Part shown: positions 1 to 64,000 of the stretch, in pieces
How the letters are laid out: each line of letters begins with the position of its first letter
How positions within the stretch are numbered: the first letter of the stretch is position 1
Assembly (NCBI RefSeq): GCF_000143415.4
Contig: NW_003314380.1
Location: 144,924 to 208,923, forward strand
Reading direction: 5' to 3'
DNA: 64,000 nucleotides
Source: Selaginella moellendorffii
Taxonomy: Eukaryota; Plantae; Lycopodiophyta
Translations under genes and position numbers: made by a program
The notes under the pieces: model-generated
The model's input: the letters and a program-made list of their open reading frames with translations, nothing else
Told to the model about the DNA's origin: nothing
The model's database searches: none

Positions 1-1573
1 CCTGAAATCCTTCCAGGCGGAGCTCGATTCTCACGGCACAGGCACGGATTTCGTCCGGGATTGCCCCTTCGAGCCGCCGATGTTCGTCCAGTCGCCAATC
101 TGCGCGGGAGTTATGAATATTTCGGACTGGAAGAGGGTCGTGGCTCCAGATCTGGATCGCGCGCTGGAGCGCTCGTGTGGCGGCGATCTTAGCAGCGCCT
201 TGCGGTGCCAGTCGTGCACGGACGATGTCACCAGGGTTGTTCTTGAGCTCCAGGGCCTCTCCAACAGCACCAGCGTCGGCCAACAGTGTGTTTACGTCTC
301 GTGCCTCTATGCCGCCGGGGTGGTCAACAAGCTTGGGCCCAAGGAGCCCTCTACAGCAGTGTGTGTCCTTGGCTTGACTCCACCATCGGCAGGAGCTCCG
401 GGAGGCTCGAGAGGGACCGACGCGAAGCTCTACATTGGCATCGGCGTTGGAGGCTCTGCGATCGCTCTAGCCGGAGCACTGATCGCGTGTATTTTCCTCT
501 TCCACCGGAGACGGAAGAAGCGGGAGCTTGTCCAGTCGTCGCTGGTGGGACTGTCGAGGATGCCCAACCTGGGGCTCATCAAGTTCAGCTTCGAGGAGAT
601 CAAAGCTGGCACGCAGAACTTCAGCTCCAAAAACTTCATCGGCGAGGGTGGCTATGGCCGGGTCTATCGAGGAGTTCTCGCAAAGCGTGGGAACTCGGAG
701 GTGGCGGTGAAAGTCATGAAGGCGAGCTCCAAGGAGAACAATGCCGAGTTTCTCAACGAGGTGGAGGTGATCAACCGGGTGAGACACAGGAATCTCCTCT
801 ACGTCCGAGGAGCTTGCGTCCATGCAAACGGGCCCGACTCGCAGCACATCCTCGTCTACGACTACATGCCAAACGGCTGCCTGCAAACTTATCTCTCGTC
901 CGGAACCTTGTCATGGCAGCAGCGCAGGAAGATCGCCATCGGCATAGCAGTCGGGATAAACTACCTCCACAACGAGGTGGAGCCGTCTATCATCCACAGG
1001 GACATCAAGCCGAGCAACATCCTTCTCGACGAGGATCTCAACGCTCGAGTGGCAGACTTTGGGCTCGCGAAGATCAGCCCCGAGGGGATGAGCCACCTTA
1101 CAACCAGAGTGGCTGGAACTCCGATCTACATGGCGGTCGAGTACGCTCTCTACGGCCAGTGCAGCGACAAAGTCGACGTCTACAGCTTTGGGGTCCTACT
1201 CTTGGAGCTCATGAGTGGGAGGAGAGCTCTCGACACGAGCCAAGAGAACCCGGTGCACTACCACATCGTGGACTGGGCGTGGAGCTTGGTCAAGGCCGGA
1301 AGATTGCCGGAGATCATCGATGAGAAGATCCGGGAGAGTGATCCGGCAGCCATTGTTCTCCAGCAGCGGTTCGTGCTGGTTGGCATACTCTGCGCACACT
1401 TGCTGGTGGCGGTCAGGCCTCCGATCTCTCAGGCTCTCAAGCTGCTCGAGGACAACGATACGATCCCCCCGATTCCAGATCGACCACCGCCTTACATCTT
1501 CGCAGGCCACACTCTGGTCGATGGAGAAGAAGTTAACTTATTTTCCAGTTCTTCTCAGACTTCGGCTCCTTGA
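1..1573 (+). CDS. Receptor-like Ser/Thr kinase with Cys-rich (SPARK-like) ectodomain, RKF3/At1g11050-type; 5' end lies upstream of the window
   Basis: Frame is open from base 2. Cys-rich ectodomain with CLYAAGVVNKLGP, then a TM helix (IGIGVGGSAIALAGALIACIFLF) and RRRKKR. Kinase motifs GEGGYG, VAVK, HRDIKPSN, DFG, DVYSFG. No introns. Confidence 0.9.
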   Translation, partial: LKSFQAELDSHGTGTDFVRDCPFEPPMFVQSPICAGVMNISDWKRVVAPDLDRALERSCGGDLSSALRCQSCTDDVTRVVLELQGLSNSTSVGQQCVYVSCLYAAGVVNKLGPKEPSTAVCVLGLTPPSAGAPGGSRGTDAKLYIGIGVGGSAIALAGALIACIFLFHRRRKKRELVQSSLVGLSRMPNLGLIKFSFEEIKAGTQNFSSKNFIGEGGYGRVYRGVLAKRGNSEVAVKVMKASSKENNAEFLNEVEVINRVRHRNLLYVRGACVHANGPDSQHILVYDYMPNGCLQTYLSSGTLSWQQRRKIAIGIAVGINYLHNEVEPSIIHRDIKPSNILLDEDLNARVADFGLAKISPEGMSHLTTRVAGTPIYMAVEYALYGQCSDKVDVYSFGVLLLELMSGRRALDTSQENPVHYHIVDWAWSLVKAGRLPEIIDEKIRESDPAAIVLQQRFVLVGILCAHLLVAVRPPISQALKLLEDNDTIPPIPDRPPPYIFAGHTLVDGEEVNLFSSSSQTSAP

Positions 1574-1652
1574 ACACTATTTTGGAGCAACTCTTTCTCT
1601 CGCTTACGCCATAGAAGCTGTACAGGCTGTGAGAGACTGGAACCTCTCTCTC

Positions 1653-4199
1653 TCACAAAATCTCCACCAGCAACGGGTCCCCGATCGACAAAGCTCTTAT
1701 TCTTCTCACGATCTCCGAGACGTTTCTAGCGCTCCAGGGACGAACCAAGTGCTTGCTCTTCCGGTAAAACACGGCGGGATCGCGCCTCACGCTCGTCTCG
1801 GCCACGTACTTGAACGCTTCGGAGTCGTAGCTCGCTGGCTTCTCCATGGCCAAGAAGAAGAGCGGTATCGCCAGCTCCGGACGGAGCTCCAGTTTCACCC
1901 CGATTGGAACTAGGGCCTTGAAGTCGCTCACGTAGCGGTGGGGGATGTAGAAGGAATCGGAGCTCGAGACAACGAAGTGCATGTCGTCCATGCTCTTCCT
2001 GTAGTTGGCCAGCATCTTTGGGGACAAGCTACGAACAGCGGCTTTGATGCTCTTCTTGACGCTGCTTGCGAGATACCAGGCCGAGCCAGGTCGCTTGAAT
2101 CCGATAACTTGCCATGTCGTCTTTGGCTGGATGGCTGTTCTGGACTGGAGGGGGAGGAGAGAAAGATCCATCAGGCTGGGCTAGAGCTGGGAAAGAGAAA
2201 CAAGCTCACCTTTTGGAGACTCCAGAGCTTGTTTTTGTTCGAGGTGACGAAGTTCCAGTAGTTGAAGACGGCATCATCTTTGAGATAAAGATAGCCATCA
2301 GCGTGCGGGTAGCGATCAAACACCTCTGGAAGGGACCTGGAACAAAACTCTCAGAAACAAAAACAAGGAAGAAACTTGCCGAAGAACTTACTGATACGTG
2401 AAGTTTCCACCCTCGACTCGAAGGCCAGCATTGCTCTCCCGCGAACGAATCTCAACGTGCTTGAACAAGCGGCTGTAGAACATCCGCCATGCCAGGACCG
2501 TGGCATTCGCGTCGGGCGAGCAGTCGAGCACCAGGACGATGTTGCCAAAGTAACGCCGCCACTTGAGCCAGTCTCCCATCTCCTTCTCCAGCTGCGACGA
2601 CTCGTGGATGCCGAGATAAACCGACGGCAGCGTCTCCGGCACGAACTGGACGTGCTCCGAGTTATACAGCAACGGGTCCACTCGTCCGAGCTCGAGAGCT
2701 AGCATCCGAGGCTGGCGGTACCCAACCGAGACGAGATCTTGCAACCACGCCACCGTCAAGTCGACGTTTTGTGCGCTCCAGTAGCCATTCTCAGCCATGG
2801 AGTGACTGAGATGGAGAATCCGCTGGAACAACGACCGCTTGTCCGACCGCCATGAAACCACGAAGTTGATGAGCCGCTCCATCTTGTGCAAGTCCTTCTC
2901 GTCCTTGAGAAGAATGGGATCCAGTTGATCGACACGGTGCGCTGTAGGAGGGAAAACCACGACCATCCCGCCAACTTCCCACAGCAGCCGCTGAGCCCAG
3001 TAGCCTCGAACGACGTCGGCAGCTCTCGAGCTCACGTCCGCCGGGATCATGAGTGACCAGAGAGCCGGGCTGTGGAACAAAGTGTTGACGGAGCTTACGG
3101 GTGCCATGGTTCCCTGCGGAAGCGCCACTGGCGGCGCTTGCAAATCGAACTCGATGCTCAGGGCCTCGCGCTCCGACCGCCGGGTGTAGTAGAAGAGCGC
3201 ATCGACGTCCGCGAATCCATTCGCCAGCCCCTGCTGGATGAAGTGCCTCCCGGGAGCGATCTCGTTGTAGGCGACTTCGAGAGAGGTCTCTCCCACCATC
3301 CTCACGGGAAAACCTCGCGGCCACATCGATCTCTGGCCAAAGTGGACGTAAGGATTGACGATGGTCCGGTTCTCCACCATCCGGTACTGATATAGAGGCT
3401 CCCTCCTGCCCGAGGTTCCGCTCAGCTCCACGTCGAAGACTTTCTCCAAGTTTCCTCCGCGGACGATGATCTTCTCGTCCGCGTCGTAGATCTTGCGAGC
3501 TCCGTGCTGGATGGCGAAGAGGTAGCCAACGTTTTTCCTCGCGGGACCGTCTGGATCGATGTGGCTCTGGACCCGAAAGTTCAAGCCGGCTTGAGCGTCC
3601 TTGGAGAGGAAAATCGCCCCTGGAACTTCCCACTTGGTGGGAGTTTGAGAGTTTCCAAGAGCTAGAAGCTGCCACCCATCCAGCTTGGCGAGCTGCTGGA
3701 TTTCTTCGCTAGGAGCTCCCGATACCGCCACGACGATCCACTTCTCGGACTTCAAGATCCCCTTGTCGACTTTCGCGCTGGCTGCTTCCAAGTCCACTCT
3801 CGGATATGGAATCTCTTCCCTCTGCCTGGAAGCCGACTCTATGCACGACAGCACCGCATTGTCGCCCCGGCTTCTCACCATCAAGAACACTATCGCGCTG
3901 AGGAACACGAAGAGCCCAATCACGATCTTCGGGAAATTCTCCACCACGAACGACTGAATCGAGGAGGAAGGCTCCGGAGGGGAGGAGCTTGGCGCGGGCA
4001 AAATCGGCCGCCTCTCAGTGTCTTCTTCCACCTCGCTCTCCTCGCTGCCCTCGAAATCTTCCTCATTGCGGCCCGGAATCACGGTGGTGGAGTTCGAATC
4101 TAGCTTGAAGTGCACACCATTCCTGGCCGGAGCCCCAGATCCATCTCGAGCCTCGCCATTCCCAGCCGGGGATGGGTCTATCCTGTCCTGCACGTACAT
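1653..4199 (-). CDS. STL: STELLO-type Golgi glycosyltransferase-like protein (DUF288), 3 exons
   Basis: MYVQDR start (ATG 4199; an upstream in-frame ATG is at 4244). TM segment after ENFPKIV. Motifs EKWIVVAVS, RKNVGYLFAIQHGA, WPRGFP, RGYWAQRLLW. GT-AG introns at 2337-2391 and 2145-2209 restore DGYLYLKDDAVFNYWN in frame. Confidence 0.9.
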
Positions 4200-4288
4200 T
4201 TCGCTTACATGAGCTGCGCGCAAAGATCTAGCGCGGCCTTCCACCAGATCCTACGCCCGCATTGCTGCTCCACGATCACCCAAGAACC

Positions 4289-6878
4289 CTAATTACGACT
4301 TCCCACCAAACATTTGGTAAAAATGACACGCAAAAATGGACGGCCAAGATCTTTTAGCGCCATAGCCGAGATTTCTTCTCGAGAGTTTCTCTCCTTTACC
4401 AGGCTCTTTACCAAACTCAAGAAAAGCTCGCGAAGTAAAGCTAAAGCCATAAATCTAGAAATCGTCTTCAATCTCGTCACACTCGTCGGCAGCACTGGTG
4501 ATAACTTTTGGAGATCTCGGCTTCCAAGCGTCGCGAGTGAACGCGGAAATATTTCGCAGGAATGGAATGTACTCGGTTGCCTGCTCAACCGGACCAATAT
4601 TACTATCTCTCAACGACGCAAAGATCTCCCTCTGCAGCACGAACCGAGAAGAAAAAATAAAAACTTTTGCGTTAGCTCGGATCCACCAAAAGATGTGAAA
4701 GCATCACCTTCTTGCTTGATAGCGAGCGCTCAACTTGCCAAAGCATGGGACTTCTCAGCGTCTGCCATCTGTTTAAAGAACCAAGTTTAAGTTGTCCGGA
4801 GAAAGACAAGAGAAAAAGAAGCTACCTTCGAGGAGCAGGGTGTGTGTTACCAAAAAGAACACCCCGTGCAGCTAAAGAAGCAGCCGCAGCTTCTCCAAGT
4901 TGCGAAGCATTCGTCCATCCGGAATCTAAGAGGGGCCCTCTCGACTGCCAGGAAAATCTTGCACCAACGAGGTCTGCGTCACTTATGTACTGGATGATGT
5001 CCGCAACGTCTTCGATGGCATCGTCATCGACAAAGTCTGGCACTGCACAAAACGATCAAGGATTATAATCAAGAGCTGAGCCAGTACCATTCTCGTGGAG
5101 AAAAGAGACGAGTGTTGAAGCTTCGGCGTGCGACTGGGATATGACTAGCTCGGGATCTTTCATTTGCAAGGGTGGTCTTTGATACTGTTGCTGAAGTGGA
5201 CACGAAAGTTTTTCACCTGCAAAAAAGAAATGTCGGTCACGATTCTTAGACAACAACAAGTACCAACCTGATTCAGACTCCGCGTCGGCCACTCGCTTGT
5301 TGTGCAAGAATTTTCCAAGAGCATGAAATAGAGATAAGATGTGATCCCTACCGCATTTCGAACCATACTGTTCTTTGGGAGGTTCGTCGTCTGGAGTAGA
5401 AGAAGCTCCGCGAACTTGCTGGCGCTTTCGTCTTCTTGACTCGGATTTATCGGATTTCGAACTATTGAGGCAGAGAAATTGGAGATGTAGGATGGCGTGT
5501 CTGATATCTCCCGCGGCGGTTTGAGCAATTTCAGCCACCATTTCGCTAGGTACACGGCATTTCTTCGCTTTGACAAGATTAGCCAAAACTTTTTTAATGG
5601 CGTTTACAGTGATCGGGTTGAAGGCAATCTGTGAAATCGAACTGAACAAAGCGAAAGGAGAGAACAAAACAAAAAAAATACCTTGGAGGCTCCTCCACTC
5701 TCGAGTGTTTTTACTATCTCTCCCATGCATCGTGCCATTGAACTTCCTCGAAAACCATCGTCAGCCACATCTGTAACAACTATAACGGTTGGAAACTTCG
5801 CACCCGCAAGTAACTGGCGAAGTGATTGGAGTAGCTGCCTTTTCTTGTCCTCCCCATTTACTAAAGGTACGTCGTCAATGAGAACGAATTTCGTTCTCCT
5901 AACCGGAGCATTTAGTGGAAGAGAAGGAAACTTGGTTGTTTTGTCCAAAAATGTTTCAAAATCCTTCAGCTTTGAACTATATTTTGATCCTAAAAACCAT
6001 GTCGAGGAAAAAAATTCAGAAAGTTCTTGTCAAGTGTTACCTAGTGTATCATTGTGTAGATGCTCCTTCCAGAGAACAGGCGTTGGAGCAGTCCACTCAC
6101 AAAGCTCGGCATTCATCGTGTTGGCTAAGACTCGCACAACAGTCTACAAGATCCACCGTCTTTCAGAAACGAAGAAAGAAAGAAAAAAAACTGAAGGAAA
6201 GAAAACACTCGCCTTCTTACCGACACCAGCAGGTCCGGTGATCAACAAAAGCTTGCATGAACACTGCAGTGGCAAACAATTTCAAACGAATGTTACGCAA
6301 GAGTTAGTGAAGGGCGAGAGGAAAAAGAGGTTTTACCCAGCCTTACCCCCAAGGGGTTGTCGATTTGGGTTTCCATCCATTGTCTCACTTCTCCAACCTG
6401 GACGAAGAAAGAAAGAAAAAAAACCACTGTTAGAAAAGAGACAGGGAACGACCAAAGCAAAAAATTAACGTTGAAAGAACTAGAACCAAAAGAATCGTAG
6501 CGATGGTGAAGAATGTAAGTGATTTACCTTCTTGCTATGAACTGCTAGATCACTCACACAGGCCGGCCGAAACTTGTCGATCCAAAGATTATCAGAGTCT
6601 TGCCGATTATCTGGAAATCTTAGCTCGCATTGCATTCCATTGTCCATTCCAGCTCACCTCGAGTGCTATCCACCTGTAGAAACGCCATATCCTCCTCGAC
6701 TCGCTCGAACGGCGACCGCGAATCCTGCCGACGCCCGCATTGGGAAAAAAGGAAGCGAGAAGAGAAGGAACTACGAAACCTGGCTGCTCTTCTGCGAGGA
6801 GAGCGATAGCGGCAAGCGATCGTCGTCGTCATCGTCGCTCTCCTCGAGCGCCAAAACGTGGCGCTTACGCTTGGCCAT
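4289..6878 (-). CDS. RAD17: Cell-cycle checkpoint clamp-loader protein RAD17, multi-exon
   Basis: Exon pieces: LWIDKFRP..SDLAVHSKK, Walker A LLITGPAGVGK, EWTAPTP, VLIDDVP, IAFNPIT, GDIRHAILHLQF, GRDHILSLFHALGKFLHNKR, FLHEN, AARGVLFGN. ATG at 6878. Exact internal and 3' exon boundaries are approximate. Confidence 0.88.
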
Positions 6879-6969
6879 AACCTAGGAACCCTAGAAGCCT
6901 GCCACGCGTCAAAAATCTAGCCCATATAAGATAGAACGAAAGCCTCGCTTGTATCTATCTAGCGCAGCG

Positions 6970-7665
6970 ATGAGCTTCTTCGTGCTCTTGGCCGTCGTTT
7001 TCTCTTCCATTCTCGCGAAATCTCAAGCCCAGATTGCTGGTCAGTTCGATCGCTCGGTTTTTTCACTGGAATTCCCAAACTTCTCATTGTTTTCCTGCTA
7101 AACTCGTGTGTGTCTTTATGCAGAGCTTTGCAAGGAATGCAACACTCTCTTCGACAACAAACACAACCATTCGGTCGTAAAGTTTGGGCAGTTTATGTGC
7201 GAGAACTTCTGCGACGAGCAGGGAAAGGTGGTGGGGCTAAACTCCGTGGCTGTGAATGCGGAGGAGATGCTGGTGTGTGATAGATGCAGGAAGAGCAAGG
7301 GCCAGTTCATGTGCTCGCTGTGCAATCCAGAAGAGAGATCGAAGATCCAGGAAGAGGATGAAGACGACGACGATGACGATCTCCCCTATGGAGCTCGAAG
7401 AACACAGTTCTTTTGGACATCGAACGAGACCTCGTGTGACACCTGCCGGGATCGTCTGAAGTCGCCATTCTGCTTCCAGTGCAGCCTCAAGGAAGAGTGT
7501 CGAAGTTGCAACAACACCGTGGAATGCAAAACGTGCGGTGTCTTTCGGCAGCACACGGTTCATGTCTCGAAGCTGTGGCTCGGCGAAGACAAACCATCCA
7601 AAGGAGTGGATGATCTTGGAAATGATCACCAGAGTAATCCAAGCACCACCGGAACTAGAAGTTGA
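6970..7665 (+). CDS. Secreted CxxC-repeat cysteine-rich protein (CRP1), about 203 aa, unknown family
   Basis: Exon 1 (6970-7039) encodes signal peptide MSFFVLLAVVFSSILAKSQAQIA. Phase-1 GT-AG intron at 7040-7123. Exon 2 has 16 Cys, all in CxxC/CxxxC pairs, plus an acidic tract EEDEDDDDDD. TATA-like catataag at about 6923. Confidence 0.8.
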
Positions 7666-8579
7666 CATGTTGATACTCTAGCTTAAGTTCTTTTGGTAAT
7701 GCAAAAGAGCAAATTAAAGTTATTATTAATTAATATAAAATTCAGAACTACCTTATGAAATCACATTGCTCTTTTTTTACTTCCAGTTAATTTGCTTGAT
7801 CCATTTTCGTATTGATTTGTTTTTCAAAAAAGTGTTGTTATGAGAGTTTGTTTAATTGCAATTGGCTGAACCGCTCCAATCCTAGTTGCACTGCTACAAA
7901 CAAATTCAGGAGGGATGTGGAGCATGGGTTCTACCTGATAGTTTCAGCATCACTCCTCCTCACTGGCCCCTTAAACACTGGGCATTGCCTGTTAAGAACA
8001 GGCATGGGGCGGATCTCGAATGTTATATACTTTAATTTTTCTTATCTTTTTTAAAATAAAATTGAACCATGAGAAAAATACAAAAAAATCAAATGTACAA
8101 TGCCATTATTGGGCCCCTAACATTATAGTTATTTTTAATTATTGACGGTCCCTAGAATGACCTTTATAAACAACTCTGTTCTGTTGTGTTCTGTAAACTC
8201 ATGCTTCATTAAGTGATCTCTGGAGTTCTGATGGAATTTTCTACAATTTTGTAACTGTAACAATTGCATCACTTTTCGAGGTTGATATACGGACATAGAA
8301 AAAAAAAAAATGTATCAAATTCTGCATTGTCAACGCTATGTGGCTCAAGCTTCGCACGCAAATGTTCCACATAGAAAGAAGAAATAAATATAAATAAAGC
8401 TAAAGTTCTGTGACAAGGCTACATTCTATTCCCCTAATAAACAGTAATACAAAAAACAAATACACTCCTGTAGTGTCGTAGAAACCAACGTATCTCTCTA
8501 TAGTATTTAAACACACCATAGCTTCTCTCACACAAAACTTTATTTTTTTCTTCTTCTTTCCTCTTGTTAATATACATCA

Positions 8580-9197
8580 ATGGCGGGCTCTCTTTTCACT
8601 CTTTTCGCTCTTGCTCTTTTCTTCTTGATTGCAGCACAGCAGTCCCAAGCTCAAGAAGGTAAACTCAATCTAACTTTCTCAAACAAAATTCAATTCTAAC
8701 TTCTTCTTCTCGCAGACTATCTAAAACGAGTTTGCGACGGTTGCACCACCACAAAAAAACCGCTCCTTTGCAAGCTCTGTGACATTGCACAGAAGCAAGC
8801 CGCAGCAAAACCTCCAACCATGGTGACGGAGATCCCTCAAGAGGAAGCCAAGAAGGAGGCCCTGGGCATCGCCCAAGCCGCCAAGCCAATCCACTACACA
8901 AGTGCCAAGGTCGAGAAGAAGGACTGCGCGGAGAAATGCCCCAAAGGAAGCATTGTATACTACCTCGACGAGTGCACGGAGTGTAGGACGGAAGTCACCA
9001 CCCTTCCAGTCTATCCCGATGGAATGGACATCTCCAAGAGCTACTTTTGCACCAAACTTTGTGCCAGCAACTTCTTCAAGGGATCCAAGATGTGTAAGTT
9101 CTGCTGGGCAACATCGCCATCGCCATCTCCATTGCCTTCTCCGGCCCCGGCGCCGACGCGAATGCCAAAGAAGAAGAACCCGCCTAAACACCACTGA
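8580..9197 (+). CDS. Secreted CxxC-repeat cysteine-rich protein (CRP2), about 186 aa, with SP/AP-rich tail
   Basis: Exon 1 (8580-8658) encodes MAGSLFTLFALALFFLIAAQQSQAQE. Phase-1 intron at 8659-8715 joins in frame to the 8820-9197 ORF. 12 Cys in six pairs. Tail SPSPSPLPSPAPAP...PPKHH. Confidence 0.82.
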
Positions 9198-9701
9198 GTG
9201 TTTTTAGATCCAGCGTAGTTTAGTCGAGGAAATAAGGAAAAGCACGGACCTGTGTGTTGTTTCCAAGATAGGCCTAGTGTTTGATTCGATCTGGTTGTCT
9301 GTGCAGTAGTGATAGTTTGTAGTAGTTTGATTCTTCGCAATAAATCTGGCAAAACTTTCTTCCTTCCAATTTTGTTTCACGACCAAGTGCCGATCAGTCT
9401 GTTCCAGAGCCATGAGCGCAATGAAATCGCTGGAACGATGTTTTACCTCAGTCGTCTCGCCGCGCTAGTTTGTCCCTGCATTACCTTCACTTCGGTTCGT
9501 ATCGCCCAAGCGCACTTAGAGAGGACTTTAAATCTGTCTCAGCCTAGAACATAAAAGTTTGTCACGATTGTCAAAAACAGATGAAGATCACGAAGCGCCA
9601 AACCAAAGTTTTTGTCCAAATGTCCGATTGAATCATGACTTCTCCCAGACAAGGAGCTCCATAAATTCTCTTGTTCCGGGAAGCTTTATCCAATCTCTCG
9701 C

Positions 9702-10274
9702 ATGGATCTGGCAAGAGTTATTAGTATCATTTTGGTTCCCCATGCCTTGCTTCTCTTGATGCAGTCTCACGCACAAGGCTTACCAGGTTAGTGCTCTACA
9801 AAACTTCCGCGTTGATCATTCTTCTCGCTATCTGTGTCTCCAGATACATCTGAGCTTTTCGCTGAGATTCCAAGGCCTCTAGAAAACACAACTTGTGAGA
9901 AATGCACCGACCCAATGACAAACACTCAGTGCCTCGGTTGTAGCATCAAAAGCATTTGCCACAAATGTAACACCTCCATGGTATGCCTAACCTGCATGAA
10001 TTTCGGCATCGAGAACATGTTAGAGAGTTCGTTTGTCGAGAAAAGTATCAGCAAGGACCTGAAAGAAACTGTGTGTAAGCTCTTTTGTCGACGCGAGATG
10101 GACTTCTGGATATCAAGATCAGCGCTCTGCCGTTCTTGTAGCTCTTTACCTCCGTCCCACTCCCCGGTTGCATCTCCAATACCATCTCCCTTTTGGGGTC
10201 GTCCCAGACAGAAACGTCAAGCTCCAGCTCCAGCTCCAGCTCCAGCCCCTGGATATCACGGATACCATCACTAG
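9702..10274 (+). CDS. Secreted CxxC-repeat cysteine-rich protein (CRP3), about 171 aa, with SP/AP-rich tail
   Basis: Exon 1 (9702-9786) encodes MDLARVISIILVPHALLLLMQSHAQGLP. Phase-1 intron at 9787-9843. 12 Cys in six pairs. Tail QKRQAPAPAPAPAPGYHGYHH. Confidence 0.8.
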
Positions 10275-10344
10275 TTTAGCGCCCGAGAAGAAACATAATA
10301 ATTCACTGGCATACCTTTGTCAGTTGTCTGGAAATGAGAAAATT

Positions 10345-12585
10345 TTATGTCACTGCCTTTGTCACGTTTGAAAGTAGCACGTATGGTCCCGAAGAAGCAC
10401 CTTCTTTCACCCCAAAAATCTTTTGCGATATTCTCTGTGCTCGTTCCAAGTCATTTGAGGTCTTACAGCAGCCGAGCAAGCTTGTCCACGCTACCGGCGT
10501 TGGCTCAAACGGCATAAAACTGAGCACGTCCTCTGCCAGCTCCAGCTTTCCAACCCTCCCGAGAAGGTCCGCGATGCACATGAAGTGATCGGCACTGGGC
10601 TCTATACCGTGATCTTGTCTCATGACGACGAAGAACTCGATGCCGGTTTTGAGCAAGCCTGCGTGAGCACAAGCCGAGATTATGGCGATGAAGGTAATAT
10701 AGTCGGGAAGCTCACCTTGGAGGGTCATATCCTGGAAGACTTTGAGAGCTTCCGAGCTGCGAGCACACTCGGCATAAGCTGCGATCACGGCACTCCACGA
10801 AACGACGTTGGGATTGTTGATGGTGTTGAAAACGTCTCTCGCTCTTTGTAAACAGCCACCTTCCGAGTACATGGTGATGAGAGCGTTTTGGACTCTGATT
10901 TGCTTCTCTAGTCCAGTCCCGAGGATGCTCGCATGGACCATCTTCCCATCTGGTATCGAGCAGAAGTCCAAAACGCTCACAACTGTGATCGCTTCCGGCT
11001 TCACACCTTCCAAGTTCATGGTTTTGAACAGCCTGAAAGCCTCACTGCTGTGTCCATTCCGCGAGAGAGCTCCGATCATCACATTCCACGGTACTATATC
11101 CTGTCCTTGCGAACTTCCTGTGACTTCTTCGAAGACCTTCCATGCGTCTTGCAGGCTTCCACACCTCCCGTACATGTCCATAAGAGCGTTGGCAAGAAGA
11201 CCGCGTCTGGGAAGTCCTGCCTCTGTAACAACACCATCAACCATTCTAGCTTTAGAGAGCTCACCAAAGCAAGAGCACGCATCAATAGCACTTAGAAACG
11301 TTACCTCGGATGGAGCCGTGCCGTCGAGGTCCATAAGTCCCAGGATTTGCAAGCCTTCCTCTCCAAGCCCGTGCTGTGCAAACACTGCGATCATCGCAGT
11401 CCATGCTATAACGTCCGGGTTTTCAATCTCTCCTAGTGTTCTTCGAGCATCCCGCACGCTCCCACACTTTCCATACGTGTTAACAAGAGCAGTCCCGACG
11501 ACAACATCGCTTCCAAGTCCATCCTCGTAGACTCTCCCGTGTATTTCCCTGCAGCAACTCAAATCCTTAGAACCAGAGAAGCAATCAACGAGAGTGATAA
11601 AAGTGACTCTGTCTGGCTTCGTACCTGATAAACACATCAAGTGGAAGAGCTCCATCACGTTCTTGCCACTGCCAAGTTGACGAGCGTATGACGCGATCAT
11701 AGTGTTCCAAGAAACCACGTCCTTTGCAACCATGGAATCGAAGAAATTTCTAGCTTTGTCCGCGAAAGAGTTGCTGGCATAAACCCACAGCATGCTGTTC
11801 CACGAAACTATATCTCGCTCGGGCATCTCATCGAAAATCCTCCTCGCTTCGTCGGGACAGCAGTGGCCGAATAAGCCGATCAATCCATTTCCAATCTTCA
11901 AGTCAGCGGCAAATCCAGCACTCTCGATCATCGTCTGGAGGATCTTCACCTTAGCTCTTGAGCAGAAGCCCGCAGCGCGGGAGGAAACGTTGAGAATGAT
12001 CACAAAGGTGATAGAGTCCGGCTTAGATCCTTCCAAGTTCATGCGTCCAAAGTGCTCTATGGCCTGTCCCTCTTGCCCATTCTCGGCAAATGCGGCTAGC
12101 ATCGCGTTCCACGTCGTAGCATTCTTCCCAGGCGTCTTCTCAAATATCTCTTTCGCCCGCTCAATCTCCCCATAGCTAGCAAACGCTTTCACCATAGTCG
12201 TCCATGACACCACATTCCTCTCAGGCATCGCCTCAAACACCTCCACCGCCTCCCACAAATGCCCATTCTGGGCAAATGCCTCGATCAGGATTGTCCACGA
12301 GAACACATTGGGGCTCTTGATCCGGGCCAGCGCCGATCGACAACCCTGGACATCACCGCAGCGCCCATACATCTGGATCACCAGATTCCCCAGCAGTCTG
12401 TCGCCTCCCAGCCCGGATCCGAGGATGAGATCCTCCGCTTGCCTGGCCTCCGCGATCGCGCTGAGCTTGCCGCATCTCTGGACGAGCGCCGCGAGATTGG
12501 AGAAAATGGCGCCGCTAGCGCCGCTACCGTATTGCTGGATCGATTCTTTCACCCTGGATAGGGTTACCGCCAAGGGCTCATCCAT
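10345..12585 (-). CDS. PLS-class pentatricopeptide repeat protein ending in an E-type motif, no DYW domain
   Basis: Repeated (N/D)VVSWN.MI..Y, LI.MY..CG and P..ITF motifs. C-terminus DLLGRVG.L..AE..L..MPFEP...W.SLL..C...PYVLLSNV. First ATG at 12585. Confidence 0.92.
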   Translation of the reverse strand: MDEPLAVTLSRVKESIQQYGSGASGAIFSNLAALVQRCGKLSAIAEARQAEDLILGSGLGGDRLLGNLVIQMYGRCGDVQGCRSALARIKSPNVFSWTILIEAFAQNGHLWEAVEVFEAMPERNVVSWTTMVKAFASYGEIERAKEIFEKTPGKNATTWNAMLAAFAENGQEGQAIEHFGRMNLEGSKPDSITFVIILNVSSRAAGFCSRAKVKILQTMIESAGFAADLKIGNGLIGLFGHCCPDEARRIFDEMPERDIVSWNSMLWVYASNSFADKARNFFDSMVAKDVVSWNTMIASYARQLGSGKNVMELFHLMCLSGTKPDRVTFITLVDCFSGSKDLSCCREIHGRVYEDGLGSDVVVGTALVNTYGKCGSVRDARRTLGEIENPDVIAWTAMIAVFAQHGLGEEGLQILGLMDLDGTAPSEVTFLSAIDACSCFGELSKARMVDGVVTEAGLPRRGLLANALMDMYGRCGSLQDAWKVFEEVTGSSQGQDIVPWNVMIGALSRNGHSSEAFRLFKTMNLEGVKPEAITVVSVLDFCSIPDGKMVHASILGTGLEKQIRVQNALITMYSEGGCLQRARDVFNTINNPNVVSWSAVIAAYAECARSSEALKVFQDMTLQGELPDYITFIAIISACAHAGLLKTGIEFFVVMRQDHGIEPSADHFMCIADLLGRVGKLELAEDVLSFMPFEPTPVAWTSLLGCCKTSNDLERAQRISQKIFGVKEGASSGPYVLLSNVTKAVT

Positions 12586-12819
12586 GCTCAAAAGTGACAC
12601 GTAAGGGAGCCACCTTTAAGCCTAGTAGGATTCAAACAGCCACGTCCGCCTCCAGCTTGTAGCCACGTAGGATTACACTGCCATCGCATCTCCACGTACC
12701 AGAAAAATAGTGCCACGCAGGGCAGCCAGAAATTTTCTATGTAAAAATCTGTACAACCTATGGAGGTGTCACAAAAAGCTTTCCCTGTGACAATGAGCGT
12801 GAGAAATTTGGGCTGGTTC

Positions 12820-13741
12820 TTAGCCAGTGGAATTTCCAGAGATATAGATCCGATGGACCATCGAATTGGTGAGTTTTCTCCGGCAAGTCGGGCACCTCTT
12901 CTGGGCCTGGATGGCGGATAGAATGCAACTCCCGCAGAACAAATGCCCACAAACCGTGGACGTCTCGTTCTTCATCGTGTCGAAGCAAATGCCGCAAGTG
13001 AGCGATGGTTCCTTGGCCGGAGGAGGCGCTGGAGCAGCCATCTTCTTCTTCTGCGAGACGAGATCTCGCAACTTAGCTGGGAGCGACGAGGAACAAATGT
13101 AGATCTAAGTTGGAGCTCTTTACCTGGGGTCTCTCGTACACAACCTCGCAATCTTCCGTGGTGAGATCGATCGTTGTGGGATGAACACGCTTTGATCTAT
13201 GTCGTTGTTGTTGTTGTTGTTGTGGCTGCTGCTGCTGCTGTCGAGCTCTAGATTGTAGCTTTCTCGATTTTCGTGGAGGCTTCGACCCTATACGAAGATC
13301 ATGAAGAAAAAAAAAAACCAAAGTTCTCAGCGAGATAGTAGAAACGAGAAGAAACTTTGTACCGGAAAATCCCAATCGCAGTTGTAGAAGGTCTTCCTCG
13401 GTATGATTTTCATCGCCCACGGCCTAAAGAGGCAAAGCAAATTAGAAAAGGCAAAACAAAAGGAGAGGAAAGTTTTTTCTTCTTCTTCTCAACCAAAGAA
13501 ATCTAACCTGAGCAAACGATCTGGGCGAACAGACTTGGACATCGTCATCGTCGTCGAGGATAACAATCGCCGCGCTGGTTGAGGCATAGCCAGGCCCTTT
13601 CGATGACGACGAACTCACAGAATCAGGGCTCGACATCAAGTCCAAGCCTCGGCGCCGCCCTGCAAAACATCGCATCGCGGACTCAATCCGAGCCCTCCCA
13701 TCCGCCCGCCCCATACCTGAAAAGATCCTGAGTCGATTCAT
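12820..13741 (-). CDS. RNF4-like RING-HC E3 ligase with SUMO-interacting motifs (plant STUbL type), about 5 exons
   Basis: C-terminal RING CGIC...CGHLFCGSC...CPTCRRKL...VHRIYI. SIM-like IVILDDDDD and TTIDLT, and a polyQ tract. Introns at 13660-13716 and 13424-13507 plus two more. The start codon and last acceptor are uncertain. Confidence 0.8.
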
Positions 13742-14121
13742 GGCGACAATGCCCGGCCGCGCCGGCAGTCCATGCGAGATGAGCGCAGCTATGGGATCCA
13801 GCAAAAGAAGAACTACTGGCAGCGGGAAGAAGCGCCCTTGCCCACAAACCCTAAAATGGGAACCATACACGAAGAAAATCCACAACTGTACACGAAAGCC
13901 GTCGATGCCCTGGCACGGACGCTCATAATCTTGCCACGACTGCGGCTGCCAACGTGGCCCTAATACCAACGGTCTGACTAGAACTAGGGCTCTTCCTAGA
14001 TCTGGAAATCCCGCGTCCTCGATTCAAATCGAGCGTCAATCGATCTCTGCGCGGTGTGATCTAGCAAGAGCTCCACGGCGATGCCGCAAGATCTCCTCGA
14101 CTCAAGCGAGCTGGCCTTTGG

Positions 14122-16743
14122 ATGCTAATTTGCCACAAGCGATGGCGATCTTCTCTATCGGCTGGATTCATCGCTCTCAGCAAGCGAGCATTTGGAATGG
14201 AGGATTTCCAGCGGCAGCGAGAGGATCTGGCGCGGGGTTTCCAAGCTTGCGGTGACGAGGGATCGGCAGACGCGCTTGCGCAGGGCAAATTTCTTCACTC
14301 CCAGGCCGCTCGCCTAGGCCTTGATCGCGACGAGCTTCTTGCCAAGAACATCGTCCACATGTACCTCCGGTGTGGATCCATCCCCGGCGCCAGGCAGGTC
14401 TTCGACAATCTCCACGATCGCGATGTGATCCTCTGGACCGCAATGATCACGGCATATGCCCGGAACGGGGATTTCCAGCAGGGAATGGCGCTACTCCGGG
14501 CGATGCTGCTCGACGGCGTGGCTCCAAACAAGATCACGATCTTGGCCGCGCTGGGGACGACCGATTGCGTAGTGGAGTCGCGATCGATCCATAGAATTCT
14601 CGCGGTGGAGAGCGGATTGGAGTGGGATGTGAGCGTCGGGACCGCGATCGTGAGCATGTATTGCCGCTGTGGTAGCCTCGAGGACGCGATCGATCACTTC
14701 GAGCAGATGCCAGTGAAGAACGTGGTGACGTGGAGCGTCGCCATGGCCGGTTGCAAGGAGCTCCATCGCCCGGAGCTCGGGCTGGAGATCTTCCGGGGGA
14801 TGCTGCTCGAGGGCGCGGCAGTGGACAAGATCACGCTCGTCACACTACTTGATCTGTGCTCTTCCTGCGAAGATGTGGTGGTGGGGGGAGAGATCCTTCC
14901 CGACGATTTTCTCGGGAGATTCGGCGAGGAGATAGAGACCAACGTGATCGTCGGCACGGCGCTGGTGAATCTCTACGCCAAAGCTGGCGATCTGGAGAGA
15001 GCTTGCGGCGTTTTCTCGCGGATGAAGAACAGGAACGTCGTCACCTGGACGGCGCTCATCACCGCGCACTGCTGCTGCGATCGCGACGAGCAAGCGCTGG
15101 AGATCTTCCGGCAAATGCAGCTGGAGGGAGTTCGTCCCAACGCGGTGGTGTTCGTCAACGTCTTGAACGCCTGCTGCTCCATGCCCGCCGCGGGAAGAAC
15201 AGTCCTGGAGCTCGTCCTCGAGTGTGGAGCCGAGCGCGACGCCATCCTCGGCAACGCCATCGTCAACATGCTCGGCAAATCCGGCCGCCTGGACGAAGCC
15301 CGCGAGTTCTTCGAGCGGCTCAAGAGCAGCGCCGCCACCCGCAAGAACTTGGTCCTCTGGAACGGGATGCTCGCGGCGTACGCGCTCCAGGGCGAGTTCC
15401 CAGCGGCCATGGAGGTGTTCGCCGGTATGCTGCTCGAGGGTGCCAAGCCCAACAAGGCAACGTACGCCAGCGTCCTCCTCCATTCCCGCCGAGCTCTCAA
15501 GAGCGTCACCTCCCAGCGCCACCTCAAGCTCTTGCGTCTCTGCGCCGAGGAGACCGGGCTCGGAGAAGCCATCGCCGGGTTGAGCACTCTGGATCATGGT
15601 TGCGAGCACGATGATCGCGGTCGCTCGCCCCGGGACGTTGTTTGGTGGACGGCGCTCATCGTCGAGTCGGCTGAAGATGGTCGTTACAGCGACTGCCTGG
15701 AGCACTTTGGGACGATGCAGCTCCACGGCGTCAAGCCCAACGCGGTCACTCTCGCCAACGTTCTCTACGTCCTCGGCCTGGACCGCGGCAAGCTCTTGCA
15801 CGGCGTGATGGTCGACAGCGGGGTGGCGGTGGACGTTGGCGTCGGCACTGCTCTCATGAATCTCTACGCGCGGTCCAAGCTCCCGGAGCACGGCCACCGG
15901 GTGTTCCTGGAGATGGAGGAGCACACCACCGTCTCCTGGACTGCGATGATCGCTTGCTTCGCTCAGAACTCCCGGAACGCCGAGGCGCTGGGACTCTACC
16001 GGCGGATGCATCTCGAGGGCCACCGCGCCGACGCCAAGACCTTCACCACCATTTTGCTGGCCTGCTCGAGTTTGATCGCGCTGCCGGAGGTGAGGAGCAT
16101 CCACAGCTGCGTCCACGAGAGTGGCTTCCACATCAACGACGCCGTGAGCACTACTTTGATGAGCGCCTACGGCAAATGCGGCACCCTCGAGGACGCGTCC
16201 CGGATCTTCCTCCACAGCAGCAGCACCAATCCGCTCAACACCTCCCGCTGGAGCTCGATGATCGCCACCTCGGCCAGGCACGGCTGCGCGGCGGAGGCGG
16301 TGGCGATCTTCCACCGGATGCAGCAGGAGGGAGCTCGGGCCGACGACGTAACTCTGCTGTGCGTCCTCGCGGCTTGCAGCCACGGCGGCATGACCGCCAA
16401 GGCCGTGGAGTTCTTCGTCTCGATGATCCACGACTACAAAGTTGGCCGGACGGGCGACCATTGCTCTTGCATGGCGGATCTCCTCGGACGGAATGGAAGG
16501 CTGGAGGATGCCGAGGAGCTCATTCGCAAGATGCCGTTTGAAGCTGCGGCGTCGGTGTGGATGACGCTGCTGGGGGCTTGTAGAACTCACGGAGATCTTC
16601 CTCGAGCTAAAGAAGCCAGTGACCAAGTATCCGGTATCAACCCCGAGCATGCACAGAGTTACATAGTGCTCTCCAATGTCTATGCGGAGAGTGGAACTAA
16701 ACAAGACCACAGGTGTTCGCGAACGAGTTGCTTAGCTCAGTGA
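14122..16743 (+). CDS. PLS-class PPR protein ending in an E-type motif, no DYW domain
   Basis: 873-aa intronless ORF of PLS repeats ending DLLGRNGRLEDAEELIRKMPFE...SYIVLSNVY. Confidence 0.92.
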   Translation: MLICHKRWRSSLSAGFIALSKRAFGMEDFQRQREDLARGFQACGDEGSADALAQGKFLHSQAARLGLDRDELLAKNIVHMYLRCGSIPGARQVFDNLHDRDVILWTAMITAYARNGDFQQGMALLRAMLLDGVAPNKITILAALGTTDCVVESRSIHRILAVESGLEWDVSVGTAIVSMYCRCGSLEDAIDHFEQMPVKNVVTWSVAMAGCKELHRPELGLEIFRGMLLEGAAVDKITLVTLLDLCSSCEDVVVGGEILPDDFLGRFGEEIETNVIVGTALVNLYAKAGDLERACGVFSRMKNRNVVTWTALITAHCCCDRDEQALEIFRQMQLEGVRPNAVVFVNVLNACCSMPAAGRTVLELVLECGAERDAILGNAIVNMLGKSGRLDEAREFFERLKSSAATRKNLVLWNGMLAAYALQGEFPAAMEVFAGMLLEGAKPNKATYASVLLHSRRALKSVTSQRHLKLLRLCAEETGLGEAIAGLSTLDHGCEHDDRGRSPRDVVWWTALIVESAEDGRYSDCLEHFGTMQLHGVKPNAVTLANVLYVLGLDRGKLLHGVMVDSGVAVDVGVGTALMNLYARSKLPEHGHRVFLEMEEHTTVSWTAMIACFAQNSRNAEALGLYRRMHLEGHRADAKTFTTILLACSSLIALPEVRSIHSCVHESGFHINDAVSTTLMSAYGKCGTLEDASRIFLHSSSTNPLNTSRWSSMIATSARHGCAAEAVAIFHRMQQEGARADDVTLLCVLAACSHGGMTAKAVEFFVSMIHDYKVGRTGDHCSCMADLLGRNGRLEDAEELIRKMPFEAAASVWMTLLGACRTHGDLPRAKEASDQVSGINPEHAQSYIVLSNVYAESGTKQDHRCSRTSCLAQ

Positions 16744-16859
16744 AAAACGATGAGAAGCACCTGTCGTGAGCTTGAGGTAAAGTTTGTCTGGAAATGGAGC
16801 TGCGGCATAGCGTCATAGACTCGTTTTGCATCTTCAAGTTGGGCATGGAGTGTTTCGTC

Positions 16860-16975
16860 CTAAAACGGATCTGATTGAATGCCTCTTTGACGCTCCCGAA
16901 TCTGCCATACCATTGCACCAGCATGTTTGCCACAAAAACATGGCGAACAAGAGTGACGTCGGATTCCATACTCAA
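16860..16975 (-). pseudogene. Short PPR-like fragment
   Basis: HVFVANMLVQWYGRFGSVKEAFNQI resembles a single PLS repeat, with no flanking repeats. Confidence 0.45.
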
Positions 16976-17042
16976 CTATATAAATACATCTACTTTCGGA
17001 AAAAGTTAGGTCATCGTTCTGGAATGGAGGAGACTGCTGTAC

Positions 17043-18363
17043 ATGTCGGTCACAGATCCTGAGCGGCTGGATGAGTGCCTCAAACGTTTGGCGTTTAGTT
17101 CATGGCAAGGGATGTCGAAGCAGGAAATCTGGGACACGCTGATGCGTTTAGGGGTACCATTCAATTATTTAGCTTCGAAGCACAGTGTTCTTCTGAGCAG
17201 GCTGACTGAAAGGCCAGTGGAGAAGCCGCTCCCCTCACTCGATGATCCCAAGCCACGCCGCAGCTTGCAGCAAGCGAAGCAGGAGAAGCAGCAGCTGCTG
17301 AGTTTCTACAAGCTGCTGGATGCTTGGAAGCCCAGCCGCTGGAGCAGGAGTAGTCACCGCCTGAAGAAAGCGTACTCAAGCCTGATGGATGAGGCTAAGC
17401 CTCAGGCTGAGGCAGCCATGCGGAAGAAGTGCCGTGGCCTGTTGTTATCTTCACATGAGCTGCTCGATGAGGGGATTCCAGATGCTGGCGATCCAACTGA
17501 CAATGAATAGTCAGTACCTAGATGCGCTCAAGAGAAAGGCGAGCAGTAGCAGCAGCAGCCTGGCCTTACTCCTCGGGTTCTTGTCGCGCTTCCTTGAGCT
17601 CATGTTGGGAGGAATCCTGCTACAGATGAGGGACCTGCGCCTCGTGTTCATACACTGGTGCGCCGTGGTGCTGGAGGAAGTGGAGGTTGCCGAGTCCAAC
17701 ATTTGCTGGAAGCACCTCATCGAGCTCTCCACCACGCTTCTCAGCGAGGACGAGGAGAAGTTGTTGCAGCTCCTCTGCAAAACCTGCCGCCCCACCAATC
17801 ACCTCCTCCAGGGCATGCGGGTTGCTAGGAAGAACACCAACGCAGACATTATGAATGTTTGTTAAGATAGATAAGATTAACTGTTCATGAGGTCGGAACC
17901 CCTCGAGCTATACAAAAAGCTAGGTACTTATTTTGGATGTTGGCTTGAGGAGTTCTCAATCACCACAGAGCTAAAGAGGTGGCAATATTCCTTCTGGAAG
18001 ATACGCGACACTTAACAGGAGGGCTATTGTGTCCATACCATCCTATTGTGTTGTTGAGGTGTTGGTGGGTGCTGGGCATCAATGTGTGGTGTGTGTCACT
18101 GTTTCCACCTCTTCATAACAGAGCTGGCAAAGCCGTTCCTCCCAGGGGAGAAGGGGTCGAGACCATTCCGCAACTACATCATGCAGTCGGTGACCGCCTG
18201 CGATCCTGTGTTTCCATTCGAGGATAACTCAGTTTTGATTTCTTTCAGTGTTCACCATTCAGAGATACCGCACGAATGTCGTAGAGTGATCAGCTCCTTG
18301 CAGCAATGCCATATTCAATTTAACATTTGTGAAATGGAAAAACATACGGTGTGGCAAGCATAA
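17043..18363 (+). other. Broken ORFs of unknown origin (decayed gene or transposon cargo)
   Basis: Coding-like composition in overlapping frames (17043-17510, 17389-17865, 18082-18363). No recognisable domain. Lies within the insertion separating the halves of the 16019-23295 duplicate. Confidence 0.3.
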
Positions 18364-18589
18364 CTTAGTACTTAAATTCTTCTCTGTTCTTCTTAAAGAA
18401 TCTATCAATCCAATCCTGGCAACAAGCTTTGGAGGCTCCAACATCAATACAAGTGTGTGGTGCTGAAGATTTGTCTCTCGTTTTCTAAGAGAATAGAAAG
18501 CTTTCTTGTTCTTGATCCTGCAAGAGATACAACATACAGGTAAGAACTAGAGTGCGATGCGTTTCAGCCCATACTCAAGGTTTCTCGGT

Positions 18590-21500
18590 GTAAATAATAT
18601 ACCTGGAATATCTAAGTATATTTTAAAATATTTTTCAATCCAACTCTTCTCTATAATTTTTTTAATCAATGTTTAATGCTAATAATTTTACTTATGACTA
18701 ATATAAATTGTTTTTTAATAGAAGATTTGAGCATGTATTATCATGGTTTACAAGAGAAAAACAACAGCTTATCTTCTTGGCATGTACACTTCAATATATT
18801 CACCATACTCTCAAGCTTCCATGCTATCATAGATGGAAGAGAATTTGTTAGTAATGATGAGATTTGCCATATATTGCAATTGATAAGCATGATTGTCCCA
18901 TTGTCACAACTAGAACTATGAATCAATTCATGATATTAGGGCTATTGACATTGTTGATTGAATGCTAAAAGGTTTATTTGTTAGCAGAGTGATTTTCAAC
19001 TAATGGAGCCAACTTGTTCAAACTCCTTGAGCTCAGCTTGGTATCATGTTCAATCCTCACCTCCAGCACCTTAGTCAAAACATCAATAGGATCTAAAATG
19101 CAAATTAATTTATCGAATCAAAGCTTATTGATATTGTTGATTGGATGTTGAGTTGTAGTGGATCCTAACATGTTCCATCCTCACCTCCACCACCTTACTC
19201 AAATTGTTCCTCACAACATTAGTAGGATCTATTGCAAACTCACCATTCAATTAGTAATGTCAATAAGCCCTGATTCAATAAACTAATTTGCAATTCTAGC
19301 ATGTTCAATCCCTAGCATTTAATTAACAATGTCAATAAGCCCTAATTTAGTAAATTCGTTTGCAATCCCAACATGTTTAATCCTCACCTCCACCATCTTG
19401 CTTAAATTTTTCCTCACAACATCAATAGGATTCATAGCCATTGCAACTCAAATTCAATTAGCAATGTCAATAAGCCCTGATTTAGTAAATTAATTTGCAA
19501 CCCCAACATATACAGTCCTCACCTCCACCACCTTGTTCAAATCATTTTTCACAACAATAATAATCTATAGTCACTACAACAATGCTTTTGGAGGAACTTA
19601 GTTAAATGTATCCCATGAGCCAATAAATTCTTCATCCTCAACAATGGTCATTAAAATCACTTTGGAATTGTAAATTCTCACCAACCAATCATACTATCAA
19701 ACTAATCTTCTCTAAGATATGATTGGTAACATGCCCCTCTCTTTCAAGGTAAATTGGCCTGTGTTAATTTATCAAGTTATCCCAATAATAGAGTGTGAAC
19801 CTTGTAGTATCTGTTGCATCTTTTTAACAACACTACTCAGATGACATCAAGGCCTTTATACACTTGAATTCCTTTTCTAGATCATCCATTAGTAACTAAT
19901 TTTCCACCTTGTGAATTGCATAACTGTATCAAGTGAGCCAGATGCCATAAGGTGTATTAGTTTCATGACACAAACCAGGAACATAAATCCAAGCTTATTA
20001 TTTTAAGCTACCATGTGTGGGAGTTTCCATACAAGGATAGCGACATGCTTTTCTAAAGGCTTTATGCCATGACTTTCCTTGTTGTGAGAAGCTAGTGAAG
20101 ATTTTGGAGGAACAACCACCTAATTTGAAGTTTGAGATAGTTTGAGACAAAAGCATAGCTAAACTATGCTTTTGTCAAAATAAAATTTGTAATGAAATAG
20201 AGATAAAAAAATAAAAAATTTCATCTATATAAAGAAAAGAGTAAATGTAAAATAACAAATAAAGGTTTAAGATTATAAAAATTATAATAAAACTTAATTT
20301 ATACCGACATAACATTCTTGAATAAAATATAAAACAAACCATAGCAAATTGTTTCTAAACCCTATAAATCACTAAACAGTTGATTTGGGAGGAGCAAAAG
20401 ATAAAAGGAGGAGAATGGAAATAAGAAGGGTTAAATTCACTTTATAGTGATAATGTTTAAAACATTTAAAAGTGTTATTGAAATTTTCTTTAGGAAAATA
20501 AGTGTTTGAGTGTGTGAGCTCTAATTATAGTGAGGATTGGAATGACCTCAATGTAACTCATAGTCAACTGTGGAAACACAATATTCCTAAATAATTCTTA
20601 ATATGATCTATTCATTAGATTCTGACCAAAGTTATAATATGGCAATATATTGTATAACACCTTGTGGTCTTGTTTTTGGGTAAGATTTCTATTAGGATTG
20701 AGATAGTTGGAGGTTGGTTTCAAGCCCAATTTGTTCTTTTCACTTTTATTGGTCAAGAAATAGCTTTGTAGTGATTCATCCATGAAAGGAGTAACTTTGC
20801 AATGGTAGAAAGTATTCACTAAGATGTATTGTCAAATGGGTTGCCATGTTTATGCATAAAATTTTAGCAAAAACACATCATAAACTCTGTTTGTGCCACA
20901 CATTAGAAACATCCAATATGTCAATATCATCCATCCATTCAAATAGGTTCTTATAGAATCACACCACATGCTCGTACAATTCATCCTATAAGTTGTCAAT
21001 GCATTGCAAGATAGGGAGGTTAGTAGTGATGAATATACATTAGAAAATATTAAAGTCAAAGTTGGTTTCTTGTTAATATCCCACAAATAAAACTTTTGTC
21101 TTGAAGATCCTAACAACATTCCAACTTGCTCTCTATTACATTATGTTCATGAGCATTATCACTCTTTAGGCCAGCCAAATCTATATATAGCCCATATATA
21201 TGTGTTGAAAATTACATGGTGGTTGATAGCTTGCAAGTGACTATATAATGAGTTGCCCCACATATCAAAGCGTGAATGTAGAATTTATATGATACAAACT
21301 TGTAATATGCTACCACATAAAATGTTTAAGTCTTCATAATTACAATGAAATTTATTCATAGTTTATATGGCATAACATATAAAGCTTCACATTAGTGTAA
21401 ATCTGTCTTCAAATTTTAGACAGATGCCTCTATTATAGCTTTGCCAGATCATGCATTGCTAATGCTTTGTGAACTTACCATTAGCTGAATCTATATTTTA

Positions 21501-22505
21501 TTGTTTGATAACTATATTGGAAGTTGATGATACCAGCTATTTATAGCTAGGTTAGTTTATATACCTCCTCTGTTGGTACTCTATTATATACACCCTTCCA
21601 ATTGAGAATGACAATATATATATTTCTATAACATATTTGTACAACATTGGTCTTGTAATTTAGAGGTAGTTTCCTAGGTATATAGTTTTCATATTAAAAA
21701 TCTTGAGGAGTAGCTAGGTGCTAAATGCATCTAGACTAGAAAATCCTCTTGTTCGCAAAAAAGTCTTCAATGTTTTAGAAATTAAAAAGTTACAGATATG
21801 AGTGTGAAATTTCTAATTACAGGCAAAACATTGTCTTCCACCACTTCTTCCACATTATGGAACCACTTTTAGAAGCAGAGGACAAAATGTTATTTGCCTC
21901 CTCATATAGTGTTTCACATAACTATTTGAGCTTACTCATTGAATTGTACACTAGCAAATCCTTTTATTTGCAAAAAGGTTTTCGAATGCTTGTCAACACC
22001 TTATCTCCATGTTTTTGGACTCAACAACATACGCTCACCATATAGTGTGTGCCTTATGTTTTGGCCCTAACCCAGGACCCATTGAGAAAAACTCATGATT
22101 CATGGATACCATGAATGCATGTGGCATCCATGCATAGGTTATATGACTCATGGTTTCCATTATAAAGAGATATTTGTGTATATAAATAAATTGTTATGCA
22201 TTGCATATAATAACGTTTGGTTTACTTAATAGTAGTAGTATTCTTACTTATTAATCCAATTGATCAAATAAAGTTTATAATTATAAGTATGTTTGTAATT
22301 TATAAACACAAGATTAATCTTATTGCATATCAATCATTAGATGATAGAATAAAAAAGAATATACTAAAAAGGGTTTAAGAAAATTTATAAATTATAAAAA
22401 AATGTATAAATCATAAATACAAAATTAATTTAAATGAATAACAACTGTCAGATGGTAAAATATCCTAGAATATCCAAGAATATCCTAGGTATATCCACTA
22501 CCATC
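18590..22505. mobile_element. Decayed AT-rich, CpG-depleted insertion, possibly a DNA transposon with degenerate terminal inverted repeats
   Basis: Abrupt shift to very AT-rich DNA with almost no CpG and no long ORFs. 18597-18645 aligns to the reverse complement of about 22445-22495 (24/34 identities in the core by eye, mismatches largely transitions). Confidence 0.45.
19040..19565. repeat. Degenerate tandem repeat, about 125-140 bp unit, 4 copies, with a partial inverted copy at about 18930-18975
   Basis: tcctcacctcca recurs at about 19054, 19177, 19381 and 19516. aatgtcaataagccct recurs at about 19256, 19328 and 19462. Confidence 0.75.
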
Positions 22506-22849
22506 CTATAGATTTGCTTAAACAAACCAAAAACTCATTTATCTAACATCCAATCAGAAATTAACAACTTGGTGCAATTTACAAATTGCACTCCATATTT
22601 GGGAGTATTTTAATGCAGAACTTGGCACTGCGTGTTTGATGTAGGGGAGAAGGCATATATCCTTCCTTTGCTCTTGATATAATCATGGTTAAAATGCACG
22701 AGGTACATGCTCCATCCTCGACGAAAGAGACTAAAACGTTTCCACTGTTGGTGAAGATCCCGAGCTTGGCGAGTGAGCAGAATGTCGGTCGAATTGTCTG
22801 GTTCTTACATTGAGCTTTTTTTGTGCAGGTGGTCGGCACTGAGCGAGAA

Positions 22850-22985
22850 AGCTGGCTCTTTTGGTGTTGCAGGCGACGACGAAGAGGACGACAGTGGTCG
22901 GAGAGAAAGTGAAACATCACCAGTCTTATCTGTGTTATGAGAAAAATTTGGAGCGGGCTTTAGGAGTTGTTTTGTAGTGGCTCTA
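22850..22985 (-). pseudogene. Degenerate duplicate of part of the JAZ gene (matches about 24498-24652)
   Basis: KPAPNFSHNTDKTGDVSLSLRPLSSSSSSPATPKEPAFS versus JAZ KLTPNLPHNTDKTGDLSLSLGPPSSSSSPPTPKQPAFS. Confidence 0.85.
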
Positions 22986-23296
22986 CCTTTTGTACCTGCA
23001 AAGAAGCTTGAAACGCGTGTCAAGAAAAGCTTTCAGTCAAAAAGCCTCTCCGACGTCTTGTCATACAGCTTTGATCGTCGGAAAGTCTCTACTCCTTCCA
23101 GATAGCGTTCTCTCAAGCGGTTCATGCCACACGCCCAAACTCTTTGAAGTCGGACCATATGTGCTGGACCATCATCTCCTGAGAACATACGATCCACTAC
23201 TTCGGCTTTGTTACTTAATATCTTTTAGAGACATTTGCGTCCATCGCACTGCTTCTCACAAAGTTCAGCATAGCCTTTGAAGAACGATCCAGCAGC
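22985..23296 (-). pseudogene. Degenerate duplicate of the NB-ARC-ARM 3' end (matches about 25470-25848)
   Basis: Collinear blocks tcttgtcatacag, ccttccagatagcg, tgtgctggaccatcatc, gagaacatacgatccactac, gcgtccatcgcactgctt and gatccagcagc, with many short deletions. Confidence 0.85.
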
Positions 23297-23963
23297 CACC
23301 GCGCCGATGCCAAGACTTCACCTCCATTTTGCTGGCCTGGTCGAGCTTGATCGCGCTGCCGGAGGTGAGGAGCATCCACAGCTGCGTCCACAAGAGCGGC
23401 TTCCAGCACCACCCTGATGAGCGCCTACGGCAAATGCGGCACCCTCGAGGACGCGTCCCGGATCTTCCTCTACAGCAGCAGCACCAATCCGCTCAACACC
23501 TCCCGCTGGAGCTCGATGATCGCCACCTCGGCCAGGCACGGCTGCGCGTCGGAGGCGGCCACCGGATGCAGCAGCGGGCCGACGACGTAACTCTGCTGTG
23601 CGTCCTCGCAGCTTGCAGCCACGGCCAAGGCCGAGTTCTTCGTCTCGATGATCCACGACTACCACGTTGGCCGGACGGACGACCACTGCTCTCGCATGGA
23701 AGGCTGGAGGATGCCGAGGAGCTCATTCGCAAGATGCCGTTTCAAGCTGCGGCGTCGGTGCGGATGATGCTGCTGGGAGCTTGTAGAACTCAAGGGATCT
23801 TCCTCGAGTAAAGGAGGCCAGTGCCAGGTGTCCGGTATCAGCCCCGCCAAGCACAGAGTTATATAGTGCTCTCCAATGTCTACGCGGAGAGTGGAACTAA
23901 ACAAGAGCACAGGTGTTCGCGAACGAGTTGCTTAGCTCAGGGAAAAAGAATGAGAAGTACCTG
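23296..23963 (+). pseudogene. Frameshifted duplicate of the 3' end of the PPR gene at 14122-16743 (matches 16019-16763)
   Basis: High identity to 16019-16763, including the stop codon and 3' flank, with multiple small deletions that break the frame. Confidence 0.92.
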
Positions 23964-23986
23964 TGAGCGCTTGTTATAAGCTTTGC

Positions 23987-24981
23987 TTACTGAGGATCGC
24001 TGTGGGGACTACCAGGAAGAGATGAGGTTTTTTTGATTGGATAAGGAGCAGTCGATGCGCATCTGGTGGAGAAGAAGAGAAAGAAATGACTTCTTTTATC
24101 TGGCTGGCAAGAAAAAATGAACGAAGCAACTAGTTACCTTTCTTTTCTCTTCTCCAGGAACCTTTGGAGAGAGGCTTTTCTAGCTTGTGGCAGTGCTGCG
24201 CAGTGATGAAACGTTTGGAGCTTGAAATAGCGAAGCAAGAATTTACCTGAACATTTTGAGTTTGACGAGGAGCTCTGGGATATGTTGTTGGCGGAGAGCA
24301 GTAGATTTACTGCAGCGGCGGCTGTTTCCGAGCTACCAGATGCCACGCTCCCGGCCAGAAGCATTATAGCTTGAGCCTAGAACATACAGTGGTCAAGAAA
24401 ATCGAAATAGAGTAAGAAGCAAAACTTACCTTATCGATAGGCATGCTTTCGTACACGGCCACTTTGCCATCGTATAACATTGTAAACTCTCCAGAGAACG
24501 CTGGCTGTTTTGGTGTTGGAGGCGACGAAGACGACGACGGCGGTCCGAGAGAAAGTGAAAGATCACCCGTCTTATCCGTGTTATGCGGAAGATTTGGAGT
24601 GAGCTTTAGAAGCACGCTCTGGCCTTGATTTTCAGTTGTTTTGTAATGGCTCCAAGGGCGAAGAGACCATCTTCCAGGATTACAAACGCCTGCAACGGTG
24701 AGAATAAGCGTCCAAAGGGCAGAAATTTCTGAAAGCTTACCAGCGGTCATGTAGCTTTGCATGAATCCAAATCCCTGTCTGGAACTCAACGCGTGCTCCG
24801 CATTGCGGCTACTGGATGCGCTTCCAAACGCTGCAGCGAGTTGGAAACCTGTCTGCCTGCTCATCTGCTGGAGTCGGGAAAGAGAAGCTGCTTCACCATC
24901 TCCATCCAATTGGAGAGAAACTCGAGAACCATTTGCCGCTCCACCGGAGAGATCTCTCGTCGATTCCATACCACTGGCCAT
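23987..24981 (-). CDS. JAZ: JAZ/TIFY jasmonate-signalling repressor; 5' end uncertain (upstream exons possible)
   Basis: ZIM domain EFTMLYDGKVAVYESMPIDK|AQAIMLLAG. Jas motif LPQARKASLQRFLEKRKER|CASTAPY, split by the conserved phase-2 Jas intron (donor 24137). Stop at 23987. Confidence 0.88.
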
Positions 24982-25526
24982 TGCAAACACCTCGCCTGCT
25001 AAAGCTTCAACTAGGTAGTATCTCCCCCCAGTTTATGTCTCGAACAACGACCAGACCTGGAAATCTGAGAGAGTACAGGGACTGCCTTTCTTTTGAGGAA
25101 CATCCATAGCCAGATGTGTGGTGCGGATCACTTTGAAGTTCAAAGGCTATACAGATGTGCGCAGACGTAGACGGGTGAATGTCCTCATGTACAAACAAGA
25201 AAATAATTCACTGACCTGAGGGTACCACATGCTTATACGCTCACAAAATTCACAGCACACGATCGTCGTAATCAAAGCAATCCATGCTTTCCCCGTGCCA
25301 TCAACATCGCATGTCTGTAAGGAAATTCACAAGAAAACAAAAGTCAGAACCGCTTAAATAGTTGTAATGGGAAACATACCTACAACCACGTTGTGCCCAC
25401 CGCGGCAAGCTCGGAAACAACTCTGAAAATAAGTGCCACTCTCGTCGCATAAACAACTCAATAAAGCTCGGTACCTTTCTTTGCAAAAGCGCTTGTCCAG
25501 CTTGAAACGAGTGTCGAGGAACACAC

Positions 25527-27913
25527 TTATGCCAGAGAAAAGCTGTCGTCGAAGAACGCTGCATGCCTCTCCGGCATCTTGTCATACAGGTTTGATCGCC
25601 GGAAAGTGTCGACGATGGTTGATCCTCCTTCCAGATAGCGCTCTCTTAAGACGTTGAGCTCCTTCATGCCGCACCCCGCAAACTCGTCAAAGTCGGATCT
25701 GATGTGCTGGACCATCATCGCCCCCAGGCCCGCCGAGAACATACGATCCACTACGTCCTGTCCACCGGCTTCGGCGATCGCAATCAAAGCGTCCATCGCA
25801 CTGCTTCCCACAAAGTTCCGCGTGGTCTTTGAAGAAGGATCCAGCAGCTTAACCAGCTCGTCGATGGGCATAATTCGCAGAGTTTCTTGAGCGTTCTCGG
25901 CAGCGGAAATAAACGTTGCCAGCTTCTTCAAGACGTGAACCATGCTCGACAGTGAGTCATCGTCGGGCTTCAGAAGTTGCCGGATATGATGAATTATTCC
26001 AGTGTCTATAAAACTGCTCAAGTTGTACTCCCAGTCGCTTGGAGTATAGTAGTTTGCGATGAAGCGGAGAGCCGACTGTGCTGCCTTTCCTCCGGGAACA
26101 AGTTCCGGAATAAGTCTCGGGATCCCGGGCCCCAGAAGTAGAACGAATGACTGGCTAGTCTCCGACCAGTCTTGATACGTCTTGCAAAGGGAGCACAGGT
26201 TTATAGTCGCGTCGAAAACGCTAGCCTGTAGAGCTTCGTTCCTTGACCCGAGGATCCTGAGAAGAGCATCCCCTGCCATTTTTCTCGGTCTTTCTTTCCC
26301 GTATCTATAAAGCCACGGAGCTACTGTGGCTAGCTCTATGGAGGAGTCCGGAAGTTTCAGGAGTTCCAAGCGTTCGTGGTCTTTCTCGGCAAGGTAGAGA
26401 GCGACCATGTCGTGAATAATGTAGCTGTAGGACGACTTATGCTTGCCGATCAAAGAGCCTTTCAGAAGAGCACCTATAGCCAGCCGAAAAGTTCCTTGCA
26501 GCCCAAGAGCACGCCACATTTCTTCGAGACATGGCTCTGGAATTGGTTCCACCCATGATAGTGCAGCAAAAGCGGTGAAAAACTCCCTCGTCTCCTTTTC
26601 CATCGCCTTCAGGCTAAACTCGAGGGAACCAAACACAGTAGCGGCGTTTGATACGTCGTAGTCCATGAGATCCTTGTTTGGAACAGGGGCTCGGCTGGCA
26701 TAAATCGAAAGATCGTTAATTGCCTGAAGCCATTGCTCGTGCCTGGATTCTCCTTCCAGAGCCTGACCGATCACAGTGACTGTGAGAGGATGATGTCCGC
26801 AACGATGTAGGAGTTCGTCAGCAAGTTCCTGAGAATACTCGTTAACAGCCGAAAGATTAAAAGGAAAAACTATACTTGTACCGGTAAGTCTTGCACTTGG
26901 CTGTGGTGCCGTAGGATTTCTTTTCCAACTTGAGCGACGTCTTCCTTCGTTACCTCCACTTTGTCAACGTCACTCGAAACCATCGCATATAGCCTTGTTG
27001 TCACCAGGTACTTACACTGATTCCCCTGGAGTTTCATGAACCGGATCACCACGTCTGCCTCCCACACATCGTCAACGATGATCAAGTAGTTCTTCTCCTT
27101 GAGCGTCTCCTCTAAGATAACGAAGGCTTCTTTCAAGCTTATGCCGTCGAGGTCGTGCTTCTTATAGCCCAGCTGCGTCCGTAGGAGGTGAACAATCTTC
27201 TCAGCAAAGTCTTTCTGGTACTCTTTAGTGTTGTTTCCCAATGCAGCTCTGCTACACCCATAGCCAAGCAAAACTTTCAAGCTGCCGTCTACGAATCTCG
27301 TTGGCAGAGAGCTTGCTCCCACAAAATGAGCAAGCGATGACTTCCCGATACCAGAGAGGCCGTGCACGAGGACAACCTTGTGAGGGCTGCTCGCGAGAAG
27401 ATCGCACACCTCCTGGACTTTAGAGCGCAATGGCTGGTAGCCATCCTCTGGTTGCAAAGTTAAGTAAGATGGTAGTCCTTGAGCGTACCTCTCCATGGCC
27501 TCTTCGATGCTGACTGGAACATTTTGCTGCTCAAACCATTTCTGCAGCTGGGATTCCATGGAGTATGCGATTCTCAGCAGCTCGTCCCCGACAGCTGCTG
27601 ACCAGCAGCACGCCATGACCCGTGTCAATCCTTTCCTGGAAGTGAGCCTCTCGGCCTTTCCTACCTCAGTGCTAAACTCCTGGACAAGCTCACGTAAATC
27701 TCGAAGCCTGGCCCGAAACTCGTCATTGTGAAGCTTGTTCGCGTACTTCTTCTCTGTCTTGGTCACGGAGCTCTCTAGCTGGGTCACTAACCTCTTCAAG
27801 TTCTGAAAGTTCGATGGCGCCTCATCTAGATTCACAGACGCGTCCTTGAGAGCCTTCACACCTTGAATGAAGCTTGTGATGACGCTGCTTGCGAGCACTG
27901 CCGCGTCCGCCAT
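25527..27913 (-). CDS. NB-ARC protein with N-terminal helical bundle and C-terminal ARM-like helical region, no LRR (resembles the rice RLS1-type NB-ARM family)
   Basis: P-loop VHGLSGIGKS, kinase-2 LIIVDDVW, RNBS-B KYLVTTR, GLPL-equivalent CGHHPLTV and MHD-equivalent IHD. Intron 26829-26881 joins the 347-aa and 415-aa ORFs in frame. Confidence 0.85.
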
Positions 27914-27932
27914 CGCTCAGGAGCTCTTGCAT

Positions 27933-28808
27933 CTACCGGAAACTCGGGGGGCTTCGACGAAATGACGCTGCCTTGGTTGACCCATGTACGGTAGAGACTA
28001 GCCAGCCGTCCAAAACTCCTTGGCGCAAGCCTTTCCTGCGTTTTCTTCCAGCTCTCGGGCATACCCAGCCACCACCCTCGAGACTATCTTCTTCGGGTGA
28101 AGGATCAATTCGTGTTGCATGACTATCGTTACTGTCGTGGTTTTTCTCTCCCCTTCGCATCATCCCCGTCACTAGATCCGACTTATCGTTCTTGCCTCGA
28201 GTATCCACCACTTCCTCTAACTCGGCCTCATTTACTACCATGATTCCGTGCGAGCAATCCTTTGCTTGAGTTTCCACCACTCCCACTACATCCGGTCTGT
28301 GTTCGTCGAGAGTTTTTAAAGCTTTTGCATCGTCAATCGCTTCCAAGCTAGCTCGGCTACTATCTGGATTTTTCGCACCAGTCGCCTAGAACAAAAACAT
28401 AAAGAGAAAACTTAGAAGCAACACAAACACACAAGAACCTCATACCTGTGAGTAAGTGTCCTCCTTTTGTAGGCCTGGACCACTAGTCTCTTTTTCTTTT
28501 TCTTTTTCTTCTTCTTCTTCGGAATTGCCAGGATCGGTAAAATCTCTCCGCAAGCACTCTCGATCATCTTCTATTTCCTCGTCGTCTATCTGTTCCTCCC
28601 TACTTCCTGCAGGGATTTCTAGCAAATTCTTGTTCGAAGAGTGTGATTGTCCTCTATCTCCCTCAAAATCTTGCGAATAATCTAGAGAAGAAGCCACATT
28701 GTAGCGAGGAGGCGAGAATAGATCTATCAAGGCCTCCGTGCCAAGGCATGAAAGAGGATCGCGGAGATATCTCTCATCTGTGAATCCAGAAATGCTATCC
28801 GGCTCCAT
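27933..28808 (-). CDS. Acidic, low-complexity protein of unknown function, 2 exons
   Basis: ATG at 28808. GT-AG intron 28386-28445 joins the two ORFs in frame. E/D-rich with no recognisable domain. Confidence 0.55.
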
Positions 28809-28987
28809 ATTTCCGTCGATCCTAGCTCAACATACGGGTAAAACGATCACTGCTTGGGCGCCATTCTCTTCCTCTACGCGAAGAGCCCTACAACGCTATG
28901 TCAGTACGTGGCACAATCCCACTGGCTTATTTGGGGTTTATCACTTTTTTAGGGTTCATAGGGTTAGGGTTTAAGGTAGCGCCCACA
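28809..28987. promoter_or_regulatory. Putative bidirectional promoter with telo-box
   Basis: 179 bp between divergent ATGs. TAGGGTTT (telo-box reverse complement) at 28965-28972, with adjacent TAGGGTT copies. Confidence 0.5.
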
Positions 28988-31082
28988 ATGCTCAAGCAGG
29001 TGATTGCGCGCGGCGTTATACAATCCGCGCCGATCTTGCTGCGACGATCCACATTCGCGCGAAACCTCTCCCAGTCTGCCGGTAAGATCAAGAATGCGCA
29101 TTTTTCTTCCGCGATTTCACAGGCATGCTCACACTTCCCAGCTGCATTGCAAGAGCCGGCGGCAGCGGCAGTGGACAAGAATGCGGCGATTCGCGAGGAG
29201 AGGATTTTGCGCATGGAGGCCTATGTCCGCAAGTAAGCTCCGTTTTTTTTCTAGAATCTGGAGAATGTAGCTAAACGTTTCGTTAGGCATTGGGCCGAGA
29301 AAGGATGTCTTCCAAAAGCTTACATCCTGACAAAACAGTTTGGCGGAGCTAGAACAATCGCCCCCAAGGTGCTGGAACGCCTAGAGCCGGAGCTAAATAA
29401 GAACGGCGTTCCGGACGCTGCTGCTAGTTCTAAGCCAGCGACGGCTTCCAAGTCATCGCCAGCTTCAACGCAAAAGGCTTCTAGCGACGGTCCAGCCAAC
29501 ATGAGTGTAGCAACTTCGACTTCTCATATTGCGGCTAGTACTCCCTCTCCTGGTTCAAGCACGCCGTTAAGCTCCAAAGCGACGAGTTCAGAAACAGGCG
29601 TGAAGGATCAGGGAAAGAAGGAGGTCCAAGCAGCAGCGGAAGTAAAAGAACCGGCCTTCAGTTTGTGGGAGAAGCTCCACAGCATTGCATCGGCGAAAGC
29701 GACTCCAACGCGTCCGTCTCAAGCGCCATCGGCTCGGCCTGCTATCACGCCGCCGCCGCCTCCAAGGCAGTCAGCTGCATGTGACTCAACTGAAGAAGAC
29801 GATAGCGAAAGTGAGAGCAGCGACAGTGAGGTGGATTTGCCGGCGGGGTCCGAGGACAAGAATCCAGCACAACCTTTGTTTCGAAGTGATTTGCAACCGA
29901 GGCATGGATTATACATAAAGTTCCTCGCTCCTCAAGCGACAGAGTCGGATGTCAAGGCCGCTTTTCGGAGCTGTGGAGACATTCATAGGATCCAAATCGT
30001 TCGAAGTCGAAATCCTGGCGCAAAGTACATCTATGGTTTTGTGGATTTCACGGTAAGTACTATAGAAGCTCCACGCTTTTGTTCTAATCATTCAACTTAT
30101 TGACAGACTGAAGAGGCACTGAACTCTGCGCTGAAAAAGGAGATCATTATCAGGGGCATCAAAGTTCAAACCGAAACTTCAAAGAACGGAGCTCCGAAAG
30201 AGAAACAACAGAAGCAAGAGTCTGACTCGGACGATGACGCTGCAAAGTCGAACAAAAACAAAACAAGCTTAGCAGTTACAAAGACTATGGACGATCTGGC
30301 CTTGCCCCCCGAAAAGAGGCGATGCACTCTAGCCCTCGAGAGCATACCGCATGCAAGCCTTCCTCAGATCATCGATGCCTTGGGGCAGTATGGAGAAGTC
30401 GTCAACTCACAGACAAAGCATAGCTCTGGCGGAAACACGACTGCGTACGTTGAATTCAAGGTACTTTTGTCTGCCATTCTTTCTATCCGACTTGCTGGAG
30501 CCTTACACCTGTTCTTTTCGTTTTTGTTGCAGAGCGAGATAGAAAAGGATACCGCTTTGGCAGCTTCTAAAGTGATCCTTGGTGGGAAATCCCTGAAACT
30601 GACCAGAGTCGATATTCCTCTAACGACAGTAGTAAGGCTATCTAATATCCCAGCAGATGCACGTGAAAAGATCGCGAGCAGCTATAAATCTTACGGACAA
30701 GTCGACAAGGTTGATCCCCGGATGGATGGCGTCGTGGACATTTATTACAGTGCGTCTGAGATCAAAAACATGGCGAAAATCCTGGACAAGTAAGGCTTTT
30801 TCTATTTGTTTGTGCGTGCGTTTGCTTCGATTTGCTAATGTGCGTTGTCTGCTCAGGTTGAACGGATTGCACGTAAGTAGAAGAAAGCTGCGAGCGATGC
30901 CTGCTCCAATAAGCTATCCAAAAACAATGGCGGAGCTCGCTGGTACGCCGCAGGGATTGAAGTGGCTCGAGTCGCAAAGGGAGCTCGTGAGGAAGAACTT
31001 GGAGATCTCTCTTGCGAAAGCAGCCATGTATAGCCGGGATTTCGAGCAGCTCCTCACGACGACGTCAGTTCCAGCCAAGTAG
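28988..31082 (+). CDS. Multi-RRM RNA-binding protein with probable organellar (mitochondrial-type) transit peptide, multi-exon
   Basis: Arg/Ser-rich, acid-free N-terminus MLKQVIARGVIQSAPILLRRSTFARNLS. RRM1 GLYIKFL...YGFVDFT, RRM2 LALESIP...AYVEFK, RRM3-like VVRLSNIP. Short GT-AG introns. Confidence 0.75.
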
Positions 31083-31944
31083 ATCGCCTCCAATTGAGTC
31101 AAGGTATAGAAAAACGCTCGAGATTTTTTGTTCTTTCTTCCTCTTTGTCTTGGAAGTTTGCTCGCCATAAATCCGGGCTTGCAGGTAGTGGAGCAAGCAA
31201 TCAATCGAACGCAGACACTGACCACGAAGTAAATCGAGAAGAGTTTTTTTTTTTTGTCCTTTAAATTGCTCTAAAGTTTTGGCGTCTTTTTAAGCTGCGC
31301 ATCGAAGAGCTATTAGAAGAGAAGAATGTGATAGCAACCTTTGCAAGATAAATCGTTTTCAAAGGTATGATAGTCGTCGGAACCATATAGTCGTCTTTAA
31401 ATATGTGGAGGTATCTATCCCATGGTCAGTCCAGTATGTAGTGTACCGCATGAGTTATATCTCGTGGCACTATTCATCTTAGTATTCCTGGTTTTGAGTT
31501 ATTGGCGGACGTGTACCGGCGGGTACCGACGTTTAGTTTGCTCTGGTTAACATGGTAAAAATAGTTTCAGTTTCTCTTAAGTCGGCCTGGGTAAATGTAG
31601 ATTTCTTTCTTAAGAATGGGACTGACAAATCTGCCATGGCAGCAGTTCCCACAGGTATGGCTCTACATGACTTTCAAATTTCCAAGGATTAGTCTTAAGC
31701 AATCATATTTGATTAGTTGTTTGAAGAACAATATAGTTGCGGTGCAGCTAGAAAGCGACTGATTTTGATTTTGGATCCTAAGCATGGGGCGTTCGTATAA
31801 TACAGGATCGTTTACGGTCTACGATACGGCGTTTCTGGCGGTCACGGGCCCTGTGCATAGCTATGCCTGGTGGGGAATTAGTTTTCTAGGTAGAGTAGGG
31901 TTTGGACCGATCGACCCTGCGCATCTTCGGCATTTCGAGCGCGA

Positions 31945-33621
31945 ATGGGATCGGTGGATGGAGATTATTGTGTAGAATCGAAGAAATCGGCAGTGGCGGG
32001 GGGAGGATCGAGCGCCACGGCCACGGCGGCGGCGAGCAGAGGCGCGCGGCGGAGCCTGGCCAAGGATCTCAAGGATCAAGAGCCCTACTCCCCGCGGCTC
32101 TTCACCAAGAAGCAGCTGCTCCTCCTCCAGCAGCAGCGGCAGTACCAGTTCTTGGAAGATCATCATCGCCAGCAGCATTCCCAGCAGCAGCAGCAAGCGC
32201 CAGTCAATCTTCTCAACTCGAGAAGGGTTTATCCCTCTTCCTCCTCCTCCAGGCAGCTCCTCCTGCGCAATGCGGCGGATTTCGACAGCTCCAGCCATGG
32301 ATCACCGCTCGTTCTTCCCCGCAAGGTCCCCAAGAAGATGGTCGTGGATGAGAAGCAGCTGGCCATGAAGCTCCTCCGGGCAAGGAATCTCGTCTCTTGC
32401 TCCTCCACCTCTTCCTCTTCTTCCTCGTCGGAGAATGCATCGCTCAGGGCATCGGCCGAGGGTGGGGATATTTTGCCCAGATCCTCGCTCGATATTCCGA
32501 GGAGGAGCTTGCTATCGGGCTATGGCGGCGCTAGAAGCCAGCAGATTCACTCCCTCGTCCGCCAAAAATCAGTGTCCTCCAGTAGCAGCAGCCTAGAGAA
32601 CGCCGGCGCCGAGGAGAAGATCAAGGCATTGTCGAGCGGGACGATGGTGATGTCTTGCTCGGGGCGGAGCTCCGACGCCGAGGAGAGCACCAGTGGCAGC
32701 AGCGTGGTGAGGATGATCATGGGAAGAAATGGAAATGGTGGATATGCGAGGAGAGCGCACCACCACATCCCCCCTACTGCTCCTCCAGCGCCACCTCCAG
32801 TGGCTCCAATGCTCTTGCGATCGGCGTCGTGTTCTTCCGCGATGTCGAGCTCTTCCAGCTTGAGCAAACTGGTAAGGTTGAAAGCCGCGGATATGGGCGT
32901 GACGATGCAAGAGCACGCCTTCTACTGCGCGAACCAGGTGCTGGACGCCATGGACAAGCTGCATTGTAAGAGAGTGGCTTGGACGCTCAAGAAGGTATGC
33001 TCTTTTTCTTTATGTTCTTCGTGTGTTCTTCCCATTCTCGAGTCAGTGCGTGGATTAGTTCTTAAGAGTTGTTTGCATCATGTCGACTGCATTTTTTTTT
33101 CCTCGCTCTCTGTTGTGCTCTCTGGCATTGTTCTTCATTCAAACGATCGCCTTCTTGTGCGATTCTTTGACGTTTTCTTTTCCCTTCTTTTCTTTTGTGT
33201 TCCAGAGTTTTTGGCTGCTTTCGATTGCACTTTGGTATTCTCGCTCCATTGTTTATTTCTCTCCAGATTCTCAGTCTTGCGATCATCAGTCGTGTTTAAT
33301 TACTGGGCTCTCTCTCTCTCTCTCTCTATCGGCGTGTGCGTGTTCATGCGATTCCTTTTTCCTCGGTTGTTTAATGTTTCTGGTCAGATCTTTCTTTTTT
33401 CTCGAGTCTTCGCTCATCGCTTCCCAGTCAAACTTATGCTTTTGCTTTTGTTTTCTTGGTAGGAATTTGACAAGGCATACGGGCCAGCATGGCACTGCAT
33501 TGTGGGGACGAGCTTTGGATCTTATGTGACACACTCGGTCGGTGGCTTCCTCTACTTTTCTATTGGCAAAGTTTCTGTTCTACTTTTCCAAACGGCCGTG
33601 GAACTGATAGAACATCACTGA
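31945..33621 (+). CDS. Dynein light chain type 1 (LC8-like) with long Ser/Gln-rich N-terminal extension
   Basis: [12 protein letters not shown]...LKK|[29 protein letters not shown]. Intron 32995-33462. Stop at 33619-33621. Confidence 0.9.
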
Positions 33622-34329
33622 AGAAGAAGAAGAAAACAGCTCACTCACTCGTTTCCAACAACACCAAGGCAAAAGATAAAAGAAAGGATTTGTTTGAGGA
33701 CAGATTCAGATCATCGCAGGCTTTAACTTTTGCTTCGACTCTTTTTGTTCCAGAGGTTGAAGTTTGAGGCCTGGATCTGGACGTGATCTGGATCGAGAGA
33801 GCGAGCGAGCGAGTGTGGTTTGTTCGTTTCTTTTTCCTAGCTAGGATTGATTGATCTAATCTTGTGTTGGTTCATAGTTTCAGGAAAGCTGTAACCTAAG
33901 AATGTACAGGAAAGAACAGACCCAAGACTTTCGTGTCACATCCTCTCTCGTGTCAACATTGGTTGCAATTTCGACGTCCAACATATCTTGCATCATTCTC
34001 TTCGGTCAGTAAGTCACTTCCGTCAGTCACTCCTTCGATCCTCACTCATGCATGACTAGATTTTTCTTGTCGCTCGGGAAAGCCCAGGAATCTCGAGCGC
34101 GTCATTATCGCCAAGCCAAACTCAACGAGTTTCGCTGAGTCCTGACTGAAAGCACAGTTTCTTAAGTCTCGTCATTCATACGTTTTCGGTCATGATGATC
34201 CTGGTTTTGCTTTGTGTGTTGTTAAGTGTTGCTTGCAAGTTGGTAGTCTAAGCTTATCCGACGAGATCATTGAAACTTCCTCTTGTTATAATCCTGGGAA
34301 AGAATTGTCGCTCCTCGTTTCCAGATCGA

Positions 34330-34832
34330 TCAGACCACGTCCAGCTGTGATTTGTCGCTCAGCCTGCTGGATCCATTCCAGAGCTCGTTAAAGTCGCCTC
34401 TCATCCAGGCGCAGAGCATCACGGGTCCTAAAGTCGACGGTACCTTCCCAAGGATGGAAAAGAAAAAAGATCACCACAGCGCAAGGATGGCGTTGAAAAG
34501 AGATCTTACTTACCAGGTAGAGAAGCGCTGGTTGTGCCGAGTGAGTTAGCAAACCTGCTGCTAAGGCACAGATCAAACCGATGGTATAACCGCACTGAGC
34601 GTACCATGTGTACTTGTGCTGGTTTTTGGGCGACGGTAACTCCGAGCCCCGGGCTTTGGTGCTCTTGCGGTGATCAAAGCACACCACCAGTGCCACCAAC
34701 ATGCCTGGAATTGCCTGAAAGCACAGATCTCTTGTGAGTAGACTAAACAAAAGAAATAAACAAAAGAAAACAAGTCTAGCGATCTTAGAGGAACGAAGAG
34801 CATCAGAAAAGATCCAGAGTCAGAATCCAAGA

Positions 34833-34868
<36 letters not shown>

Positions 34869-35700
34869 AATGGCACCCGGGATATGAGAGGAGCGCCACC
34901 TTCCTAGAAAACTAGAGAGAGAGAGAGAGAGAACGGACCATATCTCCAAGGCCGAGCATGAGATAATCGCCGACAGCGTTCCCGGCGGCGCCACCGATCA
35001 AATGCCTAGGAAACACAAGCTTGACGGGCATATCGAGCTGCTTGGTGATGGATCCCAGGCCCGGCAGATTGAGCTTGTCCGCGACGGTGCGCACTGGATT
35101 GGAAGCCTGCTGCGTCGCCACGGACACCATCACATTGGCGCCAAAGAACCTCTCAGACCAAAACACCCAAAACACGTCATACACGAACAGGCACGCCAGG
35201 AGGAGCGCGCAAACTCTCACGTTTGGGAGGCGGATGTGGCACACGAACGCCACGCAGATGGAAATCCCCAGGAGATTGTTGAGCAGCCAATGCCCCGAGA
35301 CCAGCCACAGCGCGATCGCGGTCGCGGTCGCGGCCGCCACGAGCGGGGCTTGGATTCTGGGAGAGCCCAGCCGGGCGGCGTAGGGCGCGATGCAAAACGC
35401 GAGCGATGCCGCGGCCATGGCGGTGGTGAGGAGGGTAATGATCTGCGAGACGGAGGAGAAGAGGTAGAACATGAGGAGGAGGCTGCAGGAGCTGGCGAGG
35501 GGGATCATGAGCGCCTGGGAGCTATCTAGGGTTACCGACGACGCGCCGATGATCATCTCCTTGCTGCTGCTGCCACCGCCGAGCGCGATCTCATGGCCGA
35601 GGGCTCTGTGCGCCGAGGCGAAGACTACCGCTGCGGCCGTCGAGATCAGCGCCAGAGAGGACGGCTCCAGCAGGTATTGGAGCTTCCAGAGCGGCTCCAT
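34330..35700 (-). CDS. SPPL1: Signal peptide peptidase-like 1 (GxGD intramembrane aspartyl protease), 3 exons
   Basis: MEPLWKLQYLLEP N-terminus, catalytic YD (FVYDVFWVF) and LGLGD, QPALLYL|VP motif, multiple TM helices. Confidence 0.9.
34836..34931. repeat. Two (GA)n microsatellites in SPPL1 intron 1
   Basis: GA runs at about 34836-34865 and 34914-34931. Confidence 0.9.
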
Positions 35701-35779
35701 TTTCTCCTCCCTCTCGCGCGCGCGCGCCCTAGTGTGATCTGATTTTAGGGCTCTTCACATCACCCTGTTTTTAGGGTTC

Positions 35780-36160
35780 TTAGTTAACTTCCTTTCTTAT
35801 ATTGTTTTCGAGCTCGTCTTCGGTTGGGATCTTGGGGATCAACGCTGCGCGGCATTGCACGCACGGGCTCCCGTAGTAGGAGATGCTCCCTGGATGGCAG
35901 TAGAGGCGGCAATCGCTGGGAATTAGCATTTTCCTCTGCTTGAGATTGAGGAGCTGGATCGTTTGACCCGCGAAATGCCGCGATCGATCTGGGCAAATTT
36001 GCGCGAGAATTGCTGCTGGAGAGACCAGTCGATCTATCAATGTGCCAATCGAACTGGTGATTCCAGGTCTCTCAAATCGATCAATACATGACAAACCTGG
36101 GATTGTTGGTGCATCCAACAAGACACAAAGAATTGACATGATCAATCCAAGGAACCCCAT
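35780..36160 (-). CDS. Small secreted Cys-hairpin protein (CRP4), single-module relative of CRP2
   Basis: Hydrophobic N-terminus MGFLGLIMSILCVLLDAPTIP. Phase-1 donor at 36096, with in-frame acceptors at 36016 or 35989. Module CRLYCHPGSISYYGSPCVQC matches CRP2 CAEKCPKGSIVYYLDECTEC with identical spacing. Confidence 0.62.
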   Translation of the reverse strand: MGFLGLIMSILCVLLDAPTIPGLSCIDRFERPGITSSIGTLIDRLVSPAAILAQICPDRSRHFAGQTIQLLNLKQRKMLIPSDCRLYCHPGSISYYGSPCVQCRAALIPKIPTEDELENNIRKEVN

Positions 36161-36585
36161 GCAGCGCGTGCGAGAAGAAGGCGATAGCTTCAACTCCCAG
36201 AAGAAGATGGCGAAAGAAAACACGCAAGAAAAGAAGTTTATCGGGTGATTTGTGCGAGGTTTGACCCCGTGGACCGGTCAATGAAAGCTGACCACTCTCG
36301 TGCCACGCGGCACGGGCTAAATGGTCACATGCCCGGATGGATCCAACGGCTGACGCACATAGGGCCTACCTTCTAGGTATTGTCGCTCTCTTTGTAAGTG
36401 CGTGCTCGCTAGCTGCTCGTCCCTCGCGAGCTTGCCCCCGCCGTGACGATTCAACCCAGGAATTTTGCTCGCTAGGGTCAGATCGACGCGGAAAGAATGC
36501 TGACCGGGCTAAATCCGCGACGAATATGGCCTTAGATAGAAATAGGCGCTGCCGCTGCTTAGGATCATCGGGATAGCGCAAGGTC

Positions 36586-38181
36586 ATGGCGCTCTCCAGG
36601 ATCTTCCTCCTCCTCTGCCTCTTCCTCGTCGCGTCCGTGCTCACCTATCAGTCCCTGAGCGTGGCGCGGAGCTCCGCGGTGCGAAATTTCGGCCGATCGC
36701 GGGCAGCCGGCGCCGCATCGTCGGCTCTCGTCTCAATGCCGCGGGATTTCGCCAAGGCGCGGCGCAGGGAGCGGCGCTTCCACACCGCGGTCACGGCCAC
36801 ATCGGCGCTCTACAATCGCTGGCAGTGCCGGATCATGTACTACTGGTACAAGAAGTTCAAGGACGAGGCTGGATCCGAGATGGGAGGGTTTACGCGTGTG
36901 CTCCACTCCGGGAAGCCCGATAATCTCATGGACGAAATTCCCACCTTTGTGGTCGACCCTCTCCCCCCGGGCATGGATAAGGTATGCGATCACAAAGCTC
37001 TCTCTCGGGCTTCTTTGGGATTGGAGTTCCTAGCGATCGTTGACTTGAAAGCTTTTTTCTTCGTCCAGGGATACGTTGTTCTAAACAGGCCCTGGGCTTT
37101 CGTCCAATGGTTGCAAAAGGCCAACATCGAAGAGGAGTAAGTTCTTTTCTCTTGGAATCCACCGGCTGTTGGTCTTAGAATTCATTCAATGCTCATGGCT
37201 GGTTTTTTCCCTTTCCTTGTTTTCTTGTTGTCAGGTATATATTCATGGCCGAGCCGGACCATGTCATTCTCAGGCCAATTCCAAATCTTGCCATAGACGA
37301 CATGCCTGCAGCGTATCCATTCTTTTACATCACGCCCAAGTCACACGAGAAGTTGCTTCGGAGGTACTTCCCCGAAGATAGAGGACCCATTACTAACATT
37401 GATCCAATTGGGAACTCACCCGTGATCATCAAAAAGGTAGCTCCTGTTGTTTTTTTCTCTCGTTAAGCATTGGCTACGTCGCTTGCAGTCACATCTTCTA
37501 AGAGTTGCGCCGACTTGGGCGAATGTATCGCTCCAACTTAAAAACGATCCGGCCGCAGACAAAGCGTTCGGCTGGGTTCTAGAAATGTGAGCGGGAGTTA
37601 TTTGTCACTACCTGTGTTGTAATTTTCCATCTTTTACAGGTATGGCTATGCTGTTGCTTCGGCTTTGCATGGGATCCAGCACATACTGCATAAGAATTTC
37701 ATGGTTCAGGTATGTACACTCGATCTTTCTGTAAGAAACTTAGTAGACTCTGCGTTCACAGCCGCCGTGGGACGGCAAACTAGGCGAGGTGTACATGATC
37801 CACTACACTTACGGATGCGACTACACAATGAAGGTAGTGCTTTGGTGTGGTTTCCTGCGCGCACACCAGCCTGCTGATTGCATCATATGGCAGATTTCTT
37901 GGTGGTGAAATATTTCTCACGCAGTGCTGGCTACGGTTCTTTAGGGAGAATTGACTTACGGCAAAGTCGGGGAGTGGAGATTCGACAAGCGTTCCTACAC
38001 TCAGAAGGTCATGCCCCAGAATCTGACGCTTCCACCTCCAGGCGTTCCAGAAACAGTGGTATGAATGATCATGAAAGTTTTCTTTGTTTGAGCTTGTTTC
38101 TAATGCTTTGCTCTCCAGGTGAGATTAGTACAGATGGTAAATGAGGCCACTGCAAACCTTCCAAACTGGACAATGCAGTGA
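36586..38181 (+). CDS. HPAT: Hydroxyproline O-arabinosyltransferase (GT95, HPAT/RDN1 family), multi-exon
   Basis: Type II TM anchor. Motifs FHTAVTA..YNRWQCRIMYYWY, MGGFTRVLHSGKPD.LMDEIPT, YVVLNRPWAFVQWL, MAEPDH, IGNSPVII, FGWVLEM, HYTYGCDY, MVNEATANLPNW. Confidence 0.93.
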
Positions 38182-38336
38182 GTGCTGGTAAGTCCACGCA
38201 AATTCTCACTGTCGTTTGCTCAAACTGGGATTTTGGAATTTCAGCTAGGCTCGACAATGGTACATAGCTAAATTTTTGCGAAATCTAAGGACGTATAAGG
38301 AGACTGGGACCCCATTTTGTCAGCAAAGGGAATCTT

Positions 38337-39751
38337 TCAAATAAACTTCTTTCCAATCGAAGCCGTGCCGAGCAAATCGCTGGTGAGATAACCATAGTTT
38401 TTAGCCCGCTCGAATATTTCTTTCTGCCAAAAGTTGAAAAACCGCATTAAAGTTTTAAGCATCTTGCGACACCAACCTGGAGCATTTGCGTAACGTCACC
38501 ATTTGTCTGCGAGAAGAGATCTCGATTAAAAAACTGAGGTAAAGACTAGAAATCGCTCTAACCATGAGATGCAATGGTTGCCAAGTGCTTTGGCTCCATT
38601 GTTTTGGATCGAAGTTGGCATTCCATGGAACTGGCATCTTGATGCTCCTCACAGGCTGGATCAAACTCAAACTATCTGGAAATGCGAGAGAAAAGGGAAA
38701 TAGGATCTGTAAGCGTGGTTGTTTGCTCGCTTACTGGTCACGAAGGCTTCTTTCCACGAGGATCGCTCGTCCCAAGAAGGGCTGGTCTCGCTCACTGGTA
38801 TGCTCGTATCGTGACAAATCCTATCGGGAACACCGAAAGAGAAGTTGGAAGAACGTAAGCTTGAGAAAGCTTCGATTTTACTCAATGACTAGTTGCCGGA
38901 TCGTCCCAGGTAGAACTCCGTTTTCCAGGGCAGCGGTTTTGACAGTGACTCTGCCATCACTGGGGGAAAGGAAAAGGATGAGCTTAGAACGAGAAAAGCA
39001 CAAAACTTACGAGCTTAAAACAACGAAGAAATTGGATATGGATCCCTCCAGCAAGTGCTGGCCATCGTTTGAGAGGACCACTTCGGTGGCATTCTCAGGC
39101 TTGCATTGCTCCAGCACTTGGCGAGCACTGGAGAAATCACTCGTGAGAAAAGCTTGTAGGAAGAAAGATCGAAAGAGAAAAGTTTACATTACCTTACCCA
39201 TTGCGAAGACTTGGCGAGAGGAAGCGGGCGGCTAGGCCCCATGACAGCAACGCTGGCCGTGTTCACGACGATTGCAGGGACGAAGCTTGAGATATGGACA
39301 GAAACGTCGAGAGATCTCTGCGAACAGGGAATAGAAAAGGTGGAGCTTCGCCATGAAAAGTGATTACCTCATCGGAATGACGAAGATGAACAGTCACAGC
39401 GAGCTCCTCTTTCTCACTCCGTCTCTTCAATGCTTCTCCCAGTCCCGCACGTAAGGACGGATTCAAAAGCTCGGGAAGAGAATGGGAGCTGGGCGATGGC
39501 GAAAAAGTCCCGGTTCTCAAGAGGCGAAGAGACTGAGCGAGACGAGCAAGATGCCTCTCCCAGAGGAGCAAACGAGCTCCTCGATCAGCAGTCCGGGTCA
39601 CGGTGAAAGCACCTGAAAGTCGAGAGCTCCGGATAGCTTGGAAGAATTCGTGCTTACCTTCGGGATGGGAGCGAAGAAAAGACGTGACTTGCCCTGGATC
39701 ATGCTCCTGCAAAGCTCCATTCTGGACGAGAAGGCGCCATCCAGAAGCCAT
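38337..39751 (-). CDS. Class IV PLP-dependent aminotransferase-like protein (D-amino-acid transaminase/ADC-lyase fold), multi-exon
   Basis: GAFTVTRT, WERHLARL, ATEVVLSNDGQHLLEGSISNFFVV, GVLPGTIRQLVIE and WKEAFVT|NS motifs across short GT-AG introns. Confidence 0.82.
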
Positions 39752-39979
39752 TCGTGAAAATTTGCTGCCAAGATCGGGAGAAATAGCGCCACCTCCTAAA
39801 GTACTAGCAAAAGAAACAAGTCGTCTCTAGCAGTCGTGACTCGTGATCTCAGACGAAGAAAAAAAGTAATTGTTGTGCCAAGTCAAAGACAAGCTAGCTA
39901 CCAGAAGAAGCTCAAGAAACCAAAAGAAAATTTTTGAGAGTAGTCAAAGAGTTTATTCTCTCATCTCTCTTACCCCTTT

Positions 39980-40435
39980 CTAGTGGAGGTAAGCTGGAAT
40001 TTTAATGCGAATGAAGAGAACGCTCATCGCATAGGCGATCACCACTGCCGCAATTCCACCCAGCCCAAATGACATCCTCACATTCTTGCTCCAGCCCTTG
40101 TGCGTGGCCAGATCCAGCGCCACAATCCCCATTCCACCAAGAACAAACATAAATCCCGACGACAAACCCTCGATAATGTACTGCCCATTCACTCGCCCCG
40201 GCAAGAATACCACTGGACGGATCGCACCTGTTACTGGATCTTGGCGGCTGCCGATCCCTGGCGGCTCCACAATCACATCGTAGATTATCCCAGAAACTAC
40301 GAGAAAATATGATGCTAGCACCAGGAAGAAGGCTGTCATCGGCGATGGCAGCTCCGGGACCAGCGATCTAAGGCGCATTCGAGGCGGCCGAAGCCCCTTG
40401 TAGATCAGCCGCACCGCATGTTCCACTGGATCCAT
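39980..40435 (-). CDS. OSTC: Oligosaccharyltransferase subunit OSTC/DC2
   Basis: SYFLVVSGIIYDVIVEPPGIGS, RVNGQYIIEGL and C-terminal IKIPAYL; three TM helices. Confidence 0.93.
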   Translation of the reverse strand: MDPVEHAVRLIYKGLRPPRMRLRSLVPELPSPMTAFFLVLASYFLVVSGIIYDVIVEPPGIGSRQDPVTGAIRPVVFLPGRVNGQYIIEGLSSGFMFVLGGMGIVALDLATHKGWSKNVRMSFGLGGIAAVVIAYAMSVLFIRIKIPAYLH

Positions 40436-40527
40436 CGCCTGCCCCTGTTTCTAGGGTTCCGCAACCCCAATTTAGGGTTCTTGAGCCAATTTGAGGGTTT
40501 TAGGGTTCTTGCTCGTTGGCTAGTCCG
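40436..40527. promoter_or_regulatory. 92-bp divergent spacer with clustered telo-box-like motifs
   Basis: TAGGGTT at about 40452, 40473 and 40501, between the OSTC and CCDC93 start codons. Confidence 0.5.
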
Positions 40528-42841
40528 ATGGAGCGCATTGAGGATCTTCTCGTTGCTGGGGGTTACTTCCGGGCGCGGATTTCGAGTCTCTCGCCCTTCG
40601 ACAAGCTTACGGGAGGCCTGGCGTGGTGCATTGCCGCCAGCAATGTGGACGTCGACTACGATCATCTAGACTACAGCGATGATCTCATTCTTGGAGAGAA
40701 AATGTAAGCTCCGGCTTGACTTCTACGGGTTTTTTTATCGCTTTGTCTGTGGTTTAGAAAGATTGGAGAGGCGATCGAGTCGGCTCTCCAGAGAATGGGG
40801 TGTCCCTATCCTCTTCAAGCGCATCAAATCCAGGGGTTGGATTATCCGGCTGTGTTGCCAGTCGTTCAATGGCTTGTCAAGCGAGTTCTAGACACTCGCA
40901 ATGAAATTGGAGACCTGGTAAGGTTTTCTTCTCTTTTCCTTTTGTTTAACTCGTAGTTCTTGCACAGCTCCGGAGATACTCTCATTTCCAGTTCAGTAAG
41001 AACTATGAGCTGCCGATACAACATCGATCCAAAGACTATAACGTATCATTCAGTGATCTCAACAATTAGAAAACCACTCTTACTTTTCATATACAGGACA
41101 CTATACGAGCGCATGCTGAAGATCCTCAGTCGGGACACTTGCAACACATTTCTCGACAATCCAGGTTTTGTCTGACATTCTTCGTTTTCTCAACTCTTCC
41201 ATAAAGCTTCTTGTTTTTTCAGGAATTTGCAGTTGTTCTTCGACAGAAATATACGCGCGGAGTACACAGTCCTTAAATACGGGTCGAAGAGGTAAGCCTA
41301 CTTATACGCTTTGTTCTTACAAGTTTTAGATAAACTCTGTCTAGTGCTCAATCTGAAGCAGTCTCTAAGGTATGGTGAACATCTTTTACATCCGACTAAA
41401 ACCGATGAAACGACAGCAATGGGAATTGATTGAAGCTTCTGAAAGGCAAGTATAGATCTACTTGTTTCATTTGATCTCTCATAATTCCACTTAACAGCAA
41501 GTTCGATGGCGAAGTACACAATGACCCTTATGACCAAAAGGTAGGCCTGCCTGTGAGTCTGAGTTTTCTTATTTCGCCTCTTTGTAGATTGACGAATTGA
41601 GAAACAAGCTCGAACGAAGCAAAGAAAGGCTCTCGGTTCTTGTTCATGGCATCAAGAAAGCTTCTTTGTTAGATAAGCGGGATCATATCGACGAGCAGGT
41701 TTGTGGTTTTGTTTCCGCTTGAACAAAGCTTGATTTTTTGCAACTGCAGACTAGAGCAAAGGAAAGCGTTCTATCCGAAATAGCTAAGCTGCGGATGTCT
41801 TCTGATGTTTCGAAGGATCAAGACACACTGGACAACGTCATAGGAGCATTGAAGTTGTTGACGGTTTCTAAAACTCATATCACTCCATGCTCAACTGCTA
41901 AGAGTTTATTTTCAGCTTCTGGAAAGAGAGAAGGTCGCGTTTGTGGAAGCGTCTAGAGACGATCGAAACAGAATGGAGAGGCAACTAAACAGCCTGAAAG
42001 AGTCACTTTCAACGGCCGGGGAGAATATCCTTGAGAAAAAGACATGTCTTAGGAAAGTAAGTCACTGATCCTTACCGTCTCTTGCTGAAAAGATTTTTTC
42101 AGGAACTCGCAAAACTAAGTCGTGATGTTGTTGTTCTTAAACGTCGCGTGGATGATGTTCCTACACAATTGGAACTTATACAGTAAATTTTTTTCACCTC
42201 GAAAAAGTGTGAGAATGTACTTACTCCTTAGTAACAGATACGAACGATGTTTTATGGAGCTCTACGTGAACATTCAGGTGAGCTTTTTACATTCACGACA
42301 ATTTGTTTATTTTCCTTCTCTGGTGAATAGGCCAAGCTACGCGAGACTCGGAAGTATTATGCGTCCTACAATGCTCTTGTTGAAGCGAATGAGTTATCAC
42401 TGAAGGAAATATCTCTACTGAACTCGATAAATGACCAGGTCCTTAACGCAATTATCATTTCATTGTGATGAAAGACGAGATTCTATTCAATGCAGTACGA
42501 GAAGGCGATGGCAACAAGCGAGGGTCGTCCCAGATTTGTTGAATCCATGCAAGAAATATCGAAAGGGGCACAACGGGTCAGTGGCTTACTCTTTCGTTAT
42601 CCTTGCTAACTCTCGTCAACATTGCAGAAGCTTCAAAAGATGGAGAACCGCTGCTCCGAGAAGAAGACCACGTATGACAGTCTGAAAACAAAACACGGAG
42701 CTGCAGTTGCAAAACGACGTCAATACTACGCACTTTTGAAGCAACTTCAGGTAGTATTATAGATGTCGCTGATACATATCCTTCTTACGTTTCTAATCGC
42801 AGGAAGAGTTTACCCGGAATGAAAAGCTAAAGACTCAATGA
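40528..42841 (+). CDS. CCDC93: Coiled-coil domain-containing protein 93 (CCC/Commander complex), many short exons
   Basis: LLVAGGYFRARISSLSPFDKLTGGLAWCI, CPYPLQAHQIQGLDYPAVLPVVQWLVKRV, DDVPTQLELIQ|YERCFMELY, YYASYNAL..LKEISLLNSI, EEFTRNEKL. Confidence 0.88.
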
Positions 42842-42955
42842 CATCGTAAGCTACTGTCTTCTTTCTCTTTAAAAATTATATTTATCTGCTAGCGACACTA
42901 ATAAATCCCTCTAGACGTGCAACAACCAAAAACGTGTGTACATCGGAGTCTAGCT

Positions 42956-44441
42956 ATGGAGGAGAAGAAGCAGCGACCACACTTGCTAGCAGTTCCATTT
43001 CCAGCTCTGGGCAACATCAATCCTATGCTTCAACTGTGTAAGACGCTCGTATCCAATGGATTTTTCATCACTTTCTTGATCTCAAACAAAAGGGAGACTT
43101 TTATAGCTACTGAGCAACAAGCTACTGGTCAGCATTTGAGATTTGTCTACTTACCAGATGCTTTCATTCCAGAAGCCTTCTCCGTCACTACGGTTCCGCT
43201 CCAGTTTGCTGCTATCTTGGAAAAGAAGCTCAAATTGGCGGTGCCAGAGATTATTCGAGATATCATGACAGATGATTCTCTGCCTAGAGTGTCTTGCATA
43301 CTCACCGACGTAGCAATTACTAGCCTTCAAGACGTCGCTCACCAGTTCGGGATTTGCAAGGTCTCTCTTTCAACATTTTCTGCTTCGTGGCTTAGCATCG
43401 AGAATGGTCTTCTTGTGCTTGAGGAAAATGGACTCCTGCCGCTAAAAGGTACTTTTTAATCTATTCCACTTGAGTTTTTATTATATTTTTTCAGGCACTT
43501 CGAGGATCATAGATTTCGTACCCGGCCTCCCTCCAATTTCTGGACGGGATTTTCCTTCGCATCTTCAGGAAGTTCACGCCGTAGATCCCGACTTCTCTCT
43601 CCGATATACCAGGAACCAGATCATACAGAGAGACGCATTGGTGTTTATAAACTCTTTTCACGAGTTAGAAACATCTCAGCTTGACCAGCTTGCTAGAGAC
43701 AATCCACGGTTCGTTCCAATCGGTCCATTGCTCCCGTCATTTGCATTCGACGGCCAGGTTGGAGTGGACGAACTCGAGCAGGAGAGGTGTGGTTTTTGGA
43801 CTGAAGATATGAGCTGCCTCGACTGGCTGGACGAGCAGCCATCCAAATCCGTCATCTACGTCTCCTTTGGAAGCCTGGCCAGTGCTTCTCCTGACCAAAT
43901 CAAGCAGCTCTATACAGGACTCGTGCAAAGTGATTATCCTTTCCTTTGGGTGATACGACCAGACAACGATGAGCTTCGAAAACTTTTCGATGATTCAAGT
44001 TATGACAAATGCAAGTTTGTTTCCTGGGCTCCTCAACTCAAGGTAAGCTTCTTCTTTTACCTCTTTTTCTTGCTTAATATGTCGTCCACACAGGTTCTCA
44101 GGCATCCTTCCGTGGGTGCGTTTCTCACTCATTGTGGATGGAATTCTCTTTTGGAGACGATCGTTGCTGGAGTCCCCGTGCTTGGATGGCCTTTCTTGTT
44201 CGACCAGCCACTTAACTGTGCGCTCGCTGTGGAGCATTGGAAGATTGGCTTTCGCTTGCCACCGAGTCCAGATGCCACAATCGTTGAAAAGGCAGTGAAG
44301 GATATGATGGGAGAAGCAGGCCAAATGTGGAGAGACAATGTCACGAAGCTTGCCATCTCCGCGAAAGATGCAGTCTCTGATGGAGGTCTTTCACATCGAA
44401 ACTTGGAAGCTTTTAAGTGTAAAATGGAGATTGTTTCATAA
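42956..44441 (+). CDS. UDP-glycosyltransferase (GT1), copy 1, 3 exons
   Basis: [41 protein letters not shown] box WAPQLK|VLRHPSVGAFLTHCGWNSLLE...WPFLFDQ. Introns at about 43449-43494 and 44043-44092. Confidence 0.92.
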
Positions 44442-44486
44442 AACCAGATTTACTTAAACTAAACTGCCGGCAGAAGCTCTACAGTG

Positions 44487-44720
44487 GCCAGCAAAGACGG
44501 GGCAAAGATCACGACATTCGAAAGATTTCCAGCGATCCTGGACCGGAGAAGCGAAATTCATCGGCTTTACCTCGCGAAGCCGGCCCAGCCCTGGAATCGA
44601 CGCGCAAGCTCCCATTCTACCCTAGCCAAGCTTCTCCGTGAAATTCATTCAAATACAATGAGAGGTTCCTTCGAATATGCGGATGCTCTTGATTCCTAGA
44701 ATATGTTTTTTACATAGACA
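44487..44720 (-). pseudogene. Duplicate of the 5' end and upstream region of the ART-like gene (matches about 61957-62205)
   Basis: Near-identical to 61957-62205, including the MGACASIPGLGRLRE exon and its GTAAA donor. Truncated at the end of intron 1. Confidence 0.85.
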
Positions 44721-44820
44721 AGCATTGGGCCGCTGTTCTTCCTTCTTTGTTTCATCGCTGCTGGGCTCTTCTCCTCATTAGAAATGCTTAGTTTGTGGTG
44801 TTTCACTGACTGCTTTAGTT

Positions 44821-46306
44821 TTATGCCATTTTACACTTAAAAGCTTCCAAGTTTCGATGTGAAAGACCTCCATCAGAGACTGCATCTTTCGCGGAGATGG
44901 CAAGCTTCGTGACATTGTCTCTCCACATTTGGCCCGCTTCTCCCATGATATTCTTCACTGCCTTTTCAACGAGCGTGGCATCTGGACCCGGTGGCAAGCG
45001 AGAGCCAATCTTCCAATGCTCCACAGCGAGCGCACAGTTGAGTGGCTGCTCATACAAGAAAGGCCATCCAATCACGGGGACTCCAGCAACGATCGTCTCC
45101 AAAAGAGAATTCCATCCACAATGAGTGAGAAACGCACCCACGGAAGGATGCTTGAGAACCTGTGTGGACGACATATTATGCAAGAAAAGAGGTAAAAGAC
45201 GAAGCTTACCTTGAGTTGAGGAGCCCAGGAAACAAACTTGCATTTGTCATAACTTGGATCTTCGAAAAGTTTTCGAAGCTCATCATTGTCTGATCGTATC
45301 ACCCAAAGGAAAGGATAATCACTTTGCACGAGTCCTGAATAGAGTTGCTTGATATGGTCGGGAGAAGCATTGGCTACGCTTCCAAAGGAGACGTAGATGA
45401 CTGATTTGGATGGCTGCTCGTCCAGCCAGTCGAGGCAGCTCATATCTTCAGTCCAAAAACCACACCTCTCCTGCTCGAGTTCGTCCACTCCAACCTGGCC
45501 GTCGAATGCAAATGACGGGAGCAATGGACCGATTGGAACGAACCGTGGATTGTCTCTAGCAAGCTGGTCAAGCTGAGATGTTTCTAACTCGTGAAAAGAG
45601 TTTATAAACACCCATGAGTCATTTTGTATGATCTGGTTCCTGCTATACCGGATAGAGAAGTCGGGATCTAAAGGGTGGACTTCTTGAATTTGCAAAGTAA
45701 AATCCCGTCCAGCAATTGGAGGGAGGCCGGGTACGAAATCAATGATCCTTGAAGTGCCTAAAAATTAATTTAAAGAAAAAATCAACTCAGACTGGAATAA
45801 AAGAAAAACATACCGTTTAGCGGCAGGAGTCCATTTTCCTTGAGCACAGGAAGACCATTCTGGATGCTAAGCCATGAAGCAGAAAATGTTGAAAGAGTCA
45901 CCTTGCAAATCCCGAACTGGCGAGCGACGTCTTGAAGGCTAGTAATTACTACGTCGGTGAGTATGCAAGACACTCGAGGCAGAGAAGGATCTGCCATGAC
46001 ATCTTGAATAATTTCTGGTACCGCCAATTTGAGATTGTTCTCCAGAATAGCAGTAAACTCGAGCAGAACCGTAGAGGCGGATATGACTCCTGGAAGCAAA
46101 TTATCGGGTAAGTAGACAAATCGCAAGTGCTGGCCTGTAGCCCGTTGCTCTGTAGCTATAAAATTCTCCCTTTTGTGTGAGACCAAGAAAGTGATGAAAA
46201 ATCCACTGGATGCGAGCCTCTTACACAATTGAAGCATAGAATTTATGTGGCCTTGAGCTGGGACTGGAACTGCTAGCAAGTGTGGTCGTTGCTTCATCTC
46301 CTCCAT
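44821..46306 (-). CDS. UDP-glycosyltransferase (GT1), copy 2, tail-to-tail with copy 1
   Basis: PHLLAVPVPAQGHINSM, the same two intron positions, and a PSPG box ending YEQ. Frame is intact after splicing. Confidence 0.92.
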
Positions 46307-47221
46307 AGCTAGACTGCGATGGACACACGTTATGCACATAAAACCAAAAAAGATAGTCTTACACGCCTCTAGCGATTAGAAGCTATCTAGAACCATTATT
46401 AACAAGAACATTTAAAATTCAGGGGTAGCTGCGCACAAACCTGTTACTGGCTGTCAACGAGTGAGCATGTGCTCTTTGACAGAACTGTTCTGGTGGTTAC
46501 ATGTTCTCAGAATCCTGGCTATAACTCTTTTTGATCCAACAGCCACCGATAGTCTGATTAACTTATTGCCCCCATAAAGAACCAAGAAAAGATTAAATGA
46601 GTACTGAAAATTGTTATACATTGAAATGCATAGGCTATATTCCTATATTTTTTAAGGTTAATAACACTTTATTAACTATTTAAGAACAACAAATGTCTTC
46701 TGTGAATGGACCTCTCACGCCTGCCACACACAAAATTCCATATATAAAAAGGATTTTTGAGATTTCATTAATCTCTTGAGCAACGATCAGAACTAAAAAT
46801 ACAAAGTGTTCTACTATCCTCGTTGAGGGATGCTTGGTGTGAAAGATACCTCTTGCTGCATAACAGGGATGCTAAGAGATGACAGTACCTCATCAAGGCT
46901 CATGTTTGAGAGGCTTAAACAACATCTTTGCAAGGAGCTCTTGCCACAACATTCTAGACTGTGAGTGAAGATTAGCAACCCACCCATTGATCCTCTGTAG
47001 ACCAAAGTTCATCAAGCAGCAAGCCTGTAGCTTAAAGCCAAGAGGTATGCAGTGATCATCACTTTAGTTTAAGTAAATTTGGTTTTATTTCGTCCCAGAT
47101 ATTGGATCTTTAGCAGAGATCGACATTATCTATCCACATTTGTCCTGCTTCTCCCATGGTATTCTTCATTGCCTTTTAAACGATCGTGGCATCTAGACTC
47201 TGTGGCAAGCGAGAGCCAATC

Positions 47222-50200
47222 TGAAGAGAAGAAGAGCAGAAGCTATGATGGACAAGGACGACTCGAAGGATAGTCCTATATAATATCATAGATATATATA
47301 CATGATCAAGAGACATGCCTCTAGCCTACACCTGGATCAGTGAAGTGGCACTACTGCCACCTAGGATCATGTCATAGAGAGCATAGGATACTCTGTCAGC
47401 GCCTCTACTTGCAGCCCTCAGTGCCTCGTCCCTCCCGGCACTCACCTCTACAATGTCAAGTGCCCAGCAAGGCTCTGCTCAGGACCTCTGCACGCCCTAG
47501 CGCCTTGCTCAGCACCCTAGCACAGTCTTTGCTCAGCCAGTTTCTCACACCAGCGCCTCACTCAGTGCTCCAGTACCACTCAGTGCCTTAAGCCAGCCCT
47601 CTCTCAACACCTCTGCCAGCGCCTCCACTCGATCACGCCCTAGGGCCTTGCTCAGCTTGCTAGTGCCATTATCTTGGTGCTCAGTGCAGTGCAGTGCCAA
47701 ATCTTGGCACCTCTCAGCCACATCCAGTGGCTCATCATCATCCTCATTGGCCTCCTCCTCAGCCAATGCCATTGTCCTATATAATATCAAGAGACATGCC
47801 TCTAGCCTACACCTGGATCAGTGAAGTGGTACTACTGCCACCTAAGATCATGTCATAGAGAGTGTATACCTCAACACTCCCTCTCAATCTCGATGACATG
47901 AATCTGAGATCACTCTCCCTCTACATCCAAGCACTCTATTGTATCCACAATAGGAATCTGTCTCCCTCTCAGAAACTTACAGCTCTACCTTTCTAGAACC
48001 TGTGGCCTAGATGTCCCATGGCCACCTCTCAGGATCTCCCTCTCAGGAAACAGAAAACACTTGTCTAAACACAACAAGGATGGACCATGGAATACCTCTG
48101 ATCTCTCACTATCCTTGGCTGAAGCTCCCAATGTCTTAGCCTCGATCAAGCCTCCTCGGCCAGAGTCCTAACAACTCTCTCCCTCTGCTATGGAGCCCTC
48201 TCACAGCCCAACACTCAGCATTGCCTCTGCCTGCTTGCCTTTGGATAGCAGTCTAATGCTCCATATGTGCTCCTCTGTCCAGCCCACCAGTGCCCTAGCA
48301 ATCCAAGCCCTCATGCCTCTTTAGTGCCTTGTGCCTCTATGCCCAGCACTCACCTCTGCTCTCTCAGCGCTTGTGCCAGCACCTTAGGACCATGCTCAAC
48401 ACCCTAGCACCTTGCTCAATGCCTCTAATTGCAATCTCTACTTGCCTAGCCCTCTCTCAGCACCTCTACTAGCACCTCTCTGCTTGTGCCTCACACCTCT
48501 CTCAACGCCTCTGTCAATGCCTCAAGGCCGTTCTCTAACACTAGCACCTCACTCAGCACTCCAGTACCACTCGGTGCCTCAAGCCAGCCCTCTCTCAACG
48601 CCTCTACTAGTGCCTTCGGGCCAATGTCTACTTGATCACGTCCTAGTGCCTTGCTCAGCTCACTAGTGCCATTATCTTGGCACTTAGTGCATTGCAATGC
48701 CAACTCTTGGCACCTCTCATCCACGTCTGGTGGCTCATCATCATCCTTCGAGTCATCCTTGTCCATCATAGCTTCCACTCTTCTTCTCTTCATGGTATCG
48801 AAGCCTTGAGGGCTTCAGATCCTGGGACAATGGTGCTGCCCGAGGAGGAGGCCAATGAGGATGACGATGAGCCACTAGACGTGGCTGAGAGGTGCCAAGA
48901 TTTGGCACTGCACTGCACTAAGCACCAAGATAACAACACTAGCAAGTTGAGCAAAGCGCTAGGACGTGATCAAGTAGACACCAGCCCGAAGGCACTAGTA
49001 CAGGCGCTGAGAGAGGGCTGGCTTGAGGCACCATGTGGTACTGGAGCACTGAGTGAGGCACTAGTGTCAGAGAGCAGCCCTGAGGTGCTGATAGAGGTGC
49101 TAAGAGAGGTGTGAGGCACAAGCAGAGAGGCATTGGCAGAGGTGTTGAAAGAGGGCTGGGCAAGCAGAGATTGTGATCAGAAGCACTGAGCAAGGTGTTA
49201 GGGTGCTGAGTATGGTCCTAAGGTGCTGGCACAAGCACTGAGAGAGCAAAGGTGAGTGCTAGGCATAGAGGCACGAGGCACTGAAGAGGCATGAGGATTT
49301 AGATTGCTAGGGCACTAATGGGCTGGATAAAGGAGCACGTATGGAGCATTGGAGTGTTGTCTAGAGGCAAGTAAGCAGAGGCAATGCTGAGTGCTGGGCT
49401 ATGAGAGGGCTCCATAGCAGAGGGAGAGAGCCATTAGGACTTTGGCTGAGGAGACTGAGATGATGGGAGCTTCAACCAAGGACAGAGGTATTCTGTGGTC
49501 CATGCTTGTTGTGTTTAGATAAGTGTTTCCTAAGAGGGAGATCTTGAGAGATGGCCATGGGACGATCTAGGAGGTAGAGAGCCATGGGTTCTAGAGAGGC
49601 AAAGCTATAGGTTTTTGAGAGGGAGACAGATTCCTGTCATGGATATGATAGAATGCTTGGATGCAGAGGGAGAGTGATCTCAGATTCATGTCATCGAGAT
49701 CGAAAGCCCTCACACTTCAGCATTGAGCTCGTGCTCTTTTGTAGCCCTTTCACAGCTCAGCACTCAGCATCGCCACTACTTGCTTGCCTCTGGACAGCAC
49801 TCCAATGCTCCATACACACTCCTCTGTCCAACCCACCAGTGCCCCAGCAATCCAAGCCTTTGTGCTTCTACACCCATCACTCACCTCTAGCCAGTGTCAA
49901 GTGCCCGGCACCTATGTTAGTGCCTCTGCCTTGCACACCCTAGCGCCTTGCTTAGTGCCGTAATGCAGACACTGCTCGGCCAGCCCTCTCTTAGAGCCTC
50001 TGCCAGCACCTTCGTGCCTTGCTCAGCACCCTAGTGCAGTCTCTGCTCAGTAGCGCCTTAGGTCACTCTCTCACACCAAGCCCTCGCACCTCTGCCTGCA
50101 GCCCTTAGTGCCTCGTGCCTCTACCCTACAGGGTCCAGCGCTCACCTCTGCTTGGTGCCTCTCTCAGCGCCTCTGCCAGCGCCTCCAGGCTGGTCTCTGC

Positions 50201-50554
50201 TCGATCACGCCCACCAGTGCCTCAGCAATCCAAGCCCTTGTGCCTCTTTGGTGCCTCATGCCTCTACACTCAGCATCACCTCACGCCTTGCTCAGCTCAC
50301 TAGTGCCGTTATCTTGCGCTCAATGCAGTGCAGTGCCAAATCTCAGCCACATCTGGACACACCTCAAGGCTCTGATACCATGAAGAGAAGAAGAGCGGAA
50401 GCTATGATGGACAAGGATGACTTAAAGGATAATTGTATATAATATTATAGATATATATACATGATCAAGAGACACACGTCTAGCCTACACCTGGATTAGT
50501 GAAGTGGCACTACTGCCACCTAAAATCATGTCATATAGAGCATATACCTCAACA
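47222..50554 (-). mobile_element. Non-autonomous LTR retroelement (TRIM/LARD-like), 3333 bp, internally rearranged
   Basis: TG...CA ends. 5-bp TSD caatc at 47217-47221 and 50555-50559. 174-bp LTR at 50381-50554 with adjacent tRNA-Met PBS (TGGTATCAGAGC on the minus strand, 50369-50380). Other LTR copies at 47222-47385 and 47775-47876, the latter next to a polypurine tract (gagagggag, minus strand, 47877-47885). No gag/pol motifs seen. Confidence 0.88.
47886..49700. repeat. Long inverted repeat with about 0.85-kb arms (47886-48747 and 48857-49700) and an about 110-bp spacer containing an LTR end plus PBS
   Basis: Outer ends atctcgatgacatgaatctgagatcactctccctc and gagggagagtgatctcagattcatgtcatcgagat are reverse complements. 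Inner ends tggctcatcatcatcc and ggatgacgatgagcca also pair. Confidence 0.88.
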
Positions 50555-51079
50555 CAATCTTCCAATGCTCCACAGCAAGCGCACAATTAAGTGGCTGCTC
50601 GTACATGAAAGGCCATCCAAGCACGAACAATAGTCTCCAAGAGAGAATTCCATCCACAACAAGTGAGAAATGCACCCATGGAAGGATGCGGGAGAACCGA
50701 CATATTAAGCAAGAAAAAGAGGTAAAAGAAGAAGCTTACCTTGAGTTGAAGAGCCCAGGAAACAAATTTGCATTTGTCATAACTTGGATCTTCGAAAAGT
50801 TTTCGAAGCTCTGGTCATATCACCCATAGGAAAGGATAATCACTTTGCACGAGTCCTGAATAGAGTTGCTTGATATGGTCGGGAAAAGCACTGGCCATGC
50901 TTCCAAAGGAGATGTAGATGACTGATTTGGATGGCTGCTCGTCCAGCCAGTCAAGGCAGCTCATATCTTCCGTCCAAAAACCACACCTTTACTGCTCGAG
51001 TTCGTCCACTCCAACCTGGCCCTCAAATGCAAATGACAGGAGCAATGGACCGATTGGAACGAACCGTGGATTATATGTT

Positions 51080-52237
51080 TCCACGCTCGCCAGTTCAGGA
51101 TTTGCAAGGTGACTCTGATTTCGTACCCGGGCTCCCTCCATTCACTGGACGGGATTTTTCTTTCCATGTTCAAGAAGTCCACCCCATAGATCCTGACTTC
51201 TGTATCCGGTATAGCAGGAACCAGATCATACAGAGTGACGCAGGGGTGTTTATAAACTCTTTCCACGAGTAAGTTTTGGTCAAGCCCAAAACTTTGATAT
51301 CTTTCTTGTCATGGAAATCGATCCAAAAGTCCAATTCTTTTTAGTTTTTTGGAGAAATAGAGGAATGCTCACTAAAGAAAAAAGACACAATGGAAAAAAT
51401 ATTACATCTGAGTCCAGAAAAAAAGAAGCTGTTTACATATACCTTGCTCGATGTGAGATGGATTGTGGCTACTGGCAGTGAACGATGTGGCGCATTGGCA
51501 GAAATCGTCCAGACATCCCTGTGCTTTTCACTCTGGAAAGAAGAAAAAAGAGAGTCGATCAAGCTATCGATCATCAAGAACATATCTTACGGGATGAGAG
51601 GGAATGGTAAGATCAGAGATTATTCGAGATATCATGGCAGATGATTCTCTGCCTAGAGTGCCTTGCATACTCACCGACGTCCTTCAAGACATCGCTCGTT
51701 CGGGATTTGCAAGGTCTCTCTTTCAACATTTTCTGCTTTGTGGCTTAGCATCCAGAATGGTCTTCTTGTGCTCAAGGAAAATGGACTCCTGCCACTAAAA
51801 GGTATGCTTTTCTTTTATTCCAGTCTGAGTTGATTTTTTCTTTAAATAATTTTTTAGGCACTTCGAGGATTATTGATTTCGTACCCGGCCTCCCTCCAAT
51901 TGCTGGACGGGATTTTACTTTGCAAATTCAAGAAGTCCACCCCTTAGATGACTTCTCTATCATGTATAGCAGGAGCCAGATCATACAGACTGACGCATGG
52001 GTGTTTATGAACTCTTTCCACGAGTTGAAAGACCTGTGGAGCATTGGAAGATTGGCTTTCGCTTGCCACCGAGTCCAGATATGCCACAATCGTTGAAAAG
52101 GCAGTGAAGGATATGATGGGAGAAGCAGGCCAAATGTGGAGGGACAATGTCACGAAGCTTGCCATCTCCGCGAAAGATGCAGTCTCTGATGGAGGTCTTT
52201 CACATCGAAACTTGGAAGCTTTTACGTGTACAATGGA
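51080..52237 (+). pseudogene. Scrambled UGT fragments (51080-51270 and 51613-52237) flanking a copy of the ART-like gene 3' end
   Basis: DFVPGLPP..GRDF, EIIRDIMADDSLPRV, VEKAVKDMMGEAGQMWRDNV; large internal deletions; PSPG box missing. Confidence 0.85.
51272..51612 (-). pseudogene. Duplicate of the last exons and 3' flank of the ART-like gene (matches about 60915-61273)
   Basis: Identical exon SEKHRDVWTISANAPHRSLPVATIHLTSSK with its splice sites. Confidence 0.88.
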
Positions 52238-53993
52238 GTATGGACTTCACTTTCGTTGTGCTATTAAGAACATTGGCCATGAGCATGTAGGCCGCAGAGT
52301 CCTTGGCATTGAGCCTCTCGAGAGCCTCGAAAGCAATCCTCGCCACCGCCAGGTTCCTCCACTTTTGAGACGCCGCAAGAACACTCGTCCAAGTCACAGC
52401 GCTGGCCCCCATTGGCATCGATCTGGCCAGCTCCACCGCCGCCTCGAGCTGGTTGCCTCTCCCCAGCAAATCCACCATGCAATCGTAGTGCTCCACACGA
52501 ATGGTGCAAGCTCCATGCTTTGCGCGATCGAGCATCGCATCGAAGTATCTTTTTCCCAGCTCCACAAGCCCCTGGTGGCTGCAAGCCGTGAGAACGCACG
52601 TAAAGCTTATCTCGTCCACCTTGAGGCCCTGCTCTTGCATTGCGTGGAAGAGCTCCAGCACGGCTTTGCTCTTGCCTTGACGGCTATGCCCCGCGAACAG
52701 TCCGTTCCATGTCGCCGAGTCAGTCATAGCCATGCAATCGAAAAGGTGGTGCGCGGAGGCGATGCTTCCACACCTTCCATAAACGTCTACTAGAGAGTTT
52801 GCGAGAAGTGGCTCAGATTCTAGCCCGCACCGACAAATCCTCGCGTGAAAGAAGGCTAGTTTCTCGATGTTGGCCAAGTTGCCGCAGGCTTTGAGAGCCG
52901 CGGTGAAGGCTTGGGCATCCGGCTGGAAGTCACGCAGGAACTCCGAGAACAAGTCGAGAGAAAGTTGCGACTCTCCATTCTCGACGTATCCAGCGAGGAG
53001 CGAAGTCCACGAGATTGGAGTGTGGAGCTTCATCCTGTCGAAGACTCCACGGGAATCCAGTAGGCTCCCACACTTTGCGTACAAATCCACCAGCGTGTTG
53101 CTCACAAATACGTGCGCCTCGGATCCTTGTTTCAATGCCTCGGAGTCTAGATCCATGGCTTTCTCCAGTGACACCACCTTGACGAGCTTCCCATTTACGT
53201 CTACGCCAGCTTCTTTAGATGCTAGACTCATGCAGGCTTTAAGCCCAGTAACAAGCGCGCCAACGTCGAGTTTGCAGCCACTTTCCACCATCTTTGAGAG
53301 CAAAAGAAGCCCAATCTCAACTTGCCCATTGACGGCAAATGCAGACACTAGAGCAGTCCAGGAGATTACATCTCTTTCAGGCATTTTGTCGAAAACTTTG
53401 GCAGCGTCCAAGGTGCTACCGCAGGTCCCATACATGTCTATCAAGCTGTTGGCCACGAAAATGTCTATGCGCCCGCGAGAAACAGCCTTGGAGTGGAGTT
53501 CCATGCCTTTGGCAAGAGCCCCGAGCTTCGCAAGCTCTCCATTTGATACCACTTGGCCCGTTTCTTTCACTGCCAGGCCACTACAAGCCTTGAAAGCAGC
53601 CACAAAGGTTCTGCCGTTCAAAGACTCCAGACCCAAACGCTCGGAGACGGACGAAAAGATCTCTAGACAAAGTTGCTCGTCGCCGTTTTCGGCATAGCCA
53701 AGCAGCAACGCGTTCCAGGACACCAGGCTGTGGCACGCCATTCCGTGAAAAACACGAGAGGATTCCTCCATGCTTCCACACTTTGCGTAGAGATCGACGA
53801 GGGAATTCAAGACAAAGATGTCGAGATGGAAGCTTTCGAGGAGCTGAGAGTGGACGAGCCGAGCCCTCTCCAGGCTGTGTAGTTTGAGAAGAGTGCCTCG
53901 AGTGATCTGTGCATTCTCTTGAGCTGCGACGGAGACGCAATCTTTGATTGTGGCCATGGCTTCTCTGGCAGCTCTTTTGAATCCTCTCGACAT
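52200..53993 (-). CDS. PLS-class PPR protein ending in an E-type motif, no DYW domain
   Basis: IFVLNSLVDLYAKCGS and DVISWTALV repeats; EHYDCMVDLLGRGNQL...AYMLMANV. Confidence 0.9.
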   Translation of the reverse strand: MSRGFKRAAREAMATIKDCVSVAAQENAQITRGTLLKLHSLERARLVHSQLLESFHLDIFVLNSLVDLYAKCGSMEESSRVFHGMACHSLVSWNALLLGYAENGDEQLCLEIFSSVSERLGLESLNGRTFVAAFKACSGLAVKETGQVVSNGELAKLGALAKGMELHSKAVSRGRIDIFVANSLIDMYGTCGSTLDAAKVFDKMPERDVISWTALVSAFAVNGQVEIGLLLLSKMVESGCKLDVGALVTGLKACMSLASKEAGVDVNGKLVKVVSLEKAMDLDSEALKQGSEAHVFVSNTLVDLYAKCGSLLDSRGVFDRMKLHTPISWTSLLAGYVENGESQLSLDLFSEFLRDFQPDAQAFTAALKACGNLANIEKLAFFHARICRCGLESEPLLANSLVDVYGRCGSIASAHHLFDCMAMTDSATWNGLFAGHSRQGKSKAVLELFHAMQEQGLKVDEISFTCVLTACSHQGLVELGKRYFDAMLDRAKHGACTIRVEHYDCMVDLLGRGNQLEAAVELARSMPMGASAVTWTSVLAASQKWRNLAVARIAFEALERLNAKDSAAYMLMANVLNSTTKVKSILHCTRKSFQVSM

Positions 53994-54100
53994 TCATGAT
54001 CTAAAATGAAGGTTTAGTTAAAGGTAGAGCCCTAGTTAGAAGATAAAGGTATAAAGTTAAAGGAAGGACCCTAGTTCTGTGAAATTAGGGTTCATATCTT

Positions 54101-54750
54101 ATGGTGGAGCAGCAGCAGAGTCTCCATGACGCGGCCAGGGCGGGCGACTTGGATGCGATTAGATTGGCGCTGGCGGCGGATCCGGACGCTGTGAACAAGC
54201 GCGATCGCCACTCCCGCACACCGTATCCTTTGTTTCTTCAATCTCTTGCTTTGGTTTCTTGACGAGCCAGGAATGGGCATCCAGATTGCATCTGGCAGCG
54301 TGGGCGGGACACGCCAATGCCGTGAAGCTCCTCTGCGAGGCGAAATCTCCTGTCAACGCCGCGGCGATGGATGATATGTCGGCGCTCCACTTCGCGTGTC
54401 AAAAGGGCCATCTCCAAGCCGTGAAGGAGCTCTTGGGCGGTGGAGCCTCCATCAATTCGCATTCCAGAAAGGGGCTCACTCCACTGCACTGTGCTGTCCA
54501 GGGCAACCACAAGGATCTTGCAACTTACCTGGTGAGGCGAGGGAGCAATCTCTCCGCCAAGAACAAAGCAGGGAAGACTCCCGGCGATCTTGCAAGCTCC
54601 GAGCTGCGCGAGGCCATCGAGGGCGAGAGCCTGGCTCTCAAGGCCAGGAAAGAGGCCAAGGCCGAAGAGCGAGCTGCCAAGGTCCAAAAGACCGCCAAAG
54701 TCTCTCTCACTCACTTAGAGCAAGAGGATCACGTCGAGCAAGAGGATTGA
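54101..54750 (+). CDS. Ankyrin-repeat protein, 2 exons
   Basis: LHDAARAGD...DRHSRTP|LHLAAWAGH, MSALHFACQKGH, GLTPLHCAVQGNH, GKTPGDLA. Intron 54223-54284. Confidence 0.9.
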
Positions 54751-54903
54751 AAACATAGGACCTCTCACCTCGAGCAATACAAGATCGATCGAAGATCACC
54801 ACTGCGAGTGAGAGGATCACGAGCAAGAGGATTGAAAGTATAGGATCTCTCACCTCGAGCAATACAAGGTCGACGATATGAATCGAAGATCACCGCAGCG
54901 AGT
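54726..54903. repeat. About 90-bp imperfect tandem duplication spanning the gap between the convergent ankyrin and PPR stops
   Basis: gagcaagaggattgaaa..ataggatctctcacctcgagcaatacaag..cga..gaagatcacc occurs twice. Confidence 0.8.
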
Positions 54904-56560
54904 ACATGCTAGAGAGCATCACATACGGCGTTCCATCCTCGGGTTCTAGCTCCGCCACAAGCCGGGCAGCTCTGTGACCCTGTTCGTCCATCCCCTCCAC
55001 TTGGGTCTTGCAAGCGCTCAGCAAGTGCATCCACGAGTAAACATCCGGCTCGAATGGCATCGCCGCCATGAGCTCCTCCGCCGCCACCAGCCTCCCGGAT
55101 CGTCCCAGCATGTCCACCATGCAAGCGTAGTGCTCCATCTGGGCTTCCACTCCAAAGTCTCCCACGCCAAGCTGGAAGTAAGCTCGGCCGCCGTGAACCC
55201 GCCCGGCGTGGTTGCAAGCGCACAGCACGCTCACCAGCGTCACCTCGTCCGGGCTCACGCCTTCGAGCGCCATGGCGTGGAAGAGCTCCAGAGCTTGCCT
55301 CCCGAGCCCCTGCTGCGCGTAGCTCGCGATCATCGCAGTCCAGGATACCGCGTCCTGCGTGTGGAGCCGCTCGAGCACCGCGCGAGCCTCGCGCAGGCTG
55401 CCGCATTTCCCATACATGCTGATGAGCGAGCTCTCGACTTTGGAGTGGTAGAGCACAGAGCCACTCTCGGCGATGGCGGCGTGGACCATCCTTCCATCGC
55501 TAACCGAGGCCAAGTCGCCGCAGGCCTCGAGCGCGCTGATGAACGCGACTTCGTCCGGCCTCTCGCCCTCCAGGATCATCCTCCGGAAGGTGAGGAGCGC
55601 CTCGTCGAACTCGCGGTTCCGGCAGCACGACGAGAGCATCACCGTCCAGGACACCACGTCCCGCCGCTTCATCCTCTCGAAAGTCTCTCTCGCGTCGGCC
55701 AGGCTCTGGCACTTACCGTACATGTTGACGAGCGAGTTCTCCACCGCGAGCTCGCCGGTGAATCCGAGCTGGGCGATGCTGGAGTGGATCTCTCGGCCTC
55801 TGGCCAAGCTTCCCAAGTTGGCGCACGCATCCAAGCCCCCCGTGATCGTCACTGCGTCGCCCCTGACGCCTTCCAAGTCCATGACGCCGAAGAGCCTCAG
55901 TGCCTCGGCCGAGTCTTCGTTTCTCACGTAGGCCGCGATGAGAGCGTTCCAGGACACCACATTCCTCACGGGCATCTTGTCGAAAAACTCTTTCGCTTCT
56001 TGCAAATGCCCGTGTTGGGCATAAGCCGTCACCATGGAGTTCCAAGTCACGACGCTTCTCTCGCCCATCTCGTCAAACAAGTCGCGAGCTTTCTGGAGAT
56101 GGCCTTTTTGGGCATACGCGGCGATCATGGTATTCCACGAAGCAGCGTTTTTCCTCGGCATCTTATCGAACATACTTCTCGCCGTGTCCATATCCCCTCT
56201 CTGGGTATAAGCCGCGATCATGGTGTTCCAGGTCACTTCACATCTCTCGGTGGCAGCATCAAAGAGTTCCCTGGCACCTTGAAGATGGTGGCTCCTCACG
56301 TAAGCGGCGATGATCATGTTCCACGTATAGAGGTTCCTGTGTCTCGGCCCGGTGCCATCGAACACTTCTTTGGCGTCCTTGAGGCTTCCACACTTGCCAT
56401 ACATTTCGATCAAGAGGTTTCGCAGGAAGCCGTTCTTGTCGAGGCCGGCAGTAGCGATTTCAGCGTGGACACGCTTGCCTTCTTCCAAGTTTTTGGAGCT
56501 CCCACACTTTCGCAGGAGGGGAGCGTAGTGATCCAAGTCGTGAGGACTGATCGAGATCAT
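54890..56560 (-). CDS. PLS-class PPR protein ending in an E-type motif, no DYW domain
   Basis: Run of S-type repeats (VTWNTMIAAY..G), EHYACMVDMLGRSGRL, MPFEPD, PYVMLSSMY. Confidence 0.93.
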   Translation of the reverse strand: MISISPHDLDHYAPLLRKCGSSKNLEEGKRVHAEIATAGLDKNGFLRNLLIEMYGKCGSLKDAKEVFDGTGPRHRNLYTWNMIIAAYVRSHHLQGARELFDAATERCEVTWNTMIAAYTQRGDMDTARSMFDKMPRKNAASWNTMIAAYAQKGHLQKARDLFDEMGERSVVTWNSMVTAYAQHGHLQEAKEFFDKMPVRNVVSWNALIAAYVRNEDSAEALRLFGVMDLEGVRGDAVTITGGLDACANLGSLARGREIHSSIAQLGFTGELAVENSLVNMYGKCQSLADARETFERMKRRDVVSWTVMLSSCCRNREFDEALLTFRRMILEGERPDEVAFISALEACGDLASVSDGRMVHAAIAESGSVLYHSKVESSLISMYGKCGSLREARAVLERLHTQDAVSWTAMIASYAQQGLGRQALELFHAMALEGVSPDEVTLVSVLCACNHAGRVHGGRAYFQLGVGDFGVEAQMEHYACMVDMLGRSGRLVAAEELMAAMPFEPDVYSWMHLLSACKTQVEGMDEQGHRAARLVAELEPEDGTPYVMLSSMYSLR

Positions 56561-56603
56561 GGAACATCAACCTCTTAACGAGCCAGAAAAATTACCAAAA
56601 GAA

Positions 56604-58187
56604 TTACTGTACAGTCTTGATGCCTGCTCTTGACAGCATCCATCTCTTTCCTATGTAGAAGGCGATGGCAACTAAAACCAAACAGAGAGATCCAACCCAC
56701 CAGCGAACTCCCCACGATGTTTTCTCGGGAACTTCGGGGACTTCAAGCAAAGCATCGACCTGCAAAAGGCAATCAATCAATCACTGCTAGAAAAAATGCG
56801 AAGGCAAAACAACACACCTCGATCGGTGGTTTGGTCCAGTTGGCAATGATCCCTGGAACGTGACCTTGTCCGACAACCGCAACAACGGAGGCGTGCTTGC
56901 TGCACGCGCTTCTCAGTGTTGAAGTCATGAATCTGCTCGAGCAAGCCAAAGCAGAAGAAGATTTACGAAGCGTACATCGAACTTACAAGTCTCTTTCCGT
57001 CAGGAGAGCGTTTATAAGCGAGGGAAAACTCTTGACATATTCTCCCAGGAGCTTTACAGTGTCCTCGGAGAGCTCCTGAAGCAAAGTATTTAAGGGAACT
57101 GCTCTATAAAAAGTTGGCAAACCATTTTGTCAACCCACGGTAGGCAGATTATACTCAAGAGTAAACTCCCGCCCAGCTTCATCTTTTGCCACAGTGTCAA
57201 CCCCGCCGTAGCTCGTTGTAGTGTAATCTAAAGACGAACAAGTCACTAGACTGACAAAAAGTCATACACTACTTACCGAGGCAAGCCGGTCCCCGAGAAT
57301 AATTTCCGCATTGCACGCGCGTCCTGTATTGTAAGCTCTTCGGAATTCGTCCCCCGGTGAAACTCCCAGCCTTTGAGCAACCTGAACGTCTATAGGTTTG
57401 AAGTGATTTACACCTACGAGGAAGGATACCTTTGCGAGGAGGTAAGAATACAAGTTTCCAAGGGTATTCCCTTGCTTTGATCGCCAGGCTTCTAGCATCT
57501 TCTTTACTGTGGGAATCTGAGAGGAAAACAAAATGAAATACTAATCCATAAAAACGTACTTCATGAATCGTTGGTTGCAAAAGCAAAGAGCGTCGTTCAC
57601 TGCATAACTCAAGAAAAACTGCCTGTTCACGAAATGAAGAACAAAAAGGTGAAATGTAGAACAAAAAGCGAAGAAAGCTAAACCTCTGGTTTGACGAGCT
57701 TGATCACGGCTTCAACGAGATCGCACGACTCCTGCTATTGTATTTCAATTTCACAATTTCATGAAACAAGAAGCAAAAAGATACCATGCTAACGCGAAGG
57801 AAGAAAACTAAATATACTTCCCTTAGAAACATGCGATGTGCCGACGATATAGACCGTAGACTCAAGGCCGGTCTCCCCCGAAATGTGATGAATGATTTTC
57901 ACAGACTTTATCATCTTCTTAGGCAACTCGCGGAGAGCCTCTTCTTCTCCCTCTTCTTCTTCTTCTTCTTGTCCTTGACCTTCTCCTTCTTCGTCGCCTC
58001 TTCGATCCTCCTGTTCCTCCGCCCCGGCGTGTTTATCAGACCTCTCCGTCTCTACTGAGTCCCCAACACGATCCAATCGATCGCTTCCGGGATCCGCCTT
58101 AGAATTCTCCAAGCGATCCGTCTCGAATGCGGCGGGAGGAGCATCATACACCTTTCCCGCGGCGTCTCCCTTCGTGCTCTGCGCCAT
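56604..58187 (-). CDS. TraB-domain protein, copy A; first intron has a non-canonical GG donor, so it may be defective
   Basis: VYIVGTSHVSK, VFLELCSER, PGDEFRRAY, ILGDR, LLTERDL|FM, VVAVVGQGHVPGI and a C-terminal TM tail. Exon-1 junction reads AAG|GGAAGT. Confidence 0.78.
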
Positions 58188-58304
58188 GCTCCGCACTAAA
58201 ACCTCACTCAATATCAACGGTTCTCTTCGTCATACATTTTAAAGCCCGCGAAAAGCCATTCGAAGCGAAGTACCATTCTTCTTTGCAGGCACCGCGATCC
58301 TAAT

Positions 58305-58480
58305 CTTCTTTCGGAAGTCCAATTCAAGCGGTTGCGTTTTCTGTTTTTCGAAAAAAGGAAAACTTCACAGATTTGAAATGGATTATTTGTGCACCAATCC
58401 CTCTCCCAGGATGCCGTCGATATTCATCGCGGGCATACCGTGGAACATGAATACTCCGGCATTCATGCATGCTTTGGCAT
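58305..58480 (-). pseudogene. Remnant of the ART-like gene
   Basis: Encodes FMFHGMPAMNIDGILGEGLVHK, matching FMFHGTPEINIDGILHEGLVLT at about 61535-61605. The 3' flank gaagtccaattc matches about 60990. Confidence 0.75.
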
Positions 58481-58484
58481 TGAA

Positions 58485-59195
58485 ATACTCTGGCATTTCC
58501 CGTGCATGTTGATGAGCGAGTTCGCCACCCTGAGCTCGCCGTTGGAGCTAAACTGGGCGATCCTGGAGTGTACGACGCTGTGACGATGACGGGAGGCTTG
58601 GATGCGTGTGCCAACTTAGGAAGTTTGGCGATAAGTGATCCCTTTTGAGATGCCCAAGCATTCGCTCAAAGTGATCCAAGTCCATGAGCCTCAGTGCCTC
58701 GGCCGAGTCTTCGTTTCTCACGTAGGCCGCGATGAGAGTGTTCCAGGACACCACATCCCTCACGGGCATCTTGTCAAAAAACACTCTTTCGCTTCGTGCA
58801 AACGCCCGTGTTGGGCATAAGTCGTCACCATGGAGTTCCAAGTCACGACGCTTCTCTCGCCCATTTCGTCAAACAAGTCCCGAGCTAGCCTCTTTGGGCA
58901 TACGCGGCGATCATGGTATTCCACGAAGAAGCGTATTTCCTTGGTACAAACTTCTCGCCGTGTCCATATGCCCTCTCTGGGTATACGTCGCGATCATAGT
59001 GGCGTCTCACGTAAGTGGCGATGATCAAGAGGCTCCTGTGACAATGCCTTCTCTAGCGTACTTGAGGCTTGCCATACATTTCGATCAGCAGGAAACCGTA
59101 CCGTTTTTGTCAAGGCTTCTCTTCTAACAAGTTTTTGGAGCCGCCACACTTTCGGAGAGGGGGAGCGTTCGTGAGGACTGATCGAGATCATATGA
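58485..59195 (-). pseudogene. Deleted and frameshifted duplicate of the 5' half of the PPR gene at 54890-56560
   Basis: MISISPH start and FFDKMPVRDVVSWNTLIAAYVRNEDSAEALRL, collinear with about 55704-56560, with many deletions. Confidence 0.9.
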
Positions 59196-59253
59196 GAGCT
59201 GGAACATAACGCTGTTAACCTCTAACGAGGTAACTGGAAAATTTACAGGCTCT

Positions 59254-60844
59254 TCACAGCATCCATCTCTTCCCTATGTAGAAGCCGAGGCCAACTCCAA
59301 CCAAAGACAGAGATCCAAGCCGCCAGCGAACTCCCCACGATTTTTTCTCTGGGACTTCAAGTAGAGCATCGACCTGCAAAAGGGCATCAGCACTAGAAAA
59401 ATGCGAAGGCTAATAAACAACACACCTCGATAGGTGGTTTGGTCCAGTTGGCAATGATCCCTGAAACGTGACCTTTGCCGACAACCGCAACAACGGAGGC
59501 GTATTTGCTGCACGCGCTTCTCAGCGTTGAAGTCATGAATCTGCCCAAGGAAACCGAGCGAATAAGAGTTAAGAAGCGTCAGACGAACTTACAAGTCTCT
59601 TTCCGTCAGGAGAGCGTCCAGAAGCGTGGGAAAATTCTTGCAATATTCTCTCAGGAATTTTACAAATTCATCGGTGTCGGTGAGCTCCGTTAGCTGAAGC
59701 AAAGTGTTAAAGAGAACTGCTCTATAGGGAAAACGAAGACTTGACAAACCATTTTCTCGAGTTCCTCAGCCCCCGGTAGGCGAATTATACTCCAGAGTAA
59801 AGTCCCGCCCAGCTTCATCTTTTGCCAGAGTGTCAACCTCGCCACAGCTCGTTTCAGCGAAATCTAAAACGAACAAGTCACTCCACTGACGGAATGCCAT
59901 GCGCACTACGTACCGAAGCAGGCCGGTCCCCGAGAATAACAAGCGCATTGCAAGCGCGTCCGATTTCATAAGCTCTTCGAAATTCACCCCCCGGTGGAAC
60001 TTCCAGCCTTTGAGCAGCCTGAAAACCTGTAGTTTTGAAGTGATGTACACTTACGAGGAAGGATACCTTTGCGAGGAAGTACGAATAAATGATTCCAAAG
60101 GAATTCATTTTCTTTGATCTCCACGACTCTAGCATCTGCTTTACTGTGGGAATCTGAAAATTCAACGGAGGAATACAAAATAGAATACTCATCCATAACA
60201 ATCCATAAAGACGTACTCCATTTGTTGTTTTCAAAAGCAAAGAGCATCGTTCTCTGCACAACTCAAGAAAAACTGCCTGTTCACGAAAAGAAGTCAGATA
60301 GAGTCTGTGGAACAAAAAGTGAAGAAAGCTAGCCTCTGGTTTGACGAGCTTGATCACGGCTTCAACGAGATCGCACGACTCCTGTAATTGTTTTTCATGA
60401 ATTTCATGAAACAAGAAAGGAAAAAGAAAGAATGCCATGCAGCCCAAAGGAAGAAAACTAATAAGCTCGAGAAACACTTGCCTTAGAAATATGCGCTGTG
60501 CCGACCATATAGACCGTAGACTCAAGGCCGGTCTCTCCCGAAATGTGATGAATGACTTCCACAGATTTTCTCATCTTCTCAGGCAACTCGCGGAGAGCTT
60601 CCTCTTCTTCTCCCTCTTCTTCTTTTCCTTGTGCTTCTTCTCCTTCTTCTTCGCCCCTTCGATCCTCCTGTTCCTCCGGCCCGGCGTGATTCTCAGTCTT
60701 CTCCGTCTCTACTGAATCGTCGACACGAACCAATCGATCGCTTCCGGGATCCACCTTAAAATTCTCCAAGCGATCCGGCTGGAATGCGGGGGGAGGAGCA
60801 TCACAGACCTTCGCCGCGGCGTCTCCCGTCGTGCTCTCCGCCAT
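59254..60844 (-). CDS. TraB-domain protein, copy B (intact, first intron GC-AG)
   Basis: Same exon series as copy A: VYMVGTAHISK|GCAAGT, VFLELCRER, PGGEFRRAY, ILGDRPAS, VVAVVGKGHVSGI. Stop at 59254. Confidence 0.85.
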
Positions 60845-61034
60845 GCTCCGCCCTAAAACCTCAGTCAATAATGCGCTAAAGTTACCTTAACAATGCGACG
60901 AATTATACTTTAAAGCTTTGGTCAAGCCCAAAAAATTTGATATCTTCCCAATGTTAGACCTTGTCATGGAAATCGATCCTAGTCTCTTCCGAAAGTCCAA
61001 TTCTTTTTAATTTTTGGCAGAAATTGAGGAATGC

Positions 61035-62088
61035 TCACTAAAGAAAAAGAAAAAACGGAAAAGTATTACATCGAGTCCAGAAAAAAAGAAGCTGTTTATA
61101 TATACCTTGCTCGATGTGAGATGGATTGTGGCTACTGGCAGTGAACGATGTGGCGCATTGGCAGAAATCGTCCAGACATCCCTGTGCTTTTCACTCTGGA
61201 AAGAAGAAAAAAGAGAGTCGATCAAGCTATGGATCACCAAGAACATATCTTACGGGATGAGAGGGAATGGTAAGAACGAGAGAGATAGAGTGGAGTCGAT
61301 CAATCTATGACCACGAAGAGCTCTTACCGGAGAGGGTATGAGCACGACAGAGATTGGAAAGAAGAAGAGAGAGAGAGAGAGTGGAGGCTCGATCAATCTA
61401 TCACCAAGAAGGAGAGATCTTACCGGAGAGGGTATGAGCACGAGGAAGAGGAGTATCTTGGGGACGCCATTGAAGTTGGGCTTTGTGAAGCTTAGGCAGT
61501 TATTGACGGAGGTGCTGAAGAAGAACTTGTCGAGATTTGTGAGCACCAATCCCTCGTGCAGGATGCCATCGATGTTTATCTCGGGCGTGCCGTGGAACAT
61601 GAATCTGACCAGATCCATCCCTGATCCACGCAATAGAAGCGAAAGCAGGAGTGAGAAAGGAAATTTTAGGCAAGAAAGGAAGAAGAAGAGCGTACGATAG
61701 CATATTGGATCGATCGAGCGAGGGAACACGCTACCTGGACGGTCATCGCCGAAGAGCCTCTGGCACTCGCGGCGGAAGCCAGTGTAGGGCGCGTAATCGG
61801 CTTGTTGCAAGCCGGGATTCATCTCCACGGTGTAGTTGTAGCAGCTGATCATCCAGGAGACCCTGGAGCGCACGAAATCCGGATCCAGGAAGGCCGCGAG
61901 CCAGTATCTGTCCTCCGACGCTGCCACATTGTGAAGCGCTGCCGGTGCTTCCTTCTGGCGAGCAAAGACGGGGCAAAGATCACGAAATTTCGAAAGATTT
62001 CCAGCGATCCTGGACCGGAGAAGCGGAAATTCACCGGATTTACCTCGCGAAGCCGGCCCAGCCCTGGAATCGACGCGCAAGCCCCCAT
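61035..62088 (-). CDS. Small PARP-like ADP-ribosyltransferase-fold protein with MGACAS N-terminus, about 197 aa, 5 exons
   Basis: Exons 62088-62044, 61954-61696, 61620-61424, 61195-61106 and 61037-61035, with phase-consistent GT-AG introns. Motifs RFMFHGTPEINIDGILHEGL, FFFSTS, ILLFLVL, DVWTIS..HRSLPVATI. Confidence 0.68.
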
Positions 62089-62224
62089 TCTACCCTAGCC
62101 AAGCTTCTCCGTGAAATTCATTCAAATACAATGGAAGGCGCTTAAAACCCAGAGGTTCCTTCGAATATGCGGATGCTCTTGATTCCTAGAATATGCTTTT
62201 TACATGTTCTTCCTTCTTGGCATT

Positions 62225-63715
62225 AGAAATGCTTAGTTTGTGAGTCTGGTTTTATGCCATTTTACACTTAAACTTCCAAGTTTCGATGTGAAAGCATTGG
62301 ACCGGTCTTGACGCCGCCGCCTTTGTTCTTCCTTTGTTTCATCGCTGCTGGGCTTAGCTGCTCCTCTCGCTCGCGCAGCTCTTCTCCTCACTAGAAATCG
62401 CCACACTAGAGCTTCGAGCTTGGTGGTTTAACCCTCCTTTAGTTCAAGTAAATTTCCATTTTACACTTAAAAGCTTCGACGTGAAAGACCTCCATCAGAG
62501 ACTGCATCTTTCTCAGAGATGGCAAGCTTCGTGACATTGTCCCTCCACATTTGGCCTGCTTCTCCCATCATATCCTTCACTGCCTTGTCAACGATCGTGG
62601 CATCTGGACTCGGTGGCAAGCGAGAGCCGATCTTCCAATGCTCCACAGCGAGCGCACAGTTAAGTGGCTGGTCGTACAAGAAAGGCCATCCAATCACGGG
62701 GACTCCAAGCACGAACGATCGTCTCCAAAAGAGAATTTCATCCACAATGAGTGAGAAACGCACCCACGGAACGATGCTTGAGAATCTGTGTGGACGACAT
62801 ATTAAGCAGGTAAAAGAAGAAGCTTACCTTGAGTTGAGGAGCCCAGAAAACAAACTTGCATTTGTCATAACTTGGATCTTAGAAAAGTTTTCGAAGCTCA
62901 TTGTTGTCTGATCGTATCACCCAGGCTTCCAAAGGAGACGTAGATGACTGATTTGGACGGCTGCTCGTCCAGCCAGTCGAGGCAGCTCATATCTTCCATC
63001 CAAAAACCACACCTCTCCTGCTCGAGTTCGTACACTCCAACCTGCCCGTCGAATGCAAATGACGGAAGCAATGAACCGATTGGAAGAAACTGTGGTGTGT
63101 CTCTAGCAAGTTGGTCGAGCTGAGATGTTTCGTAGAAAGAGTTTATAAACACCGGTATACCCGAGAGTGAAGTTGGGATCTACGGTGTGAACTTCTTGAA
63201 GATGCAAAGGAAATTCCCATTCAGAAATTGGAGGGAGGCCGGGTACGAAATCTATGATCCTCGAAGGAATAATAAAAACTCAAGTGGAATAGATTAAGAA
63301 GTACCTTTTAGCGGCAGGAGTCCATTTTCCTTGAGCACAAGAAGACCATTCTGGATGCTAAGCCACGAAGCAGAAAATGTTGAAAGAGTCACCTTGCAAA
63401 TCAGGAACTGGCGAGCGACGCCTTGAAGGCTAGTAATTGCTATGTCGATGAGTATGCAAGACACTCTGGGCAGAGAATCATCTGCCATGATATCTCAAAT
63501 AATCTTGGGCACTGCCAGTTTGAGATTCTTCTCCAAGATAGCAGCAAACTGGAGCAGAACCGTAGTGACGGAGAAGGCTTCTGGAATGAAGGCATCCGGT
63601 AAGTAGACAAATCTCAAGTGCTGACCAGTAGCTTGTTGCTCAGTAGCTATAAAAGCCTCCTTTTTGTTTGAGATTAAGAAAGTGATGAAAAATCCATTGA
63701 TGAAAAATCCATATA
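62225..63715 (-). pseudogene. UGT pseudogene, 5'-truncated and frameshifted
   Basis: Collinear with UGT copies 1 and 2, but split into 63495-63722, 63294-63488, 62898-63152 and 62467-62763 in different frames. The N-terminal PHLLAVP is replaced by AT-rich DNA. The 3' end is duplicated at about 62225-62295. Confidence 0.88.
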
Positions 63716-64000
63716 AAATCAAATTTATTCTATCTCAATTGCATTCTCTTCTTGCCATGTCATTGTCATCCACCAGTCAACGTCCCTTAGAACCTTCAAC
63801 ACTTACCTTTTCATCTTCTTGTATTAGGTAATATGCTAATTATAATACTATATTGAGATTAAATTTAATTTATCCATTCTTATATATATGATAATAGATT
63901 TATTAATTGGGGTTTATTACTTACCATTTCCATCTACTTTTGGTAAAACAAATGGCAATGCAATGTAGTTTCTTCTTTAATAGTGAAGAGCAATGAAGTT

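What the first reader, a model, noticed from the sequence alone, without database searches (positions are those of the whole stretch)
6970..10274. Tandem cluster of three secreted proteins built from shuffled CxxC/CxxxC modules: candidate undescribed peptide-precursor family
Seen: the ORF track misses the first exons, but all three genes share one plan. A signal-peptide exon ending S(Q/H)AQ is followed by a phase-1 intron and an exon in which every Cys sits in a CxxC or CxxxC pair (16, 12 and 12 Cys). The modules are shared but permuted. Module A (VCDxC-x8-CxLC) is in the middle of CRP1 and at the N-terminus of CRP2. Module B (four CxxC with spacers 8-5-5, preceded by an N-x-T sequon) is at the C-terminus of CRP1 (SCDTCRDRLKSPFCFQCSLKEECRSCNNTVECKTC) and the N-terminus of CRP3 (TCEKCTDPMTNTQCLGCSIKSICHKCNTSMVCLTC). 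Module C (CxxxC-x10-13-CxxC) occurs twice in CRP2 and once in CRP3. Known: this spacing does not fit defensins, thionins, LTPs, RALFs, EPFs or snakins. The closest analogy is alpha-hairpinin precursors (CX3C-Xn-CX3C repeats with spacers). Inference: a lineage-specific, modular secreted system of disulfide hairpins or metal-binding units, for defence, reproduction or metal handling.
Basis: partly seen in the sequence, partly recalled or inferred. Interest (0 to 1): 0.85.

Follow-up and report, generated by a model that had tools for sequence, protein, structure and literature searches.

The report
Orphan secreted cysteine-rich proteins, Selaginella
Three neighbouring two-exon genes of the lycophyte Selaginella moellendorffii encode secreted proteins whose cysteines all sit in CxxC/CxxxC pairs; no relatives were found elsewhere, which makes them an undescribed but unsurprising lineage-specific family, and two of them carry arabinogalactan-type proline-rich tails.

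Summary
Window 6970-10274 (+) holds three two-exon genes of 203, 186 and 171 aa. Each has a signal-peptide exon, a GT-AG phase-1 intron at the stated coordinates, and 16, 12 and 12 Cys, all in CxxC/CxxxC pairs (shuffle p <= 1e-5 each). The window is Selaginella moellendorffii scaffold GL377684.1. CRP1 and CRP2 are already annotated as hypothetical proteins (SELMODRAFT_429711/429712). CRP3 is annotated on neither haplotype but is intact on both. Pooled dN/dS between haplotypes is 0.39.

No relative was found in Pfam, PDB sequences, 1.84 billion protein cluster representatives, metagenome contigs or prokaryote genome contigs. So "undescribed, lineage-specific, secreted" is supported as far as these databases reach.

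"Shuffled/permuted" is an over-reading. The module order C'<A<B<C is the same in all three proteins. Only modules B (p=0.001) and A (p=0.01) are alike beyond their Cys; "module C" is defined by spacing alone. The peptide-precursor and metal-binding readings have no positive support.

It also missed a fourth, weaker member at 35780-36160 (-). Both AlphaFold models were unusable (pLDDT 38-44). Function is untested. Interest is modest.

The parts
6970..7039 (+). CRP1 exon 1: signal peptide (…AKSQA|QIA), ends in phase 1
   Evidence: Identical model length to SELMODRAFT_429711/427014.
7040..7123 (+). CRP1 intron, 84 nt, GT…AG, phase 1
   Evidence: Retention runs into a stop at 7099-7101.
7124..7665 (+). 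CRP1 exon 2. Holds module C' (CxxC-x19-CxxxC, 7129-7212), module A (7276-7323), the acidic run EEDEDDDDDD (7351-7380), module B (7435-7536, four CxxC with spacers 8-5-5) and a non-Pro tail.
   Evidence: Sequons NHS, NET and NNT.
8580..8658 (+). CRP2 exon 1: signal peptide (…QQSQA|QE)
   Evidence: No differences between haplotypes.
8659..8715 (+). CRP2 intron, 57 nt, GT…AG, phase 1
   Evidence: 12.7% divergent, with a 2-nt indel between haplotypes, against 0-3% in the exons.
8716..9197 (+). CRP2 exon 2. Holds module A (8733-8780), module C1 (8925-8984), module C2 (9048-9104) and the Ser-Pro/Ala-Pro tail (9114-9158), followed by the basic end KKKNPPKHH.
9702..9786 (+). CRP3 exon 1: signal peptide (…MQSHA|QGLP)
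9787..9843 (+). CRP3 intron, 57 nt, GT…AG, phase 1
   Evidence: Retention meets a stop right after the donor site.
9844..10274 (+). CRP3 exon 2. Holds module B (9894-9995), module C (10074-10139) and the Ser-Pro then (Ala-Pro)5 tail (10149-10250), followed by GYHGYHH. The gene is not annotated on either haplotype.
35780..36160 (-). Possible fourth member (ORF4). It has a hydrophobic N-terminus, a candidate 63-nt phase-1 GT-AG intron (36096-36034) and one module C (35852-35911, DCRLYCHPGSISYYGSPCVQCR) homologous to CRP2 module C1. No Pro tail. Cys count outside the N-terminal hydrophobic segment is 5 if spliced, 6 if unspliced.
   Evidence: (p=0.0002 on non-Cys residues). The unspliced product is not on record.

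Best explanation
This is an old, lineage-restricted family of secretory-pathway glycoproteins of Selaginella moellendorffii, arranged as a tandem trio with one dispersed weak member. Shown: each gene has a short exon encoding a hydrophobic signal-like N-terminus, a phase-1 intron, and one exon encoding a mature region in which all Cys occur as CxxC/CxxxC pairs grouped into 4-Cys or 8-Cys units. The genes are intact on both haplotypes. Inferred: the signal peptide is cut after S-Q/H-A, leaving an N-terminal Gln. In the oxidising ER each 4-Cys unit closes into a two-disulfide hairpin. Module B (CxxC-x8 followed by three 9-residue CxxC-x5 turns) closes into a four-disulfide ladder. The conserved sequons of CRP1 and CRP3 are N-glycosylated. 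The Ser-Pro/Ala-Pro tails of CRP2 and CRP3 are hydroxylated and carry arabinogalactan, which would make those two chimeric AGP-like wall or apoplast proteins with a novel Cys-rich head. The head is most likely a stable binding or antimicrobial module that acts as part of the intact protein. The differences between the three genes are best explained by differential loss or gain of units along one ancestral order (C', A, B, C, Pro-tail), not by shuffling.
For: - Gene models and Cys framework. Non-randomness.
- Secretion features: maximum Kyte-Doolittle (11-residue window) of 2.65-3.05 at the N-terminus; maximum 19-residue hydropathy <=0.96 elsewhere; S at -3 and A at -1; sequons at matching positions of module B in CRP1 and CRP3.
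- Real genes: two are annotated with identical lengths. All three ORFs and all 40 Cys are intact on both haplotypes. Pooled dN/dS is 0.39, Fisher p=0.019. The CRP2 intron is four or more times as divergent as its exons (12.7% against 0-3%) and carries a 2-nt indel.
- Age: the paralogues share no DNA similarity, yet all keep the same gene plan.
- Homology of units beyond their Cys: module B p=0.001, module A p=0.01, CRP2-C1 versus ORF4 p=0.0002. The C-terminal stretch of CRP2 and CRP3 (last CxxC plus Pro tail) aligns at E=4e-5.
- AG glycomodules: 13 in CRP2 and 14 in CRP3, contiguous, with no SPP+ extensin motif. This exceeds the criterion of at least 3 glycomodules spaced <=10 residues in PMC5266747.
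- No match to any known family.
Against: No expression or splice-junction data could be consulted. No signal-peptide predictor was run, only rule-based checks. Both AlphaFold models were unusable (pLDDT 44 and 38), so the disulfide-hairpin geometry is an analogy, not a result. The dN/dS estimate rests on 29 substitutions; for CRP3 alone it is 0.85 from 4 substitutions. That all Cys are conserved between haplotypes is not in itself significant. CRP1 has no Pro tail, so the AGP reading covers only two of the three proteins. Whether other Selaginella proteomes or transcriptomes are in the searched databases is unknown, so 'lineage-restricted' may partly reflect sampling.
Confidence: 0.6

Rival explanations
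1. Multi-module peptide precursors. The proteins would be cleaved in the secretory pathway or apoplast, releasing separate 2-5 kDa disulfide-stapled peptides, as happens with modular alpha-hairpinin precursors.
For: The units are separated by long Cys-free linkers of 37-48 residues. CRP1 has an acidic run between modules A and B. Such runs are known as pro-domains in thionin and class II defensin precursors (background knowledge; PMC5507927 text). Dibasic sites lie just upstream of units: KR before CRP2 module A, RR before CRP1 module B, and KR inside the CRP3 tail. Modular CRP precursors exist in plants (PMC11591084).
Against: The units within one protein are not repeats of each other. No linker or cleavage motif recurs. 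Module C units share nothing beyond Cys spacing. The alpha-hairpinin motif is absent. N-glycan sequons inside a unit and AGP-type tails are typical of proteins that function intact. No peptidomic data were available.
Confidence: 0.15
2. Metal-binding proteins. Under this reading the CxxC pairs coordinate Zn or Cu (rubredoxin-knuckle or zinc-ribbon-like sites) rather than forming disulfides, and the proteins handle or sense metals in the secretory pathway or wall.
For: CxxC-xn-CxxC is the classic tetrahedral Zn site. The only matches of module B, all weak, are to intracellular zinc fingers: Double zinc ribbon E=0.39 and the melanophilin FYVE-type and TRIM/AMFR RING fingers at E=0.5-3.7. CRP2 and CRP3 end in His-rich residues (KHH, GYHGYHH).
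Against: All those matches are at chance level and below the curated cut-offs. A signal peptide, conserved N-glycosylation sequons and Hyp-glycomodule tails place the Cys in the oxidising secretory pathway, where paired Cys normally form disulfides (established knowledge). Every unit has an even number of Cys.
Confidence: 0.1
3. Not functional. The ORFs would be decaying relics or gene-prediction artefacts with no transcribed, translated product. This applies most to CRP3, which is unannotated, and to ORF4.
For: CRP3 is called on neither haplotype. Its dN/dS of 0.85 is uninformative. Its GC3 (0.48) is lower than that of CRP1 and CRP2 (0.61-0.64). ORF4 has an odd Cys count if spliced, and its unspliced product is not on record. 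No expression data were available.
Against: The paralogues are too diverged for any DNA match, yet each keeps an open frame, a signal-peptide exon, the same intron phase and a full set of paired Cys on both haplotypes. Pooled dN/dS is below 1. On the window's haplotype CRP3 probably went uncalled because a PPR gene model was extended antisense into it.
Confidence: 0.1

Closest known systems
Alpha-hairpinins and their modular precursors (CX3C-X4-20-CX3C, helix-loop-helix with two disulfides)
   Same: Both are secreted plant proteins built from 4-Cys units made of two closely spaced Cys pairs 8-19 residues apart. Several units can sit in one precursor behind a single signal peptide. Sequence conservation lies mostly in the Cys.
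   Different: No unit here has CX3C on both arms (0 motif matches). The units are CX2C-X8-CX2C, CX3C-X10-13-CX2C or CX2C-X19-CX3C. An 8-residue loop is short for a helical hairpin. The units within one protein are not repeats. There is no vicilin/cupin part. N-glycan sequons and AGP-like tails are present. No homology was detected.
Chimeric ('other') arabinogalactan proteins, e.g. xylogen-like (nsLTP-AGP), phytocyanin-like and Ole e 1/PAC-domain AGPs
   Same: In CRP2 and CRP3: a signal peptide, a folded Cys-containing domain, and a short PAST-rich stretch of non-contiguous Ser-Pro/Ala-Pro glycomodules (13-14 dipeptides). AtAGP31-type non-classical AGPs also have a His-rich stretch (background knowledge).
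   Different: The folded domain matches none of the domains used to define chimeric AGP subfamilies (no Pfam hit). There is no GPI-anchor signal. CRP1 lacks the tail altogether. Glycosylation is untested.
Generic lineage-specific plant cysteine-rich secreted proteins (defensin-like, GASA/snakin, thionin, LTP, RALF, EPF, DUF26, STIG1)
   Same: Small secreted proteins with an even number of Cys, a two-exon gene with a phase-1 intron after the signal peptide, tandem gene clusters, and fast sequence divergence with a retained Cys framework.
   Different: The Cys framework fits none of these classes. There are no CC or CXC motifs, and no Pfam model scores even at E<=10. The proteins are larger (147-183 aa mature) and multi-unit.
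Intracellular zinc ribbons and RING/FYVE cross-brace fingers
   Same: Runs of CxxC pairs with spacers of 5-20 residues. The only alignments obtained, all weak, are to these.
   Different: E-values are 0.4-3.7, which is chance level. There are no His ligands in the pattern. A signal peptide and glycosylation motifs put these proteins in a compartment where such sites are not expected.

Membership tests
Alpha-hairpinins | Cys motif C1-X3-C2-X4-20-C3-X3-C4 (PMC11591084) | tested here: not met
   A regex on the three proteins gives 0 matches. Every unit has at least one CX2C arm.
Alpha-hairpinins | Helix-loop-helix fold with C1-C4 and C2-C3 disulfides | tested here: inconclusive
   AlphaFold2 models had mean pLDDT 44 and 38. 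Helices over the CX3C arms were predicted only at low confidence. Disulfide mapping cannot be done here.
Alpha-hairpinins | Precursor of repeated, similar modules (or a vicilin N-terminal region) that is proteolytically processed | tested here: not met
   Units within one protein are dissimilar beyond their Cys. No cupin/vicilin domain is present. Processing itself cannot be tested here.
Chimeric arabinogalactan proteins (CRP2 and CRP3 only) | N-terminal signal peptide | tested here: met
   Rule-based check only: hydrophobic core with KD(11) of 2.65-3.05, S at -3 and A at -1. SignalP was not available.
Chimeric arabinogalactan proteins (CRP2 and CRP3 only) | At least 3 AG glycomodules (A/S/T-Pro or Pro-A/S/T) spaced <=10 residues, without extensin Ser-Pro2-5 repeats (PMC5266747) | tested here: met
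   CRP2 has 12 contiguous dipeptides at residues 160-174. CRP3 has 14 at residues 132-164. No SPP+ motif occurs. CRP1 has only 3 scattered dipeptides and does not qualify.
Chimeric arabinogalactan proteins (CRP2 and CRP3 only) | Hydroxyproline carrying type II arabinogalactan (beta-Yariv reactive) | not testable with these tools
   This needs biochemistry on the expressed protein.
Known plant CRP classes with Pfam models (defensin, thionin, nsLTP, GASA/snakin, RALF, EPF, DUF26/Gnk2, STIG1, hevein) | Match to the family profile at or near the gathering score | tested here: not met
   hmmscan against Pfam-A at E<=10, using the exon-2 products, the full-length alleles P0003 and P0004, and module B alone. 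None of these families is listed. The best hits (Costars, CofB_pilin, DUF3795, DZR) are all far below their cut-offs.
Zinc ribbon / RING / FYVE zinc fingers | Significant profile or sequence match and a cytosolic or nuclear location | tested here: not met
   E=0.39 to Pfam DZR (11.4 bits against a cut-off of 27.3). E=0.5-3.7 to PDB RING/FYVE chains. The proteins have signal peptides.

The most novel reading that the evidence does not exclude
The Cys-rich head, and module B in particular (CxxC-x8 followed by three 9-residue CxxC-x5 turns with an embedded conserved N-glycan site), is a new disulfide-ladder fold. It would found a lycophyte-specific class of secreted proteins that has no counterpart among described plant cysteine-rich peptide or chimeric AGP families, and it may have a defence or cell-to-cell signalling role.
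Probability: 0.3. Interest if true: 0.5.

Novelty: new variant of a known kind. Interest (0 to 1): 0.3.

Why it matters
Plants carry hundreds of fast-evolving secreted cysteine-rich protein families, and most described ones come from seed plants. If transcripts and secretion are confirmed, these genes would add a lycophyte family with a Cys framework matched by no curated family here. They would also add a new head domain to the chimeric arabinogalactan proteins, and an unannotated gene (CRP3) to the S. moellendorffii gene set. The finding does not bear on a long-standing open question, and orphan families of this kind are expected. Its value lies mainly in annotation and as a candidate for structural and antimicrobial or signalling screens.

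Tried and rejected
1. Word-indexed homologue searches with each exon-2 product. These returned only the other-haplotype alleles of CRP1 and CRP2, and nothing for CRP3.
2. Exhaustive phmmer of CRP1 against 1.84e9 cluster representatives. It found only itself. Only one such job was allowed, so CRP2, CRP3 and a module profile were not searched this way.
3. Pfam at E<=10 and PDB sequence searches, including a two-sequence profile of module B. Only chance-level hits came back.
4. Back-translated pattern scans of metagenome contigs and prokaryote genome contigs with module B. No confirmed relative was found.
5. AlphaFold2 on CRP3 and CRP1, each with the six-row paralogue alignment. pLDDT was 44 and 38, so fold search was not run, because it would have been meaningless.
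6. The MAFFT global alignment suggested that CRP2 module C1 is a degenerate module B. This was rejected: a shuffle of non-Cys residues gives no support (p=0.91-0.98).
7. The idea that module A equals the first half of module B. The Cys spacing is the same, but non-Cys similarity is not significant (p=0.17-0.66), so this stays open.
8. Literature search on the locus tags, UniProt and LOC identifiers. No paper was found.
9. Attempts to see the annotation around ORF4, or its other-haplotype copy, by exact-protein look-up of ORF4 and two nearby ORFs. None is on record.
10. The bacterial promoter/terminator scan is irrelevant for a plant locus.
Full report
**What is there**

Reading window 6700-10500 and splicing the proposed exons gives three complete coding sequences on the + strand.

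| Gene | Exons | Length | Cys |
|---|---|---|---|
| CRP1 | 6970-7039 + 7124-7665 | 203 aa | 16 |
| CRP2 | 8580-8658 + 8716-9197 | 186 aa | 12 |
| CRP3 | 9702-9786 + 9844-10274 | 171 aa | 12 |

They are GT-AG, 84, 57 and 57 nt long, and all phase 1. Each contains an in-frame stop, so splicing is needed to reach the Cys-rich exon.

Every Cys has a partner at i+3 or i+4. In 200,000 composition-preserving shuffles of each mature protein this was reached 0, 1 and 2 times. Over all six frames of the 64 kb window, the pattern C-x2-3-C-x5-20-C-x2-3-C occurs 15 times. Twelve of these are in the three genes. The rest are one on the antisense strand of CRP3, one in a RING-finger gene and one in a further ORF at 35.8 kb.

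**Where it comes from and what is already on record**

The exon-2 products of CRP1 and CRP2 hit hypothetical proteins SELMODRAFT_427014 and SELMODRAFT_427015 of Selaginella moellendorffii at 98% and 97% identity.

The cluster look-up shows a second pair, SELMODRAFT_429711 and 429712, of the same lengths. Contig look-ups place that pair on scaffold GL377684.1, to which the window belongs, and the first pair on GL377652.1, fetched as L001. The two scaffolds are collinear and about 97% identical. They are the two assembled haplotypes of this genome.

So two of the three genes are existing "hypothetical/uncharacterized protein" entries with exactly the exon structure inferred here.

CRP3 is different. 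No protein in the 5.8-billion-sequence collection matches it, and no gene is called at its position on either haplotype. On the window's haplotype the neighbouring 325-aa PPR model reaches down to about window 9926. That puts its last exon antisense inside CRP3 exon 2, which probably blocked a call there. None of the identifiers appears in the searchable literature.

**Are they real genes?**

- All three reading frames, all splice sites and all 40 Cys are intact on both haplotypes.
- The haplotypes differ by 29 substitutions in the three coding sequences. Pooled dN/dS is 0.39 (Fisher p=0.019). CRP1 gives 0.38 and CRP2 0.31. CRP3 gives 0.85, but from only four changes.
- The CRP2 intron is 12.7% divergent and carries a 2-nt indel, against 0-3% in its exons. 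This fits a non-coding intron.
- Amino-acid changes in the signal-peptide exons are mostly hydrophobic-for-hydrophobic: V/F in CRP1, I/V and M/V in CRP3, plus A/S just after the predicted CRP1 cleavage site.
- The three genes share no detectable DNA similarity, so the duplications are old. Yet each copy keeps the signal-peptide exon, the intron phase and a complete set of paired Cys, which argues for long-term maintenance.
- A TATA-like element lies 40-80 nt upstream of the CRP2 and CRP3 start codons, and an AATAAA-type signal lies downstream of each gene. For CRP1 the scripted pattern found none; a TATAAG about 45 nt upstream of its ATG was seen only by eye.

No RNA-seq, EST or proteomic data could be consulted, so transcription remains unshown.

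**Secretion**

Each N-terminus has a hydrophobic core (maximum Kyte-Doolittle over 11 residues of 2.65-3.05). It is followed by S-Q-A|Q, S-Q-A|Q or S-H-A|Q, which satisfies the -3/-1 small-residue rule. No later segment approaches transmembrane hydrophobicity (maximum 19-residue mean <=0.96). There is no K/HDEL and no hydrophobic C-terminus.

CRP1 and CRP3 share two N-x-S/T sequons at matching places of module B. One sits just before the first Cys. The other sits directly after the sixth Cys (C-N-N-T-V-E-C in CRP1, C-N-T-S-M-V-C in CRP3).

These are rule-based checks, not a predictor's output. Together with the gene plan they make secretory-pathway entry the reasonable reading.

**Modules: shared, but not shuffled**

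I tested similarity beyond the Cys framework by shuffling only the non-Cys residues of one partner.

| Comparison | p |
|---|---|
| Module B, CRP1 vs CRP3 | 0.001 |
| Module A, CRP1 vs CRP2 | 0.01 |
| Module A vs first half of module B (same CxxC-x8-CxxC spacing) | 0.17-0.66 |
| The three "module C" units against each other | 0.47-0.89 |
| CRP2 module C1 vs either module B (suggested by MAFFT) | 0.91-0.98 |

Module B also scores by tblastn at E=3e-7 to 5e-7 within the window. Module C is therefore a spacing class (3-10/11/13-2), not a demonstrated homologous unit.

What does align between CRP2 and CRP3 is the last CxxC plus the proline-rich tail (E=4e-5).

The layouts are:
- CRP1: C'-A-B
- CRP2: A-C-C-tail
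- CRP3: B-C-tail

All three fit one linear order, C'<A<B<C<tail. Nothing needs to be permuted. Differential loss or gain along an ancestral arrangement is the simpler account for old tandem duplicates.

Module B itself has an inner period. After CxxC-x8 come three 9-residue turns, C-x-x-C-[S/N]-x-[K/T]-x-x (CFQCSLKEE / CRSCNNTVE / CKTC in CRP1 and CLGCSIKSI / CHKCNTSMV / CLTC in CRP3).

**Proline-rich tails**

- CRP2 ends …TSPSPSPLPSPAPAPTRMPKKKNPPKHH.
- CRP3 ends …LPPSHSPVASPIPSPFWGRPRQKRQAPAPAPAPAPGYHGYHH.

Counting A/S/T-Pro and Pro-A/S/T dipeptides gives 13 and 14, nearly all contiguous, with no Ser-Pro2-5 extensin motif. CRP1 has three scattered ones.

[quoted passage not shown] CRP2 and CRP3 meet it. 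By that definition they would be "other chimeric AGPs" with a head domain not among the listed subfamilies. Whether the prolines are hydroxylated and glycosylated is untested.

**Comparison with known families**

- Pfam-A at E<=10 returns nothing relevant for the exon-2 products, the full-length alleles or module B alone. The best scores (Costars, CofB_pilin, DUF3795, Double zinc ribbon) are all far below their cut-offs. No defensin, thionin, LTP, GASA, RALF, EPF, DUF26, STIG1, hevein or furin/VSP-type model appears.
- PDB chain sequences give only E>=0.4. A profile of module B picks up RING and FYVE-type zinc fingers at E=0.5-3.7, which is chance level.
- phmmer of CRP1 against every one of 1.84 billion cluster representatives finds only itself at E<=0.001.
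- Pattern scans of JGI metagenome contigs and of one genome per prokaryotic species with module B give no confirmed relative.
- The alpha-hairpinin motif C-X3-C-X4-20-C-X3-C, as defined in PMC11591084, has zero matches.

Alpha-hairpinins remain the nearest analogue in design, because they too pair two close Cys pairs across a loop. These proteins are not members of that family.

**Structure**

AlphaFold2 with the six-row paralogue and haplotype alignment gave mean pLDDT 44 for CRP3 and 38 for CRP1, with no residue above 70. The only faint signal is helices over the CX3C-bearing arms of C' and C, at pLDDT 50-61. I did not run structure searches on these models. The disulfide-hairpin and ladder picture is therefore an inference. 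It rests on three things: an even Cys count in every unit, the secretory location, and analogy with cystine-stabilised hairpins.

**Mechanism, with rough odds**

- Most likely (about 0.6): intact secreted glycoproteins whose Cys-rich units are disulfide-stapled mini-domains. CRP2 and CRP3 would additionally carry arabinogalactan on their tails and reside in the wall or apoplast.
- Peptide-precursor reading (about 0.15): in its favour are the long linkers, the acidic run in CRP1 and dibasic sites just upstream of some units. Against it are unit heterogeneity, the lack of any recurring cleavage motif, and glycosylation features typical of proteins that function intact.
- Metal-binding reading (about 0.1): it rests only on the look of CxxC pairs and on chance-level zinc-finger hits. 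It conflicts with the secretory features.
- Non-functional relics (about 0.1): argued against by conservation of the gene plan across old paralogues and both haplotypes, although CRP3 and ORF4 are individually less secure.

**A fourth member**

tblastn of CRP2 picked up window 35849-35914 on the minus strand. The ORF there (ATG at 36160, stop at 35780) starts with a hydrophobic stretch. It contains DCRLYCHPGSISYYGSPCVQCR, against CRP2's DCAEKCPKGSIVYYLDECTECR. Similarity of the non-Cys residues is significant (p=0.0002).

A 63-nt GT-AG intron in phase 1 directly after the hydrophobic exon (36096-36034) would reproduce the family plan, but the ORF also reads through unspliced. The ORF has no Pro tail, and outside the N-terminal hydrophobic segment it has 5 Cys if spliced or 6 if unspliced. 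Its unspliced product is not on record.

So the family is not confined to the tandem trio. This copy may be degenerate.

**Verdict**

The sequence observation is correct and well above chance. The reading "secreted, undescribed, lineage-restricted" is supported within the reach of the databases. "Shuffled modules", "peptide precursor" and "metal-binding" are not.

Two of the genes are already deposited as hypothetical proteins. The third is a genuine annotation gap.

Lineage-specific secreted Cys-rich families are common in plants, and nothing here bears on function. I therefore rate this a new variant of a known kind with modest interest.

Noticed in passing
window 9702-10274 (+); PPR model reaching about window 9926 (-): CRP3 is annotated on neither S. 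moellendorffii haplotype. On the window's scaffold (GL377684.1) the neighbouring 325-aa PPR gene model spans about 9926-11404. That places an exon antisense inside CRP3 exon 2. On the other haplotype the same model stops at the equivalent of window 10345. This is probably a gene-prediction artefact that masked CRP3.
   Followed up: partly
window 35780-36160 (-): An unannotated ORF with a hydrophobic N-terminus and one CxxxC-x11-CxxC unit clearly homologous to CRP2 module C1 (p=0.0002). A phase-1 63-nt intron at 36096-36034 is possible. It may be a fourth, possibly degenerate, family member about 25 kb from the trio.
   Followed up: partly
window 10345-12600 (-): One uninterrupted 751-aa PPR reading frame is split into two gene models (325 + 358 aa) on both haplotypes. 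This may be an annotation split of a single PPR gene.
   Followed up: no
window about 23200-28800 (-); L002:19072-22547 (-): The other-haplotype annotation has a 1346-aa model combining NB-ARC with tify and Jas (JAZ-type) motifs. NB-ARC is confirmed in window ORF 26873-27913 (-). The tify/Jas part was not located in the four downstream ORFs (23321-26774) or the two upstream ones (27936-28808) that were scanned. An NLR with an integrated JAZ-like domain in a lycophyte would be worth a separate look, if the model is not a fusion artefact.
   Followed up: partly
window 7666-8579: The AT-rich spacer between CRP1 and CRP2 (GC 0.33) carries about 140 columns of indel between the two haplotypes, including a block at about 7944-8025 present only in the window. 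No convincing terminal inverted repeats were found. The origin of the indel is unexplained.
   Followed up: partly
window 34912-35700 (-): The ORF next to ORF4 contains a YDVFWVF motif and multiple hydrophobic spans. By eye it looks like the first exon of a signal-peptide-peptidase/presenilin-type aspartyl protease. This was not tested.
   Followed up: no

Follow-up and report, generated by a model that had tools for sequence, protein, structure and literature searches.

A weakly transcribed, spliced candidate gene of Selaginella moellendorffii and its possible origin in the ADP-ribosyltransferase superfamily

The locus described here raises two linked questions, namely whether a few short exons on the minus strand of a rearranged gene cluster are joined into a gene, and whether the small protein that they would encode belongs to the ADP-ribosyltransferase (ART) superfamily. 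An earlier note, made from the sequence of the window alone (the 64,000-nucleotide stretch of DNA from Selaginella moellendorffii analysed here), had proposed a hidden gene of five exons for a stand-alone, PARP-like ART domain with a lipid-anchor-type start, which might act as a membrane-tethered mono-transferase, an NAD-binding sensor or an effector decoy. Here, we use gene structure, codon usage, a second haplotype, RNA-seq, and sequence and fold searches to weigh this proposal against decay, chance resemblance and fusion to a neighbouring gene. The explanation that we favour, and whose prospects we judge to be about evenly balanced, is a weakly and conditionally transcribed, spliced gene of the Selaginella lineage that encodes a highly diverged, shortened ART-like (PARP/Tpt1-like) NAD-binding core.

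The gene model is coherent when the minus strand is read and checked by script, all four introns having GT..AG ends, pyrimidine-rich 3' ends and compatible phases (Table 1), as had been proposed, and the peptide pieces quoted in the earlier note are correct against the sequence. The coding sequence comes to 552 nt and thus to a protein of 184 aa, rather than the product of about 197 aa originally put forward. The five-exon structure stands in part: there are four coding exons, beginning with the ATG at 62088, but the fifth supplies the TGA only. If candidate intron 4 is not removed, 32 further codons are read and the stop falls at 61009-61007. A 276-aa ORF at 61250-62080 covers both exon 2 and exon 3, because the intron between them is open and in frame. 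Within intron 3, 96 nt are duplicated in tandem (61215-61347 versus 61293-61443, 74%), copying the last bases of exon 3 together with the GT donor, so that a further in-frame donor arises at 61328/61327, whose use would add 32 residues.

Table 1. Elements of the candidate gene and its partial copies, in positions of the window.
Feature	Positions	Strand	Length (nt)	Description
Exon 1	62088-62044	minus	45	ATG and 14 codons, MGACASIPGLGRLRE; start MGACAS
Intron 1	62043-61955	minus	89	GT..AG
Exon 2	61954-61735	minus	220	73 codons and 1 base
Intron 2	61734-61621	minus	114	GT..AG; in frame, stop-free
Exon 3	61620-61424	minus	197	65 full codons; candidate ART core with RFMFHGT strand, helix, FFFSTS..C..F and hydrophobic ILLFLVL strand
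Intron 3	61423-61196	minus	228	GT..AG
Proposed exon 4	61195-61106	minus	90	30 codons, SEKHRDVWTIS...LPVATIHLTSSK; acceptor AG and open frame
Proposed intron 4	61105-61038	minus	68	GT..AG
'Exon 5'	61037-61035	minus		nothing but the stop TGA
Copy of exon 1 and intron 1	44485-44865			one synonymous change in exon 1; homology stops at the intron 1 acceptor
Copy of intron 3 end, exon 4 and 3' flank	51271-51619	minus		exon 4 at 51443-51532, 90/90
Piece of exon 3	58385-58452		68	frameshift and stop

Two of the exons carry a clear coding signal. Scored for codon usage against nine of the window's long ORFs, exon 2 reaches +17.8 bits and exon 3 +25.2 bits, in each case in the proposed frame only, with the introns scoring about zero or below, and the per-codon score of the whole model (0.197) falls within the 0.09-0.375 that the long genes of the window span. 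Exon 4 shows no coding-like codon usage in any frame (-9.0 bits).

The same exons can be followed on a second haplotype, the window contig being GL377684.1 of assembly GCA_000143415.2 (locus L001), 100% identical to the window over the 2,501 nt compared, and its counterpart GL377652.1 (locus L002), where the ATG, all splice sites and the reading frame are intact. The exons of the two haplotypes differ at 6 of 552 nt and by no indels, the changes being three synonymous and three non-synonymous (K>E, A>E and V>I), while the introns differ at 13 of 499 nt and by three indels, a contrast that is statistically weak (Fisher p 0.10 when substitutions alone are counted and 0.018 when indels are added). 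Exon 1 has no difference, intron 1 one substitution, exon 2 two synonymous and two non-synonymous differences and intron 2 four substitutions, and exon 4 is identical throughout (90/90). Within intron 3, the other haplotype has lost 1 nt at one place and 18 nt at another. The single-nucleotide deletion disrupts the frame that would read through this stretch, which is therefore truly intronic, and its reading as coding sequence was rejected. Exon 4, for all its perfect conservation, is not a known RNA, since an Rfam scan of 60800-62400 returned nothing.

These comparisons bear on the main alternative, in which the exons are a decaying or never-functional, shortened PARP-like remnant that drifts in a rearranging cluster and gives noise-level transcription and no useful protein. 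The ratio of three synonymous to three non-synonymous changes is not significantly off the neutral expectation, and both the lack of a coding signal in exon 4 and the repeat of the last part of exon 3 and its donor within intron 3 are in keeping with such drift. Yet neither haplotype has a stop, a frameshift or a broken splice site in spite of the indels in the introns, good codon usage is retained in exons 2 and 3, and the start codon and the lipidation motif that follows it are conserved.

Transcription was examined in three deep RNA-seq runs, of which about 9 million reads per run were used. A 161-nt contig of run X1, with a k-mer depth of 7.2, has intron 2 removed exactly, with a joint from 61619 to 61734 that skips 114 nt bounded by CT..AC on the plus strand; its exon 2 side covers 61734-61856. 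The same run also holds the spliced mRNA of the neighbouring TraB-like gene, which identifies X1 as RNA. The proposed splicing is thus borne out for intron 2, but for introns 1, 3 and 4 no joint was seen in any of the three runs. Read depth tells a similarly uneven story, 60888-62400 being essentially read-free in all three runs against a depth of 30-95 over the TraB-like neighbour. A few reads over intron 1 are ambiguous and possibly come from the copy at 44.5 kb. A further X1 contig, lying over exon 4, was rejected as a transcript of the candidate gene; its terminal letters match the partial copy at 51380-51410, from which it therefore derives. The near absence of reads again favours decay, whereas the precise splicing of intron 2 speaks against it and for a gene that is transcribed weakly and under some conditions.

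The annotation of the second haplotype brings in another reading, in which the exons form the 5' portion of a gene that extends further, into the downstream TraB-like gene, so that their protein would not be stand-alone. No gene is called at the candidate locus on the window haplotype, and to this extent the gene is hidden, as the earlier note had it, but on the other haplotype an 825-aa gene with a Pfam TraB match is called (L002:4614-9930), and it begins at the very ATG of our candidate (L002:4614). The distance involved is small, there being only about 190 nt from the TGA at 61035 to the start codon of the TraB-like gene at 60846. Set against this, the RNA depth over the TraB-like gene (30-95) drops to zero at about 60888 and is about zero over the candidate gene, none of the three runs has a joint from the TraB-like gene to the upstream exons, the TraB-like gene is called alone on the window haplotype (389 aa), and the 825-aa model also takes in a second TraB-like copy, as is typical of merged predictions. 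As the depth of the TraB-like gene ends near 60888 with no upstream joints, and as that gene is called alone here, we take the 825-aa model to be a merged prediction and consider a single long gene very unlikely; rare read-through into the TraB-like gene may occur. The separate, weakly transcribed gene remains our preferred reading of the exons.

The surroundings of this gene are a patchwork of duplications in a rearranging cluster of UDP-glycosyltransferase (UGT) and TraB-like genes. On one flank is a UGT fragment that extends to about 62467, and on the other a strongly expressed TraB-like gene that starts at about 60846-60880. Nothing PARP- or SRO-like flanks the exons, so that they are not a piece of any conventional SRO/PARP gene, an outcome that the earlier note had allowed for. 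The TraB-like gene is part of a tandem duplicate on the minus strand (56473-58213 versus 59115-60870, 80% identity), the copy at 59254-60844, with its depth of 30-95, being called as 389 aa and the other as 219 aa. UGT segments recur at 43-46, 50.5-52 and 62.4-63.7 kb, and pieces of the candidate gene move with them. An origin of these pieces as a transposable element or other repeat was considered and rejected, as the partial copies travel with the duplicated UGT/TraB-like segments and are not a dispersed repeat. For the copy at 51 kb, the sequences flanking exon 4 are a few per cent diverged, in contrast to the identity of exon 4 itself.

Several further features of the cluster may be recorded. 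The UGT copies and fragments lie at 42931-44427, 44826-46331, 50555-52238 and 62451-63699, the first two of these being a 1.5-kb inverted repeat (91% identity) around the copied exon 1 region. A 227-aa gene is called at 62467-63488 (L001:3073-4094) with no Pfam match on record; an ORF at 62467-62763 has a UGT-like C-terminal stretch, GVPVIGWPFLYDQPLN, so that this gene is probably a truncated UGT. RNA reads over 62480-62778 show many fixed differences, and their source is therefore paralogues or the other haplotype. The strand opposite the 51-kb copy has a called gene of 206 aa (L001:14465-15516) without a Pfam match, and two intronless pentatricopeptide-repeat genes lie on the minus strand at 54890-56560 (556 aa) and 52203-53993 (597 aa). 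The first of these, which served as the anchor for retrieving both haplotypes, encodes a protein of a cluster in which the named members come from S. moellendorffii.

The dead pieces of the candidate gene that are found nearby, namely the three partial copies of Table 1, add to the case for decay. Taken with the points on codon usage, intact splice sites and splicing that oppose it, we regard decay as a somewhat unlikely account of the locus, and return to the preferred reading, that of a functional gene, for the question of what its protein might be.

Likeness to the ART superfamily was sought with single exons, or with uninterrupted ORFs and read-through stretches of the window, including a 178-aa read-through of exon 2, intron 2 and exon 3. 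Exon 3 matches the Pfam PARP profile (PF00644) with E 0.031 and 14.2 bits, its aa 5-25 lying on profile positions 50-70; this score, and that of 11.2 bits for the 276-aa ORF, fall below the gathering cut-off of 26.7 bits. The NCBIfam profile for RNA 2'-phosphotransferase (NF002013) is matched over 36 aa with E 0.04, aa 5-40 of the exon lying on positions 96-131 of 183, and here the score of 13.5 bits compares with a Tpt1/KptA equivalog cut-off of 231. Against the PDB, exon 3 has five matches at E<10 and all five are chains of ART fold, three of Tpt1 (0.083) and two of PARP4 (0.65-0.89). What these similarities share is the HGT NAD-binding strand and helix, with RFMFHGTPEINIDGIL lying on Pfam PARP positions 50-70 and the same motif occurring in the PARP4 and Tpt1 chains, and all of them are confined to the stretch around that motif, the initial 20-40 residues of exon 3. 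The PARP-like ART domain of the earlier note is thus weakly supported in that every weak match of exon 3 is to the ART clan and falls on HGT, but all scores are far below the family cut-offs, and membership of PARP, Tpt1 and SRO failed in every threshold test.

Outside this region the searches returned little. Exons 2 and 4 gave no ART-type match in Pfam, NCBIfam or the PDB when searched exon by exon; exon 4 matched no family or PDB chain, and exon 2 had matches at chance level only, those in the PDB being unrelated (such as IcmW and ficin, E 0.6-1.5). With the 276-aa ORF as query, phmmer found nothing at E<=0.001 among 1.84 billion representative proteins, a library so large that only scores of about 45 bits or more (an estimate) would pass and distant kin could be missed. 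Word searches with the 276-aa ORF, the 178-aa read-through and its exon 3 region had no match even at E<=10. Neither the single exons nor the 276-aa ORF had a Pfam match to RST or WWE at E<=10; WWE, RST, WGR and PARP regulatory domains are all absent, as had been claimed.

How far the exon 3 signal rises above noise can be gauged from ten antisense or non-coding ORFs (1,753 aa), which served as a control and had no Pfam match better than E 0.15, their noise lying at E 0.15-0.28. With these controls, and with the unrelated PDB matches of exon 2, the signal of exon 3 is slightly above noise. A search of ESM language-model features with the 178-aa read-through placed a small PARP-only cluster first (score 0.92) and gave PARP in 53 of 100 matches, the shared-feature count being 159 against 170 typical for true family members, in a search in which 4-10 of 100 shuffled proteins reach 0.9. 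Exon 3 alone scored 0.85-0.86, with PARP, Arr-ms, Tox-ART-HYD1 and ART-PolyVal clusters, all of ART type. The ART signals are mutually consistent but rest on one shared motif, and so they are not independent. Structures predicted by AlphaFold2 without an alignment were all-helical and unusable, with pLDDT 38.3 for the 178-aa read-through, which contains intron 2, and 55.2 for exon 3.

From these results a further alternative arises, that the resemblance is due to chance, the locus being an orphan or de novo ORF, or a non-coding transcript, with an accidental HGT stretch and no ART fold. The E values (0.03-0.08) improve only a little on the control noise, the ORF had been picked from 64 kb, phmmer and word searches yielded no relatives, shuffled proteins can score 0.9 in the feature search, and exon 2 finds nothing but unrelated PDB chains. 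On the other side, three libraries and the language-model search agree on both the clan and the position of the motif, the NCBIfam match runs for 36 aa and through the next strand, and by eye the F-F-S-x5-C-x2-F spacing is followed by a closing LP....I.L strand in the order of the ART fold. We consider chance unlikely. An origin in the ART superfamily is the best single reading of the locus, taking in the evenly balanced case of a functional, diverged ART-like protein and also a part of the less probable decay scenario.

On our favoured reading, the centre of the protein, which starts at the end of exon 2 and takes in exon 3, is most likely an ART core. By eye, the elements of the model follow one another in an order that fits such a core: V-E-x-N-P-x-L, the HGT strand and helix, F-F-S-x5-C-x2-F, ILLFLVL, D-V-W-T-I-S and LP....I.L. 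The protein would adopt a minimal ART fold, to which exon 4, if used, would contribute the final two strands. The replacement of Tyr by Phe and the lack of an obvious catalytic Glu that the earlier note described are seen in the same way in our by-eye reading, in which the loops are so shortened that the domain comes to only about 130 aa. With Tyr changed to Phe twice, Ser to Cys and the loops cut down, at most NAD(+)/ADP-ribose binding, or a weak mono-transferase or hydrolase activity, would be expected, and not that of a canonical PARP. The loss of the NAD-contact Tyr and Ser, and the much shortened stretch from ILLFLVL to the last strands, can also be taken as signs of the decay discussed above.

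The N-terminus offers a possible clue to location. MGACASI agrees with the N-myristoylation pattern G-{EDRKHPFYW}-x2-[STAGCN]-{P} through Gly2 and Ser6 and has Cys4 in addition, so the myristoylation/S-acylation-type start recognised earlier holds as a motif, and such a start could give N-myristoylation and S-acylation and hence tethering to a membrane. Lipid anchoring, enzyme activity and a role as sensor or decoy are all conjecture. The most specific version of the proposal is a lycophyte-specific, lipid-anchored ART of about 130 aa that has His-Phe-(Asp?) in place of H-Y-E and serves as an NAD+/ADP-ribose-binding membrane mono-transferase, NAD hydrolase or sensor; we consider it decidedly unlikely. 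Were it true, few PARP-type domains of eukaryotes would be as small, and its divergence would put it beyond the reach of sequence searches.

The consequences differ with the outcome. If the ART reading is true, plants other than the seed-plant models would possess, in addition to PARP1-3 and SRO/RCD1, minimal PARP-type domains that stand alone and may be tethered to membranes, and the gene would be the far, barely recognisable edge of a lineage-specific expansion. It would then help to define the minimal ART core and to trace the birth and decay of such genes. If the reading is false, the locus is an orphan or decaying ORF of an ordinary kind, with low expression, inside a duplicated gene cluster. 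Either way, the annotations of the two haplotypes disagree, the one having no gene call here and the other the merged 825-aa model.

Comparison with the known ART-type families places the candidate at a distance from each of them. The key residues of PARP1 are H862, G863, Y896, S904, Y907 and E988, of which Y896 and Y907 are the tyrosines that stack on nicotinamide. The third residue of the PARP triad, at the start of the penultimate strand, is Glu or, in mono-ARTs, Ile, Leu, Tyr or Thr, and mono-ART PARPs (e.g. PARP7, 10, 11, 12 and 14) form the H-Y-I/L/Y class. When aligned by eye, the Y-F-A-x5-S-x2-Y of PARPs corresponds to F-F-S-T-S-V-N-N-C-L-S-F in the candidate, with the same spacing but with both Tyr replaced by Phe and Ser by Cys. 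At the third triad position there is no clear Glu, the Asp of RDVWTIS in candidate exon 4 being the sole candidate by eye. Exon 2 contributes VEMNPGL...Y..Y, which by eye resembles the N-terminal strand and helix of mono-ART PARP domains. From the NPxL strand to its end the candidate has about 130 aa, whereas PARP domains have about 165 aa or more, the stretch that links the ILLFLVL strand to the last strands being much shorter here; the candidate also has no accessory domains and no detectable homologues.

Plant SRO/RCD1 proteins combine a PARP-like domain with RST, with or without WWE (PMC2848248). The candidate resembles them in being a plant protein whose PARP-like domain is degenerate and whose triad residues are non-canonical, but SROs are larger, and it differs from them in lacking RST and WWE, in keeping the His of HGT and in showing no phmmer similarity to them.

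Tpt1/KptA (NF002013; PDB 9ld4) provides the best and longest sequence match, that of 36 aa at E 0.04, with E 0.083 in the PDB. Unlike Tpt1, the candidate has no N-terminal RNA-binding lobe, and its exon 2 is without similarity. The catalytic tetrad of Tpt1/KptA is Arg-His-Arg-Arg, and the Arg that precedes its V-H-L-S strand is not kept by eye, the candidate having LDK. What the two have in common is the distance from HGT to the next strand, 24 residues in each, and, by eye, the compactness of the NAD lobe and a V-W strand close to the end.
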